A stretch of DNA of 63,444 nt, counting the filler, from Sluysia triapertura (lineage: Eukaryota), in the NCBI GenBank assembly GCA_046118255.1. It is 5 parts of 5 records of this genome, joined end to end, with 100 filler letters (N's around TTAATTAATTAA, not from the genome) between each part and the next. Parts side by side here need not be neighbours in the genome. Positions count along the whole stretch, not along the records: positions 1 to 14,925 come from JBJNIA010243991.1; 4 more parts are not named here. The stretch is one strand, 5' to 3'. This document shows, piece by piece, positions 1 through 63,444 of the stretch. How positions within the stretch are numbered: position 1 is the first letter of the stretch; each line of letters begins with the position of its first letter. Below the pieces are notes generated by a model. That model searched no databases, had not been told where the DNA came from, and saw only the letters and a list, made by a program, of their open reading frames with translations. A program made the position numbers and the translations under genes.

Positions 1-687
1 AATTGTTTAAAGGTTTTAGAAATCCAATTATGACATGATTTGAATTTAAAAAATATAAGGATCTAAGATTTCTTTTCCTGGATTTATTGTATAATGCTAT
101 TATAATTAGTTATATTTTACATATAAATAAAAAGATTTTTTTTTAGAGTGATATTGTTGAGTTTGGTCAGATGAGTATGTTTTTTTTTTATACATCGTAG
201 AAAGTAATATTTATTTATTTTGATGGTTTTATTGTGGTTTTTTTTAGGTTATTGATCGTATTGTTATAGGTTATTTAATAGATTATTTAAAAGAATGGGG
301 ATGATTGATTATTTAAGATTTTCTTTATTATTTATATTTATGTGTGATATGTGTTCATTGTTAGATGAAAATATATTTGATGTTTTCCCGAAAAGAAATC
401 TTAGATCCTTATATTTTTTAAATTCAAATCATGTCATAATTGGATTTCTAAAACCTTTAAACAATTACTTAAATATTATATAACAATATTTTATATTTAC
501 ATCAAAAAGTAAACATAACAATAAATTTAAATTTATTTATTTTGTTAAGTCTTAATTTTTATGAAATAAATGCATATAATTGTATCTATATTTTAAGTAA
601 TAATCTGATAAATTTCAATACCGAATTTTGTAACAAAAAAAAAACAATTTTGCCAACTAAAAACCCCATATTTAATACAACTACCAC
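1..687. repeat. Mitochondrial major non-coding (control) region with inverted repeats
   Basis: 1-77 is the exact reverse complement of 390-466. 567-687 is the reverse complement of 14806-14925 except for 1 nt in an A/T run. Confidence 0.9.
78..483 (+). pseudogene. nad5: Duplicated 3' part of nad5
   Basis: 149-448 is nearly identical to 14405-14709, with a T-run 2 nt shorter and one ATTT unit missing, giving TAA at 205-207. 78-148 is a diverged match to ~14325-14404. ORF 295..483 is this copy. Confidence 0.85.
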
Positions 688-721
688 TAATAGACGTATA
701 TAATTATCTCAGATGTAGAAA

Positions 722-788
722 TTTCATGTGGCAGATATAATGTGATAATTTTAAGCATTATTTAAGAGTTTAGTGAACTCCATGAGAA
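722..788 (+). tRNA. trnL2: tRNA-Leu(UAA)
   Basis: Acceptor tttcatg/catgaga; anticodon arm ataat-tt TAA gc-attat. Confidence 0.85.
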
Positions 789-1235
789 ATTTTATTATTA
801 TTATATATATATATAGTTGGTGGATTATTTGTTTATTTTAATTTTTTAAATTTTTATAAGTATATGGTTTTTGGGTTTTTAATATTTTGTAGTTTTTTAC
901 CTTATTATAGGGTATTGAGGGTTTTTTGTATGTATTTTTTTTGAATATTTATATATGGGATATTAGTTGGATTTTTAGTAAATAAAAATTCTAAAATTTT
1001 TCGTAAAACAACCTTGAAGGGTAGTTTAATTCTTTCGATTTTTATAATGTTTTTAGAAATAATTAGTTGATTTATACGTTTATACGTGATTTTTTTTCGG
1101 TTTTTTTTGAAAGTAAGTATTGGTCATTTTTTAATTCAAGAGGTAAGAGGTATTTTTATTTTTTTGGAGGTTTTTGTTGTTTTAATACATTTATGAATAA
1201 TGTATGTTTTATTAGAGGAATTTTCAGTACATTAA
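789..1235 (+). CDS. atp6: ATP synthase subunit a, short (~148 aa), ATT start
   Basis: Table 9 translation gives ...CSFLPYY...FLEIISWFIRLYVIFFRFFLNVSIGH...EEFSVH*, matching the ETIS..IRP....RL.AN..AGH motif. Confidence 0.85.
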
Positions 1236-1305
1236 AAACTTTAGTTTAAATTCAAAAACATAAATTTGTAAAATTTAAAATGAAATATAAAGTATTCAAG
1301 TTTTA
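1235..1305 (+). tRNA. trnY: tRNA-Tyr(GUA)
   Basis: aaaactt/aagtttt acceptor; taaat-tt GTA aa-attta. Confidence 0.85.
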
Positions 1306-1316
1306 AGATTTTTAAT

Positions 1317-1377
1317 TAAGACTTAGGTTATTAGACTATAAATTTTCAAAATTTAAGGTACTTTAAGGTAGTCTTAA
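1317..1377 (+). tRNA. trnW: tRNA-Trp(UCA)
   Basis: taagact/agtctta acceptor; taaat-tt TCA aa-attta. Confidence 0.85.
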
Positions 1378-1381
1378 AAAT

Positions 1382-3064
<1,683 letters not shown>

Positions 3065-3085
3065 GGTTTTTTGGTTATATTTTAG

Positions 3086-3154
3086 CTAAAAGGACTGCGA
3101 TAATTTGTAGGTTACTCCGATATAGTAAATTTTAAGTTTAATAACTTCTTTAGT
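3086..3154 (+). tRNA. trnI: tRNA-Ile(GAU)
   Basis: ctaaaag/tctttag acceptor, ctgc/gtag D-stem, ttact-cc GAT at-agtaa, agtt/aact T-stem. Confidence 0.8.
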
Positions 3155-3412
3155 AAAAAATATAAAGATATTATAATTGTTATTTTATTTTAAAGTGGTT
3201 GTAAACAGGTCCTAAAAAAAAAAAACTTTTTAAGCGGTTTTTAGTCAAAATAAGCCTTTTTTAAGGGGATTTTTTTTTGTAAAAAAATGTATATATATAA
3301 TATAAATTTTTTTTAAAGGCTATTTTAGATTTCAATAAATTATTTGATATCTTATGTATCAATTTTTGATTAAGTTATATTAATATTATATAAATATTAA
3401 AAAAAATATTTT
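3155..3412. other. Second mitochondrial non-coding region
   Basis: No long ORF or tRNA found between trnI and the nad4 ATG; contains a poly-A run, a TA run and short hairpins. Confidence 0.6.
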
Positions 3413-4690
3413 ATGTTTACGATTAGAGGTTTATTATTAGGGTGTATATTTTTTGATAAGTCTATATATTTAATATTTTTAATAGGGGGGTTTTTAGGAT
3501 TTTTTTTAAAATATGTTAGTTACACCGGTTTTATGAATATTAATAAATTCATTTTTAATATCAGATTATTATTTTATTGATTTTTTTTTTTGAGATTAAT
3601 ATTATTAATAATAATATATTATTTGACTGATGGGGGTTTTTTTTGGAAATGTTTGGTTTTTTGATTTTTTATTTTATTTCTTTTTTTGTATGGTAGGAAA
3701 AACTATTTGATTTTTTTTGTATTTTTTGAGTGTATTATGTTTATTAGATTTTATGTTATTTTTTATTTTGGTTTTAATCCAGAGCGTTTAGGTGCTGGTT
3801 ATTATTTTTTATGTTATTCATTATTAGGAACATTTCCTTTTTTAATTTATTTATTGTACTTAGAATGAAATTTTGTTACAAATATTTTTTGAAATTCGAT
3901 AATAATTACCAGGGGTATAATGATTGTTTTTTTTTTATTATTATTTATAATAAAGATACCCATTTATGGTTTTCATTTATGGTTACCAAAGGCTCACGTT
4001 GAAGCACCTATTTATGGTTCTATATTATTAGCTGGAATTTTAATGAAGTTGGGTTATTATGGTATAATTGTTTTTTTATTGAAAAAATCAATAAAATTTT
4101 TTTTTCAAAAAACATATAATTTGGGTTTGGTTTTTTTTATTATATTTAATTTTGGGGTTTTTATATCTGGTTTTATAGCTTTAAAGCAGTTTGATTTTAA
4201 GTCTTTTGTTGCTTATTCTTCAATAGTTCATATGAGAATATGTATATATATAATTTTTAAATTTAAATTTAAAAATTTTTTGGGTGTTATATATGTTGGT
4301 ATAGGACATGGATTTATTTCTTCTGGTATGTTTTTTTTAGTACAAATTTTTTATAAAGTTTTATTGACTCGTAATATATTGTTTTATTCATTTAATTCAT
4401 ATTGATCTTTGTTTGCGTTTTTGTTTTTTATAGTTGGAAATATGTGTTTACCTTTAGGTTTAAGTTTTTTGGGAGAAATGTTAGTATTAGAAAAATTTTT
4501 AACCAAATATAATTTTGTTTTAATTGTGTGTTATGTTTGTTTTTCATCTTTAATGTCTGTTTGAATTTTTGTGGTTTTGATTTCAAAAATGATTTTAATA
4601 AAAAGTTATCAATGTAATTTAAGTTTTGGGGATTTTATGTTATTGGTTTTTTATATATATATAATTGGATTTTTGTTTTTTTTTAATTAA
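3413..4690 (+). CDS. nad4: NADH dehydrogenase subunit 4
   Basis: ATG 3413; FGFNPERLGAG, KIPIYGFHLWLPKAHVEAPIYGSILLAGILMKLG, DFKSFVAYSSIVHM, GHGFISS; TAA 4688-4690. Confidence 0.95.
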
Positions 4691-4697
4691 AAATTAA

Positions 4698-4755
4698 TTT
4701 CCTAAAATTATATTACTTTTGTAAAGTAATAAATATATTTGAGTATATAGGAAAA
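4698..4755 (+). tRNA. trnT: tRNA-Thr(UGU), D-armless
   Basis: tttccta/taggaaa acceptor; ttact-tt TGT aa-agtaa; only a short unpaired linker replaces the D-arm. Confidence 0.75.
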
Positions 4756-4776
4756 CCAGGAGTTTTAAATTTTTAA

Positions 4777-5013
4777 GTGTATATTATTACACAAAAACAT
4801 TTAAGTTTTAAATTTAAAAAAAAATTAATTTTTAATTTATATTATTGGTTTTGATATTTTTGGGTTTTTTTATTTATTGTTTTTTTATTATTAGGTGTGA
4901 TAGTAATTCGTTCTGTTTTTCCTCGATTTCGTTATGATTTAGTTATGGAATTAATTTGGGGGGTTATTTATAGATTATTGATGTTTAGAGTATTATTTAT
5001 TATTTTAATTTAG
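4777..5013 (+). CDS. nad1: NADH dehydrogenase subunit 1, separate C-terminal part (nad1_b, ~78 aa; GTG 4777 or ATT 4828 start)
   Basis: ...FIVFLLLGVIVIRSVFPRFRYDLVMELIWGVIYSLLMFSVLFIILI* contains the ND1 R...PRFRYD.LM...W motif; TAG 5011-5013. Confidence 0.92.
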
Positions 5014-5018
5014 TTTGA

Positions 5019-5083
5019 TAACAAATAGTTTAAGAAAAAACGTTAGTATTACAAACTAAAAATAAATTTAGGTTTTTTGTTAT
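5019..5083 (+). tRNA. trnV: tRNA-Val(UAC)
   Basis: taacaaa/tttgtta acceptor; ttagt-at TAC aa-actaa. Confidence 0.85.
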
Positions 5084-5088
5084 TTTTA

Positions 5089-5154
5089 GATTTTGTAGCT
5101 TATATTTAAAGTGTGGTTTTGAAGAGACTAAGAAAATTTTTATGTTCAAAATCA
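5089..5154 (+). tRNA. trnF: tRNA-Phe(GAA)
   Basis: gattttg/caaaatc acceptor; tggtt-tt GAA ga-gacta. Confidence 0.85.
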
Positions 5155-5164
5155 GTTAATTTTT

Positions 5165-5229
5165 TGCAAGTTAAGTTAAATTAAACTAAGAGTTTCATGA
5201 ACTTTCAATCTCTATTTGGAGGCTTGTTG
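5165..5229 (+). tRNA. trnM: tRNA-Met(CAU)
   Basis: agtt/aact D-stem; agagt-tt CAT ga-acttt. Confidence 0.85.
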
Positions 5230-5235
5230 GGTTTT

Positions 5236-5303
5236 TCTTTATAGGTGTAAATATTGCATAAGAATTTTTGATATTCTTGGACTTTAAAAAATCAGATAAA
5301 GAA
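5236..5303 (+). tRNA. trnQ: tRNA-Gln(UUG)
   Basis: tctttat/ataaaga acceptor; agaat-tt TTG at-attct. Confidence 0.8.
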
Positions 5304-5305
5304 AA

Positions 5306-6223
5306 ATGGTTTTTTTTAAAGTATTATTTATGTGACAGGCTTGGGGGGTTTTTTTTATATTAATTTTAAATTTTTTAGTTTTTATTTTTAAGAGTTTTGT
5401 TTATATTATAATTATATATATAATATTAGATGTATATTTAATATACCTTTTAATTTCTAGTATGAAAAAAGATGTTAATTTAGGTATAGCTTTAATATTA
5501 TTAAAAGTTATTGGAATTTTTGGAGGGTTTTTTTTAGTATTTTTTGATTTTGTTAATTGGAATTATTTGTTTGTGAGTTTTTGTTTTTTTAAGATGGGAA
5601 TTTTCCCATTTCCTTTTATTTTTAAAGATATTTTTAAGAAGATGGGGGGGTATGAGTTTTTTTTGTTAATTATTTTAGGAAAGATTCCATTATTATATTT
5701 ATTAAGACTATTAAAAAAAACCATAGATTTAAATTTAATTATAATTATATTAAGGATTTTTGTTTTGTTTTTTTTAATAATTATTTTTAATAAAAATTTT
5801 TATTATTTACAGGATGTGATTTTTTTAACTTCTTCTGTAAATTCTTTTTTTTTGGGAGTTATTTTATTATTTGGAAATAATATAAGAACAATTTTTGTGT
5901 TTGGTTTTTGAATATTTTATGGGTTAATGGTTTATGTCTTTTTTCTTAAAAAAAAACTCAAGATGGTTGTTTTTTTAAATTTTTTAGGATTTCCCCCTAT
6001 GTTTATTTTTTTATTTAAGGTAGTGGTGACATTGGTATTTAATGTTAAAGGATTATGTTATTTAATGTTATTGTTGTTGTTATTAAGGTTTTTTGTATTG
6101 AGGGTTGTGTATAGTTATATGTTAATAAGATTAGTTTATGATTTGGAATTAAAGAATAATTGAATTATTATTTTTAGATATTATTTTTTAAGGATTGTGT
6201 GTTTTTTTTTAATTATTATATAA
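5306..6223 (+). CDS. nad2: NADH dehydrogenase subunit 2 (~305 aa)
   Basis: ATG 5306, continuous with TGA=Trp; FFKMGIFPF, LGKIPL, LTSSVN, LGFPPMFIFLFK motifs; TAA 6221-6223. Confidence 0.88.
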
Positions 6224-6989
6224 TAGTTAGAGGTTTTAGAAAATTTGATCTTAGTTTTAAATTTATTTATTTATTAAGTATATTAAGCAATATTATGTGT
6301 GGTTTTTTTTTGTATATTAAAAAATTGTGCAGATACGAATATTTGTCAAGAAATAAGTAAATTATTTGAACGAGCTATAATAAATTAATTTAGAAGTAGA
6401 AAAGAGTAGTGCCAGCACCTGCGGTTAGACTGATGAATTCTTTTAAATATTTTTTGGTGGGAAAAAAATTAAATTTTTTAATGGGTTTATTAGAAGTATA
6501 ATTTTTTAAAGTAAATACGTATGATATTAAAAAAATCGACAAAGAATTTAAGTTTTAATTAGCGACTAGAATTAGATACTCTATTAGTAAAAAAAAAACT
6601 TGTTAATTATTTATCCACATGAACTGAAAAGATTTGGCGGCTTAAGGAATTATTTCCGGGAAATGTGAGTTTTAAGAGAGGATCCGCTTAATGATTGAAC
6701 AATCTTTTTTACTAAAAATGGTATTAAGGTTAGTGTACGGTTGTAGGTAGATTAGACTTGATAAGTTTAATTTTTAAGGCAAATCGATGTGCTGCTATAG
6801 ATTGGTTATTTCTTGCATTGCAATTATTAAAAAAAGAATATAAAAACTTTTTTTTAAGTACTGGACAGTAAAAAAATAACAGAGTTGTTTTTTTGAAGGT
6901 GTTTATCTTTAGCGTACACACCGCCCGTCATCTCCCTTAGGGGAGTAAGTCGTAACATGGTAGTGTTAACTGAAGTTGATGCTAAGATA
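6224..6989 (+). rRNA. rrnS: Mitochondrial small subunit (12S) rRNA; boundaries approximate
   Basis: gtgccagcacctgcggtta, gaattagatactctatta, gtacacaccgcccgtca, gtaagtcgtaacatggta. Confidence 0.95.
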
Positions 6990-7057
6990 TTTTAATTAGT
7001 GTAATTTAGCATTCTTAATTTTCTATTAAGGGGTGATATATTGTATATCATTAAATA
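6990..7057 (+). tRNA. trnE: tRNA-Glu(UUC)
   Basis: cttaa-tt TTC ta-ttaag; gatat/atatc T-stem. Confidence 0.8.
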
Positions 7058-7306
7058 ATTATATTAATTTTAATAATTTTATTCCATTTTATAAGGTTTT
7101 TTTTAGGAAAGTTTCGTTTTTTACAGTTTGTTTTGGTGTTAGAATTTAGATTTTTGTTATTGATGTTTAGTATGGGATTTGTCAATGAGGGTTGTTTTTC
7201 AATTGTTATTTTTTTGTGTGGGTTTTTTGTTATAGAATCATGTTTAGCTATTGGAATTTTAGTATTTTTTAAACGTTTAAGGAAAAAATCAATGATTTTA
7301 ATTTAG
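7058..7306 (+). CDS. nad4L: NADH dehydrogenase subunit 4L (ATT start)
   Basis: FLQFVLVLEF ... FFVIESCLAIGILVFFNRLS; TAG 7304-7306. Confidence 0.85.
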   Translation: MILILIILFHFIRFFLGKFRFLQFVLVLEFRFLLLMFSMGFVNEGCFSIVIFLCGFFVIESCLAIGILVFFKRLRKKSMILI

Positions 7307-7307
7307 A

Positions 7308-7376
7308 ATTAAATTAGTTTAAAAAAAACGTTAACTTTGGGAGTTAAAGATCTTAAAAATTTTTTAAGTTTTGATA
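7308..7376 (+). tRNA. trnP: tRNA-Pro(UGG)
   Basis: ttaac-tt TGG ga-gttaa; gttt/aaac D-stem. Confidence 0.85.
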
Positions 7377-7381
7377 ATATA

Positions 7382-7435
7382 TCACTTTTTTAATAATTAT
7401 TTGCATTAATTTTTTACTTTTATAGTAGAAGTGGG
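7382..7435 (+). tRNA. trnA: tRNA-Ala(UGC), D-armless
   Basis: tcacttt/gaagtgg acceptor; aatta-tt TGC at-taatt; tact/agta T-stem. Confidence 0.75.
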
Positions 7436-7440
7436 TTAAA

Positions 7441-8247
7441 ATTAAGGATTTTAGTATAACTTGAAGAAAATGATCAGAATCTTTTTATATAAAGGAATGT
7501 ATGTGTGTTTTTTTAATTAATTTAAATTTAGTTTTTTTTGTTGTGTGTTTTTTTAATTATTTACATAATTTTGTTGGATTAAAGATAGTATTATTAAGGT
7601 TAATAGCTTTATTATATAAATTGTATGTGTTAGCAGAAACTTTTTTAAAATATAAAGTTTTGGGGTTTTTTAGTAAAAACAATACTCGAGTATTTTATTG
7701 AAGTTTTTGTTTGTTTATTTGAACAGAAGTATTATTATTTTTTGGATTTTTTTGAGGATTAGGGAAAAGATGAAATGAAGATTTTTTTTCAAAAAATCAT
7801 GTTTATAAACACAATATTGCTCATATAGGTGGACTTAGGATACCTTTTTTAGGATCTGTATTATTATTTATGTCTGCTATTAGATTATCTTATTCTTTAT
7901 TTGATTATAAGAAGATAGGTGAGTTTAATGTTTATTGGGTAATGGTAACTGTTTTATTAGGGGTTAGTTTTATTTGTTGTCAAATTTTAGAATATGGTTC
8001 TATTTGATTTTCTCATAATTGAGGCATATTTTCTTCTTTGTTTTATGGGATAACATTTTTACATGGTTTTCATGTATTTGTGGGGGTTTTGATGTTTTGT
8101 TATTTAATTATAGTTTTTTATATTAAAAATTTTAGTATTAATTCAACAAATAGTATAGTTTTTTTTGCAATTAGATTATATTGACATTTTGTTGATGTTG
8201 TTTGGATTTTTGTTTATAGATTAGAATATTTAATTTTGCCATTATAA
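7441..8247 (+). CDS. cox3: Cytochrome c oxidase subunit 3 (start uncertain: ATT 7441 or ATG 7501)
   Basis: LFIWTEVLLFFGFFW, CQILEY, FYGITFLHGFHV, YWHFVDVVWIFVY; TAA 8245-8247. Confidence 0.93.
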
Positions 8248-8316
8248 ATTATTAGAATATGAATTAGTATATTAAATTTCCAATTTAAAAGACTTTAAAA
8301 ACAAAAAGTAATAATA
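8248..8316 (+). tRNA. trnG: tRNA-Gly(UCC)
   Basis: attatta/taataat acceptor; ttaaa-tt TCC aa-tttaa. Confidence 0.85.
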
Positions 8317-8374
8317 TAGAAAAAAAATCAAGGTAGTTTCGGCCTATTTGTAGGATTTATTGTTCCTTTTCTAG
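8317..8374 (+). tRNA. trnR: tRNA-Arg(UCG), D-armless
   Basis: tagaaaa/ttttcta acceptor; ggtag-tt TCG gc-ctatt; gga/tcc T-stem. Confidence 0.8.
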
Positions 8375-9358
8375 TATTTTAAAGATTTAATATGTTTATT
8401 AAGATGAATATTACTTTTTGAATTACGGTTTTTTGATTATATTAATTTTATTAGATTAATATTTTTGTACGAATTTAGGAGATTTAGTTTTTTTTTAGGG
8501 AAAAGTGTTGAAATTTTTTTTTTGAAAAAAAAATTAGAGTTGAAATGATAGTCGTTCTTAGAGTTCTTATATTTATGTCTTAATTTCTTAAGGAAGATTA
8601 AGTTTATTGTTGAATAAGGAATATAAATTTCTGTTGTTAATTAATTATTAGAATAGTAAATTTTTCTGTTAAAGGGAATAAATTTATTATAAATATTTTA
8701 TTTGTGTATTTTATTATGAATAATAGTGAAATATTTTTTTTAATATAAAAAAATAAGTATATAAAGATAAAAAAAATTATTAAAATCATTAACCCACTGT
8801 TTATTAAAAACATTTCTTTTTTTGTAAAAAGTATTTCCTGCTTAAAGATATTTATTAAATATTTATTAGCTGCAGTATAGATGACTGCAATAAAGTAGCA
8901 TAATTATTTGTCTTTTCATTGGGGGCTTGTTTGAATGGGATAAGGAGTTAATTTGGTTTTTTTTTGTAATATGAATTTTTTTTTTAGATTAAAACTATCT
9001 AAAATATAATTTAAGACAAAAAGACCCTAGTAGAGCTTTAAGAATTATATTCTTTTTTTTGGGGAAAAATGCTTTTTTTATAGAAGTAAGGATTATTGAA
9101 AAGTTTCCTTAGGGTTAACAGGGGAAAGTAAATTTGGAGTTCAAATCGAAGTTTTTCTTCCTACCTCGATGTTGAATCAGAGTTAAGTTAAGGGGTAGAT
9201 TCTTTATTCTTTTGCCTGTTCGGCAATTAAAACTTTACGTGATTTGAGTTTAAACCGGTGTAAATCAGGTTGGTTTTTATCTAAAAGTTTCATGTTTTTA
9301 GTACGCAAGGATTTTAATATAGGAATGGTTTTTGGTTGTTTATATTTAGGTATTAATA
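8375..9358 (+). rRNA. rrnL: Mitochondrial large subunit (16S) rRNA; boundaries approximate
   Basis: gacaaaaagaccctag, acctcgatgttgaatc, tacgtgatttgagtttaaaccgg, sarcin-ricin loop agtacgcaagga. Confidence 0.95.
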
Positions 9359-10075
9359 TTGATTTTTTTATTAACTATTTTAACGTTATTAGTTATTATT
9401 ATGTTTTATACTATGTTGGAGCGAAAGATAATGTCTTATATACAAATTCGTAAGGGACCAAAAAAGGTGGGGTTTTTAGGTTTATTAACTCCTATCTTTG
9501 ATAGTTTTAAGTTATTTTTAAAGATTTTTTATAAGCCCACGATGAGTAATAAAATTATGTTTTGTGTTTTTCCTTTTTTTCTTATAATATTATTGTTTGT
9601 ATTGTTTTATATATTACCTTTTAAAAAAGGATTTAGTTTTTTTGAGTTTGGATTTTTAATTTATTTTAGTATTTCTGGGTTTGTTGTAATATTTTTTATA
9701 TTATCATCTTTTGGGAGTAATAGAAAGTATACTTTAATAAGAACTTTACGTATATCGGCAGGGGTAATTAGATATGAAGTTGGGGTTTTTTTAATAGGTT
9801 ATTTTTTAGTAAGTATTATTATGGGATATGATTTTTTTGAGATTTTTTCAATGAGATTTAAGATAGTGTTTTTTTTACCTTATGTTTTTTTGTTATGAAT
9901 TATTTTTATATTAATAGATTTACAACGTAGACCTTTTGATTTTGCTGAGGGTGAAAGAGAATTGGTTTCTGGAGTTAATGTTGAGTATGGTGGTTTAGGG
10001 TTTGCATCTTTTTATTTAGCTGAGTATGGAAAAATTATTTGGTTTTCAATAGTTAGGAGGTTTTTTTTTATCTAA
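9359..10075 (+). CDS. nad1: NADH dehydrogenase subunit 1, N-terminal part (nad1_a, 238 aa, TTG start)
   Basis: [66 protein letters not shown] with TAA 10073-10075; lacks the PRFRYD segment. Confidence 0.95.
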
Positions 10076-10076
10076 T

Positions 10077-10147
10077 ATTAATGTGGCAGAAAAATATAAT
10101 GCAAAGATTTTAGGTGTCTTATATAGAAATTGATTTTCTCATTAAGA
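10077..10147 (+). tRNA. trnL1: tRNA-Leu(UAG)
   Basis: aagat-tt TAG gt-gtctt; tggcaga D-arm. Confidence 0.85.
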
Positions 10148-10216
10148 TAATAAAGTTTATTATGAATATTTGGCTGTTAACCAAAAGGAGCAAAAATTTT
10201 ATATTTGCTATTATTT
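10146..10216 (+). tRNA. trnN: tRNA-Asn(GUU)
   Basis: tttgg-ct GTT aa-ccaaa; gcaaa/tttgc T-stem. Confidence 0.88.
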
Positions 10217-10273
10217 GTAAATTATTAAGGTTGTTTTCTAAACAGTTATTGTGGTTTGTAAAACCGATTTACT
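10217..10273 (+). tRNA. trnS1: tRNA-Ser(UCU), D-armless
   Basis: gtaaatt/gatttac acceptor; gttgt-tt TCT aa-acagt; ggttt/aaacc T-stem. Confidence 0.8.
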
Positions 10274-10276
10274 TAT

Positions 10277-11374
10277 ATGGGTAAAAAAGTTCGTTCTTTA
10301 TTAGTTACTCCTTTACCTAGGAAATTAAATGTATTTTTTAAAGTTGGTAGGATATTGGGTTTTTTTTTGTTTTTGCAGATATTTACTGGTTTAGTATTAT
10401 CATGTTTTTTTAATAGGGGCATGCCTTTTGAAAGAATAGAGAAAATTAAACGTGAAATTGTAAAAGGAGATTTATTTCGGTTGGTACACTCTGTTGGTGC
10501 TAGATTTTATTTTTTTTTTTTGTATATACATTTATTTCGTGGATTATTTTTGCGAAGTTTTTATTTAAGGAGAAAGTTATGGTATTCAGGTTGTATTATA
10601 TTGATAATTAGAGAGTTGGTGGGGTTTTTAGGTTATGTATTACCATATGGGAAAATGTCTTTTTGGGGTGCTTCTGTAATTGTTAAATTTTTAAGTGTTT
10701 TACCTTGAGGTAAAAATTTAATTAATATTATTTTAGGTGGGAGATCTGTAGGATTGGTTACAGTCAGTCGATTTTTTTCTTTACATTATTTATTGCCTTT
10801 TTTGATTTTTGGATTTGTTATTGTTCATATTATATTTTTACATAAGCAAGGATCAAGAAATCCAATGGGGTTTAAATCAAATAAAAAGATGTTATCTTTT
10901 TTTCCTTTTTTTGGGTATTCTGATTTTGTAGGTATTATTTTAGTTATGATTGTATTTTTTTTTGTTTTAAAATATTATTCTTATGTTTTTTTTGATTATA
11001 ATAATTTTGTTGAATCAAATTCTTTAGTTACTCCTTTACATATACAACCAGAGTGATATTTTTTACCGCATTATGCAGTACTTCGTAGGTGTAGTTCAAA
11101 GGTAGGGGGGATTTTATTTTTGATATTTTTTACTTTTTGAGTTTTTTTTTTGCCTACACTGAGTAAGGCTTTTTTTTTTAAGAAGTTAGTGATTTATAAA
11201 AAGAAGTTGTTTATAGTAAATTTTGTTGTTTTAGTAATTGTTTGATTATTATTAATATGAGTTGGTTCTAAGCCTGTTGAGGTTTATTATTTAGATTTAA
11301 GGTTATTACTATTATTGATTTTTTTATTAAATTTTTTATTATTATTGATTTTAAAAAGTGATAATGAGCATTAG
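10277..11374 (+). CDS. cob: Cytochrome b
   Basis: [51 protein letters not shown]; TAG 11372-11374. Confidence 0.97.
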
Positions 11375-11394
11375 TAATTAGATATATATGTTAA

Positions 11395-11469
11395 GAGTTT
11401 TTAGTTTAAAAAAAAACACTAATTTGTGGAGTTAGAAATGAAATAATAATAATGTATTTTCAAAATTTA
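11395..11469 (+). tRNA. trnH: tRNA-His(GUG)
   Basis: ctaat-tt GTG ga-gttag; gagtttt/aaaattt acceptor. Confidence 0.85.
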
Positions 11470-11474
11470 AGTTG

Positions 11475-12230
11475 ATGAAGTATTTTTTTAGAAATCCAAG
11501 ATTTTTTATTTCCTTATCAGATAGATATCATGCTTTAGCAAAAAATTTGTTATGGGGGTTTTGGATTATGGTGTGTTTTTTGGTGGTTTTTTTTTTGTTT
11601 GTTTGATATATATCAATATTTTTGTCAAATTATGATGGATTAGGGGGTTTATATATTAATTATAAGGATGATGATGAGTTAGAGATGATTTGAACTTTAA
11701 TTCCTGTTTTCGTTGTGTTCTTTTTGGCTATACCAAATATGTTTGTTTTGGGTTCTTTAACTAGAAAATGTGGATATAAAAAATTATTTCATTTGAAGGG
11801 TAATATTTTTAATGTTTCATTAGTTGGTAAACAATGATTTTGGCAGAGTAGGTGATATAAAAATATTTCTAATGTTAAAAGATGTTTAAATTATTTTGGG
11901 GGTTTTTATGATGATAATAATCGTATAAAGTCTTATAGTCAAGATTATTCCTTGTTAAAATTAGTTTATGGTAAATTTCCATTAAAAGATGTTATTGGTG
12001 GAATTTTTTTAAAGTCTTTAAAAAAATCTTATGTGATAATTAAATTAGTAGGGAGAAGAAATGATGTTATTCATTCTATTGGTTGTGATTTATGAGGAAC
12101 ATTTGATGTTTGTCCTGGTCGACAAAATCAAATTTTATCAAATGTTCCTTTAGGTTCATATAGGGGGCGGTGTATGGAATTGTGTGGGATAGGTCATAGT
12201 CATATGCCATTTTCATTAAATGTTATTTAG
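11475..12230 (+). CDS. cox2: Cytochrome c oxidase subunit 2 (ATG 11475 or TTG 11472)
   Basis: ELEMIWTLIP, VGNQWFW, DVIHS, DVCPGR, CuA motif GRCMELCGIGHSHMP; TAG 12228-12230. Confidence 0.93.
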
Positions 12231-12557
12231 ATGTTGTTTAGTTTTTTATTTATTTTATTAGTAATATATATATTTATATGTAGTAATTTTTTTTGAAACC
12301 GGGAAAAATTAAGTTGTTACGAATGTGGTTTTGATTTTAAGGATTGTTCTCGTTTACCTTTTTCTTTACGTTTTTTTACTATTTTGTTGGTTTTTTTATT
12401 ATTTGATATTGAAATAGTTTTTTTGTTACAATTTCCTTTGGAGGTGTTATCAAGTAAATATATATTAGAAAGGTATTATGTTTATTTAGGGTTTATTATT
12501 ATTATTTTTTTTTCAACCCTACTAGAGTGATTTAAAGGCTTATTAAGTTGACTTTAA
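12231..12557 (+). CDS. nad3: NADH dehydrogenase subunit 3
   Basis: [35 protein letters not shown]. Confidence 0.95.
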
Positions 12558-12560
12558 AAA

Positions 12561-12992
12561 ATGGTTATTAAATATTTTATTGTTTTATTATGTATGATTT
12601 CTTTTTTAAAAAGATTTTTTGCTTGATTTAGTTTATTTATAATTAGGTTATTAATATGTATTTTTAGTTTAATTTTAAAATTATATTGAGTTTTTTTCGT
12701 GATTTTTTTTTTATATATAAGAGGATTGTCGGTTTTTTTTGTATTTTTTATATCTTTAGAAAATAATCCTTATTTATATTTTGGTGGTTTTTTCAGAATT
12801 GTATTAGGTTTTTTTCTTTTGTTGAATTATAAAATAATTTCTAAAAAGAATTCTTGTTTTTCTCAGTATTTAACTTTTAGTGATAAATTTATTTGTATGT
12901 ATATATTATTGGGTTTTTTAATTTTATGTTTATTGGTTTTAAATAAGATTTTTGGTAGTTCTTCTTTTAGTTATCGTATAATTATTTTTTAA
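12561..12992 (+). CDS. nad6: NADH dehydrogenase subunit 6
   Basis: ATG 12561; W..FVIFFLYISGLSVFFVFFISL motif; hydrophobic, ~143 aa. Confidence 0.85.
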
Positions 12993-12999
12993 TGTAATT

Positions 13000-13069
13000 A
13001 TATTTTTAGCTTACATTAAGAGCATTGAATTCTTAATTCAAAAGGAGATTTATGAAAAATCAGAATATT
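13000..13069 (+). tRNA. trnK: tRNA-Lys(CUU)
   Basis: ttgaa-tt CTT aa-ttcaa; gctt/gagc D-stem. Confidence 0.88.
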
Positions 13070-13073
13070 ATAA

Positions 13074-13142
13074 GAAATCTTAGTTTATTATAAAATGTAA
13101 ATTTGCAAAATTTAAGAAAAAACCAAAGTTTTTTAGATTTTT
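13074..13142 (+). tRNA. trnC: tRNA-Cys(GCA)
   Basis: taaat-tt GCA aa-attta; gaaatct/agatttt acceptor. Confidence 0.82.
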
Positions 13143-13144
13143 AA

Positions 13145-13215
13145 TAAGAGATAGTTTAAAAAAAAACATAAATTTGTCGTATTTAAAAAGACACACTTAA
13201 AATTGTCTCTCTTAG
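13145..13215 (+). tRNA. trnD: tRNA-Asp(GUC)
   Basis: taagaga/tctctta acceptor; taaat-tt GTC gt-attta. Confidence 0.88.
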
Positions 13216-14743
13216 TTGTTTGTTAATTGGTTAATTTTTGTTATTTTATTAAGTTTAATGTTTGTTAAGGATAAATTTTTATGTTTTATAATAACCCCAA
13301 GCCTTAGCAAAAAATTTTTTAATTGTTGTTTAGTAATAAAATTATCAAGATATATGTTTTTGTTTTTTTTGTTAGTAATAGTTTTTTCTGTTTTTAATTT
13401 TTCTGTAATATATTTAAATAATTATAATTTTTTATTATTATTAAGAAGTTTTGTAGGTTCAATGTGCTTGTTAATTGTTTCTTTTGATTTATTTAGTTTT
13501 ATAATTGGTTGGGATTGATTGGGTGTAATTAGATTTTATTTAATATTATATTATGTTTATTCAGGGGATAGAATTTATGGGGGTTTAAAGACTGTTATAT
13601 ATAATCGATTTGGGGATGGTTTATTAATATTGGTGATAAGTTTATTTTTAAATAAGTATTTGTTTTATTTTAAGATATTAGATGTAGTTTTTATAATAAT
13701 GGTTATATTGGTTTTTGGTTTATTTACAAAGAGTTCTATTTATCCTTTTTGTAGATGATTACCTTTAGCAATGGCGGCACCTACTCCTGTTTCTGCTTTA
13801 GTTCATTCATCAACTTTAGTAACAGCAGGATTATATATAATTTTTCAATTGAATAAAGTTGAAAGTTTAAGTTATATATATTTGATTTTTGGATTTTTAA
13901 CAGGAGTTTATGCAGGGATAAAAGGAATGCTTTCAAATGATTTGAAGAAGATTATTGCATATTCTACTTTAAGTCAGCTTGGGTTAATGTTATTTTTGTT
14001 AGGTTTATCTGGAAATAAAATAATAATTTTATTTTATATATTAATACATGGTTCTTTTAAGGCATTATTATTTATTGGTGTTGGGTATATTTTATTAAGA
14101 AAATCCCATAATCAAGATTTGCGTTTATTGAGTAGTAAACATGTTAAATATTTAGTAATGTATAGGGTTTTTTTTTCTTTAATTATTTTGTCTGGTTTTC
14201 CTTTTTTAGCTGTATTTTATGTTAAGGACATGATTTTTTTTTCTTTAAGTATTTTAAATATTATATTTGGATTATTTATAGTTATAATGATTTTTATTTC
14301 AGAATTATATTCTATGCAATTGATTTCTAGATTGTTGAAAAATAATAATATCAGAATTAGTTACAATTTTGACATAGATATAAGGATCTTTAGAGTAATA
14401 TTATTGATATTGTTGAGTTTGGTCAGATGAGTATGTTTTTTTTTTTTATACATCGTAGAAAGTAATATTTATTTATTTATTTTGATGGTTTTATTGTGGT
14501 TTTTTTTAGGTTATTGATCGTATTGTTATAGGTTATTTAATAGATTATTTAAAAGAATGGGGATGATTGATTATTTAAGATTTTCTTTATTATTTATATT
14601 TATGTGTGATATGTGTTCATTGTTAGATGAAAATATATTTGATGTTTTCCCGAAAAGAAATCTTAGATCCTTATATTTTTTAAATTCAAATCATGTCATA
14701 ATTGGATTTTTGTTTTTTTGAATTTTTCTAGTTTTGGTTATTT
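13216..14743 (+). CDS. nad5: NADH dehydrogenase subunit 5 (TTG start; probable incomplete T stop before trnS2, otherwise TAG at 14788-14790)
   Basis: [71 protein letters not shown]. Confidence 0.95.
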
Positions 14744-14796
14744 GTGCTTTTAATTATATGATTTGAAATCATAGTTTAGAGTTATTCTAGAGCACT
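14744..14796 (+). tRNA. trnS2: tRNA-Ser(UGA), D-armless
   Basis: gtgcttt/agagcac acceptor; tatga-tt TGA aa-tcata. Confidence 0.82.
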
Positions 14797-14799
14797 TAC

Positions 14800-14925
14800 A
14801 TTTGTGTGGTAGTTGTATTAAATATGGGGTTTTTAGTTGGCAAAATTGTTTTTTTTTGTTACAAAATTCGGTATTGAAATTTATCAGATTATTACTTAAA
14901 ATATAGATACAATTATATGCATTTA
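14800..14925 (+). CDS. Small ORF after trnS2, candidate divergent atp8 (runs off contig)
   Basis: ICVVVVLNMGFLVGNIVFFCYNIRYWNLSDYYLNYSYNYMHL, open to contig end; hydrophobic N-half, polar C-half; no MPQL motif. Confidence 0.3.
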
Positions 14926-15025
14926 NNNNNNNNNNNNNNNNNNNNNNNNNNNNNNNNNNNNNNNNNNNNTTAATTAATTAANNNNNNNNNNNNNNNNNNN
15001 NNNNNNNNNNNNNNNNNNNNNNNNN
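14926..15025. other. Artificial contig linker
   Basis: N-run, TTAATTAATTAA (stops in six frames), N-run; 100 nt. Confidence 0.98.
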
Positions 15026-15140
15026 TTTATGTCTCAAAAATATACAACCAGTTACCAGATAATGTCAAATTGCTGGAAGATTATGAAATATTTAAGAAAA
15101 AGACAAAGTTGTTTCTGTTTCAGAAATTTTATAGTGAATG
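15026..15140 (+). mobile_element. 3' fragment of a LINE (CR1/L2-like) ORF2
   Basis: IYNQLPDNVKLLEDYEIFKKKTKLFLFQKFYSE* resembles the WN.LP......F.K.LK tail of LINE ORF2. Confidence 0.5.
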
Positions 15141-15254
15141 ATTTATTCTAAGCGCAATATAAATTAATATATTATTATATCCAAAATAATTCTAGGACAC
15201 TGAATGATTTAGGCAGAGTTATTATGGATGAGGTACGTTATACTAAGCGATATG

Positions 15255-15745
15255 ATGAATTTCTCCGGGAATTGGTGTCGCTTATCTATGTTATGAATAT
15301 ATCTGATACCATTTGGTCTAATTATAAAGAATTATTTCCATTTTGTAACTACAATAAGTATTGAGAAAATTTCAAATTTGAAGAAGGTAGACACTGTATT
15401 TTATTTTAGAGGCAAAAATATGAGTAATATAAATATGAATCTACATAAGTCGAATTTCTATTCCATAACAAAAATAATAAAGTTAGAAAAAATATTATTT
15501 TAGGAGTTCGTTTTATGGAAGTTTTATTGTACAATTTTTTCTACTACAACATTTTGCGCTAAACTTCAATTGAAATTTTAAATTTGGTAAGCGAAATTTT
15601 CATTTTACATCAAAAATAGACAGCTTCAAATTGCAAGAAGATCTCAACTTACAAAAGGATAATAATGTATTTCGTTATAAATATTGCTAAAATTTTGTTA
15701 TTTGAAAATTTTTATTTTTTACTTTTTTTGTGTATGACCGGCTTG
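15255..15745 (+). repeat. Dispersed ~490 bp repeat, copy 1
   Basis: Colinear similarity with 25005-25488 (e.g. ttcaattgaaattttaaatttggtaagcgaaattttcattttacatcaaaaa). Confidence 0.85.
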
Positions 15746-18700
15746 CCTATTAAATATATACCAATAATTAAAAGGTTAAAGAAACAATGAACAAATAACA
15801 TTCATTATTCGAATTCTAATCGAACAAATACGATGAAAAAGTAAAGCGAAACTATATATACCGATGTTTATCAGATTAAGTCTGAAGTTCACTTCCTAAA
15901 TCAAGAAATTATTGTTAAAAACATAAAAGAAGTTTCAGAAATTTTAGTATCAGATTCATTTCAAGGTGTTTATTAATAAATAAATTATTATTATTTGTAA
16001 AATTGCTAAAGAAAAATTAGAAAATATCACATAATTTAAGAAGGATAGAAATCTTTGAAAGATAAGTTAACGAAAATTAGAAGATAGTTTATAGGGATAT
16101 GTTGAATATCGTGTAATATACCAAAGCAGACAAAGCTTAATTCATGAAAAAATTATTTAAATTTTTTGAACATTTTTCAAAACATTTGTGGTTATATTGT
16201 TGTGCAATTATTTGTTATTAAATTTTAACGGAAACTCGATATATTATGTAATATTAGATATTGATCTTAATACAAGTCATTTATATTATGCAATAATTAA
16301 AGATGATGTTATTTATTTTTATTTTTATTAAGTCATTTTCAATATGGCTACCAGCCACTTAACTAATAGAAAATTAAAATGCACAAACAACTTTATTGAA
16401 TATACTATACACATCATTTGACACACTGATGAATGGCTAAGATTATGGTAAATATCATACATACACCCAAATAGTAGGTAATTTTTCTGAGGGTATTACA
16501 CAAATCTTTTTTAAAAATAATATGGAATAACTGGATAAAATAGTTTAAACGAAATTGTTACCACTGCTCCATCATAACAACATCATACTGTATAATCTCG
16601 GATCACATAAAATCGAGACAAAATTTAAACTAAACTCTACCATAAAAACAATTTATAAATTGTAAAAACAATTACAAACACACTCCATACTCAATACATT
16701 CAAAACACAAACACAGTCATAATAAATTATAATTACTATAGTTTTACAATTATTATTATCATAATTACTATCACAATAATAATTACTGTTATAATAATGT
16801 TAATAATGTCACTTTAATAACTAAAAGGTTATAATAATTCTGCAATTATTGTTATAATCAATGTTGTTGCTTTTGTGACTATTACTATTATTGTTACGAT
16901 TGTTTTTATTCATTTTTTTCATTTTCTTACGTTTTATCACTATTATTATTGTTACCTCTCCAATTCTATATATTCTACATTCTATATTCACAATGCACAC
17001 TAAATTTGTACAAGTGCTAGAAAATAAATAACGAAAGGTTATGTTAGACAATATGTGAGCAAAATCGACAAAGTTATAATAACAATAAATAATAACTTAA
17101 ATATTAGTTAAATATCAAGTTAGAATTTTATGTTCAGCTTAAGGCTAATACAAGGATGTATTAGAAGTTAAATATAGTTTAACTTTGCGTAAGCAAGGAA
17201 AGTTTTATCAACAATAAACTTAAGGTTTACACAATAAATCACGGACGTTAACTCGAATTTTGATTGTGTGGATACTCTCTGCTTTATCCAATTTAAGTAA
17301 TATCAGTCAATTTACCAAATCGAATGACAATCTAACGAATAAATCTAAGTAATTTATGCAGTATTAGATGTCGAATCTGCAGTTCATTGTTGTAGATGAT
17401 TACAAATCTTTATTACTTATATATAGTAATTTTTTGTGTTTTTGATTTAATTAAACTCTTTTTATACTACTAAAGTCAAAATATTTTTTGCTGAATTTTG
17501 GGCATATGCCATAAATAATATTTAATTTCTTTTAGATTTTTATGAGTGAAATATAATATTTCATGTATTATTATGAATGATTGTTTTATTATTATTATTT
17601 ACTATTACATTTCATTTTTAGGTTTTAACACTGATACATCAATAGAAATTTTATCTACGAAAAAAATGTAAAAATGATATATAAAAAAGTTTAAATTTTC
17701 ACATTAATAAGTTAAACAAATCAAGATAAGAAAATAAAAGAGATAATCCGAATATTCTGCATTACCCTTGGATTTACAGAATTAATGTTGCGAAAAGGCC
17801 CAAAAGCAATTAGAAAATTTTATTAAGTTATTATCAGTTTAAAATCCTCCAGGAGTGCCTACCTTTAATGTCAAAAATCACGTATTGTATGTGAACATAT
17901 TAATTGTCTATTTTGTAAGGATAATTAAAGCAAATTCTAAATAAAACTCTCACATATCGCCAACAATTCTTTCACTGCTGCATAAGAATCCAAGTATTAC
18001 AACAGCAAGGGTAAACCGTACAAACAGAACACAAGGAACATGGTAAAAAGAGTTTATCTGAAAGCGCACTGGACAAAATAGAGATATTTCTAACCTTATA
18101 GCAACAATTCTCAACATAATATTCTACAACTAAATTGCAAAGCTGACAAAATCGGTAGCAACATTTTTCACCTCGGACAACATTAATAACTATAATACAA
18201 AAGTTAAAAATTAAAATACCATTAAGAGTGCCAAATGACTAACTTTTGTAAAACCTTTACACATAAAATAAGAAAAATTCTAAAAATAGATTAATTGATT
18301 AAATTCTTAATTAAGTTTATTAAAGAAAATGATGAATGTTGTGAATGAAGTTGTATTAAATTGACCTTTCCATAGAAATGATTTGACCAAGATCTGCTAT
18401 GGCTTTCTGAACTCTTAACTCACGGCAAAATAAAATTGAACATGATCTGGTTACAGCAAACGACTTACAAGTAAAATGGCGTTCCTGAAAGTAATCTGAA
18501 CAATATTCAATAAGAAGTTGCTTTGATTCCTAAGATTATACAATTTCTTTTTATAAGATAACTAGAGGATTTGATTGATGATTTTAATCACCTTACTTGG
18601 TAAAGTTACCGCATAAACTTTTGATACTAAAATTTGCCTTAATACTTTAATGCTGTCTTACACAATCAATATAAAACACAATTAACGTAAAATGCGTTAT

Positions 18701-19870
18701 AAAATTATGACAAAACTAATAAATCATAATGAAAAATTGATAACAATAAAGATATTAAGATTAGAAATAAAATAGCAAAATAGATTTTAAAATTAAAGCA
18801 TTTCTGGGCCTTTAATTATGTACTAAAATTGATTTTAAAAAATGATATTGCCCATTATTAAAAATTTCTATTAAAAAGATTTTTCCTGTATTTCAATTTC
18901 AAAAGTTGCAACGATTTACTATTGAATAATGTTATGGAATTTTCAACTTCTTTTTCAAAAATGTTATTTTCTTTTATTCGAAAATTAACATTATTTTTAT
19001 ATTTTTAAAGAGTTTAAAGGATTGTGATGACAGCTTAATACGTTTTTATATTTTCAAATTAAAAGCAATAATTCTATAATAATAAATGAACGAGTCTGAT
19101 TATCATATTTTGAAACTTTATCACAAAATAAATAATAATATAAATCAGTCTCTATAAAATTAATTATAACTCAATATAAATATCAGTCTTGCTATGGAAA
19201 ACAAATACATTATTCAAATCCACGGCTGGTACGATATATATAAGTACCCGAATAACAATAAATTTGCAACAAAAAGTCAATCAGAAATAAAGTTTAGTCA
19301 GAAGCTAAAGAGATGTAAGATTCAATCAATGTCTGTCACTACTTGATTGAGCCAACCTTCCTACAGCAGAACAAAAGAATATGGAATAAATTTTAAATTA
19401 TAAATTTCTAATTTTAAATGAGTATATTTAAAGAACAGTGTATTGAGTTAATTAATAATCAAATATTTACAATAGTTTCTTAATTTAGACTGACAGGTAA
19501 TACCGAGTTATGATCAGAACCATAGATTTTCAAATGATATTCTATTATTTTTTCAAGGATTATTAGGATGCGCAGTACAAAAATAACTGAAAAATGAAAA
19601 GTATTACAGTAGAGTTGTAGAAATGTTCGACGCAAAAATAATAATCAATTCCCATGATAATAAAGGTAATGAAAATAATGAGAAGATAATAATGATGACA
19701 ATGTTTTAATGTAAGTATTTACTGTTTTCTTAATTTATAGATTTAAGAAGTTTACTGTTAAATTTTGTTGGAGTTCTGACTCCTATTTTACTAGTGTGAA
19801 TAAATTAAATTCGTGACAATTATAATTGTCATTTGACTTATACTTAAACGTTTGATTGATTTGCATTATT

Positions 19871-20036
19871 TGTTGGGGTAAAAGGCCTATAAAGTACCAA
19901 ATGTTAGACTTCGTAAAATGGACTGACTGGGGATCGAACCCGGGACTACCACTGAGCTATCAGCCCCGTCTAACATTTTCATTTTCAATATATTCAATTA
20001 TACTACTTGGCACTTTATAGGCCTTTTACCCCAACA
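19871..20036 (-). mobile_element. TGTTG...CAACA element, copy A, with anticodon-less tRNA-Ala cassette
   Basis: 30 bp TIR 19871-19900 / 20007-20036 (1 mismatch); flanking TATT direct repeat; minus strand GGGCTGATAGCTCAGTGGTAGTCCCGGGTTCGATCCCCAGTCAGTCCATTTT. Confidence 0.85.
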
Positions 20037-20664
20037 TATTTGATAATTTATGTTGATTTTCTTTATTAATTTTGATCTTTAACAAAATTAATTTTAGCAC
20101 ATTACCTCAACAAGATTATAAAATAAATATAAAAATTAATTTAAATGACTTCATTTAAAATAAATCTTTCGAAAAATTACTTCAAATTAATGAGAATTGA
20201 ATTATTGGATGATTAATTTATTTATGAAATAAATAACACTTTAATTATTCACAATTTAAATGTAAAAGAATTGCTAAAAATTAAACATTTGATTTTAACT
20301 TGAAAGATATAATTTTAGTATAATTATGTATCGTTTTTATGAAAATACGTTTAGTTACATTTAATAAATAGATTAAAATGTTTTCATTATAAAAATTTTA
20401 AATTATATTTTTTTAAATAAACATATTTTTGGTACATCAATAATTAAATTATTATTCTACGTAATAATATATAGTAGAATAACAAAATTAACGTAATGAC
20501 CTTATGATTCAGCATGAAAATGTTTTCTTAAATTAGATTCATTTAAATAAACATTAATTGATAGGCGCAAAAATAAAATATATCATTTTTGAGGGCGAAT
20601 ATTTTATAATTAATAAGGAATAGAATGACTTAATTTGAATTATATATAATACGAAGAACAAACA

Positions 20665-23600
20665 ATGGAAAGAAGAATAAAAAATAGTTCTAAATCATCG
20701 AATTCGAATGCTAATTCAACAGAATCAAAAAGTCAAATTCATGGTACAAATTAATGTGAATTAATTTTACAATTTTAGACAAGAAATTTCGAAAGTCTGA
20801 TACGTTTAAAGAAATGAAACGTCGAATTTCTTCATCATTTGGCAGATTAAGTTTGATATTTAATCACTTTTTATCACATCGTATTAAATTTTATTATAGA
20901 TATTATAAAAGATGATTCTGGAACTAAAGCAAATTGTTCGAATGAAAGAGGGCCACAGAAGCGTTGTTATTCGTCCACAGCTATTCATGAAGTATCAGCG
21001 AATACTGAGAACATTTCAAATAATGCTGGTGATTGTTCAGCAACTCCATCGAAAATTAGTTCAGGTTCTATAACGGGTTCGATTTCTTTTTTCTCAAAAG
21101 CTGCTTCATTTATCAAGATTGGTGCTGGTTCTAATTCTAAACGAATTGTCGAAGATAATTCGAATTTATATGATCCATTTTTATCTGTGAATATACAATC
21201 CGATTCTAGTGGTGCTATTGAATGCCGTCTTGTTACTTCTACATTGTCTGATAATAATGTTACGACTTCACGTAGAACTCGAACGAATATTTTCGGTGAT
21301 ATTTTTCGAAGTTTGGCTTTGTTTTGGAAATTGATTTCTTTTTTTAGTTTGAAGATGATGATGATGCATGCATGCAGAATGAATTTATAGTTTGACAGAG
21401 TTTGTAGCATGTTTTCCGAAAATTTTTTTTGGTTTTATTTGTAGCATTTATTTGGTTTTTCTTCATTTTTATTTTTATTAACTTCGTTTATTTCTTATAA
21501 TCGTAATATTAACTTTGACATCGAGATTATGATATAAATGTCTATAATTATCGAAAATGTGCCATTCGTAAGAACGAACTTTACTTTTTAAGTAAGTAAT
21601 TCGAGGTTTAATATAAATTGTTTATTACGTGTTATACTTAGAGACATTCGTTTATGTCTTTGCTTGGGATTGGATACAAAAATATAATCAATATGTATCA
21701 AATTAATTATTTCAGAAATATAATGAACACATCAATATTTTAAAAGTACACAGCTGTTGTGATTCGAAGATAAGGTAAATAATTTTGGATATTATCTTTC
21801 ACATTGTCTTAATGTGCAATGTTTATGACTAATACAATTTTATCTACGAACTGCTATAAAACAAGTGAAAATGAAAATTATAATTATTAATAATCCAAAT
21901 GCATTTGCTCCTGGAAGTTAATTTTTTCAGAAAAAATGCTAAACACCCTTAATAATCTAATTTCGATATTAATATTTTCACCTACAAAAAATGGATATTG
22001 TAAACTAGTAAACAATGCTTCAAGATTTCAAAAAAGATATTTTGTGTTAAATTAATATATTTTATTTACATTGTAACCTAATATCCGATGTCAAAGTTGA
22101 AAATTTTCTACAAATATATTTTACTGATGATTTTAATTTGTTGCATGTAAAAAAAATGAAAAACTGATGATTTAACCGATTGCAGAACCCGTTACTTCGC
22201 GTACCCTAGTAAGAGATGGTTCATCTTTATTCAAAATAAATAGTCGTCATCCGGAAGTAGATATGTAATTTTAGACAATAAAAGAACAAGCTTTATCTGA
22301 GAAAATAATGTTCATAATTTTGAGGCGTTTGAAAAATTACCGAATAGAAATTTACAATGAATAGATTTACTGTTGACTTTTGCTGATAAAATGTTTTAGT
22401 AGAATGTGCTTGTAGTACAACTGTTTCATGCTGTTTTTTAATTGACCAGAGCAATGGCGAACTTTTACTTATTCGTATGCTAAGCTTTTTTCAAAAGATA
22501 AACAAATATTTCGGATTTGTATTCTTACAAAGTGAAACTCCATTAAATATTTCTTTAATGAATGTTTACTCATAAGCGCGATCCGTTACAACGAGTAATT
22601 GCGAAATTTTTGGTTGCGATAATGATTAATTGTTGCGTATTCCAAATTTTCTACAAATAAATGATCAAATTTGAGAAATGTTGCCAAGAACAGTATCTTT
22701 TTTCCAATTATTCGATGTTTCACAATCTTTTAACAATATTGGGGTAAAAGTCTAAAATATAATTGACTATAATAATCTAAAAATTGTTGGACGGGGCTAA
22801 TAGCTCAGTGGGTAGGAACAAATGAAGTGCAACGTGTCTCTTGATACATTCATCGTTCGAGCCTTGGGTTCATGACAGGTTTCTCAAGGCCAAAATCAAG
22901 ACCCTGGTACAACTAGCTGTGGAGTCCTCGAATAACGCATACCGCGACCATGTCATACAAGGTCCCTGAATAGAAGAAAGATTATCTTCCTTCTCTGAAA
23001 AAGAGAAAGAAGAGACCGGGTTCGATCCTCGATCAATCCATTTTATGAAGTCTAGCAACAATAAATTTACTAAAACAATAGTATTCAAACATTTAATAAT
23101 AATAAAATAATATTTTACCTTGCTTTATGATGTAGCATAAATCCCCAATGATCGTACTAATACTTATTAATTATAATTTTATTGTAATTTATTATTGAAT
23201 AATTTTAGATTTATGGAAGAAGTCATCTCTAAAGCGCAATGAAGATCAACATAGATCCTTAGGAAATTTTAATTCAGTATTTTCTGCGTCTTCTGTTGCA
23301 TCACACGACTTTACTGCCACTTCTAACTCTACTTTAACTAATCAAAAGAATGGTCCAATAGTAATTCAACAACAAAAACAAGGTCCTGCAGCAAAAATAT
23401 CTGCCAAATTACGTTCTAGACGTGGCATGTCTTCAACAAGTACTGCTGCTAATAGTAACAAGACTCTTAATACTACAGTTGTAAGTAGCACCAATAAACA
23501 AATTGCAGCACCTTTACAAAGACCACATTCGGTTGCTAGGGAAACTATGACTATTGCTGAATACGAAGATAATGGTTATGATGATAGTGAAAAAATGGTG

Positions 23601-26415
23601 AGCGGTTGTCGTGGTATTAGTAACAGTAACAAATTAAATATTATGAGTCAAGCTATTCACATGGCAATATCAAATATTCGTGGTACAAATAAGTATGACA
23701 TTTTAATTGTTGTATTGATTTCAATCTTAATGGATCTTTATTTTCAATGTTAATTGCTTTTTTGTAAACATATAGTCTTAAAATAGCTCGATTATTGTTA
23801 AATAAACAAAAGAATGCAAGAAATATGCATAATGGACTGAGTACACTTAATTAGCAAATAGAAATTATTACGGATCAAACGATAACATCGGAAGAATAGA
23901 AAAGGTGTAAAATAGAAATGAAAAACGAATATTAACACAAACACTAATAAAAATCAATATATAAATGAATCATTATGTCCAAACCAATATTATAGATGAA
24001 AATCAATACATAAATGATAAGTATGTAATAGAATGTAATTACAAGGTGGTCACTAGAAAATCGGAAAATTTGTCAAGCAGCTATTTATTTTTACAATGTT
24101 TATTAAAGGCATGTGTTATATTACACTTACATATGCTCTTGGGTATAATCGTTGAAAATAACACAGCTAGACATTTTGCCAGTCCCACAGTCGGATTTTC
24201 ACTTTTTACTTGCCTGAAAGCTGTTTCCTGTTTCCTTCTATGATGTGTGTATCAAATAGAACATCAAACAATTCAAAATAGAAATGAGCAAGCACGCATT
24301 TTATTCATGTCATCTGACTCAAAATTTCCACCTTGCATATTAGTCATAATATATAAATGAAACATACTTAGATTTCCATTCTTATAGATAATAATATTGT
24401 ATTACTTAGATAATTTGAATTCCTTTCTAAATTCAATAAATCCAATAAAATAAATCCAATTGACTTTCCGTCCAGCAAAAAAAGTATGTGGGTCCATTGG
24501 TAAAAGTAAAAGTAAGCGTATTGGTCTAATATGTAAACAAGGTCAGGAAGTCACATATTACTAGAAAGTAATAAGTGAAACTTACACTCGGATCCATGGG
24601 ACTCGAGACTCGATAGTGTTAAGCATTGAATTTATTTCGGAATGGAAAATGATTGTGAATAAAATTTTATAACGAAATATGAAAATATCGAATGTATTAT
24701 AAACTGGAAGTAATAAACCAAAAAGCAGAAAGATTCTTTTTCGCAAAAATATTTCCACAATTTATTGCATTAGAACATTAGAAATTGATTACTTCATTAA
24801 TAAAATAATCAATAATTTTAAATTCCAAATAAAATGCATTGTTTTTGAAATATTTTTTTCATTTTCGCAATTAAACCTCCGTTTAACTTGCTTTTTTTTC
24901 TAGGAACCGTAGAAATGAATGTGTGTTTCTAATAATAGTAAGTTTTTTAGTATTTTTTGGTAGGTCCTTTCAAATTCTGTCGCGAAAAGATTTAGCTGTC
25001 GTCAATGAATTGCTCCGGGAACGGTGTCACTTATCTGTGTTATGAATATTTGGTCTTATAAAGAATTATTTCCATTTTATATCTAAAATAAGTAACATTT
25101 TAAAATGAGAAACATTTCTAATTTGAAGAAGTTCAACTTATGGAAGAAGGAAGACTGTATTTTATTTTAGAGGCAAAAATACGAGTTATAGAAATAAGTC
25201 GAATTTCTTATTCCCTACCAAAAATAATACATTTTATGGGTTCGTTTCTACTAGGAGGTTAAAATGAAACATTTTTCGCAAAATTCCAATTGAAATTTTA
25301 AATTTGGTAAGCGAAATTTTCATTTTACATCAAAAAGAGACACAGAGACAGCTTCAAATTGCAACAAGATGTCAACTTACAGAAGGATAATAATGTATTT
25401 CGTTATAAATGAAAAAAGAATGTTTTTATATTTTATTCTTGCTGAAGTATTGTTCTAAAACAATATTTTTTTAAAAATGAGCGGCTTGAAAAGATTTTAT
25501 TTCTAAGTCAAAATTTAAGAAATATTTTTTATTGTATGGATTACTTAGCTTATATTTCTTGGTTTCTCTGATTCCGACACTATCATCTGGTAGAAATATT
25601 ATTGATCATTGTCGACCAATAAAATTCTTTATATTAAATATTTTTGAAACAACTTTTCATGAACTTTTTGACTTAGGCCTTTGGTTACTCTGTCAAATCA
25701 GCAAAAACAATGTAAAGCATTATCTAGTAACACAGATAATATCAATATTTTATTGATCGATATTTAAAAGTAGTATTTTTATAATAAAAATAATGATATT
25801 TCACATATTTTTAGTATATCTTTATATATTCTTTTCTGTATATGGGTGCCATATCGAATAAATCCTATACGGATTAGCAAGGGATAATGCACCTTGCTAA
25901 GAGCACTTCTAAATCGATAATGGTTTTGATAGTAAGGAACTTTGGATTAAAAGAAGTAGCTTTAATAAAGATAATCTATAATTATCCAATCCAAAAGAAG
26001 ATTGTAGAAACAACAGACTTTTATAGTCGTAGTGTGTGATTTTCCATTCACATATTTCAAACATTTTATTCAACCAATCAAAATGCATAAAATCCACACT
26101 CAGAAATTACTATTCATATTTATTGATTTCATTAATTACTCAAATTTTGATGTTTGATGATTTGACAAATGATTTGTAAAAACAAATATAAATAAATTCA
26201 ATTGGTTAAAAACATGTTTTTCCTGTTTTAGTCTAATAATTTGGCCACCACTATAGATGCAGATCTAATTGTAAAGATTGTAATTTCGTTGTTTGAATCA
26301 TGTTATCATTTCAGCGTCAAAGGTCCTATGTCAAATTCGCTCTTTCTGTCACGGCCGAGATCCGATGGACACTGTTTTGAAAGTATTATGACTAATTCAA
26401 TAACTTCTGGTTCTG
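20665..26415 (+). CDS. 5' exons of a probable CDK14/PFTAIRE (Eip63E-like) kinase; kinase domain not on contig
   Basis: Phase-compatible GT-AG exons 20665-20743, 20779-20850, 20900-21295, 23209-23692, 26315-26415; KEMKRRISSSFGRL recalls the KKRLSHSFGRL N-terminal motif of Eip63E-type CDKs. Confidence 0.55.
22737..23060 (+). mobile_element. TGTTG...CAACA element, copy B: tRNA-Ala halves separated by a ~200 nt insert
   Basis: tattggggtaaaag left end; A box tagctcagtgg 22801-22811; B box ggttcgatcc 23019-23028; tccattttatgaagtctagcaaca right end. Confidence 0.8.
25005..25488 (+). repeat. Dispersed ~490 bp repeat, copy 2
   Basis: Similar to 15255-15745. Confidence 0.85.
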
Positions 26416-26772
26416 GTTAGTATTCTCACATTATATTTAAATAAAATTTAATATTTAACATTCGATTTTATCTAGAATTTCGGAAAGAGTGATCAATAAA
26501 TAATAATAATTATTAATAATAATAATAATAATTCATTATTTATTTACATTCAAATTATAGATAATCTTTTGTTTTTAACTAATGAAATAAAAGTATCATA
26601 ACTATTCATCCGCAGAATGACCAATGAAATAGAATCTTTTGTAAATGATTTCTTTCTGCTTGTTTATGTGAGATTTAAAACGACTGTCAGAAAACAAATT
26701 CAACATTTTTCAAGGATACTATGAAACTATTAATCAAAAGTGTATAAAAACATTGTCACGGAAAATGTAAAA

Positions 26773-26872
26773 NNNNNNNNNNNNNNNNNNNNNNNNNNNN
26801 NNNNNNNNNNNNNNNNTTAATTAATTAANNNNNNNNNNNNNNNNNNNNNNNNNNNNNNNNNNNNNNNNNNNN
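26773..26872. other. Artificial contig linker
   Basis: N-run with TTAATTAATTAA. Confidence 0.98.
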
Positions 26873-27270
26873 CTTTGAAAATGTTGATGACCAAAATATT
26901 GAGAAATGGATGGAATTTGATTCATCTGATCCAGGATTCCAGATACAGACTGACACGGATATTATTTCAAATCTAATTTAAAATCGAAATGAAAATGAAA
27001 GTGAGGTGGAAGATATTACCAATCGTATTAGTTACAACACCGCAGTGACTTCTGCCGATAACTTAGAATAGGTCGGTAAATGGAGCTTCGACGATGATAT
27101 TAAAAAATTATTTAAAAAAACTCGAGATGATATTAAAAAGTAATTGAGAAATTCACTTAAACAAACTAAAATTACCGATTTTTTAATAAATCATTGAATG
27201 TATTTTTATTGCTTTTGTATTATACTAGTATTTTTTATTATTATTTTACGGATTATCCGTGCCGACCTTC
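26873..27270 (+). mobile_element. pogo/Tigger (Jerky-like) transposase C-terminal relic
   Basis: VDDQNIEKWMEFDSSDPGFQIQTDTDII ... KQTKITDFL with stops. Confidence 0.6.
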
Positions 27271-29579
27271 ACCATCATTAGCCTGAGTTTGTATATAATT
27301 AATGCTTGTAATAAAATTGAAAATAATTTTTGATATAATATATATCCAATAATTTCTGTATATAATATACATCCTTGTTTGATTAAACGTATGTAATTAA
27401 CCGTATATTATGAACAATAAAGTAATTAAATAATTTGTAATTCAGAATTATAATATTGTAAATAATTAGACATAATATTTATTAATTCATCATTTTTATA
27501 TTGTTGTAATGCCTTAGTATCAGTTTAAAATGAAATATAGTCAATATAAATTCAAAATATAGACATAATATTAATTTTTTAAATTAATTAATTTAATAAT
27601 TAAATTAATTAAATAATTTATCATTAAATATTAAATACTTAATATATATTTTTTAAATTAATTAAATAAAATAATTTATTAGAATTTATAAATATTAAAT
27701 ATTAATGATAATAATAATAGTAATAATAATAACTCAGACAAAGAATGATAGTTTATATATATATATATATATATATAATTGCATAGTGAAGTTATCAAAT
27801 TGTATTTATTAGTTTATATATAGATTTAACTGAATTCATATAACTTATTTGCAGTTTAACAATACTAATATTATTTAATTGTTATATTTGGTTGGATTAC
27901 TATTGGAATCATTATTTAATTGTTATATTTGGTTAAATTGTGTTGAATCTGCGACTATGAAAAGTCCTGAAATATAAAATTAGTAGAAGAGAAAAAGAGT
28001 CAAAAATTATGCTACACAAAAAATTTATCGGAAAATTTATCTGAAGATTACAGTAATTCGTATAGACTATACTGATTTGAGATTGATTGATCAGGTAATT
28101 ATCATTATCTTTGTTTGAATTTTAAAATCAGTTTATTTATAAATTTTCTTTTAAAAATTGTGTTTTAATTACTTAGTAAAAGTAAAAATTAAGTGCTAAC
28201 AAGATTTATATACTTACAATTAAAGAAAGTAATAAATTTAGTTACCTTAATTTAATAGAGTTAAATTACATATTTTAAGTTCTCTTTGAATTTAATAGTC
28301 ACATATTTTAACTTTTAGTTACTCAAAGGGGTTGATATTAAAGCCCATATAATTATATAAGCAATTATAGAAGGATTTAATAAAGTTTAGAATCAACTAA
28401 TATCTAGAGAGCTAAAAAGGTTTTTTCTAAGCACTTCTATCCTAAACAACGAGGACGAGTATAATAATTCAACCTCCAGTTAAGCTTAATACAACGTGAT
28501 AACAGTAACACAGAAGTTTAGAATATTATATCAAACGTTTAAGTACGTTTTAAGATTTTTCAAGTACGTATAAGATTTATAAAATATTAAACAATATTCA
28601 AACACAAGCAAAGTTCTATTTAGAAAGATATAAACAGAAAAGGATTAGAAACAAAAGCAAAGAGAATTTTATATTTAAAACAGAAAAAATAAAGCTAACA
28701 TTGATTTAGTGAATGTTTTCGAAAATTACACTTTTATCGTGTTTCATCTGACAAAAACTTTTATAAAGCACAAACTTAATATTAAATCGAAGGTCTTTAC
28801 TATTTTATATTTTTAACCATGATTTACTTTTTTCAATAACTAAAACATAACTCTTGCATGGAAATATTGCATTACATTCCTCATTGCTTGGATGCATGTT
28901 TGGATGAAATTCTCTAATAGGTTTCAGATAAGTACCTTTCATGCTTCTTGTTTTGAATCTAATTACAAACTTAATAATGCATAACAATTACGTGATGTTT
29001 TAAAGTCATAACACCTGTCTAACATTCTGATTGTACATGTTTTACTCGTTTCATTACTACATGTCAATTTAAAGGCTGGTTTGGATTTGACAATAAGCAC
29101 TATCCATTAATAGATGCTCCATTTGACTAAGGTCTCTTCAAATCAGTGCAACACTTTATGAAAGCTCCCCAAATGGAGTCATGCGATGAAGTTGAAGGAG
29201 TCTGCCAAATATTTTTCTTATTCAAAGCCACAGTAGTACTTTGATAAAATTCAAAAGCTTGCAGATCGTTCGCAGAAGGTCGTGAGCAATAATAGTTTTC
29301 ATTTTGAAAAAGATTGGTTTTTCTTCCGCAATAACACAAACTTCTTCTTCAATCTAGTAACATTATTTTATTTACATATAATTTAAGCAAAATATATTTG
29401 CGATCTAAAAGTTAACTTAATTTTTGGTTTCATCATTACACATTAAAGAATTTGTGTCAAAATAAAAATTTTGAATTAAATGAAATAAATATGTAAATAA
29501 AACTTTTATAAGCCCATTATAGAATGTTATTATTTAATTTATTGTGATACGATAAATATTTCTTATTCTATGTTTCTAG

Positions 29580-32500
29580 TATCGTCGCAAAACAATGAAC
29601 AATAAGCGCGAAGCATGGTTGAAATGCTTACAACAGAAGTGGAAAACTCAAGAAGAAAAGTGGTTATCAAAATCAGAAAACAAAGAAAGACAACGACAAG
29701 ATGCAGTTAAAGCTAAAGAAGCAGAAAGAGAAATGAAAAAACAGCATTTAGAACAGCAACAAAAATCAAAAACTGAACAATTAAAAGAAAAAATTATTAA
29801 AAAGGTATGCGCAATATTATAGTTTTTATAATGACACTAACTACCATAGAAATTACCATATTTATATTGTTTTAAATATTAATTAAATTTGACTTAAATT
29901 ATTATTCGGCTCTGTTTTATCCAATCTCACTGAAACTACTGAAGCACTGCACAAGTATTCATTTAAATTTTAAGTTTGGTGTAGTAGCTTTATGACAATT
30001 TTAGGCTTTAGATATTTTGCTTTGATATAGTATTGCACGGTAAAGATTATTTTGTTTGTATAGTTTTCCTTTCATATGAAGATAAAGGGTGATGTTTAAC
30101 AAAGTGGGTCAGAATTCACAGGAAATTGGCATTCACAGAAACCTCGAAATATTCAAATATCAACCAATGAATTTATTTTTCATTTGTTACATAATACTAC
30201 TGTTGAGTAGCCCATGTAGATTTCAAGGGGCAAATTAGAAATTTGATGAAATTGATTATATTATATATCGAATATTTTATTATTTCCTACATTGATTTAG
30301 ATATTTTCGTGTGAATGAAGATTGTTTTCGCGTTTTTACAGGTATTTGCTTTTGTGGCCATCAAAACTAAACTTAATATGTGACATAACTTCCAATACAA
30401 ATAAAAAGAGTGAAATTATGTTTCCATTATTCTAAAAACTACTAAATCAATGTGTCCAATCAAATTTGTATTTGAAATATCAACACATTGTTTGTCTTAT
30501 TAAAAAATCTTGCCTCTAAAATAGTGAAAATATAAAATATATTAAAGAAAATTTTATATTCGAAAATATTCTGTATGATTTTTGTGTTTCTTTATTTTTG
30601 TAGCATGAAGATTATGAAAGGCGTCACTTAGAACAACTTGCTGAAATCAGTCGCAAGGCTTTTGAAATGAGTGTAATGAAGTACTTGTCTGGTGAAACTG
30701 GTGATACTCCAACTATAGAACCGTACGCGAACAAAAAGTGGTGTGTACTTTGTAATGTTATGGTTAGTTATTATTTATTGGGATATGTTCTAAATTTGCA
30801 ATAAATTTAATTAAAAATGTGAACAAACAAATCATTTATATTTTCTGTATTTTATTTACTTTTGTATGATATCCGAAATAAACGGTTGGTGTGATCCCTT
30901 TAATTACGACTGACATCAATAAACGACCAAAGGAAATTTACATGAAACTCTATCGTACTCTTTGAGAAACTTTAAAAAGTTCTCTGTGTCCCTTATTAGT
31001 GACAATTTTGAAATGAATGCATGTTCAGATATATTGGATTTTTAGTCAATTTTGTTTGTATCTTGATATTTATTATCTAGCTAATATTACCAGTCTCTTA
31101 AGTCGCAATAGGTATGCGAAAAATATCTATTGAAAAAAAGTAGTAAAAATCGTGAATGTGCTTACAATACCAATTTAAAAATATTTAAACTTAGACGAAC
31201 TTATTGCTATTAATCTCGTTAATCATTTTTATGAGTAAACCTCACTGGGATTTGCAGAAACTGTCAAAATTTTAGGAATACAATTAAAGTCCGGATGATT
31301 CATACTATACAATTGTAAATGACTTAATACAAAAATAAATAATGCAAATAATAATAATTTCAATTATGGAATTCAATGATATGTTAGAATGTTTATTTTA
31401 TCATGCATCAAAGATATTGAATATTTTTTACATATCTAAGAATATTATATTATGTTACATATATCAGGTGGTCAAGGATAAAAATTGTAGACAAAAAGCA
31501 AAGTTGGTTGTATATTGTACAAATATAAGGAATTGTTTTATGTATCATAAAACCTCACAATTTTACGGCAGGTTGTTCATGTCGGTGATAAAAGAAAATC
31601 AATAAATTCCTGAAAGGCCAGTTTTGTCGAAATTAAACTGCAAGTGGGGACTAGATTTGATGAGTATGGAAGATGATGAAGTTCAAACTCCAAGTCCCGT
31701 AATTTTGCCACAGTCGATTGTGCAGTCTGTGGTCCAGCGTTGTCGTGCAATAAGTTAGGAATAGATCCGTTGACCAATCTAGACTGTTTTTCTTTAAGTT
31801 TTTGCATCATTTCATCCACTTGGTTGCAGTTTATTTCTGTTGTCATCGATGAAGTAGGTTTCATGAAATCATAATGAATAACTTACCAGCAGCTTCTTTT
31901 GATCAATATTGCGCTTTTGAGTGTGTTTGGTGATTCATCCTTGTCCAACAGCTACGCTGAATCTTTGCCATTGTCAAAAATTGATCAGATTTGTGGCTAA
32001 AAAGCAATATCAAACAAACTTCCAAACACTCCATGTGGAGCTCACTTACCCAATTTTTTTACTTTACTAATTTGAGCTAAATGAGTTAACACCAGCAAAG
32101 AATAATTCATTTAATAAAAGATTATTGAAATAAGGTATGTCAGATTCATTTATGAGATTAAATTTATTAATATTATCACCAAAATTAATGTAAATTAAAT
32201 TAACTTCATTAATATGCAAGTGGTCAAGATGGCATGCGAGAAATTTATTAATTAAAAACGTTAAACAAATTGTAAAGTTTCAAACGAAAATGATATATTA
32301 CACATCAATTGTAAAGATAACAATTCTTTATATATGTCTGAATATGCTTGAGGATAGAATTGAAAACTAAGATAAATAACACATATAATCAAAATATAAT
32401 ACTTGAGATAAATTGATTGTTTCTTTATTTACATAATGAATCCAGGAGATTTGAGTTGATCTTGAAATTATGAGTCGGTGCAGCCGTGTGCTGCTAAGAA

Positions 32501-33703
32501 GTAAGAAATCTATTGACTCGTATATACAAATTTGATATAATAAGTATATACATATGAATACCGATAGAATATATTCGAAGAAATTATTATGTTTAATAAA
32601 TAAATGTATAGATTTTAACATATGATAATTCAAAGTTTGTTGGGAATTAGATAGACAAATTATATAACGCATTATGATGAGCATATTCTCATTTTTATCA
32701 ACTTTAATTTGTCTTAATACAAAATATTTTGTCACAGAAAAATTTAAGATTATACGACAAACTTTGTATTTCAATGTATTATTAAATACAGTGAATCTTT
32801 TAATATCCACTGTTTTCATATTTAAATTAGAAAGAATTTTATTATTGTTAATTGTAATAATAAAGTAAAATAATTCTTTAATAACATTAAAACATAAGAA
32901 TCTAAGACTCGACCTTGCTCATATCCTGCAGTTGACTTAATCGGATAAAGATTGAGTACTCTGTGAACACTATTGTGACACATAACTCTACAACTAATTT
33001 GATAATTGTTTATATTCTGATTTCAGTTGTTAAAATTTCATTGTCTTATATGTTTTGTTCTAGTAATCTTTGTAGACAGTAAATTTCATTTCTTAACAAA
33101 CAAGTATATCGGATTGCATCACTTAGTTTGAATAACACTTCTGATAATTTTTCACCTTGACACATTAAATGATCTAAGTCACTGCGTAGCTCTTTAGATT
33201 CTGCTAGTTCAAAAATAATTAATTTGCCAAATGATTGTTGTGAATGTAGGAACTTATTATTGGTATTAATAATAACTGACATGATGGTGTAAATGTTGTT
33301 AATAACTTTAAACATCTAATTTGATTATTTCGATCGGATATTTGACATCTAGAAGAGTAGAAATATTAATAAAATAAATTGAAAACTATTTGTCGATGCA
33401 TTTTAAGTTATATAAAAATTTAGAATGAATTGAGATTAATATTGATTCCACCTATATTGATTAAAAACAAATTGTGATTAAAAATTGTGGTTGAATAAAT
33501 TGTGCATGCTATTTTTGACGAATAGTACTGTATGTATTGATTTTTACAATTTATTTAGCCAATAACAAAGCAATTGTTTGGTTGCTATAAACAATTTGTA
33601 TGAGCAATAATGGACTGTCAGATGATGACAGGTATTAATGAAAAATATCAGTTACATGTTAAAATTGACATATTGTATAATTAAAAATGTAAAAATAATA
33701 TTG

Positions 33704-33763
<60 letters not shown>

Positions 33764-34904
33764 TAATAATGTAATAATGTAATAATGTAATAATGTAATA
33801 ATGTAAATAATAATAATAAAAGTAAAATAATATTAATAATAAAATTAAAAATAAAAATGCATAAATTCCTTTTCTAACAAATGTTCTTTCTCTTTAACCC
33901 CTTCCCTGTTTATTCCGTATATTTACGGAGTAACTAAAACTGACTAGAGCATAAATTCCTGTATATATACGGACCAAAACAATCAAACGAAAAAATAAGT
34001 GTAATCTTCATAATGTTTATCAAACGACGTCGGAAATGTCTTTATACACTACTATTATTATTATTTAATATTACACTATATGTTTTATTACCCTGTTTGT
34101 CTAGCCTCATTTGTTTTTTTATTATAAAAAAAATTATTTAGTCTTCGCATTTTAGTTATAATTTTGCCTTCATGCATCCATACTGTGAATATATAGTAGT
34201 GACGTTTTTTGACTTTTTTGATTTTTTTAATATTGTGTTATTATTATCCAATAGTAATTTCTTTTCTATTTTACTTTTTTTATACTGAATCATTTTATTA
34301 AAAAAATTCTAATTTTTGTGTAAGATTACTTTGAAAATGAGTAGCGACGATGAATCAGATGCAGAATATGAAAATATATTTTGTAGAAATGAAAATGGAT
34401 CTGATGAAAGCGGAAGTGAATGTGTACTCGATAGATTCAAAAGCCATATATCCAATCGTCGTGAAAATTTGGGAAATTATTAGGTATATCCCTGGGAAGG
34501 TTTTTGAAAATTTTTTTAATCAGAGTTGGAGTTCTAGGTGCAACCATGGTAACCATGAATATCTATGTTTTGTACATATGATATATTCAAATGACATATT
34601 TGGAGGAATAATTTTATTGTTAGTTTTCATTTTGATGCATTGTATACATTTGATCATTAATAAATTATGTGTGATATATCAAAACTGCCTCTTGTTCAGA
34701 TTTTTTACACATCAACGAGCGAACGGTGCTGATAGTTAAATTAATAAAGTTGTGCTGTTAAAATATAAAATTAACTAACAATAATGGATAAAGTATAAAT
34801 ATAATTATTTTAAATTATTTTAATTAAATGTTTCTGTAATTTTATTTCAAAATAAAAAGTGTCTTATATTTTCCAAATTCCTAATAATTATTTTTGCCTC
34901 TTGC

Positions 34905-34955
<51 letters not shown>

Positions 34956-37900
34956 TAAAAATATTTTCTTAAATATTTTTTTAAATATTTTAGATTTTCA
35001 TATTTAAATAATTTTGTTTTAAGTGGAAAATGTTATTTAACGTAAAATTTAATCCTTTTAGGATCAATTTTTTCAACAGAAATATTTACTCATACAATGT
35101 ATATAGAAAGTATAAATAATTGTGAAAGCAAAGTTTAAAGAAAGTAAACATTTGAAACGATTGTTTTCATTTAATAAATTTAGTAAAGTTATTGCTTGTT
35201 TATCAATGTACGCATCTTATCTATAAATAAAAAAGCAATTGATATTCATAGTTATTTAATATTGAGCAATAATATATACAAAATTCTTCAAATTCTAGAT
35301 AATTCTAAGTTCCACAAAAGAACCGATGTAATCACTCTATTCACTGAAACTCGCATTAATCACATATTTATTCCACCTTACTCACCTCAATTAAAACCAA
35401 TTGAGGAACTAGCCTCTTCAGAATATAAATTTAGCGCAAGGCTTGATTTAAAAGTAAAGATTTCGGACATTTTTAACGAAAAGTTTATTGATTTTTTAGG
35501 ATGGTTTAGTGACATGAGAAGACATGTCGAAAAGCATTTGCTAGACAAGAATTTATCTGATTAAATTTAATCAAAAGAATTTTATTTTATAAAAATATAT
35601 GACTTAAAATTAATAATTTGGTGCTTTATTTTTAAAATCTATCCAAGTATTTTTTGTATAACTTTCTGTTTATGTTTTACATTTTTTATCTTTTAAAATT
35701 TGTTTATATTTTTGAACAATTTTGTATATATTATCGCATGATTCTATCTCATAATATTTTTTTCCCGAGTTATTTTTAAACTATGCATTGTTACCAGAGA
35801 TATCTGTATCCCGGTCCTTAAGGGATTAAAACCATAATAATAGTAACAATACATTTGTCTATTTAACTTATCTATACTTAAATAAAATTTATTTAATTTA
35901 TTTGGAACACATCAATTATAATTGTATTTTTATTTTTCAAAATAGAAATAATACCAAAATAAAAATCAACCTTTTACTTTTAAAGCTAAGAGTTTATTTG
36001 TGTTACAAAAATATATTTTTTTTTGCAAAAGTACCAAAAATTATGTATAATTTGATATTATAAAATAATTTAATGAAACAAAATTATACCAAATTTTGGA
36101 CCCTCTTAATGAATTATTCGAGTAATAATTGTTTTATTGATTATTTTCTTCTAAGTATTATGTAAAATAAAATAAAATAAAGATGTATTAACTAGTAACT
36201 GGCCGCTACAAATTTCTTAATCGACTTTTTGATGGCAACACAAACAAAGTTATTCTGTCAAAAAACGTACTCCTACAACAGCAGCTACTGAATTTCGGAC
36301 AAAAAATGACGTATTACTACGTCAAGGGCCAGTAATGAGTTAATAAAATGAGTGAGAATCTAAAAAATGCAATTATAAAATTGTATTTTTTTCATTTCGT
36401 AACACCTAGGAAAATAAATGATGTCATTTTTATTAACCTTGCGGAGGTCGCGGTCAAAAAATGACATAGGAGGTCGTGGTCGTACAATCAAATGTCACAT
36501 ATCCGCACATAACACATGCAACACTGAAACTAGCCGCAAAACCAGTGTTTCTTCTCGTAACATAACATATACATGCCTAGTTGGAGTATATAAACAAGAG
36601 TATTTAAAAAATATATTTGCTTTTATCTACCAGATCAGCCCCGACCTCTGCAGGGTTAAAATTGATTAATTTGATTGTGAAGAATACATGTACTGTCTGT
36701 AACTGAATATGTTCAGTTAGCACAGTAAAATTCCAGAGTAATTCTCTGTAAAAAAAGTAAAATTATTATTATATTATATCAATACCCTTATTATTTCGTC
36801 CATATGCATAAGTATCCTGTTATTTGCAATCGTGTAACCATAATTTCGAGTTCTTATATCCGTAGCAGACTTATATACACCAATGTTCATTGTCTTTAGA
36901 TGATAAACCAATTAGAAGCGGCTGCAATAAAAATACCATTAGTTGATGTTAAGGAACCAATTTCTGTAATCTTTATTTTATGATGATTTAGAAAAACATT
37001 TTGTCGCATGTGGTCTGGAGTTATTCCCACTAGAAGTATCAAAAGACTCTTTGTGTAGATTTATGGGTACTTTGTACAAATAAGTCACTCTGAGTCAATT
37101 TGTAATTTTTCGTAACTTAATATTGTTATTTTAATGCTAATTCTTTATCTTATTTAATATGAAAATGACTACTTATGAAGCGTTTTCATATGAAAACTAA
37201 ACGTTTTAAATGTGTTACAAAATAATCATATTGTAATGTTTGTTTAGATCGATTCTGATATTTTACTACAAAGTCATTTGAATGGAAAGAAGCACAATAA
37301 TTGTGTGAAAGAAAAATTTATTGGAGAAACCATAGAAATGGATCAAATTGTTAGTTATAGTTTTGTTAATCCACAAATTTATTTATTTGATTATCTTTTT
37401 GAAGCATTAATTTTATTTAATCAGAAAATATTTGGTTTTTCACGGTTTGATAATACAAATATTGTAATTAATATTGATAAAGAATGACTGCAACTTCGGT
37501 AGCACAGTCGTTTTTAAGAGATAATTAGATATTTTCATATTTTTTGATTATGTTATATTTATAATTTCTTTATATTATTAATATACATTATTTTATTTTG
37601 TTTGGTCTGGAACTTGGGAGTTGTGCTGGTCGCTGATACAAGAGATGGAAATGCTTGTCTGACTGAGATATTAAATTTTAAATTCAATATGACTGTTAAT
37701 AATAATTACTAAAATACTAGTTAAGCAACTTTAAATTCGAACTAGATTAAATATTTCAGATTTTACTTTACATTTTATCTTAGTGTTAACAACTTTTTAA
37801 TACTATTGGCTGTGTTTGGCACAATAGATCCTTTTGCAATAATAGCAATCGTCTTAAATCATAAGAGCTACAAAACTTTACAAGTGATATGCCACTTTTG

Positions 37901-38704
37901 CTACCATTTTTGAAATTTCAGTGGAAAGTGATTCGTCAACATTTGTTTTAAAATATTTTGAAATAATTGAAGTACCAGCAATTGGCTCGTTTCTTTTTAA
38001 TAAATTCATTTTCTGCTGCGTCTCTAAGTGCGAACATAAGCCACTAGTAGAACAACCAACGACCATTAGTATTTTGCACTGCCTACACTTTGCTTCATTT
38101 TTATTTCCATTCAGAATTTTTTTACTTCATTGTCAATAGATTCTATTGTAATTTTTATCAAATTTTATTAAAATGTAATTAAAATTTACTACATGCTTTT
38201 AAAGAAATTACTTTGACTCAAGTTTTACTTTTTTATTGAAAAATTTAACGGTAATGCAATCCCTATCTTTTTCTGTACGATCTTTTAAAATAATTTCTTT
38301 TAAATCGCGAAATAAATCTCGCAATGATTGAAGAGGACATTTTTAAATTTTGTTTTTGACATCTGAAAAGTCAGCCGACTCATGCATTTTTTAGATTTGA
38401 TTGTAAGTGCAGTAAAATTATCAGAAAATGTTTTATTGTGTAAAATTGATTATTTAAATATTATTTAAATATTATTTAAACAATTAAACGTAACACAAAA
38501 ATTGTTTCACGTATTTACAATTTCTAACTACCTTATGATGAAAACAATCCATTTGTCATTTGTTTTGATTTAGAAAAATTTCAATTTGGAAAATCTCGTA
38601 GATGTAACAGATGATAAACCGGATCCAAAATTGCAAGCGAAAAAAGATCGTCGAAAAATTATTAAGAAAAAGATTAAAAAGATTCGACAACGTATCAGTA
38701 CTAA
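29580..38704 (+). CDS. SCAPER: S phase cyclin A-associated protein in the ER, internal exons
   Basis: Exons 29580-29804, 30604-30762, 37248-37349, 38574-38704 join in phase: KHEDYERRHLEQL..PYANKKWCVLCNVMIDSDILLQSHLNGKKH..KKKIKKIRQR (coiled coil plus C2H2 finger). Confidence 0.85.
31462..32100 (-). mobile_element. Decayed mariner transposase in SCAPER intron
   Basis: LLHDNAGP...HHLPYSSNLVPT (HDNARPH / YSPDLAP) and a KIGK(W)APH remnant; frameshifts and stops. Confidence 0.85.
33706..33805 (+). repeat. (AAT)n microsatellite grading into (AATAATGT)n
   Basis: Direct reading. Confidence 0.9.
33894..34740 (+). mobile_element. Internally deleted piggyBac-like relic
   Basis: TTAA-CCC left end, subterminal tatatwtacgg repeats, acidic MSSDDESDAEYE start, P.E.F..FF remnant and Cys-rich tail remnant. 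Confidence 0.5.
35285..35564 (+). mobile_element. Tc1/IS630-family DDE transposase fragment
   Basis: ILDNSKFHK...FIPPYSPQLKPIEE. Confidence 0.8.
36188..36343. mobile_element. TTAA-flanked MITE
   Basis: Left end ttaactagtaactggcc; reverse complement of right end ttaactcattactggcc. Confidence 0.65.
36433..36659. mobile_element. piggyBac-type MITE
   Basis: Left end ttaaccttgcggaggtcgcgg; reverse complement of right end ttaaccctgcagaggtcgggg; TTAA TSD. Confidence 0.8.
37780..38266 (-). mobile_element. hAT transposon 5' relic (BED finger)
   Basis: TAGGGATTGCA terminus; AKCRQCK...STSGLCSHL BED-like motif. Confidence 0.7.
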
Positions 38705-39852
38705 GTTAGTTTGTTTTTATTTTTTAAAATGAATAAATATAAACTTTTATTAAATAATGAGAATGCTTCACATATCATGTATGTGCGATTGAACCAAACA
38801 TATTAACTGTGTACTGAAAATAAAACAATAAATTGAGTTACAGCTTGTGATGAGTCAAAACTCAAAATGATATATTCTAAATAAACACATTTCAAAACAC
38901 ACTGCATTAATAACATACAATTACTTGTCATCATGTGCACTTGCATCATAAAAACCTCCTTACAGAATCCACATAAAATCACACTTTTACAACAATTACA
39001 ATACATTGATCTTCATATAGACTACAAACTTGTTATAAATTATTATCATTATAATTACTGCTGTTTATAACACAGTTTTTGAATAGACAGTGTTTGAATT
39101 TTTTGAATTGTTCAATATGAGGGAAGTTGACGATATTAAGGAAGTGAAGTGAGGAAATAGAATTAGTTTCTATAGAAACCATTCTTAACTTAGTAGTGTT
39201 TGTTAGTGAAGGAAGTGCCCATATATTTAGAGTATTAGTAGCGGTTTTTAGTGAAGGACTGGTAGTATTGAAGACAATAGAAGTATTATTAAGTGTAAAT
39301 TGACAGTAGCGGGCCACAGTTTGGAAGTTGGAGTAGGAGTAGAAATATTCAGATGATTGTTATTGATAGTGCTATGTTTTTTCTTAAAGTAGAAGCAAAG
39401 TAGATATAACGTCAGTATGGGTTTGCCTACAGAGTACGACGTCCATATAGGAATGTATGCAACATTAAAAGAAGGGTCTATACTCAACACTATTCCAAGC
39501 GTTGATTTAATAAAACTAAACACACGGAAGATTTATTAAACGAAAAATCTTCGATAAATAAAACTAAATATATCTATAAAGATTATAAATATATATATTT
39601 TGAAGCTAAGATTATCTTAGCTGGCAAACACAGATTGATTTTAAAAGGATAAGGAAAAATATATGCAGATTTAGATTTAATATAATCTATATTAATATAT
39701 ATATGTAGTGGCCAACACTCACAACTTAAAATTTATTAAAACATTATACTCAACATACATAACTCAAAATTTCACTAAAACATAATTTCTAAAGCAATCA
39801 CACTTCTTACTATCGAACTACATCAACTCAATCATCATAAACAACACTCGAC

Positions 39853-39952
39853 NNNNNNNNNNNNNNNNNNNNNNNNNNNNNNNNNNNNNNNNNNNNTTAA
39901 TTAATTAANNNNNNNNNNNNNNNNNNNNNNNNNNNNNNNNNNNNNNNNNNNN
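39853..39952. other. Artificial contig linker
   Basis: N-run with TTAATTAATTAA. Confidence 0.98.
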
Positions 39953-42414
39953 TATTTCTCCTTTAAAATTAATTGCGCTGTTGAAAATCGTTCCCTCTAA
40001 TCGTAAACGCGGGACACGATTTAATCTTCTTGATTGAAATTTGACAGAATTTCTGGCGAAGAGCAATCCACTACCAATATAAACAATTTGCACCAGTGCG
40101 ATCGTGTTGTTGTCTATCCAAATGGCGAATTAACTTCTTTATTTCACAAATATGGCGACAATGGTTTCTACTTTAGCAAATGGTGGTTTCTTTATTCATC
40201 ACTGTCTTTATACACTCATATATATATTTTAAAATTTAATACATTAAAATAAACTTCTTTCTAGAAGTTTCTTTTTAGGTCTTTATAATATTATAATAAT
40301 AATAATTTTAGTTTTACTATAATTAAATTGATAATTTTTAGAATATATAAATTTTAACAAATTTTATAATAATTTTGCAATTTAAAAATCATAAAAATAA
40401 AAAATAAAACACATAAAATTATGTACACCTTTAAAATTATAAGCCTTGAGTTATCTAATCTTTTAGTATGTGCTGCTCCTTCAACTATAATAATTTATCA
40501 TCAACCAAGTACCCTTTTACACGGATCTTCATTGTTTACTTTATTTAACAATTTCTGATAGTGGTTATAAATATGAACATGCTGAACATAACAAGAAACA
40601 GCTCTGTAATCCATCCTCATAATTAACATAAATCTTTTGTCACTTTCTTTTCGTCCTCATTAATTCATACCAGATTTGCTCATCTCCATTTCATAGATAT
40701 TTATTTCTAAAATTCTAACATCTTTTATCAAAACTTATCGATTGACGTTACTTTCTCTGCTTTAATAATTGTTTCTTCAATGAAAGTGTCATCAATATAT
40801 GATCATATTATCTTTTGTACTTTTTAGTTAACTTAATAACTTTTACATTATTTCTTACTTGTTCATTGGATCATACTAAAGCTAAATCCTATTCTAGCCA
40901 TTAATATTGTGGTAGATCCAGCAATGCAAAATTTGAACTCTTAAGTCTCTATTATAGCAATGTTTTTCATCTTACTGTAGATGAACAAATAAGCATCAAA
41001 ATATTTGTTTATAGATCTAATTTAAACACCGGACATACTTTATTTTTATTTGCTGCACAATTTCAAAGACTGTAATGACTTTTCATAATAACCAAAACTT
41101 CTTTCTTTATACGCGAGCCAATCACTTTCACGGTTACTTTATCTTTACCTACATTAAATACATTTTATGCATCATTTTCTTTTAAATATAATAACTTACG
41201 TAATTTTTCATTAGAACAAATCACAATCTTTACAACTTGATCACTTTGGAATTATTTGTCATCATACCTTTTTCATACCTTACTGCATTACGAGAAAAAC
41301 TAATAATTACAAGTGCTAAGTCATTATTATTTACTAAGCAATAAATAATACTTGTTATTTGTTTTTTAGGAAGCTGTAGTACTTACAACCTCCTGTCATT
41401 GTTTACCGCATGACAATATTTAGTAAGATAACTTTGCTTTCGACATCTAAAACAAGTAGCATTTCTCTATATCCATTTAAAGATAATTTTTAATCTCCTG
41501 TTTAGTTACCAGCAATTTTTATAAGCATTAGAATTTCCAGAATTAATACAGTTTCGTACTATGATCCTTATACTCTATTGCTCCCATCTACATATTATCT
41601 CTATTAATATTGTTTATATTCTTCAACTAAAACATTGAGATTCATTATCTTTCGATACATTATTTCCATAGCTATATTATTTGATAAACCAGCTAGGAGC
41701 ACACATTTTTCTAAATTGTCTGTTTTTGCTAATAATTTTCTCACTTCAGATACATAATCATCAATTTTAATAATTGAAAGGATAAATATTGGTTTGAAAA
41801 TCTTTTATAAATCCATCTGATGATGAGTTGGCATATCCATATAAACAAATATCTATATAGACAATAGAAACGTCACTAAATCTTCAATTTATTGCAATGA
41901 TGTCAACATTAGTCATTTCGAGTGTACTAAATCTTCTTTGACACTATATTTGCTCAGTGTCTAAAACTTTTTTGATACAGCTATTTCTTTTGCAATCCAG
42001 GTAACTTATTGCTTGAAATTTAATAAAAAAATAAAAATTCATTTGGAGAACTCTTATAGAATCATTAGTTGGCTTTGCTAATTGAATGAAATATATCGTT
42101 TCATTTTCTATAAAAAACGAGCCTAATATCGGCCTAATAACTAGGTGCATTTTTAATAGGTGTATTTCTAATTATATATAATTAGGTCGTCTTAACATGA
42201 CAAATACTTATAAATAACACTTTCTTAAATAACAAATCAAAATTATTTAAATTATTATCTAAATCATAAGTTTCAAACATTGCATTATAATTTTTTTCAA
42301 TAATTAAAATAAAATCCACTGCCTTCGTAAATTAAATCAAGATATTTAAGGACTATATACATTAAATGAATAATAAATTCGGGATAAACGAAAGTATCAA
42401 CAGAAATTTAATAC

Positions 42415-42598
42415 CTCAAAAGCTGGTGACATAAGTCGACAAGGCCCACACCATTCAGCCCAGAAATCAACGACAATCAATTTTGAACCATTTCCTTCAA
42501 TATAATCTTGAAATTCTTCCTATTCAATTTAAAATTCATAAATTTACATTTATTAATTTCAAAACTAAACTTACCTCACTTTCAATTTCAGTAGCCAT
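42415..42598 (-). CDS. Thioredoxin, first two exons
   Basis: Exons 42598-42575 and 42519-42415: MATEIESE|[35 protein letters not shown]; WCGPC active site; 3' exons not identified. Confidence 0.9.
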
Positions 42599-44962
42599 TT
42601 AAGAAATAAAATAGTTTTTTCTGTTATATCACTTTATTTATTTTCGAATTGTCAATGTGAATTTATATTTACAGAAATCCGTTATAAATGAAACAAACAC
42701 AATCAAAACTTGCTACTTTTTACATTATTTTTCGTATGTAAATCAAAGAAACAAAAAAATTGTTTTTGTGTTTGTTATATTAAAAGAGAAATAACAAGAC
42801 TGGTTTTTCCAAGATAATAATAATTTATAAAATTCGTTGTCTCACATCAGTTTCATTTGTAGTGAATAAAATTGTTGTAGGTGTGTTGCTTTTTCTTAAG
42901 TAAAACTTAAAATGCAAAGATGGTGTGCTATTGTAAAAAGTTTTTTGCGCAGATTAAGTATTAAAGTTTTAAAATTTTGGTATACTGTGTAATTAAAATA
43001 TTTCTTAAAATTTTATAAACTACTTAATTTTAGTCATTTAAAAGTATATCATAAATGTAATTTTGTCATGTGATATATAAATATAAATTGTATGTATGCA
43101 AAATCTATTTAGAGAAATGGAAAATTTATAATTTATTATTTCTCTTTGATTTATAGCAAAACTAAGAAAATTATAATGAATGTAGATAATTATTGGTAAT
43201 TATAGTAATTATGCTTATATAAATTATTTACTTACATTATTATATTTATATTACATTTGTATTGTCAAATTTAATATCCGTATAGTTATATCACTTACAT
43301 TTACTGAAGTTATTAAAAGTTTTATAAAATATAACAATGTATCATTTCAGATTTAATCATACAATTATATAAAATAATAAAGTAACTGAATAATTTTTAG
43401 TTTTAAAGGTAAATTTGCTATTCCAATTTAAATTAAATGTTTTTTAAATATCAATACATATATATTTTTTATTTTTATTATATTAGATTTATTGATGAAT
43501 TCTTATGTCAATTGAAAAAATAACATTTCTTATATTTCTTTAATAACTTAGTACTCGTCAGTGATGTAAAAGATGGAAGTGCAAATAAAATATTTTTATC
43601 CAATGGCCTATCATTTCGAATCTTATTTTTAAATACCCAAAACCACTACAACCTAAATCAACGAAGATTTATTCTATGACAAAATTACCATAGTTAGTTT
43701 TTTGTTTATGAACTTAACAATTATAATTTAAATCAGATTCGTCTGCAGTATATGGTTTATAACATGAAGTAGACGTATTCACGGAAAATTGCTAGTAAGA
43801 CGTTTCCTTAATCTTGAAAATGCGGACAATAATTATATGTAATGGATTTATTACTCAGTGAATGGGTCTTTTATTCAATATCTTATATCTTTATACTTAA
43901 TTTATGTTTTTTACTTTTTTGTAAAAACTTATCGTTTAATTAAACTCTTTTTAAAAAGTAATCTCACGTTTACAATTAAACTTTTGATTACCTTCAATAA
44001 CTAATTAACACAATATGAAATCGATTTATTAAAAAATTCATTACAAAACGTAAACAAAATATGATAAAATAAATGTAATTAAAATGTAAAGGTGTAAAAA
44101 GTTTTTATATTTTTATGTTTAAAAATAATTGTAAAAATTATTAAAATAATTATTATTTAAAAATTTTTAATAATAATTAAATTAAAATTAATTATTAATT
44201 ATTTTAAAAGTAATCTAAAAAGAATATTCGAGAATAGAGAATTGTTTTATTAAACTAATTTTAAAAATATGTACGTCTTTATACGTACAACTATATAAAG
44301 AAAAACAAAGAACAGAAGCCATAAGTACTGTGTCATCAATTCAAAAAATTAGTAATCAAAAAAGGTAATTCAATTCATCACTGTTAGGCCATTAACTCGA
44401 AGATTATCAATTTAATACACCATTACTTGGTTATTTTCGGTGCTTCAGCAGTTATCAAGTTCATCAGCCATCTAGCAGCATTATACCCCACGTATACGAT
44501 AAGAGGGATTGCAATTTCCAGTTTTCCGAAACCAATCCATCAAATTACCTCTAAAAACACTCGAACATTAATTTAATAACTGAATTTGTAAGTTTGTTTT
44601 ATATGTGGGGTATAACCACTTCGTTTTGACTTTAATGTAATCATATGTATATACAAATTTATTAATAAATTTTCGTTAAAAAATAAAGTCGTAAATTGAA
44701 AATTAATATTTAAATTATCTTTTATTAAAAACTTTATTATTAAATTAAATTCAAAGTTTTGGAGAACTACAAAAAGGTAATAACAAGAATTAAACTTATT
44801 TATTTTTATCAAATCTAAACACAAATTAGTTTTTCTATTAAATTGTTTTGAGAATTTCTGAATTTGCCATGTGAAATAATATAGGACATTACTAAAGAAA
44901 TACAAATATGATAATTGATTTACATCAGAATTAAAATAAAAAAATATAAATTGAAAAATTAC

Positions 44963-45313
44963 TTTTTGGATATCTAGATCTAATGGTTCCATTGTCAAAC
45001 TTGCTAAAAGAGCATTTATTCGTTCGTAGTGTTCATTAAAATCTGTTGGATTGCCAGGACTATCTTTGAATTCGTAGAACCCGTGACAATGTTGACAAAT
45101 TTTACCGTATTTAGAGTACTGACCAGTTGGTGTAGTTTCGTATAAACAAAAAGCATTCTTGTAGTATTTGTCTTCATTGATGCAAGTTTGTAAATTTATA
45201 TGAGATGGTTTGTTGCTACTGTAGAAGAAATTTAAACGGCCAATTCCTGATTTTGCTTTTGACATGTCTTTACTTAGTGATGTTTCTTTATTTGTCAAGG
45301 CAACCGAATCCAC
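44963..45313 (-). CDS. Hypothetical protein exon of unknown family
   Basis: Coding-like composition, CxxC (CQHC), ending at a AAG|GTAATT donor; the rest of the ORF-track call is AT-rich and intron-like. Confidence 0.35.
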
Positions 45314-47174
45314 ATCTACTACATTTGGAATAAATAATTTGTTAGCCGTTGAATATGTATTAATATGAATTTATAAAACTTGACCATCAACTGTTATACT
45401 TAATCTATAAATACTTTCATCTTGCTTTATCATTTTATATTTCAAAGATGGACATGACTCAAACCTCGTAATATGACTTTTTTGTTACTTTTATAAATCA
45501 TAATAAATTCTCTCGATAGAACAAATCTAACATAAATTTCATTAATTTCAAAATAAAAACGTTTGTAACATTCGGATATACTCCATGTAATCCGTGAAAC
45601 ATTCTAGCTAAAACTAATTTTTTATTTGTGGTTAGCCTTAACTACACAAATTTTTTATTTACAAAATAACTATTCGGGTCTTTAAAATATCTCAATACAT
45701 AGAATTCATCATCACGTTTATCATATTTTATTTGGTTGCTGTTAACCGGACAAACAACATAACCTATTTCCAAATTATTTTTTTCATGAGAATAGAGTAC
45801 TATGTTAACTGATGGAATACTATTGTTGCAGTTTTTCTAACCTTACAGAACGGCTTACCGATTAGGGCTAGCCGTTGGATTTTGAATAAGTAAGAGAATT
45901 TTATTTGAAGATTAAAAACTTCTTACTGCTCACTGGTTTAGTCCTAAAGAGTATTGATGGCTTAGTTACAAAGCGCTATTAACTTAATGATGAAATGAAA
46001 TCTGGAGGTTATAAAACTTCTATAATTTTATTATAAGTTAGTTATGGTATTTTACGAAAATCCTATGAAGAGGATTTATATAAATTGATTTTTCGAAATC
46101 AGAATGAAATTATGATAAAACTTTGATGCACGGGCAACATTATGATTTTGAAGCTATATAAATTATTTGTACTCAAATATTCAAATGACAAAATTTTTTC
46201 TTACGTACGTATTAAAAAATACTATTATACAACAATTTAATAATTAGAATAATGTTGATTAATAGTAATCATAATCATACTAATCATAGTTTAATCATAA
46301 AAGTAATGGTGGTGAATAATAAAAATAATGATACGAATAATAATAACAATTATACCAGATTAAATAAAATGAATTGGTAATAACAACAATAATAATACTA
46401 AAATCAAACAAAGTACATAAATTCTTTACTCTTTTCCACATAATCTTTCTGCTCTAAATCTTTTTTCTCAACAAAATAAAGTTCTTTAAAATGGCTTATT
46501 ATAAACTAAAATTCTCTTAAATTAATGCCTTAAAATAAAATCGTTTTTAGTTCTTTCTTTCTTTAAATGCTTTTGAAATATTGGTTATATTTCAAATTTC
46601 TTTTAAGAGATTTGTTCAGATGTGAGTTATGGAAGAGCTGGTAAGAGATTCTTTGAAGGAAATGCTTGATAACTAAAATGTTAAAGGAGTTTTATTTTAA
46701 TTGCAATGTCTGCAATGGTTTCAAAGTGATAATTTAATGTTTTTAAGTGATATTGGAGATTGAATGTTGAGGGTTGTAAACTTGAAATATTATGGATTGA
46801 TTTTAAGACGTATATTTGATAATTTGAGATGTAATTGTGATTCTAATATTATAAGATAATGAATAAATGTTTTAAAAGAGTTTTTATATGTAGAATGATG
46901 ATTTGACTGAAGATAAAGTTTGGATATTGAAGGCTAGTGACTTTGAAGTGTTTTGAGGTATTAAAAATGGTTCTAGTGAATCTGAAAAAAATACAATATA
47001 AAAGATTTTAATAGAAAAAATAGGTTATGGAATGTGTTTTTATGTTCGATATGTTAAATTAAATTTGAAATGTTTCGATGTCGAATATGATTTTGATGTT
47101 ATGAAATTTTATATTTAATATGTTTGAAGGTAATAATAATTATGAAATATTCTGAAGAGTAATTTGTTATATTT

Positions 47175-47317
47175 TGTTGATATAGTTAGACTTCATAAAA
47201 TGGACTGACCGGGGATCTAACCCGGGACCATCGATTGCTATCAGCCCCCTCTAACGATTTTATTTTATTATAGTCAATTTTACCAAATGGCACCTTAGGC
47301 CTTTTCTTACTCCAACA
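47175..47317 (-). mobile_element. TGTTG...CAACA element, copy C, with truncated tRNA-Ala cassette
   Basis: Minus strand tgttggagtaagaaaaggcctaagg...gggctgatagcaatcgatggtcccgggttagatccccggtcagtccattttatgaagtctaactatatcaaca. Confidence 0.85.
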
Positions 47318-48889
47318 ATATAAAATTCTTAAAGCAATGGGTTTGCCATCACATTATATAGATTGAAAAATCATTTAGAGTTAAAATATTTACGTAAAAT
47401 ACCTAATTTTCGGTTGGTTATTAAGATCAAGCATAAAATCACGTTAAACTCTAAATTCATAGTTGGAACTTAAGGTCAATTATAAAATACTTATCAATAG
47501 GTAGAGTCTTCGGGTTGGACCCTTTATTATAAATCATTTCATATTATTATTATACTTTTATTATTTAAAAAATTTAATTATTGGTGTTTTTGATCTTTAT
47601 AAATTCACAATTGTCTTGTTTTAATTCATTGCATTTAATAAATTTGTAATATAATAAAATTTGGAGTTTTGGATTATTGGACGTTCGAATTGTGATATTG
47701 TAGGACGTTTAAAATTAGGTAAGTTTTTATTAGTGGAAGTAAGTGAATCTTAGTGAAACTCTTTAACGTAATAAATAATTGAAGTTAAATTAAATAATAA
47801 AAGAGTAATACGTTTTTATATAAATAGTCAACCTTATTCTTAAATTAACTCAAATGTTATATATTCCAGCGTTGGTCGCGATTATTTTTAAGCCATTTAG
47901 TATCCATTGACATAAACGCCGATTTTGCCAACAATTGTTTAAGTTAAGGCAAAGAGTATCTTCTATACGGTTAATCTTTAGAATTGTTTTCACGTGATTT
48001 TACAGGTACGCCATTAGTAAGTCGCATATTGTAAACGGACTCGAAATAAGAATTTATTTTGCTGCGAGATAGGCTCTTTTATTAAGAAAAACCCAACAAA
48101 AATAATAAATTAAACAGAAAGAATTAACTTCTATTCGTTATTTTAAAGATTTTATTAAGATTTTAACCCAGGCTTAATACTTAGGCTTTGAAACAAGTTA
48201 CTGATTTTACGTATAGAATTAATGCTAAATTTATTTAATCAATCTTACAAATATTATCTTACTTTGTTATTTTGAATTTTGACAATATTAATGTTTCCAA
48301 ATATCCGATATCGGTGATATAATGTTGCATCCAAAGTCCATAACGATAGTTCCGTAATAATCTGACTGATCTATTTCCTTAAAAATAATTTTTCTGGTCA
48401 AATTGCTGAAATAACACTTCTTTATCATTTTTAAAAAAAAATTTCTGTCGTTCTATTCTATTTTTTAACATAATTTCTTATAATTTCTTTTTTATTTTCA
48501 ACGTAATTATATATCTGTACAAAATAATAAATTTTCATTTTCAACTTTACTTAAATTTTTTGTATTATGAGTATTTATAAAATATAGCATTTAATAGAAA
48601 TAATAATTACAATTTTTAGAAATAATATAAAATTTACAATTAAGATTTATTTAATATTTAAATAATATTTGCAATTAATAATTTTCTAATATTTACAATT
48701 TGTCTAATATTTACACTATTATAATAAATTTAATAAATTTATTAGAAATTTATTAGAAAAAGTTTACTAAAATGAAAGTTTTTGGAATTATTTATTTTAT
48801 TTAAGTTTAAATTTGTATTTAAATTTATACTTCCTTAAACTTGATGAATGGTTTTTTAACAATCGCTGTATAACTTACAAATTTGCTGT

Positions 48890-49450
48890 AAAAATTTATA
48901 CTATTCTTTAATAATCAGATAATAGTTAATGACGACTTTTGAGAGCTTGATTCCAATAAATGCAGCGACGAAGAATGTGTTGGCAGTTGGGCTAGTACTT
49001 TTCTTCATGTAGCTATCGTGTAAAGCGGTATTGTGTTGTCGTTTAAGTCCTTTACAAAAAGCAGAAATTGTACTATAAGTAAAAGAAGACAAGAAGGATT
49101 GTTAATTTAGCCGTTGATGAAGGGACTAATGGTGTTAAAATGATCAAGCTGCTCGTGATGGTGTTTTATTATTGTGTAAATAAAATGCAAGTGTTTTATT
49201 GGAAAAACAAAAAACTTACACTTACAAAATAATATCTGAGTGTCGGTTCGCCTAATATGCATGATTTGTATCAACGCGGTAGATGTGCTATTAGAATTTT
49301 TTGAACAGAACTGCGACAGAGTAAGTAGGTTACTTAAGTTACGTTTAAGCAAAAACTATAAGAGCTGTGTAATGTTTGTTGTAAAAACATGTCCGTTTAT
49401 TTTTATTGATCTCAAAATTTACTTTTATTACACTAACCGTGTTACGATTT
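48890..49450 (-). mobile_element. Decayed gag-like zinc-knuckle region of a retroelement
   Basis: FCKGLKRQHNTALH resembles the BEL/Pao C..C...HxTxLH knuckle; broken frames. Confidence 0.4.
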
Positions 49451-52136
49451 AGTACATAGGTTTTTATTTTTCACTGGCCTTGTACGGTCTAGTTTTGACA
49501 ATTATTTTATAGATTATAAATAAAAGTAAGTTTTTGTATAAAGATAAAAAATAAGAGAACTAAAATGCTTGCAAGAAAACTAATAATGATTATAATTGTG
49601 ATAGAAATTTTAAATAACCCTCAATGGATTAATTCCCTTGGCGTGATATGTGAATTTTAGATTTAAGTTTCTCTAGCCGGTTACGGTCTAGATAAAAAGA
49701 TTTAAAGTTAATATATATTATATTTTCCCTATTACTGTAAAACTAAAAAACCCTATTAACAAAAGAATTACTTGTTGACTAAGGCAAAAAGTGATGTCTT
49801 CAAAAATTTTTTCTTAATTGTGTTTTTTCTACTAAAAATTCATAAATTTATACTAAATTTATTCTCTATCTTACTTTTTTAATTAATCTTTTGATTTGAT
49901 AAAACATAAATTTATTTTTTAAAACTAAAAATTAAAAATTCTAATTAAAGATTAAAAAAACCCAAAGCATATTTTTGAATCCTTAAGACGAGTAAAACTT
50001 TATACATAATTAAAAAATTACTTGAGATAACAAATACGAATTAAGTAAAAAAACCAATATTCGATTAGTGTTTTTGAGTAAAATAAAATTTGAACCCTGA
50101 ACAGTAAGTAGTCTCATTAGTTAAAATCCTATTGAAGTAATTATCAGGATTAAGGGTTCATTTAAAGAGCAAAACAAATTTAAGTACGAATTCAAAAAAA
50201 TACCTTCGTGATTGGAAAGGTTCGATTTTAATTTTATTTGTGGTTCCTACGAGTACATCACTTCAAGTTTAAACCGTATATCGTAGGCGGGCCAGTATTA
50301 GTTATAAAAATTTGCATAAGTAAATAAGAAGAAATCGTGGCAATGTAATAATTTAAGATCACGTTAGATTTATTTGAATAAGTTTTATATAATCTTAAGC
50401 GGTATTAAAATTCACTATAAAATTTTACTATATTTTTAAATGACTATTTTAAATAGGTGTACAAACTAAGCTTTTTAAAATTTTAGAAATTTTTCAATTA
50501 GGGTTTGAGTAACTTTAATATTGTAAAATCCCTATTGCAAGTGTTTTCTTTAAAAACTATCTTACAAAATGTCTGTAAGTCTGTTCGCCTAATAAGTATG
50601 GCTTAAATCTGTAAAGATGGCATCCTATTAGGATTTTAAATTTGGTCACGCAGTAGTTTAGAAGTTAGACTTACTAAGTCAGGCGAGCGCGAAAGTTATA
50701 CGAAGTAATTAATCTACTAATTTAAATGTGCTAGTATTGTATTTTAGGCTAACCTTATTACGGTCTAGCAAATTATCAAAAATTTAGATTTGAAGTTAGC
50801 CTTTTACGGTCTAACAAAAATGAATTATTTTAAATGTTAAGGTAGTCTTTTTATGGTCTAGCAAAAAATTGTGTAATTTTTAAATTTTATATCAATAACA
50901 CAGTACTATATTTTCTACAAACAACGAAAGATTTAAATATAATATAAAAACGATTATACAAGGTATCAATTATAATAACAATAATGATTTTACCACTTAA
51001 ATTGCTTTAATTAGATAAATAAATAAATCACTAAAATAAATAAAATACCATAAATATCGTATTAAATACGTAAATGACAATGTTTTATTATAATATTTTA
51101 AATGTATAAATTGTATTGTATTTAATCAGTAAATGACACATGTTTGTGATATTGTTAGTGATATTAGTTTTGTGATTTCGTGAACCCAACACTTGTCAAT
51201 TTAAGACAATGAAATACTCGTTTCGTTGCATGTCACCACGCTGTGGATTTTCGAGACAAGCTTACATTATTCACTTGGCTTTTATCCCTACAGCTGACAA
51301 TTCCATTCCGAAGTCAAGATCTATCCTTATTGTAGAAGTAAGAACTTTCTTCATGATATGAGTGGATTAGGCGATTACAATCTGAAAAACGCGAAGTACA
51401 CAATGATATTAGTCACTAGTTTCTAAGCCATTACAAGATTCTGAACCCTAGTCATTGAAAATTTCTTTTGGCTGGCTGAAAAGTATAATAAACCTGAATA
51501 ATCATAATATGATTTCCTTCCATTCTGATGTTTTGGTCCGTTCTCGGTAAATCTTTAAGCTCATATATCTTGCATTGCCACGTTACGGCTATATAATTAT
51601 GGCTAATGCATTTCTTTATTGGATTTCGTTAGGGAGAAGTATCCTACTTTTCTGCCTTCTACTAGTAATCCTGCAGTTTCGACATCACCAACCACCGAGG
51701 ACATACTTCGTTCCAAGTTATGCACTACATTATCACTGTGCCGCCGAAAGTGATCATATTACACAGTTACATCTTGCTTGACACGAACTAAACCGTCTTT
51801 ATAAAGTCATAGGAATTATGTCTTTAAGAATTTGAACTCATTTCACTATTTTATATTCCAAAAATGTAAATGAACTCTTAATTTTGTAAGACTCGGATCA
51901 TAGACGAACTCTTAATTATCAAAACAGTTGTGATCATTATGTTTTCATTAGGAAAACACATCAGTATAAATTAAGATTTTGATATTGTTAATATGCTGCG
52001 TCTTTGAAAATTATTAGCTATGATAACTCAATATTATTTTAATTAGCTTAAAAGAATCTCAATAATTTAAGTAGTCACTATATTAAGTATAAATTTTCAG
52101 TAATTCTCTTACTTTGATAATAATAATTATTCATCC

Positions 52137-52236
52137 NNNNNNNNNNNNNNNNNNNNNNNNNNNNNNNNNNNNNNNNNNNNTTAATTAATTAANNNNNNNN
52201 NNNNNNNNNNNNNNNNNNNNNNNNNNNNNNNNNNNN
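52137..52236. other. Artificial contig linker
   Basis: N-run with TTAATTAATTAA. Confidence 0.98.
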
Positions 52237-52407
52237 TTATTGTTGTTCCTTCACAGTACAACATTTGTCTTATTCCTTTTTATCTCATGTATATGTATAG
52301 AGAAAGAAATGATTATAAAGAAAAAGATCTTGTACAAGTTCTAATCATTTTTTATCTAATGCATTTTTTATTTAATAATAATAATGGCAATGCTATTGTT
52401 GTTACTA

Positions 52408-52414
52408 TTGTTAC

Positions 52415-52470
<56 letters not shown>
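52408..52470 (+). repeat. (ATT)n microsatellite
   Basis: Direct reading. Confidence 0.9.
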
Positions 52471-52471
<1 letters not shown>

Positions 52472-52874
52472 CATTGTTACTATTATTATTTTATCAAAAT
52501 AAAAATTATAATTCATGTCATGACAAATCTGGTTGCTGCCATTACCAGTGCTGACAGTCTATGTCACATTTACATTAGGCTGTCAGCCTTGATGATGGTC
52601 AGCCATCAGTTGTTTTTCGTCATACTAATTTACTTACCAAATATCACCCAATAAGAGTACAGCTCATTTGAAAATACTAAATACTAATCTCTCAATACTC
52701 TGATTGGGTAGATAAAAATAGTACTAATTAAAAATTTTTATGAGTCTCAATTCAAAAAATAATCAATAAAAATCAGTCAATTGAGAAATTGTAGACAGTA
52801 AAATTTTTCAGACGAAAATAAAAATATAGACAGAACATTAAAAATTCAATTATTCTTTTTACTGAAATGTTCAA

Positions 52875-53945
52875 ATGGATGAAGATTTTATTAAACCATG
52901 TATTAATATCGATGTAAGATTAATGCTGCTTTCAACACATGTCTTAACTGGCGTTTTATGTCATTCTAATCATTACATGATGATAATTGATACGAAACAA
53001 AAAGATAAAGAATTTTATTTGTCATTACGAGCTATGGATAGTGTAAAAATTGTTAACGATTTTACTGTTATGTTGAGAACCAAAGATTTCAAAGTGTACA
53101 GTTTGGATTTATTAAAGAAGTTATCTGAAGAATTAAACAATCTAATATTATTTTTAAATCAGGTTATTAACAGCGATAAGGTACATGATTTGTATCCATT
53201 TGTGTTCAACCCAACTTTCAAGATTAATATAAATTGTGGGAATCTATTTCAACTAAAACATGTATTCTTAAAATCCATAATATCAAGAAAGTGGGCTCAC
53301 GTTTCAAATTCGTTATGGTCTAGTAATTACAATTATGGTAAATATGTTATGGTTCCGTTTGTTGCTAGTCATGAAACTATTGTTGTATCATCCAGAACGC
53401 ATGTTAGTAATCGTTTTTCAGTTTTAGCACATTATCATGAAATAAATGGGTCTAGTTTAGTGCGATGTAGTCAATATTCAAATGTGACATTAAAAATGAT
53501 TTCCGTTGATCCGATAATTAAATTATCGCAACATCAATATGAATTTATGGATTTAAGAATAAAATCAGCTTTAATTAAAACTCAAACATTAGAAGGTAGA
53601 CTACTCAAGAATAATGGTTTTGTACTCAATAAAGTGGGAAATATGCTGACAGATCTTCGCAAATTAGTCGAAACTGAACATGATAACCACTACAGTAATG
53701 TAGCCAATCAGAATATAAGTCGATATTTATTACGAGTAGTTTCCAGTGATTTGTTCGATCGAATACTAAACTTATTTCGAGTTAGTCAAGTTTTGGTCCA
53801 ATCGATTTTGAGTTATCCCGGTATGACTTACGTATTGATAAGTGAAACAGGACAGGATTAGGAACTGAATATATCAAGTATTGTACAATTAATTTTACTA
53901 CCAAAGACTACAACTATACAAGGAAGTCATTGCCCAAAGACACAG
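52875..53945 (+). CDS. Myotubularin-related (catalytically dead type) protein or pseudogene with in-frame TAG
   Basis: LYPFVF, Y...VMVP, NRFSVLAHYHEINGSSLVRCSQ, VLISETGQD*ELNISSIVQLILLPKTTTIQG; no HCX5R. Confidence 0.65.
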
Positions 53946-54889
53946 GTATGCAATTTTTATGAACTTTTAGTTAACATCAATTCACTAATCAAGAAAACTA
54001 CTGGATCGTGAAATGGCGGCGAGTCAAGTATAATGGTCGTTGTGGTGCAGTTACTCTTGTTTCTCAAATTCATCAAAATTGGCAAATTAAAAATCATATT
54101 CACATTTTTATTTGTAATAGGATCTTAATTTTAGTTTATCATTTTTTATTAAAACTTTAATCAATGGTATAAAAACTAATTACATAAAAGATAATTTCAA
54201 ATGTAGGTTAAGATACACCATTATTTGAATAATGCTAAAATTTATTACAAGATTTGCAAGAGTATTAAAAATGTAACAACAATAAAAATAAATAAAGCGA
54301 TAGATATATTCGGTGACCAAACACTAAACTTTGGATCAGGTATTTGTTTGATCTTTCTTAATAAAAATAATAATACGTCCTCAAATCCAGCTTATACTTT
54401 AAAGACAAGTATCAAGTTTAGAAATTCAGTTGTAAAATTTCTTTCAAAATATTATCTAACACTCGCAACAACAACATCCACACCCATAACTTAAAGGTCA
54501 ACAAGCTCTTAAGATTTAGAAGTTCTTCAACGCTTCAAAACGTTCTTCTGAACAATCTCGAGCTTTCGAAGTATCTTCAATTACAAAAATGACTGTATCC
54601 ATCTTCATCATTCTCACTTCATCATATCTTGCCATCATTTTATGCGAATTTCTCATCTATCTTTTATTCCACTTCTTCCCTATTCATTTTTTGTTCCACA
54701 GTTGAGCAATCCCAACACTCCTCCTCCTCCTCCTACTACTACTATTATAATTGTATTTTTATAATCTTTATTATTCACAACATATAATAGTCCACTTTCA
54801 TCTTCATAAATGTTTAATGCTCCTAAGTTTATAGAACGTTGATTTAATTTAATCTTCATTTTATAATTTAACTTTAAAAAAATCAAACT

Positions 54890-57800
54890 TCATTTGTTCA
54901 GTAATTCTTTTATTTGCGCTTTGTCCATCTTCGTCATATCAGAAAAGTCTCCAAACTTCTCTTTCAGCCGAATTCTTTCCCGCTTTAATTCAGAAGTTTC
55001 ATACTTTATTGCTTGAGCCTGGAATTACGACATATTTCCGCTTTCAAGAATGTAATAATTAAAATAAAATCGTTGCTATTAACGACTATAACAATAATAA
55101 ACGAAATAAAAGTTCAAATGCATAAATTCAGATGCTTTACGCTGAATGAACTGTAACACCATAAGGTCGAAAAATACATACAATTTTGTTAAAATAGAAA
55201 TGAAAACAGGCAATCACAAACTAATACAAACCAACACACAACTACAAAATGAATGTACGTGATTGTATAAATGAAATCGACCATTTAACTATAAAAAGTT
55301 ATAAAATTATTGCAGAAAAACCACACGAAACAATATCTTTAAAATGTAGATATTATAATAGTGGTGGCCGACATGCCAAGTTCATTTTTAATATTATTTG
55401 GTTTAACTTTCAATTTGAGTGAAAGTCATTTTCAGTTTCATTAATTACATTATTACTTGAGTATAATAAATTATTAACGATTTTGTTTAAATATTACTAA
55501 TTAAATTAAACAAACATCCCGATTTCTTAGTAGTTACGATAAATTGCGCATTATTTCCTTAGCTGAAGCACACAATAATCAAGCAGCGATCCGAAAGTAC
55601 ATAATCAAAGAAGGCTGTATAAAAAATACAAACTACAGAACGCGTTACGCACTAAGATAGATAGAGTTAATTTTTCTACATCAGTTTTCTTTCAATTTAT
55701 TCTGAAAACTTTAAACAGACAAAATAGATACTCAAAATCTTCTAAATAATCTCTAGTTTCGCTAGAGACAATTCTATTATTAAAATGAAATAAAATGTGC
55801 AGAACATTGTTTTCTAATTATTTAGAAATTTTGTTTTGATTTTTTATAGCCATTACTTAGTTATTTTGTATAATAAACTTTGGAGTCTTTGGATTCTTGT
55901 CTTGTATTGATACAATGAAAATAAAAGACAAAGATAATAAATCGCAAAATTAAATTAAAGAATTTTAATGCAAAAGGCAGTCTAAAGAATAAAAGAAAAA
56001 GAGAATTGGTAAATTTAAGTAAATATTATATTAATTTTAACGAAAATATTTTGTTAAACAGTAATATAATGTTGAATTCTAAGGTAAGGATATAATTTAA
56101 TAAAATTAATGGTGTTTAATCAAAAATAGTTGACCGTTAAAGTAATGTAGAGTAGTTGTAATAATTAAAGTAAAGCCACTAAAATAATAATAATTCATGA
56201 TAGTTACCTAAGTGGCATTGCATTAACAAGAAAATAAACCAAGTCGTAAAGAAATTAAACACCTTCATTAAATACAATGAATCATACGAGAAGGTCGTGT
56301 TAAGCATCAATCGTTCGTAATATAATTCGCAAAATCGTTGAAAACACTAATGAATGTATCAAAGCGAGTAAGGAACATTATGACTCCTTAAAATTAATTA
56401 TAAAACATCTTAAAATCAAATATTAATTTTTAAAATTACTTAAAAAACAATTATTTTCCAAAAAAGAAAATAGGCTTCTAAAAATAGATTAGACGCTTCT
56501 AGAATGTTCTAAAATATTTTAGAACATTCCACCAATTTTCATTGGATGATGACTAGTATATAAACTAGCATCTTACAATCACAGTTATTTGGAAATTTCA
56601 TTCAAGATAATTGTGAAATTAGTAAGCGTCATAATGACAAGTTTTCCAGCAATCACTTGCGAAATTTCCATCAAATTTTGATAAATTATATATTTATTAA
56701 GTTAGATTTTAACTTTTGAAGTTAAAATCGTAAAATCGACTTAAATTTCACATTAATTTATAAAATTTTTTAAGTCCCCGATATATTTAGTGTTAAAAAC
56801 TACTTAAATTTCATTAGAATCAGATTAAACGCCCTTGGAGCTTTAATCTTTAAAATTGATTATCTCACCTTATTCTCATAATCTACTATTCTAAGTTTTT
56901 TAGCATTTTTGTATATTTTTTAATAAACGAATTAGAGTTTTTGAATTAAAAATTAAATTATTTAGTAGTTGTAAGACTCTCCTCATTTAGTTTATTAGAC
57001 AGAGACGTTACTTTTTAAGTGACCTTTAACTTATCTGTTACAGGAGTGCCAACGATACGTTGTAAGACGCTTACTGTAACCGAACCCTGCTCAAAAATAT
57101 TTTGCCGTAGGTTAAGTGTTAGAAAAACCACAGCAATTATAAATAGTTTATCAATAAATCACTCAGGACTCGAATCATATTTGCCACTAACATAATGATT
57201 CGTTCCATAATACATTTCACTCTCATTGTGTATTTCATTAAATTTCCGTTTGCATGAAGGCCAATCTACACATTATACTTGAAGAGCAAGTGCTATACAA
57301 TTTGTTATTTTGTTTTGATTATTTCGCTGGTTATCTTTTATTAAAATAAGCTGAAGATGATCTTTACGAAATTAATTGAATTTCCGTTGGGAAATATAAA
57401 ACCACAGAAAGTTTGCAATCCCAGTATATTTTTCAACACTGTTCATTTAAAAAACGAGCTATAAATTTTAAATTCAATAACATTTCAGTATCAAGTACAA
57501 CTATGTATTTCTGCTCCTATTTATTTAAACATATTTAAATCGCCAATCTTACTAAAATAACCATATTCCTCGTTTTACACGGTTTTTTTCTTTAAATGAA
57601 CTGTCTATGAGCAAAATGAACGAATTTTCAATATTTCATTTTAAATTCTTTCGAACTTTTAAAAGCGAAAACTTGTACCGTGTAAAACGAGGGAAAGGTG
57701 TAAATATAACGTTAATACTCATTTAGATAACAATTTAGGCACGTTAATGAAATCGACACAACGTACGGTTAATTCTTATGGAAGAGAAGTTGTGTTTAAT

Positions 57801-60800
57801 TGATTTAATGTTTACTTTAAATTTATATATTAAACATTTTAAACAATAAACATTACTAGGATTACGCCTAATTTCCCATATCTAATCTGAGCAATTATTT
57901 AAAAGCTACATAAACTATCGCAATTTTGCTAACAATTCATTCATAAATAAACTGTTGAGAGGCACTTTTCGTGTTGTAGGAAAGCTGCTCCAACGTTATA
58001 GTGGAAAACACTGCGATTGAAACTTTAAATCAAATAATTTATTAAACTTTTTAAAATTTTCTTACTCAGGCTGTTAATGCGCGTACAAGCAGCTTTTGAT
58101 TTGTAACTCCTGGATTTCAGTATTGTTTTGTTTAATTGATTTTCACTGTTGGGTGCAATGGTTTGTATTTGATTTTGTGATTGTTACTCATTTAAATTAG
58201 ACACAACAAAATGATCAAAATCTAATCTCAACATTAACAATCCATTCATTAATGTCGATAACTAAATAAACATATCATTTGTATGATATTATATGAATGG
58301 TAGCTTAGATGTAAATTTGTGAATAGTACATATTACAAATAATGTGTAACATAAAGACATACTTTAAATTTAATGGCGCTTTTATGACTTAAATTTAATG
58401 TACCTCAACAGACTAGCACGGCGTTTAGTCTGAAATACATTTATATAGGTCAATATTTAAAACAATTTTCTAATCACATGTAATGTTTCGTAGGAAAGGA
58501 AGGGTTTGAGGTAAAACTGTGTTGTGTAATAGTGAGTAGTAAGTGTCAAAAATCACAGTTCTTTTTCAAATAAAACCGTCATTCGATGTGCCCCATAAGA
58601 CATACATACTAAATTAATTTCTAATGTCGCCATGAAATTCATAAGAAACAGAAAAAATCCTTCAGTATTTGTTTTATTTAAGTAGAATTAACATCGAACA
58701 TATAATTTAACAAGTGGCACATACGCTTGAAAAACACCAGATAATTGTTTGCTAATTAGATTACTAATTTAAAATTGTTAATCGAATAGAATCAATTATT
58801 TGACGATTTACTAATCATTATTTATTAGCATTTTTTATTTTAAATATTTTCTTTTCATTGATTACGTTATTAATATATATAATTTAGTTATTAAATTAAT
58901 TTCTAAAAATTATTGATATCCTTGCCAATAGATCATATATAAATTAAATAGGTTTAACTTTAGAAAAATTTGTCGCTGATAATATTGTTCCGATGTTTAT
59001 AAATCGGATTCGTAAAAATCGTAATTATTTAAGGATCCTTTTTAAATGTGATCTATTGTAAAATCAGTTGCATTTCCCCAGGTGAAATAAAAATATGTTT
59101 TAGAGTATACTTTTATTTTTTAAATCCAATTTACAAAGATGCGGGCATACACCCATACATTTTAACTGCAAGTACTGACTCAAAATTTTTCAAAATTAAA
59201 ATTTTCAAAAATTAATTTGTTAATCTAAGTTACACAGGAATTGAAGGCTGCTTATAAATTTGCCTCTTAAAATTGTGCTTTAATTCATACTTAGTCTGAA
59301 AATATGTATTATTTCATTATTCTAACTTTCATACGCTAAAACTTTAATGTTTGTTTTTAATCTCAATTTTTTATTTTTAGTTTTACTCTGCTTATTTTAG
59401 ATTTAAAAGCCGTCTTAAGGCCTGGCGAAACGGAAGTAACACAATTTAAGCAGCCAATTAATATGGTAAAGAATGAACACAATTTAAATATCTTAAATTT
59501 GGCCTTTCAAAGTTCCAATTTCTTCAGTTGCACGTGATTCCCGTCGTACAAGCTCTACATATATATAAATAAATTATTTCTGTATTTTAAAATAATTAAA
59601 CAAGTAAATATTAAATGTCGGTTATTTAAACGTAAAATGATTCTACCGTCTGTGTGTTGACTCTTGTTTCATGATTTACAAACTCTTCCTTCGACAGACA
59701 GACCCTAAATTGAGAATAATTTATAAATTGGCAGTGGATACGCCTATCCATTCTATTATAGAAACAGAAAATGCAAGGATTATTTATTTTGAACTAGTAA
59801 AAAAATACTCCAGAAAATTATGGATAAAATAAATGTTCAAAATAAGTGACCTTGAAAGTTCAGTAGTAGTTAAAAATGCCTCAATTTTATTTATAATTTT
59901 GAATTTGGATAAATTTATGAAATGCTGCGAATGATTTTATGCATATTGAATAGTTTAACTCAACAATGTCTCTTAAAAAAGGAAAAATAAGATAAGATTT
60001 ATAAAACTTAATGAAGTTATTTCAACTGAAATTCGTTTATCAATAATTCTATAACAATTTTACTGAAAAGTGAAATTATTGGATCACCATAACAAATTAC
60101 TGATACTTATTTTTGTAAACAAGCAAATTATATATAATATTATTTTGAGTCACATATTAAACATAAAATTTTTGAATTCATTACACTTCATAAAAAGGAT
60201 TGATCGGGAAACGAACCAGGGCCCTCTCGCTGCGCAGTTTTTTCATTGGTACTTTAGGTCGGTATTCCAACGATAAATAGATACATAATTGAACTGAACG
60301 ACCATGTTAGTTATTTACATACTTCATTTATTACAAAGTTTCTCCTTGTCACTATTTAAATAAAAGTATAAATTTAATTTGTAAATGAAAAGTTCGGAAA
60401 TAGTATATGAAGTGTTAATTAATTAAGCACTTCCACCTCGAACAGCAAAACGAGACTCAAACTAAAAAGATATTAAATAAACTAGGGTTATCATATTAGA
60501 AACCGAATATAAAACAGTAATTAAAGGTGAGAGCTCATTAAATTAATAATTATAATTTCTAATTTAATGAATTATAAAAAATTCAAGACTAAAGTTGAAT
60601 TAACGCGTGACACTCACTAAATGCATAAACGTACTACTAAAATTATTTAAAAAGTAACGCATCTAAGTTTTAAAATTTTATATTTTACATGAATGTAGAT
60701 CGATACTTACCAAAAATAATTATAAATAAAACATTTTATTACCTTAAACCCTTCATTTGGACATGCAAGCATTCTCACTTTTTCCACAGCTCGTAGAACA

Positions 60801-61383
60801 TCGTAGAACTTCATATCACAAACCGTCATTATATACACAACGGCAAGAGTGACACTCCTAGACACACCCATTTGACTAAATATAATTTAAAATAGTACTT
60901 AAAATTATATGAATTATTTCAAGATTAATTATTCTGTTTTGATAGACTTTATTTCGTTACTTTTAACTACAAAAAATTATTTCTTACTATTGTAACATCT
61001 ATCAAAATAAATTTAATAATTACTTAAAAATTACCTCATTAAACACTGATGATTCATACTTAAATAGCAGGAACTAACCAATGAACCAAAACATTACCAC
61101 CGTTTAATCTTCCTTCGTGAATAAATTCATTACTTTCACTAAAATATTGCTGAATATTTTCCGATGGTAAATCATCAATTTTGATTTTTAAGTAATTTCG
61201 TTTCTTCTTGTGATTCTTTAGCATTAAAATCATCAATAAACATATAAAAATGATTACATTAAATGGATTTGAATACATTTCATGAGCTGATACTATATGA
61301 GTTATATTTTCAGAATCTAAAAAATTTTCTGTAGATGCGTCTTTCCAACCACCAATATAAATTCCATCAATGATCTTTGACAT
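54890..61383 (-). CDS. Dual-specificity phosphatase, DUSP22/DUSP15-like, 4 exons
   Basis: Exons 61383-61258, 61215-61079, 60875-60743, 55018-54890: MSKIIDGIYIGGWKDA...VLVHCQMGVSRSVTL...PNEGFK|AQAIKYETSELKRERIRLKEKF*; HCX5R intact. Confidence 0.85.
57558..57702. mobile_element. Tc1/pogo-type MITE
   Basis: Inverted repeat tcctcgttttacacggt (57567-57583) / accgtgtaaaacgaggga (57677-57694). Confidence 0.7.
60185..60272 (-). mobile_element. TGTTG element, copy D (degenerate), 3' half of tRNA-Ala
   Basis: Minus strand cgttggaataccgacctaaagtaccaa...cgcagcgagagggccctggttcgtttcccgatcaatcctttttatgaagt. Confidence 0.65.
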
Positions 61384-63444
61384 TATTTAATAATTAATTA
61401 AAATGTTTATTCATTTAATAAGAATAACAATAATAAAATGTGCACATAAATAAAAAAATTATTTACGACTAACATTTTAAAACATCTATATATAAAAAAA
61501 GAAATGAAAATATTCTAGCATTATTAAATAAAAAGATTAAAACAATTAGACGAAATGCATTCGTATCAATATCAATTTGGGAATTTGAGAATATGCATTA
61601 AATGTTTGATCATGATTTGGTGATTTAAAATGTGATTATTATTTAATGGTGTACATAAGTGCTCTGCTTATTGTATTTTATACTTCAGATATATGACAAA
61701 AAAATTGCGTCTTCGTTTCAATTAAGATTATGGGGTTTCGTGTGTTGCCGTGATTTGTGGAGTAAAACTCCTGATAACAACTTAAGAATGATATATGTTT
61801 GGAGGGCGTATGCATACTTAAATTTAATACTGGCTTGACAAGTCTAATTTTGTTTAAGAATTTAATAAAAGTTTCTTTATGATTATTTAGAAGGAGTTTT
61901 AAAGGATGGTCTATTACACCGTAATTAATTCCTGTCATAACATTAGTAAGTTGGCTCACGTATATAGCTTTATTATACTTCTACCTTCTTTGCTTATAGT
62001 TTTTACTAAGTTCAAACTTATTTATCTTATAAATTTTACATAAATTCCGAGTCTGAGTGCTTTTAGCTATTAGTCTATTTATTTTCAGTCTTAAATTATC
62101 AACAGCTCTATCGTTATTAGATTTATGATTACGTACTTCAACATAAGACAAAAAGTTTATTTTACATTTGAAAAGATAAATTGAAAATATACAATTATTA
62201 ATACAAAATTTTATTAAATCAACGAGTTTTATAAATTTAACAATTAATTTGTTTGGCATCAAAGTCAATATCGTCCTACCAACTTATTTTACTGAAACCC
62301 GTTTTTCCGCCAATCTTCTTGTTGCGTTCCATTCATCCGGCTAAATTATTTGATGACTAAATCAAAATTCAAAAAAAAACAAAAAAATAATACTTACAAA
62401 ATTACGTTTACATTAATGATGTCGTTCTCTCTGAAACTCATAGGCTCCTGCTTGACAAGTATATTCATTGTATTACCTTCACCAAGTTTTTCTACATCTA
62501 GCAAATATATTCCACACTCTAATTCCACTTTATGATCACCTTAACTTATTGATAAAGATTTGTTTTCTCTGATAATATTGCTTTTTGATGATTAATGTAT
62601 AGATTTTCGACAAAAATATCGTCGAGTATCAAATTACACACTTCAGAAAAGATTAACTTGCTATGCACATCTTTCGCTTCTTTTTTAGCGTTTAATTTTG
62701 GGATCGGAATAAATAACTTTACGTATTCATAGCCTTCTGATAGATTATTGTCAGAAATGTTGTAATTCACATCATGATGCAGTTCATATTTAACAAAACG
62801 ATTTTCGAAATTTTGTTTTGGGTCATCATTTACACTTTCATAGGTTGTATTGTTATTGTTATTGTCATTACTGCTAATTTTATTGTCGTCATCAAGAACA
62901 ATCAACCTTGATATAGTCTAGAACCAGTAAAACATGTTGCTCATTACTTAAAATAATTTCCTTGTGATTGTTAAATGGAACTTTATCTTTCTCGAAAAAT
63001 TTTAATTGTTTTGATGGTGATAATCAACTGAGAATAAACTCTAGAACGATGAGAAATGTCTATTGATGCAAATTCATTTTTTACATTAATGTTAGTAACG
63101 ACTTGATTAAAAGAATCAGTAGATATACATGGATTATTTCGAATATGAAAGGTAAAATTCGCATTATATTCTGAGGAACATAGTTCGCAATCAAATTCAC
63201 ATAATTTTTATCTCTATCTATATTACAGGAATAATGATGATACGGTAATCTAGTAATGTAGTTGTTTGGCGATGATTTACTAATGATTAATTCTGTGTTT
63301 CTATAACATTTATTTTTTGGAACTTTTCGAAAAGCTTTATATCCATTATCATTGATACAACCTTCAAAAACTACACAAAATGAAACGCTGATAACACTTT
63401 TTAATTCATGTGCTGAAATAGCTACTTTCTCATTATCTGGAATA

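What the first reader, a model, noticed from the sequence alone, without database searches (positions are those of the whole stretch)
4777..10075. Animal mitochondrial nad1 split into two independent genes in reversed order
Seen: the nad1 ORF at 9359 ends with a real TAA at 10073-10075, right after [18 protein letters not shown], and is followed by trnL1. It is 238 aa, about 70-80 aa short. The missing C-terminus (IRSVFPRFRYDLVMELIW plus a final hydrophobic helix) is an intact ORF at 4777-5013 between trnT and trnV, about 4.3 kb upstream, with its own GTG/ATT start and TAG. I see no intron sequence beside either half. Known: ND1 is normally one ~300-320 aa gene in animals, and ciliates have a nad1_a/nad1_b fission that likewise separates the PRFRYD-bearing C-terminus. 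Inference: a fission in the loop between helices 6 and 7 gives a two-chain ND1, convergent with ciliates. Annotation pipelines would probably call nad1 truncated and miss nad1_b.
Basis: partly seen in the sequence, partly recalled or inferred. Interest (0 to 1): 0.9.

Follow-up and report, generated by a model that had tools for sequence, protein, structure and literature searches.

The report
Flatworm mitochondrial nad1 split in two
In this flatworm (marine-planarian-like) mitochondrial genome the complex I gene nad1 is broken into two separate genes 4.3 kb apart that together cover the whole protein. Such a fission of nad1 is known in ciliates; the papers I found describe only one split mitochondrial protein gene in animals, cox2 in some wasps.

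Summary
ORF 9350/9359-10075 (nad1a, TAA stop abutting trnL1) covers Pfam NADHdh positions 4-238. ORF 4777-5013 (nad1b, between trnT and trnV) covers positions 250-297, including the FPRFRYD motif. Against the planarian Amaga ND1 (297 aa) the two pieces align to residues 1-240 and 241-295.

No other ORF in six frames resembles nad1, and no other flatworm-type nad1 exists in the 619-Mb assembly. Decayed nuclear copies of mtDNA in that assembly (65-85% identity) keep both junctions, so this is not a misassembly and it is old.

The nearest relative found, the published nad1 of the marine triclad Obrimoposthia wandeli, is annotated at 242 aa and ends at exactly the homologous residue. The fission is therefore probably shared, and nad1b was overlooked there.

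There is no room for intron halves: 0 and 18 nt separate the pieces from flanking tRNAs. The break lies in the TM6/TM7 loop, the same place as in Tetrahymena ND1/ND1b (PDB 7tgh).

Best reading: a true gene fission giving two tRNA-punctuated mRNAs and a two-chain ND1. This would be the first split complex I gene I can find described in an animal.

The parts
9350..10075 (+). nad1a: the N-terminal ~240 codons of nad1 (TM1-TM6). The frame is open from 9350, with candidate starts ATA 9356 and TTG 9359. The TAA stop is at 10073-10075.
   Evidence: Pfam NADHdh 4-238. Flatworm ND1 profile positions 3-239, E 7e-69. Aligns to Amaga ND1 residues 1-240 and to O. wandeli nad1 over its whole 242 aa.
4777..5013 (+). 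nad1b: the C-terminal part of nad1 (loop, TM7, FPRFRYD, TM8). GTG at 4777, TAG at 5011-5013. The well-conserved coding core is about 4828-5010.
   Evidence: Pfam NADHdh 250-297. Flatworm ND1 profile 244-296, E 7e-8. Aligns to Amaga ND1 241-295, mammalian ND1 ~256-305 and Tetrahymena ND1b. The codon-position pattern of substitutions resembles that of nad4.
4698..4758 (+). trnT(tgt), D-armless: the 5' punctuation of the nad1b mRNA, with an 18-nt spacer before the GTG.
   Evidence: ARAGORN -mt. Retained in the nuclear mtDNA copies.
5018..5084 (+). trnV(tac): the 3' punctuation of the nad1b mRNA, 4 nt after the TAG.
   Evidence: ARAGORN. Rfam tRNA 5019-5083, 29.9 bits, above the gathering score.
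10076..10148 (+). trnL1(tag), directly abutting the nad1a stop. It is followed by trnN, trnS1 and cob.
   Evidence: ARAGORN. The same junction is present in nuclear copies C251486 and C230023.
3401..4690 (+). nad4, the gene upstream of trnT and nad1b. It is in a different reading frame from nad1b and ends with TAA at 4688-4690.
   Evidence: ORF list and sequence.
8317..9349 (+). Presumed rrnL, upstream of nad1a.
   Evidence: Inference. There is no ORF here. The stretch at about 9228-9260 resembles the universal 16S 3' primer site (16Sbr, recalled from memory). Rfam gave no hit.

Best explanation
This is a true, evolutionarily old fission of mitochondrial nad1 into two free-standing genes on the same strand of a flatworm mitogenome. 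On nad1 similarity the organism looks like a marine triclad.

nad1a encodes TM1-TM6 and stops at the start of the TM6/TM7 loop. nad1b encodes the rest of that loop, TM7, the FPRFRYD loop and TM8. It sits 4.3 kb upstream, between trnT and trnV.

Inferred mechanism:
- The polycistronic transcript is cut at the flanking tRNAs (tRNA punctuation). This releases a ~260-nt nad1b mRNA and a separate nad1a mRNA.
- Each mRNA is translated from its own start codon.
- The two hydrophobic chains assemble side by side in the membrane arm of complex I to rebuild a normal ND1 fold, as the solved Tetrahymena ND1/ND1b pair does.

The origin is most simply a duplication covering nad1 followed by complementary loss of the two halves, then further gene-order scrambling. 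That part is inference only.
For: Shown:
1. Complementary, non-overlapping homology. Pfam positions 4-238 versus 250-297. Amaga ND1 residues 1-240 versus 241-295. Flatworm profile positions 3-239 versus 244-296, with no third hit among 208 ORFs.
2. Both ORFs are intact, each with its own start and stop, and both are flanked by tRNAs.
3. Both junctions recur in independent decayed nuclear copies of mtDNA in the same assembly. nad4-trnT-nad1b-trnV is found in C256298 (85%), C231638, C53965 and C40071 (72%). nad1a-trnL1-trnN-trnS1-cob is found in C251486 (74%) and C230023 (65%). None joins nad1a to nad1b.
4. The only flatworm-type nad1 in the 619-Mb assembly is this one.
5. O. wandeli nad1 (the best hit, 48% identity) is 242 aa and ends at the homologous residue, 14 residues after EYG in both. 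The two group together in a nad1 tree with 90/89 support. Continenticolan planarians have an intact nad1 of 296-302 aa.
6. Constraint on nad1b. It is 35-39% identical to the ND1 C-termini of other planarians, against 39-45% for nad1a, despite a very long branch. Differences between the mt copy and the nuclear copies are lowest at codon position 2 and highest at position 3, as in the nad4 control. Sixteen changes assigned to the mt lineage are 44% synonymous against 21% expected at random (p 0.03). Thirty-four changes specific to nuclear copies are 24% synonymous.
7. The same split site works in a solved complex I (7tgh chains ND1 and ND1b).
Against: - There is no RNA or protein evidence.
- The nad1b Pfam score (23.8 bits) is below the family cut-off for the 52-aa piece.
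- The selection signal from nuclear copies is weak. Counts are small, the contrast between the mt lineage and the nuclear copies is not significant (p 0.1-0.2), and the nuclear copies may not be independent.
- Codons 1-17 of nad1b show indels and no coding pattern against the nuclear copies, so the start is uncertain.
The shared fission rests on the annotated nad1a end alone.
- The contig's ends around the non-coding region are not cleanly circular.
Confidence: 0.77

Rival explanations
1. nad1b is a non-functional relic of a rearrangement. ND1 either works truncated after TM6 or is complemented by something else.
For: The first ~17 codons lack a coding signature. The selection test from nuclear copies has low power. 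No expression data could be obtained.
Against: The frame is intact and FPRFRYD is fully conserved in a genome whose nad1a branch is 2.6 substitutions per site. Position-2 sparing resembles that of nad4. TM7-TM8 and the PRFRYD loop are present in every solved ND1/NuoH matched. No other source of this segment was seen in the assembly apart from decayed nuclear mtDNA copies.
Confidence: 0.08
2. Assembly artefact: a short-read misjoin, or a chimera with nuclear mtDNA copies, cut a normal contiguous nad1.
For: The assembly is highly fragmented (263,945 contigs). The contig ends carry duplicated and inverted nad5 and non-coding pieces. Many nuclear mtDNA copies exist.
Against: Both junctions are reproduced in several independent, divergent nuclear copies, and none shows nad1a joined to nad1b. 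An independently sequenced species has nad1 ending at the same residue. Both halves are neatly bounded by tRNAs with proper stop codons.
Confidence: 0.03
3. The two halves are joined at the RNA level (trans-splicing or another ligation) to give a single ND1, as in plant mitochondrial nad1.
For: None found here. It is considered only because plant nad1 is trans-spliced (papers listed).
Against: nad1a ends in a TAA that abuts trnL1. Only 18 nt separate trnT from the nad1b GTG. There is therefore no room for group I or II intron halves. Rfam found no intron family in the window at E<=0.01. nad1b carries its own upstream stop plus GTG, and these are conserved in all four nuclear copies.
Confidence: 0.04
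4. The mitochondrial nad1b is redundant because a nuclear copy supplies the C-terminal piece. For example, the C256298 copy has an open 61-codon frame and TGG in place of the mitochondrial TGA.
For: C256298:10852-11004 has no stop and is 76% identical at the protein level. The mitochondrial TGA codon reads TGG there.
Against: That copy is embedded in a collinear nad4-trnT-nad1b-trnV-trnF block, a typical nuclear mtDNA insertion. It has indels relative to the mitochondrial frame upstream of the core, and no start or targeting sequence was seen. Its copy-specific changes look neutral: 3 synonymous and 6 non-synonymous.
Confidence: 0.03

Closest known systems
Ciliate nad1_a / nad1_b (for example Tetrahymena thermophila; complex I structure PDB 7tgh, chains ND1 of 284 aa and ND1b of 59 aa)
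   Same: - Two free-standing mitochondrial genes give a two-chain ND1.
- The small piece carries TM7, the PRFRYD-type loop and TM8. The nad1b core aligns to residues 4-50 of the 59-aa ND1b.
- The break is after TM6.
   Different: - The origin is independent: an animal versus an alveolate.
- Here both genes are on one strand and are bounded by tRNAs (the animal punctuation model).
- Tetrahymena ND1a runs ~25 residues further than nad1a, while here the loop residues sit on nad1b.
- The match to ND1b is weak (E 0.11).
cox2a / cox2b fission in scoliid wasps (Campsomeris/Dielis; PMC5374615, PMC9895450)
   Same: A canonical animal mitochondrial protein gene is split into complementary genes that both stay in the mtDNA. 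That case was described as the first of its kind in animals.
   Different: - A different gene and respiratory complex.
- There the halves remain adjacent, separated by a 3-kb ORF cluster with a putative nuclease.
- Here the halves are 4.3 kb apart among ordinary genes, with no inserted element.
- There the discrete transcripts were shown by RACE. Here nothing is shown at the RNA level.
Obrimoposthia wandeli mitochondrial nad1 as deposited (242 aa; mitogenome MK962607/NC_050050, PMC7706869)
   Same: - Best hit to nad1a (48% identity).
- It ends at the homologous residue.
- It groups with the window in a nad1 tree.
   Different: It is annotated as a normal nad1 among '12 PCGs', with no mention of truncation or of a second piece. 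Whether a nad1b ORF exists there could not be checked with these tools.
Trans-spliced nad1 of land-plant mitochondria (group II introns)
   Same: nad1 coding pieces are scattered around the mitochondrial genome.
   Different: Plants join the exons at the RNA level through intron halves. Here no intron sequence can fit, and each piece has its own start and stop.

Membership tests
ND1 / NuoH (Pfam PF00146 NADHdh) | Match to the family profile over its length | tested here: met
   nad1a covers positions 4-238 (103 and 57 bits for its two table-11 pieces). nad1b covers 250-297 (23.8 bits, below the 27-bit cut-off on its own). Together they cover 4-297 of 298. The custom flatworm profile gives 3-239 and 244-296.
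ND1 / NuoH (Pfam PF00146 NADHdh) | Conserved PRFRYD loop between TM7 and TM8 | tested here: met
   FPRFRYD at 4918-4938 aligns with the same motif in human, bovine and other solved ND1 chains.
Split nad1 (nad1_a/nad1_b type gene fission) | Two separate ORFs, each with its own start and stop, non-adjacent | tested here: met
   GTG 4777 to TAG 5013, and TTG 9359 (or 9350) to TAA 10075. They are 4.3 kb apart, with nad2, rrnS, nad4L, cox3 and rrnL between them.
Split nad1 (nad1_a/nad1_b type gene fission) | Complementary coverage with no intact copy elsewhere in the organism | tested here: met
   The whole-assembly Pfam search found no other flatworm-type nad1. The other nad1 contigs have 13-31% C against 6% here, and the three compared (C197277, C127006, C138509) are 36-49% identical over their partly short alignments.
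Split nad1 (nad1_a/nad1_b type gene fission) | Break in the TM6/TM7 loop as in ciliates | tested here: met
   nad1a ends near bovine residue 242 and the nad1b core starts near 256. The Tetrahymena ND1b chain aligns to the nad1b core.
Split nad1 (nad1_a/nad1_b type gene fission) | Separate mature transcripts and two polypeptides present in complex I | not testable with these tools
The complex prediction gave no verdict.
Trans-spliced gene (group I/II intron halves) | Intron half sequences flanking the exon ends | tested here: not met
   0 nt lie between the nad1a stop and trnL1, and 18 nt between trnT and the nad1b GTG. No intron family was found by Rfam at E<=0.01.
Pseudogene or nuclear mtDNA fragment | Frame disruptions, neutral substitution pattern, non-mitochondrial flanks | tested here: not met
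   nad1b is intact. It lies inside the 14.9-kb mitochondrial contig that carries the full gene set. Its core shows position-2 sparing like nad4. The true nuclear copies have indels, stops and A=T-type flanks.

The most novel reading that the evidence does not exclude
nad1 fission is a shared derived trait of marine triclads (Maricola), or a large part of them. It arose independently of ciliates at the very same TM6/TM7 loop. That would make it the first split complex I gene in Metazoa. It would also mean that published Maricola mitogenomes carry an unannotated 13th reading frame (nad1b) and a mislabelled truncated nad1.
Probability: 0.6. Interest if true: 0.72.

Novelty: new member of a known kind. 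Interest (0 to 1): 0.64.

Why it matters
Bilaterian mitochondrial genomes are treated as having a fixed set of undivided protein genes. The papers I found name only one fission of such a gene in animals, cox2 in scoliid wasps.

- A split nad1 would be the first for complex I in animals. It would be a clean case of convergence with ciliates at the same loop, which suggests that the TM6/TM7 loop of ND1 is a structurally permissive cut site.
- It gives a ready phylogenetic marker for marine planarians.
- It flags an annotation error that automatic pipelines such as MITOS reproduce: a truncated nad1 and a missed nad1b.
- It offers a natural system for asking how two very hydrophobic fragments made in the matrix find each other during complex I assembly.

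Tried and rejected
As a result no reads could be laid and read laying was not used.

Searches for relatives of nad1b (52-aa table-11 piece):
- The word-indexed protein search found no candidate.
- The exhaustive HMMER search of 1.84 billion representatives gave 0 hits at E<=0.001. The query is too short for that database.
- JGI metagenome contigs gave none.

Searches for related mitogenomes:
- A cox1 piece found nothing closer than ~59-71% identity.
- A viral-contig scan with nad1a found none.
- A second metagenome scan with a nad1a/O. wandeli alignment found none.
- The O. wandeli protein is not on record in the contig index.
- Contig L030, reached through P0056, proved to be an ordinary planarian-type mitogenome piece with an intact 302-aa nad1. 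It served only as a comparator.
- Supplements of two papers hold no nad1 lengths.

Other attempts:
- Complex prediction on nad1a (two pieces) plus nad1b scored 0.21, below the mark. That is no verdict, neither for nor against.
- Rfam did not detect the rRNAs or most tRNAs of this divergent genome.

Left alone on purpose:
- Contigs C193707, C219470, C81841 and C103398 carry full or partial nad1 with a C-rich, vertebrate-like composition. They could be food, host or human contamination. I did not translate, compare or search them further.

Rejected ideas:
- nad1b as a C-terminal extension of nad4. It is in a different frame, with a TAA and trnT between.
- nad1b as the missing atp8. It carries the ND1 motif.

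Full report
WHAT THE WINDOW IS

Places 1-14925 form one contig (C243991) of a 619-Mb assembly with 263,945 contigs. The contig is an animal mitochondrial genome:
- Base composition is 47% T and 6% C.
- All genes lie on the + strand. ORFs for cox1-3, cob, nad2-6 and nad4L stand out under codes 5 and 9, and a 153-codon ORF at 774-1232 is the only candidate for atp6 (no Pfam hit). No atp8 is present.
- ARAGORN in mitochondrial mode finds tRNAs.
- AAA must be read as Asn to restore the conserved RKGPN motif of ND1, which points to code 9 and a flatworm.

The closest nad1 in the protein database is that of the marine triclad Obrimoposthia wandeli (48% identity). Land and freshwater planarians follow (Amaga 46%, Schmidtea 40%). 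In a small nad1 tree the window groups with O. wandeli (90/89 support) on a very long branch.

A 2025 paper notes that the only public marine-planarian assembly, Sluysia triapertura, is short-read and highly fragmented. That would fit this assembly, but I could not verify the species.

THE OBSERVATION

It is correct to the base.

nad1a:
- It ends ...[18 protein letters not shown], with ATC at 10070-10072 and TAA at 10073-10075.
- trnL(tag) starts at 10076, followed by trnN, trnS1 and cob.

nad1b:
- TAA at 4774-4776 closes the frame upstream.
- GTG at 4777 opens 78 codons that end with TAG at 5011-5013.
- It lies between trnT (4698-4758) and trnV (5018-5084). Rfam also calls trnV above its gathering score.
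- nad4 ends with TAA at 4688-4690 in another frame, so nad1b is not a tail of nad4.

COMPLEMENTARITY

- Pfam NADHdh (298 positions) is covered at 4-169 and 183-238 by nad1a, whose two pieces are separated by one TGA = Trp codon. It is covered at 250-297 by the nad1b core.
- By local BLASTP, nad1a aligns to residues 1-240 of the 297-aa Amaga ND1. nad1b residues 11-74 align to residues 241-295.
- I built a profile from eight full-length flatworm-type ND1 proteins and searched all 208 six-frame ORFs of 30 aa or more. It hits only these two: positions 3-239 (E 7e-69) and 244-296 (E 7e-8). The next ORF scores E 0.1.
- ORF length by itself means little on this T-rich strand, where spurious 80-110-codon frames occur. 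The evidence is the homology.

IS IT AN ARTEFACT?

The assembly itself supplies an independent check. It holds many decayed nuclear copies of mtDNA, embedded in A=T-type nuclear sequence.

Four copies carry the nad4 3' end, trnT, nad1b and trnV in the same order as the window. All four keep the TAA-GTG that opens nad1b:
- C256298, 85% identical
- C231638, 80-83% identical
- C53965, 77% identical
- C40071, 72% identical

Two copies carry the nad1a 3' end followed directly by trnL1, trnN, trnS1 and cob:
- C251486, 74% identical
- C230023, 65% identical

No contig joins nad1a to nad1b. Both junctions therefore existed in the mitochondrial genome at several past times. The split is real and old.

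The whole-assembly Pfam search found no other flatworm-type nad1. The other nad1-bearing contigs have 13-31% C against 6% here.
- The three I compared (C197277, C127006, C138509) are only 36-49% identical to nad1a over alignments of 41-233 residues, so they belong to other organisms.
- Four C-rich, vertebrate-like contigs (C193707, C219470, C81841, C103398) could be food, host or human contamination. I left them alone beyond their base composition.

IS IT SHARED WITH OTHER SPECIES?

The deposited O. wandeli nad1 is 242 aa and ends ...GEYGNIIFISFLTILLWF. That is 14 residues after EYG, exactly as in the window. The BLASTP register (6-236 versus 7-237) puts both termini in the same alignment column.

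Continenticolan planarians and a metagenomic planarian-type contig have an intact nad1 of 296-302 aa.

That mitogenome was sequenced independently and re-assembled in 2025 at 99.6% identity. Neither that paper nor the Miroplana and Paucumara papers mentions a short nad1 or a second piece. All report '12 PCGs'.

The fission is thus probably ancestral to at least these two lineages, and nad1b has gone unannotated. I could not reach the DNA of those genomes to look for nad1b.

IS nad1b UNDER CONSTRAINT?

- Although the window's nad1a branch is 2.6 substitutions per site, nad1b keeps FPRFRYD intact. It is 35-39% identical to the C-termini of other planarian ND1, against 39-45% for nad1a.
- Differences between the mitochondrial copy and each nuclear copy in the core 4828-5010 run 0.15-0.21, 0.03-0.10 and 0.21-0.31 at codon positions 1, 2 and 3. 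The nad4 control in the same copies gives 0.12-0.16, 0.05-0.10 and 0.27-0.30.
- I polarised changes using the nuclear copies. Sixteen changes fall on the mitochondrial lineage: positions 6/2/8, 7 synonymous and 9 non-synonymous. That is 44% synonymous against 21% expected at random, p 0.03.
- Thirty-four changes specific to nuclear copies look neutral: positions 12/13/9, 24% synonymous.
- The direct contrast between the two sets is not significant (p 0.1-0.2), so this evidence is suggestive only.
- Codons 1-17 (4777-4827) show indels and no coding pattern against the nuclear copies. The true start may be further in, for example ATT 4828, or this polar segment may evolve freely.

HOW IT MOST LIKELY WORKS

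What the sequence shows:
- Each half has its own start and stop and is bounded by tRNAs.
- No nucleotides separate the nad1a stop from trnL1, and only 18 separate trnT from the nad1b GTG. Group I or II intron halves cannot be present, and Rfam finds none.

What is inferred:
- From the established tRNA-punctuation model of animal mitochondrial RNA processing, two separate mRNAs and two polypeptides are made.

Structural mapping:
- nad1a ends near bovine ND1 residue 242, the end of TM6.
- The nad1b core starts near residue 256, at TM7.
- In the solved Tetrahymena complex I (7tgh), ND1 is likewise two chains of 284 and 59 aa. The small chain aligns to the nad1b core.
- A two-chain ND1 cut at this loop is therefore known to assemble into a working complex I.

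The origin (duplication of nad1 followed by complementary loss, then the gene-order scrambling typical of Maricola) is my inference. No remnant of it is visible.

COMPARISON WITH WHAT IS KNOWN

- Split nad1 (nad1_a/nad1_b) is a textbook feature of ciliate mitogenomes.
- Plant nad1 is scattered but is trans-spliced.
- In animals, the papers I could search describe a single fission of a canonical mitochondrial protein gene, cox2 in scoliid wasps. It was called the first such case in 2017 and was still the only one cited in 2023.
- Searches for nad1a/nad1b, for split nad1 in flatworms and for gene fission in Metazoa returned nothing on animals. The library lacks most subscription journals, so this is not proof of novelty.
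- I file the finding as a new, convergent member of a known kind: mitochondrial gene fission into complementary genes, and specifically the nad1 a/b type.

VERDICT

- The remaining uncertainty concerns expression (two mRNAs, two chains in complex I), the exact start of nad1b, and how widely the split occurs.
- The complex prediction gave no verdict and counts neither way.

Noticed in passing
window 1-700 and 14400-14925: The contig does not close as a clean circle. Places 147-447 repeat 14402-14709 (the nad5 3' part, with small indels near T runs). Places 567-687 are the reverse complement of 14806-14925. Places 20-77 are the reverse complement of 14652-14709. This is either a real inverted or duplicated structure in the non-coding region or assembler noise at the contig ends.
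   Followed up: partly
G000 contigs C256298, C231638, C40071, C53965, C251486, C230023, C85227, C161216, C11721: There are many nuclear copies of mtDNA of different ages (65-93% identity to the mitogenome). They are usable as molecular fossils of past mitochondrial sequence and gene order. C161216 (535 nt) is 92.6% identical to 5184-5721 and could be a young insertion or a variant mitotype.
   Followed up: partly
L027 = G000:C230023:4326-7064: The oldest nuclear copy (65% identity) runs from the nad1a 3' end through trnL1, trnN, trnS1 and cob. After about 600 unmatched bases it continues with the atp6 3' end, trnY, trnW and cox1. This skips cox2, nad3, nad6 and nad5 of the present order. It could reflect an internal deletion, a composite insertion or an older gene order.
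   Followed up: no
G000 contigs C193707, C219470, C197277, C81841, C103398, C127006, C138509: Other nad1-bearing contigs have quite different base composition. Several have an intact ND1 of 309-320 aa with TGA codons. They are mitochondria of other organisms in the sample (food, host or contaminants). The C-rich, vertebrate-like ones were deliberately not examined further.
   Followed up: partly
window 3253-3322 and 4698-4758: ARAGORN calls two trnT(tgt) and no trnR. One of the two may be mis-assigned or remoulded. Several other calls fall inside genes and are probably false (2120-2174, 3912-3961, 8770-8839, 9034-9094, 14630-14680).
   Followed up: no
window 774-1232: By elimination, the only candidate for atp6 is a 153-codon ORF. 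Its table-11 pieces give no Pfam hit, so it is either very divergent or shortened.
   Followed up: no
G000:C256298:10852-11004: The nuclear copy of nad1b has an open 61-codon frame, and the mitochondrial TGA (Trp) reads TGG. It is most likely a chance-intact insertion, but it is worth a look for nuclear expression.
   Followed up: partly
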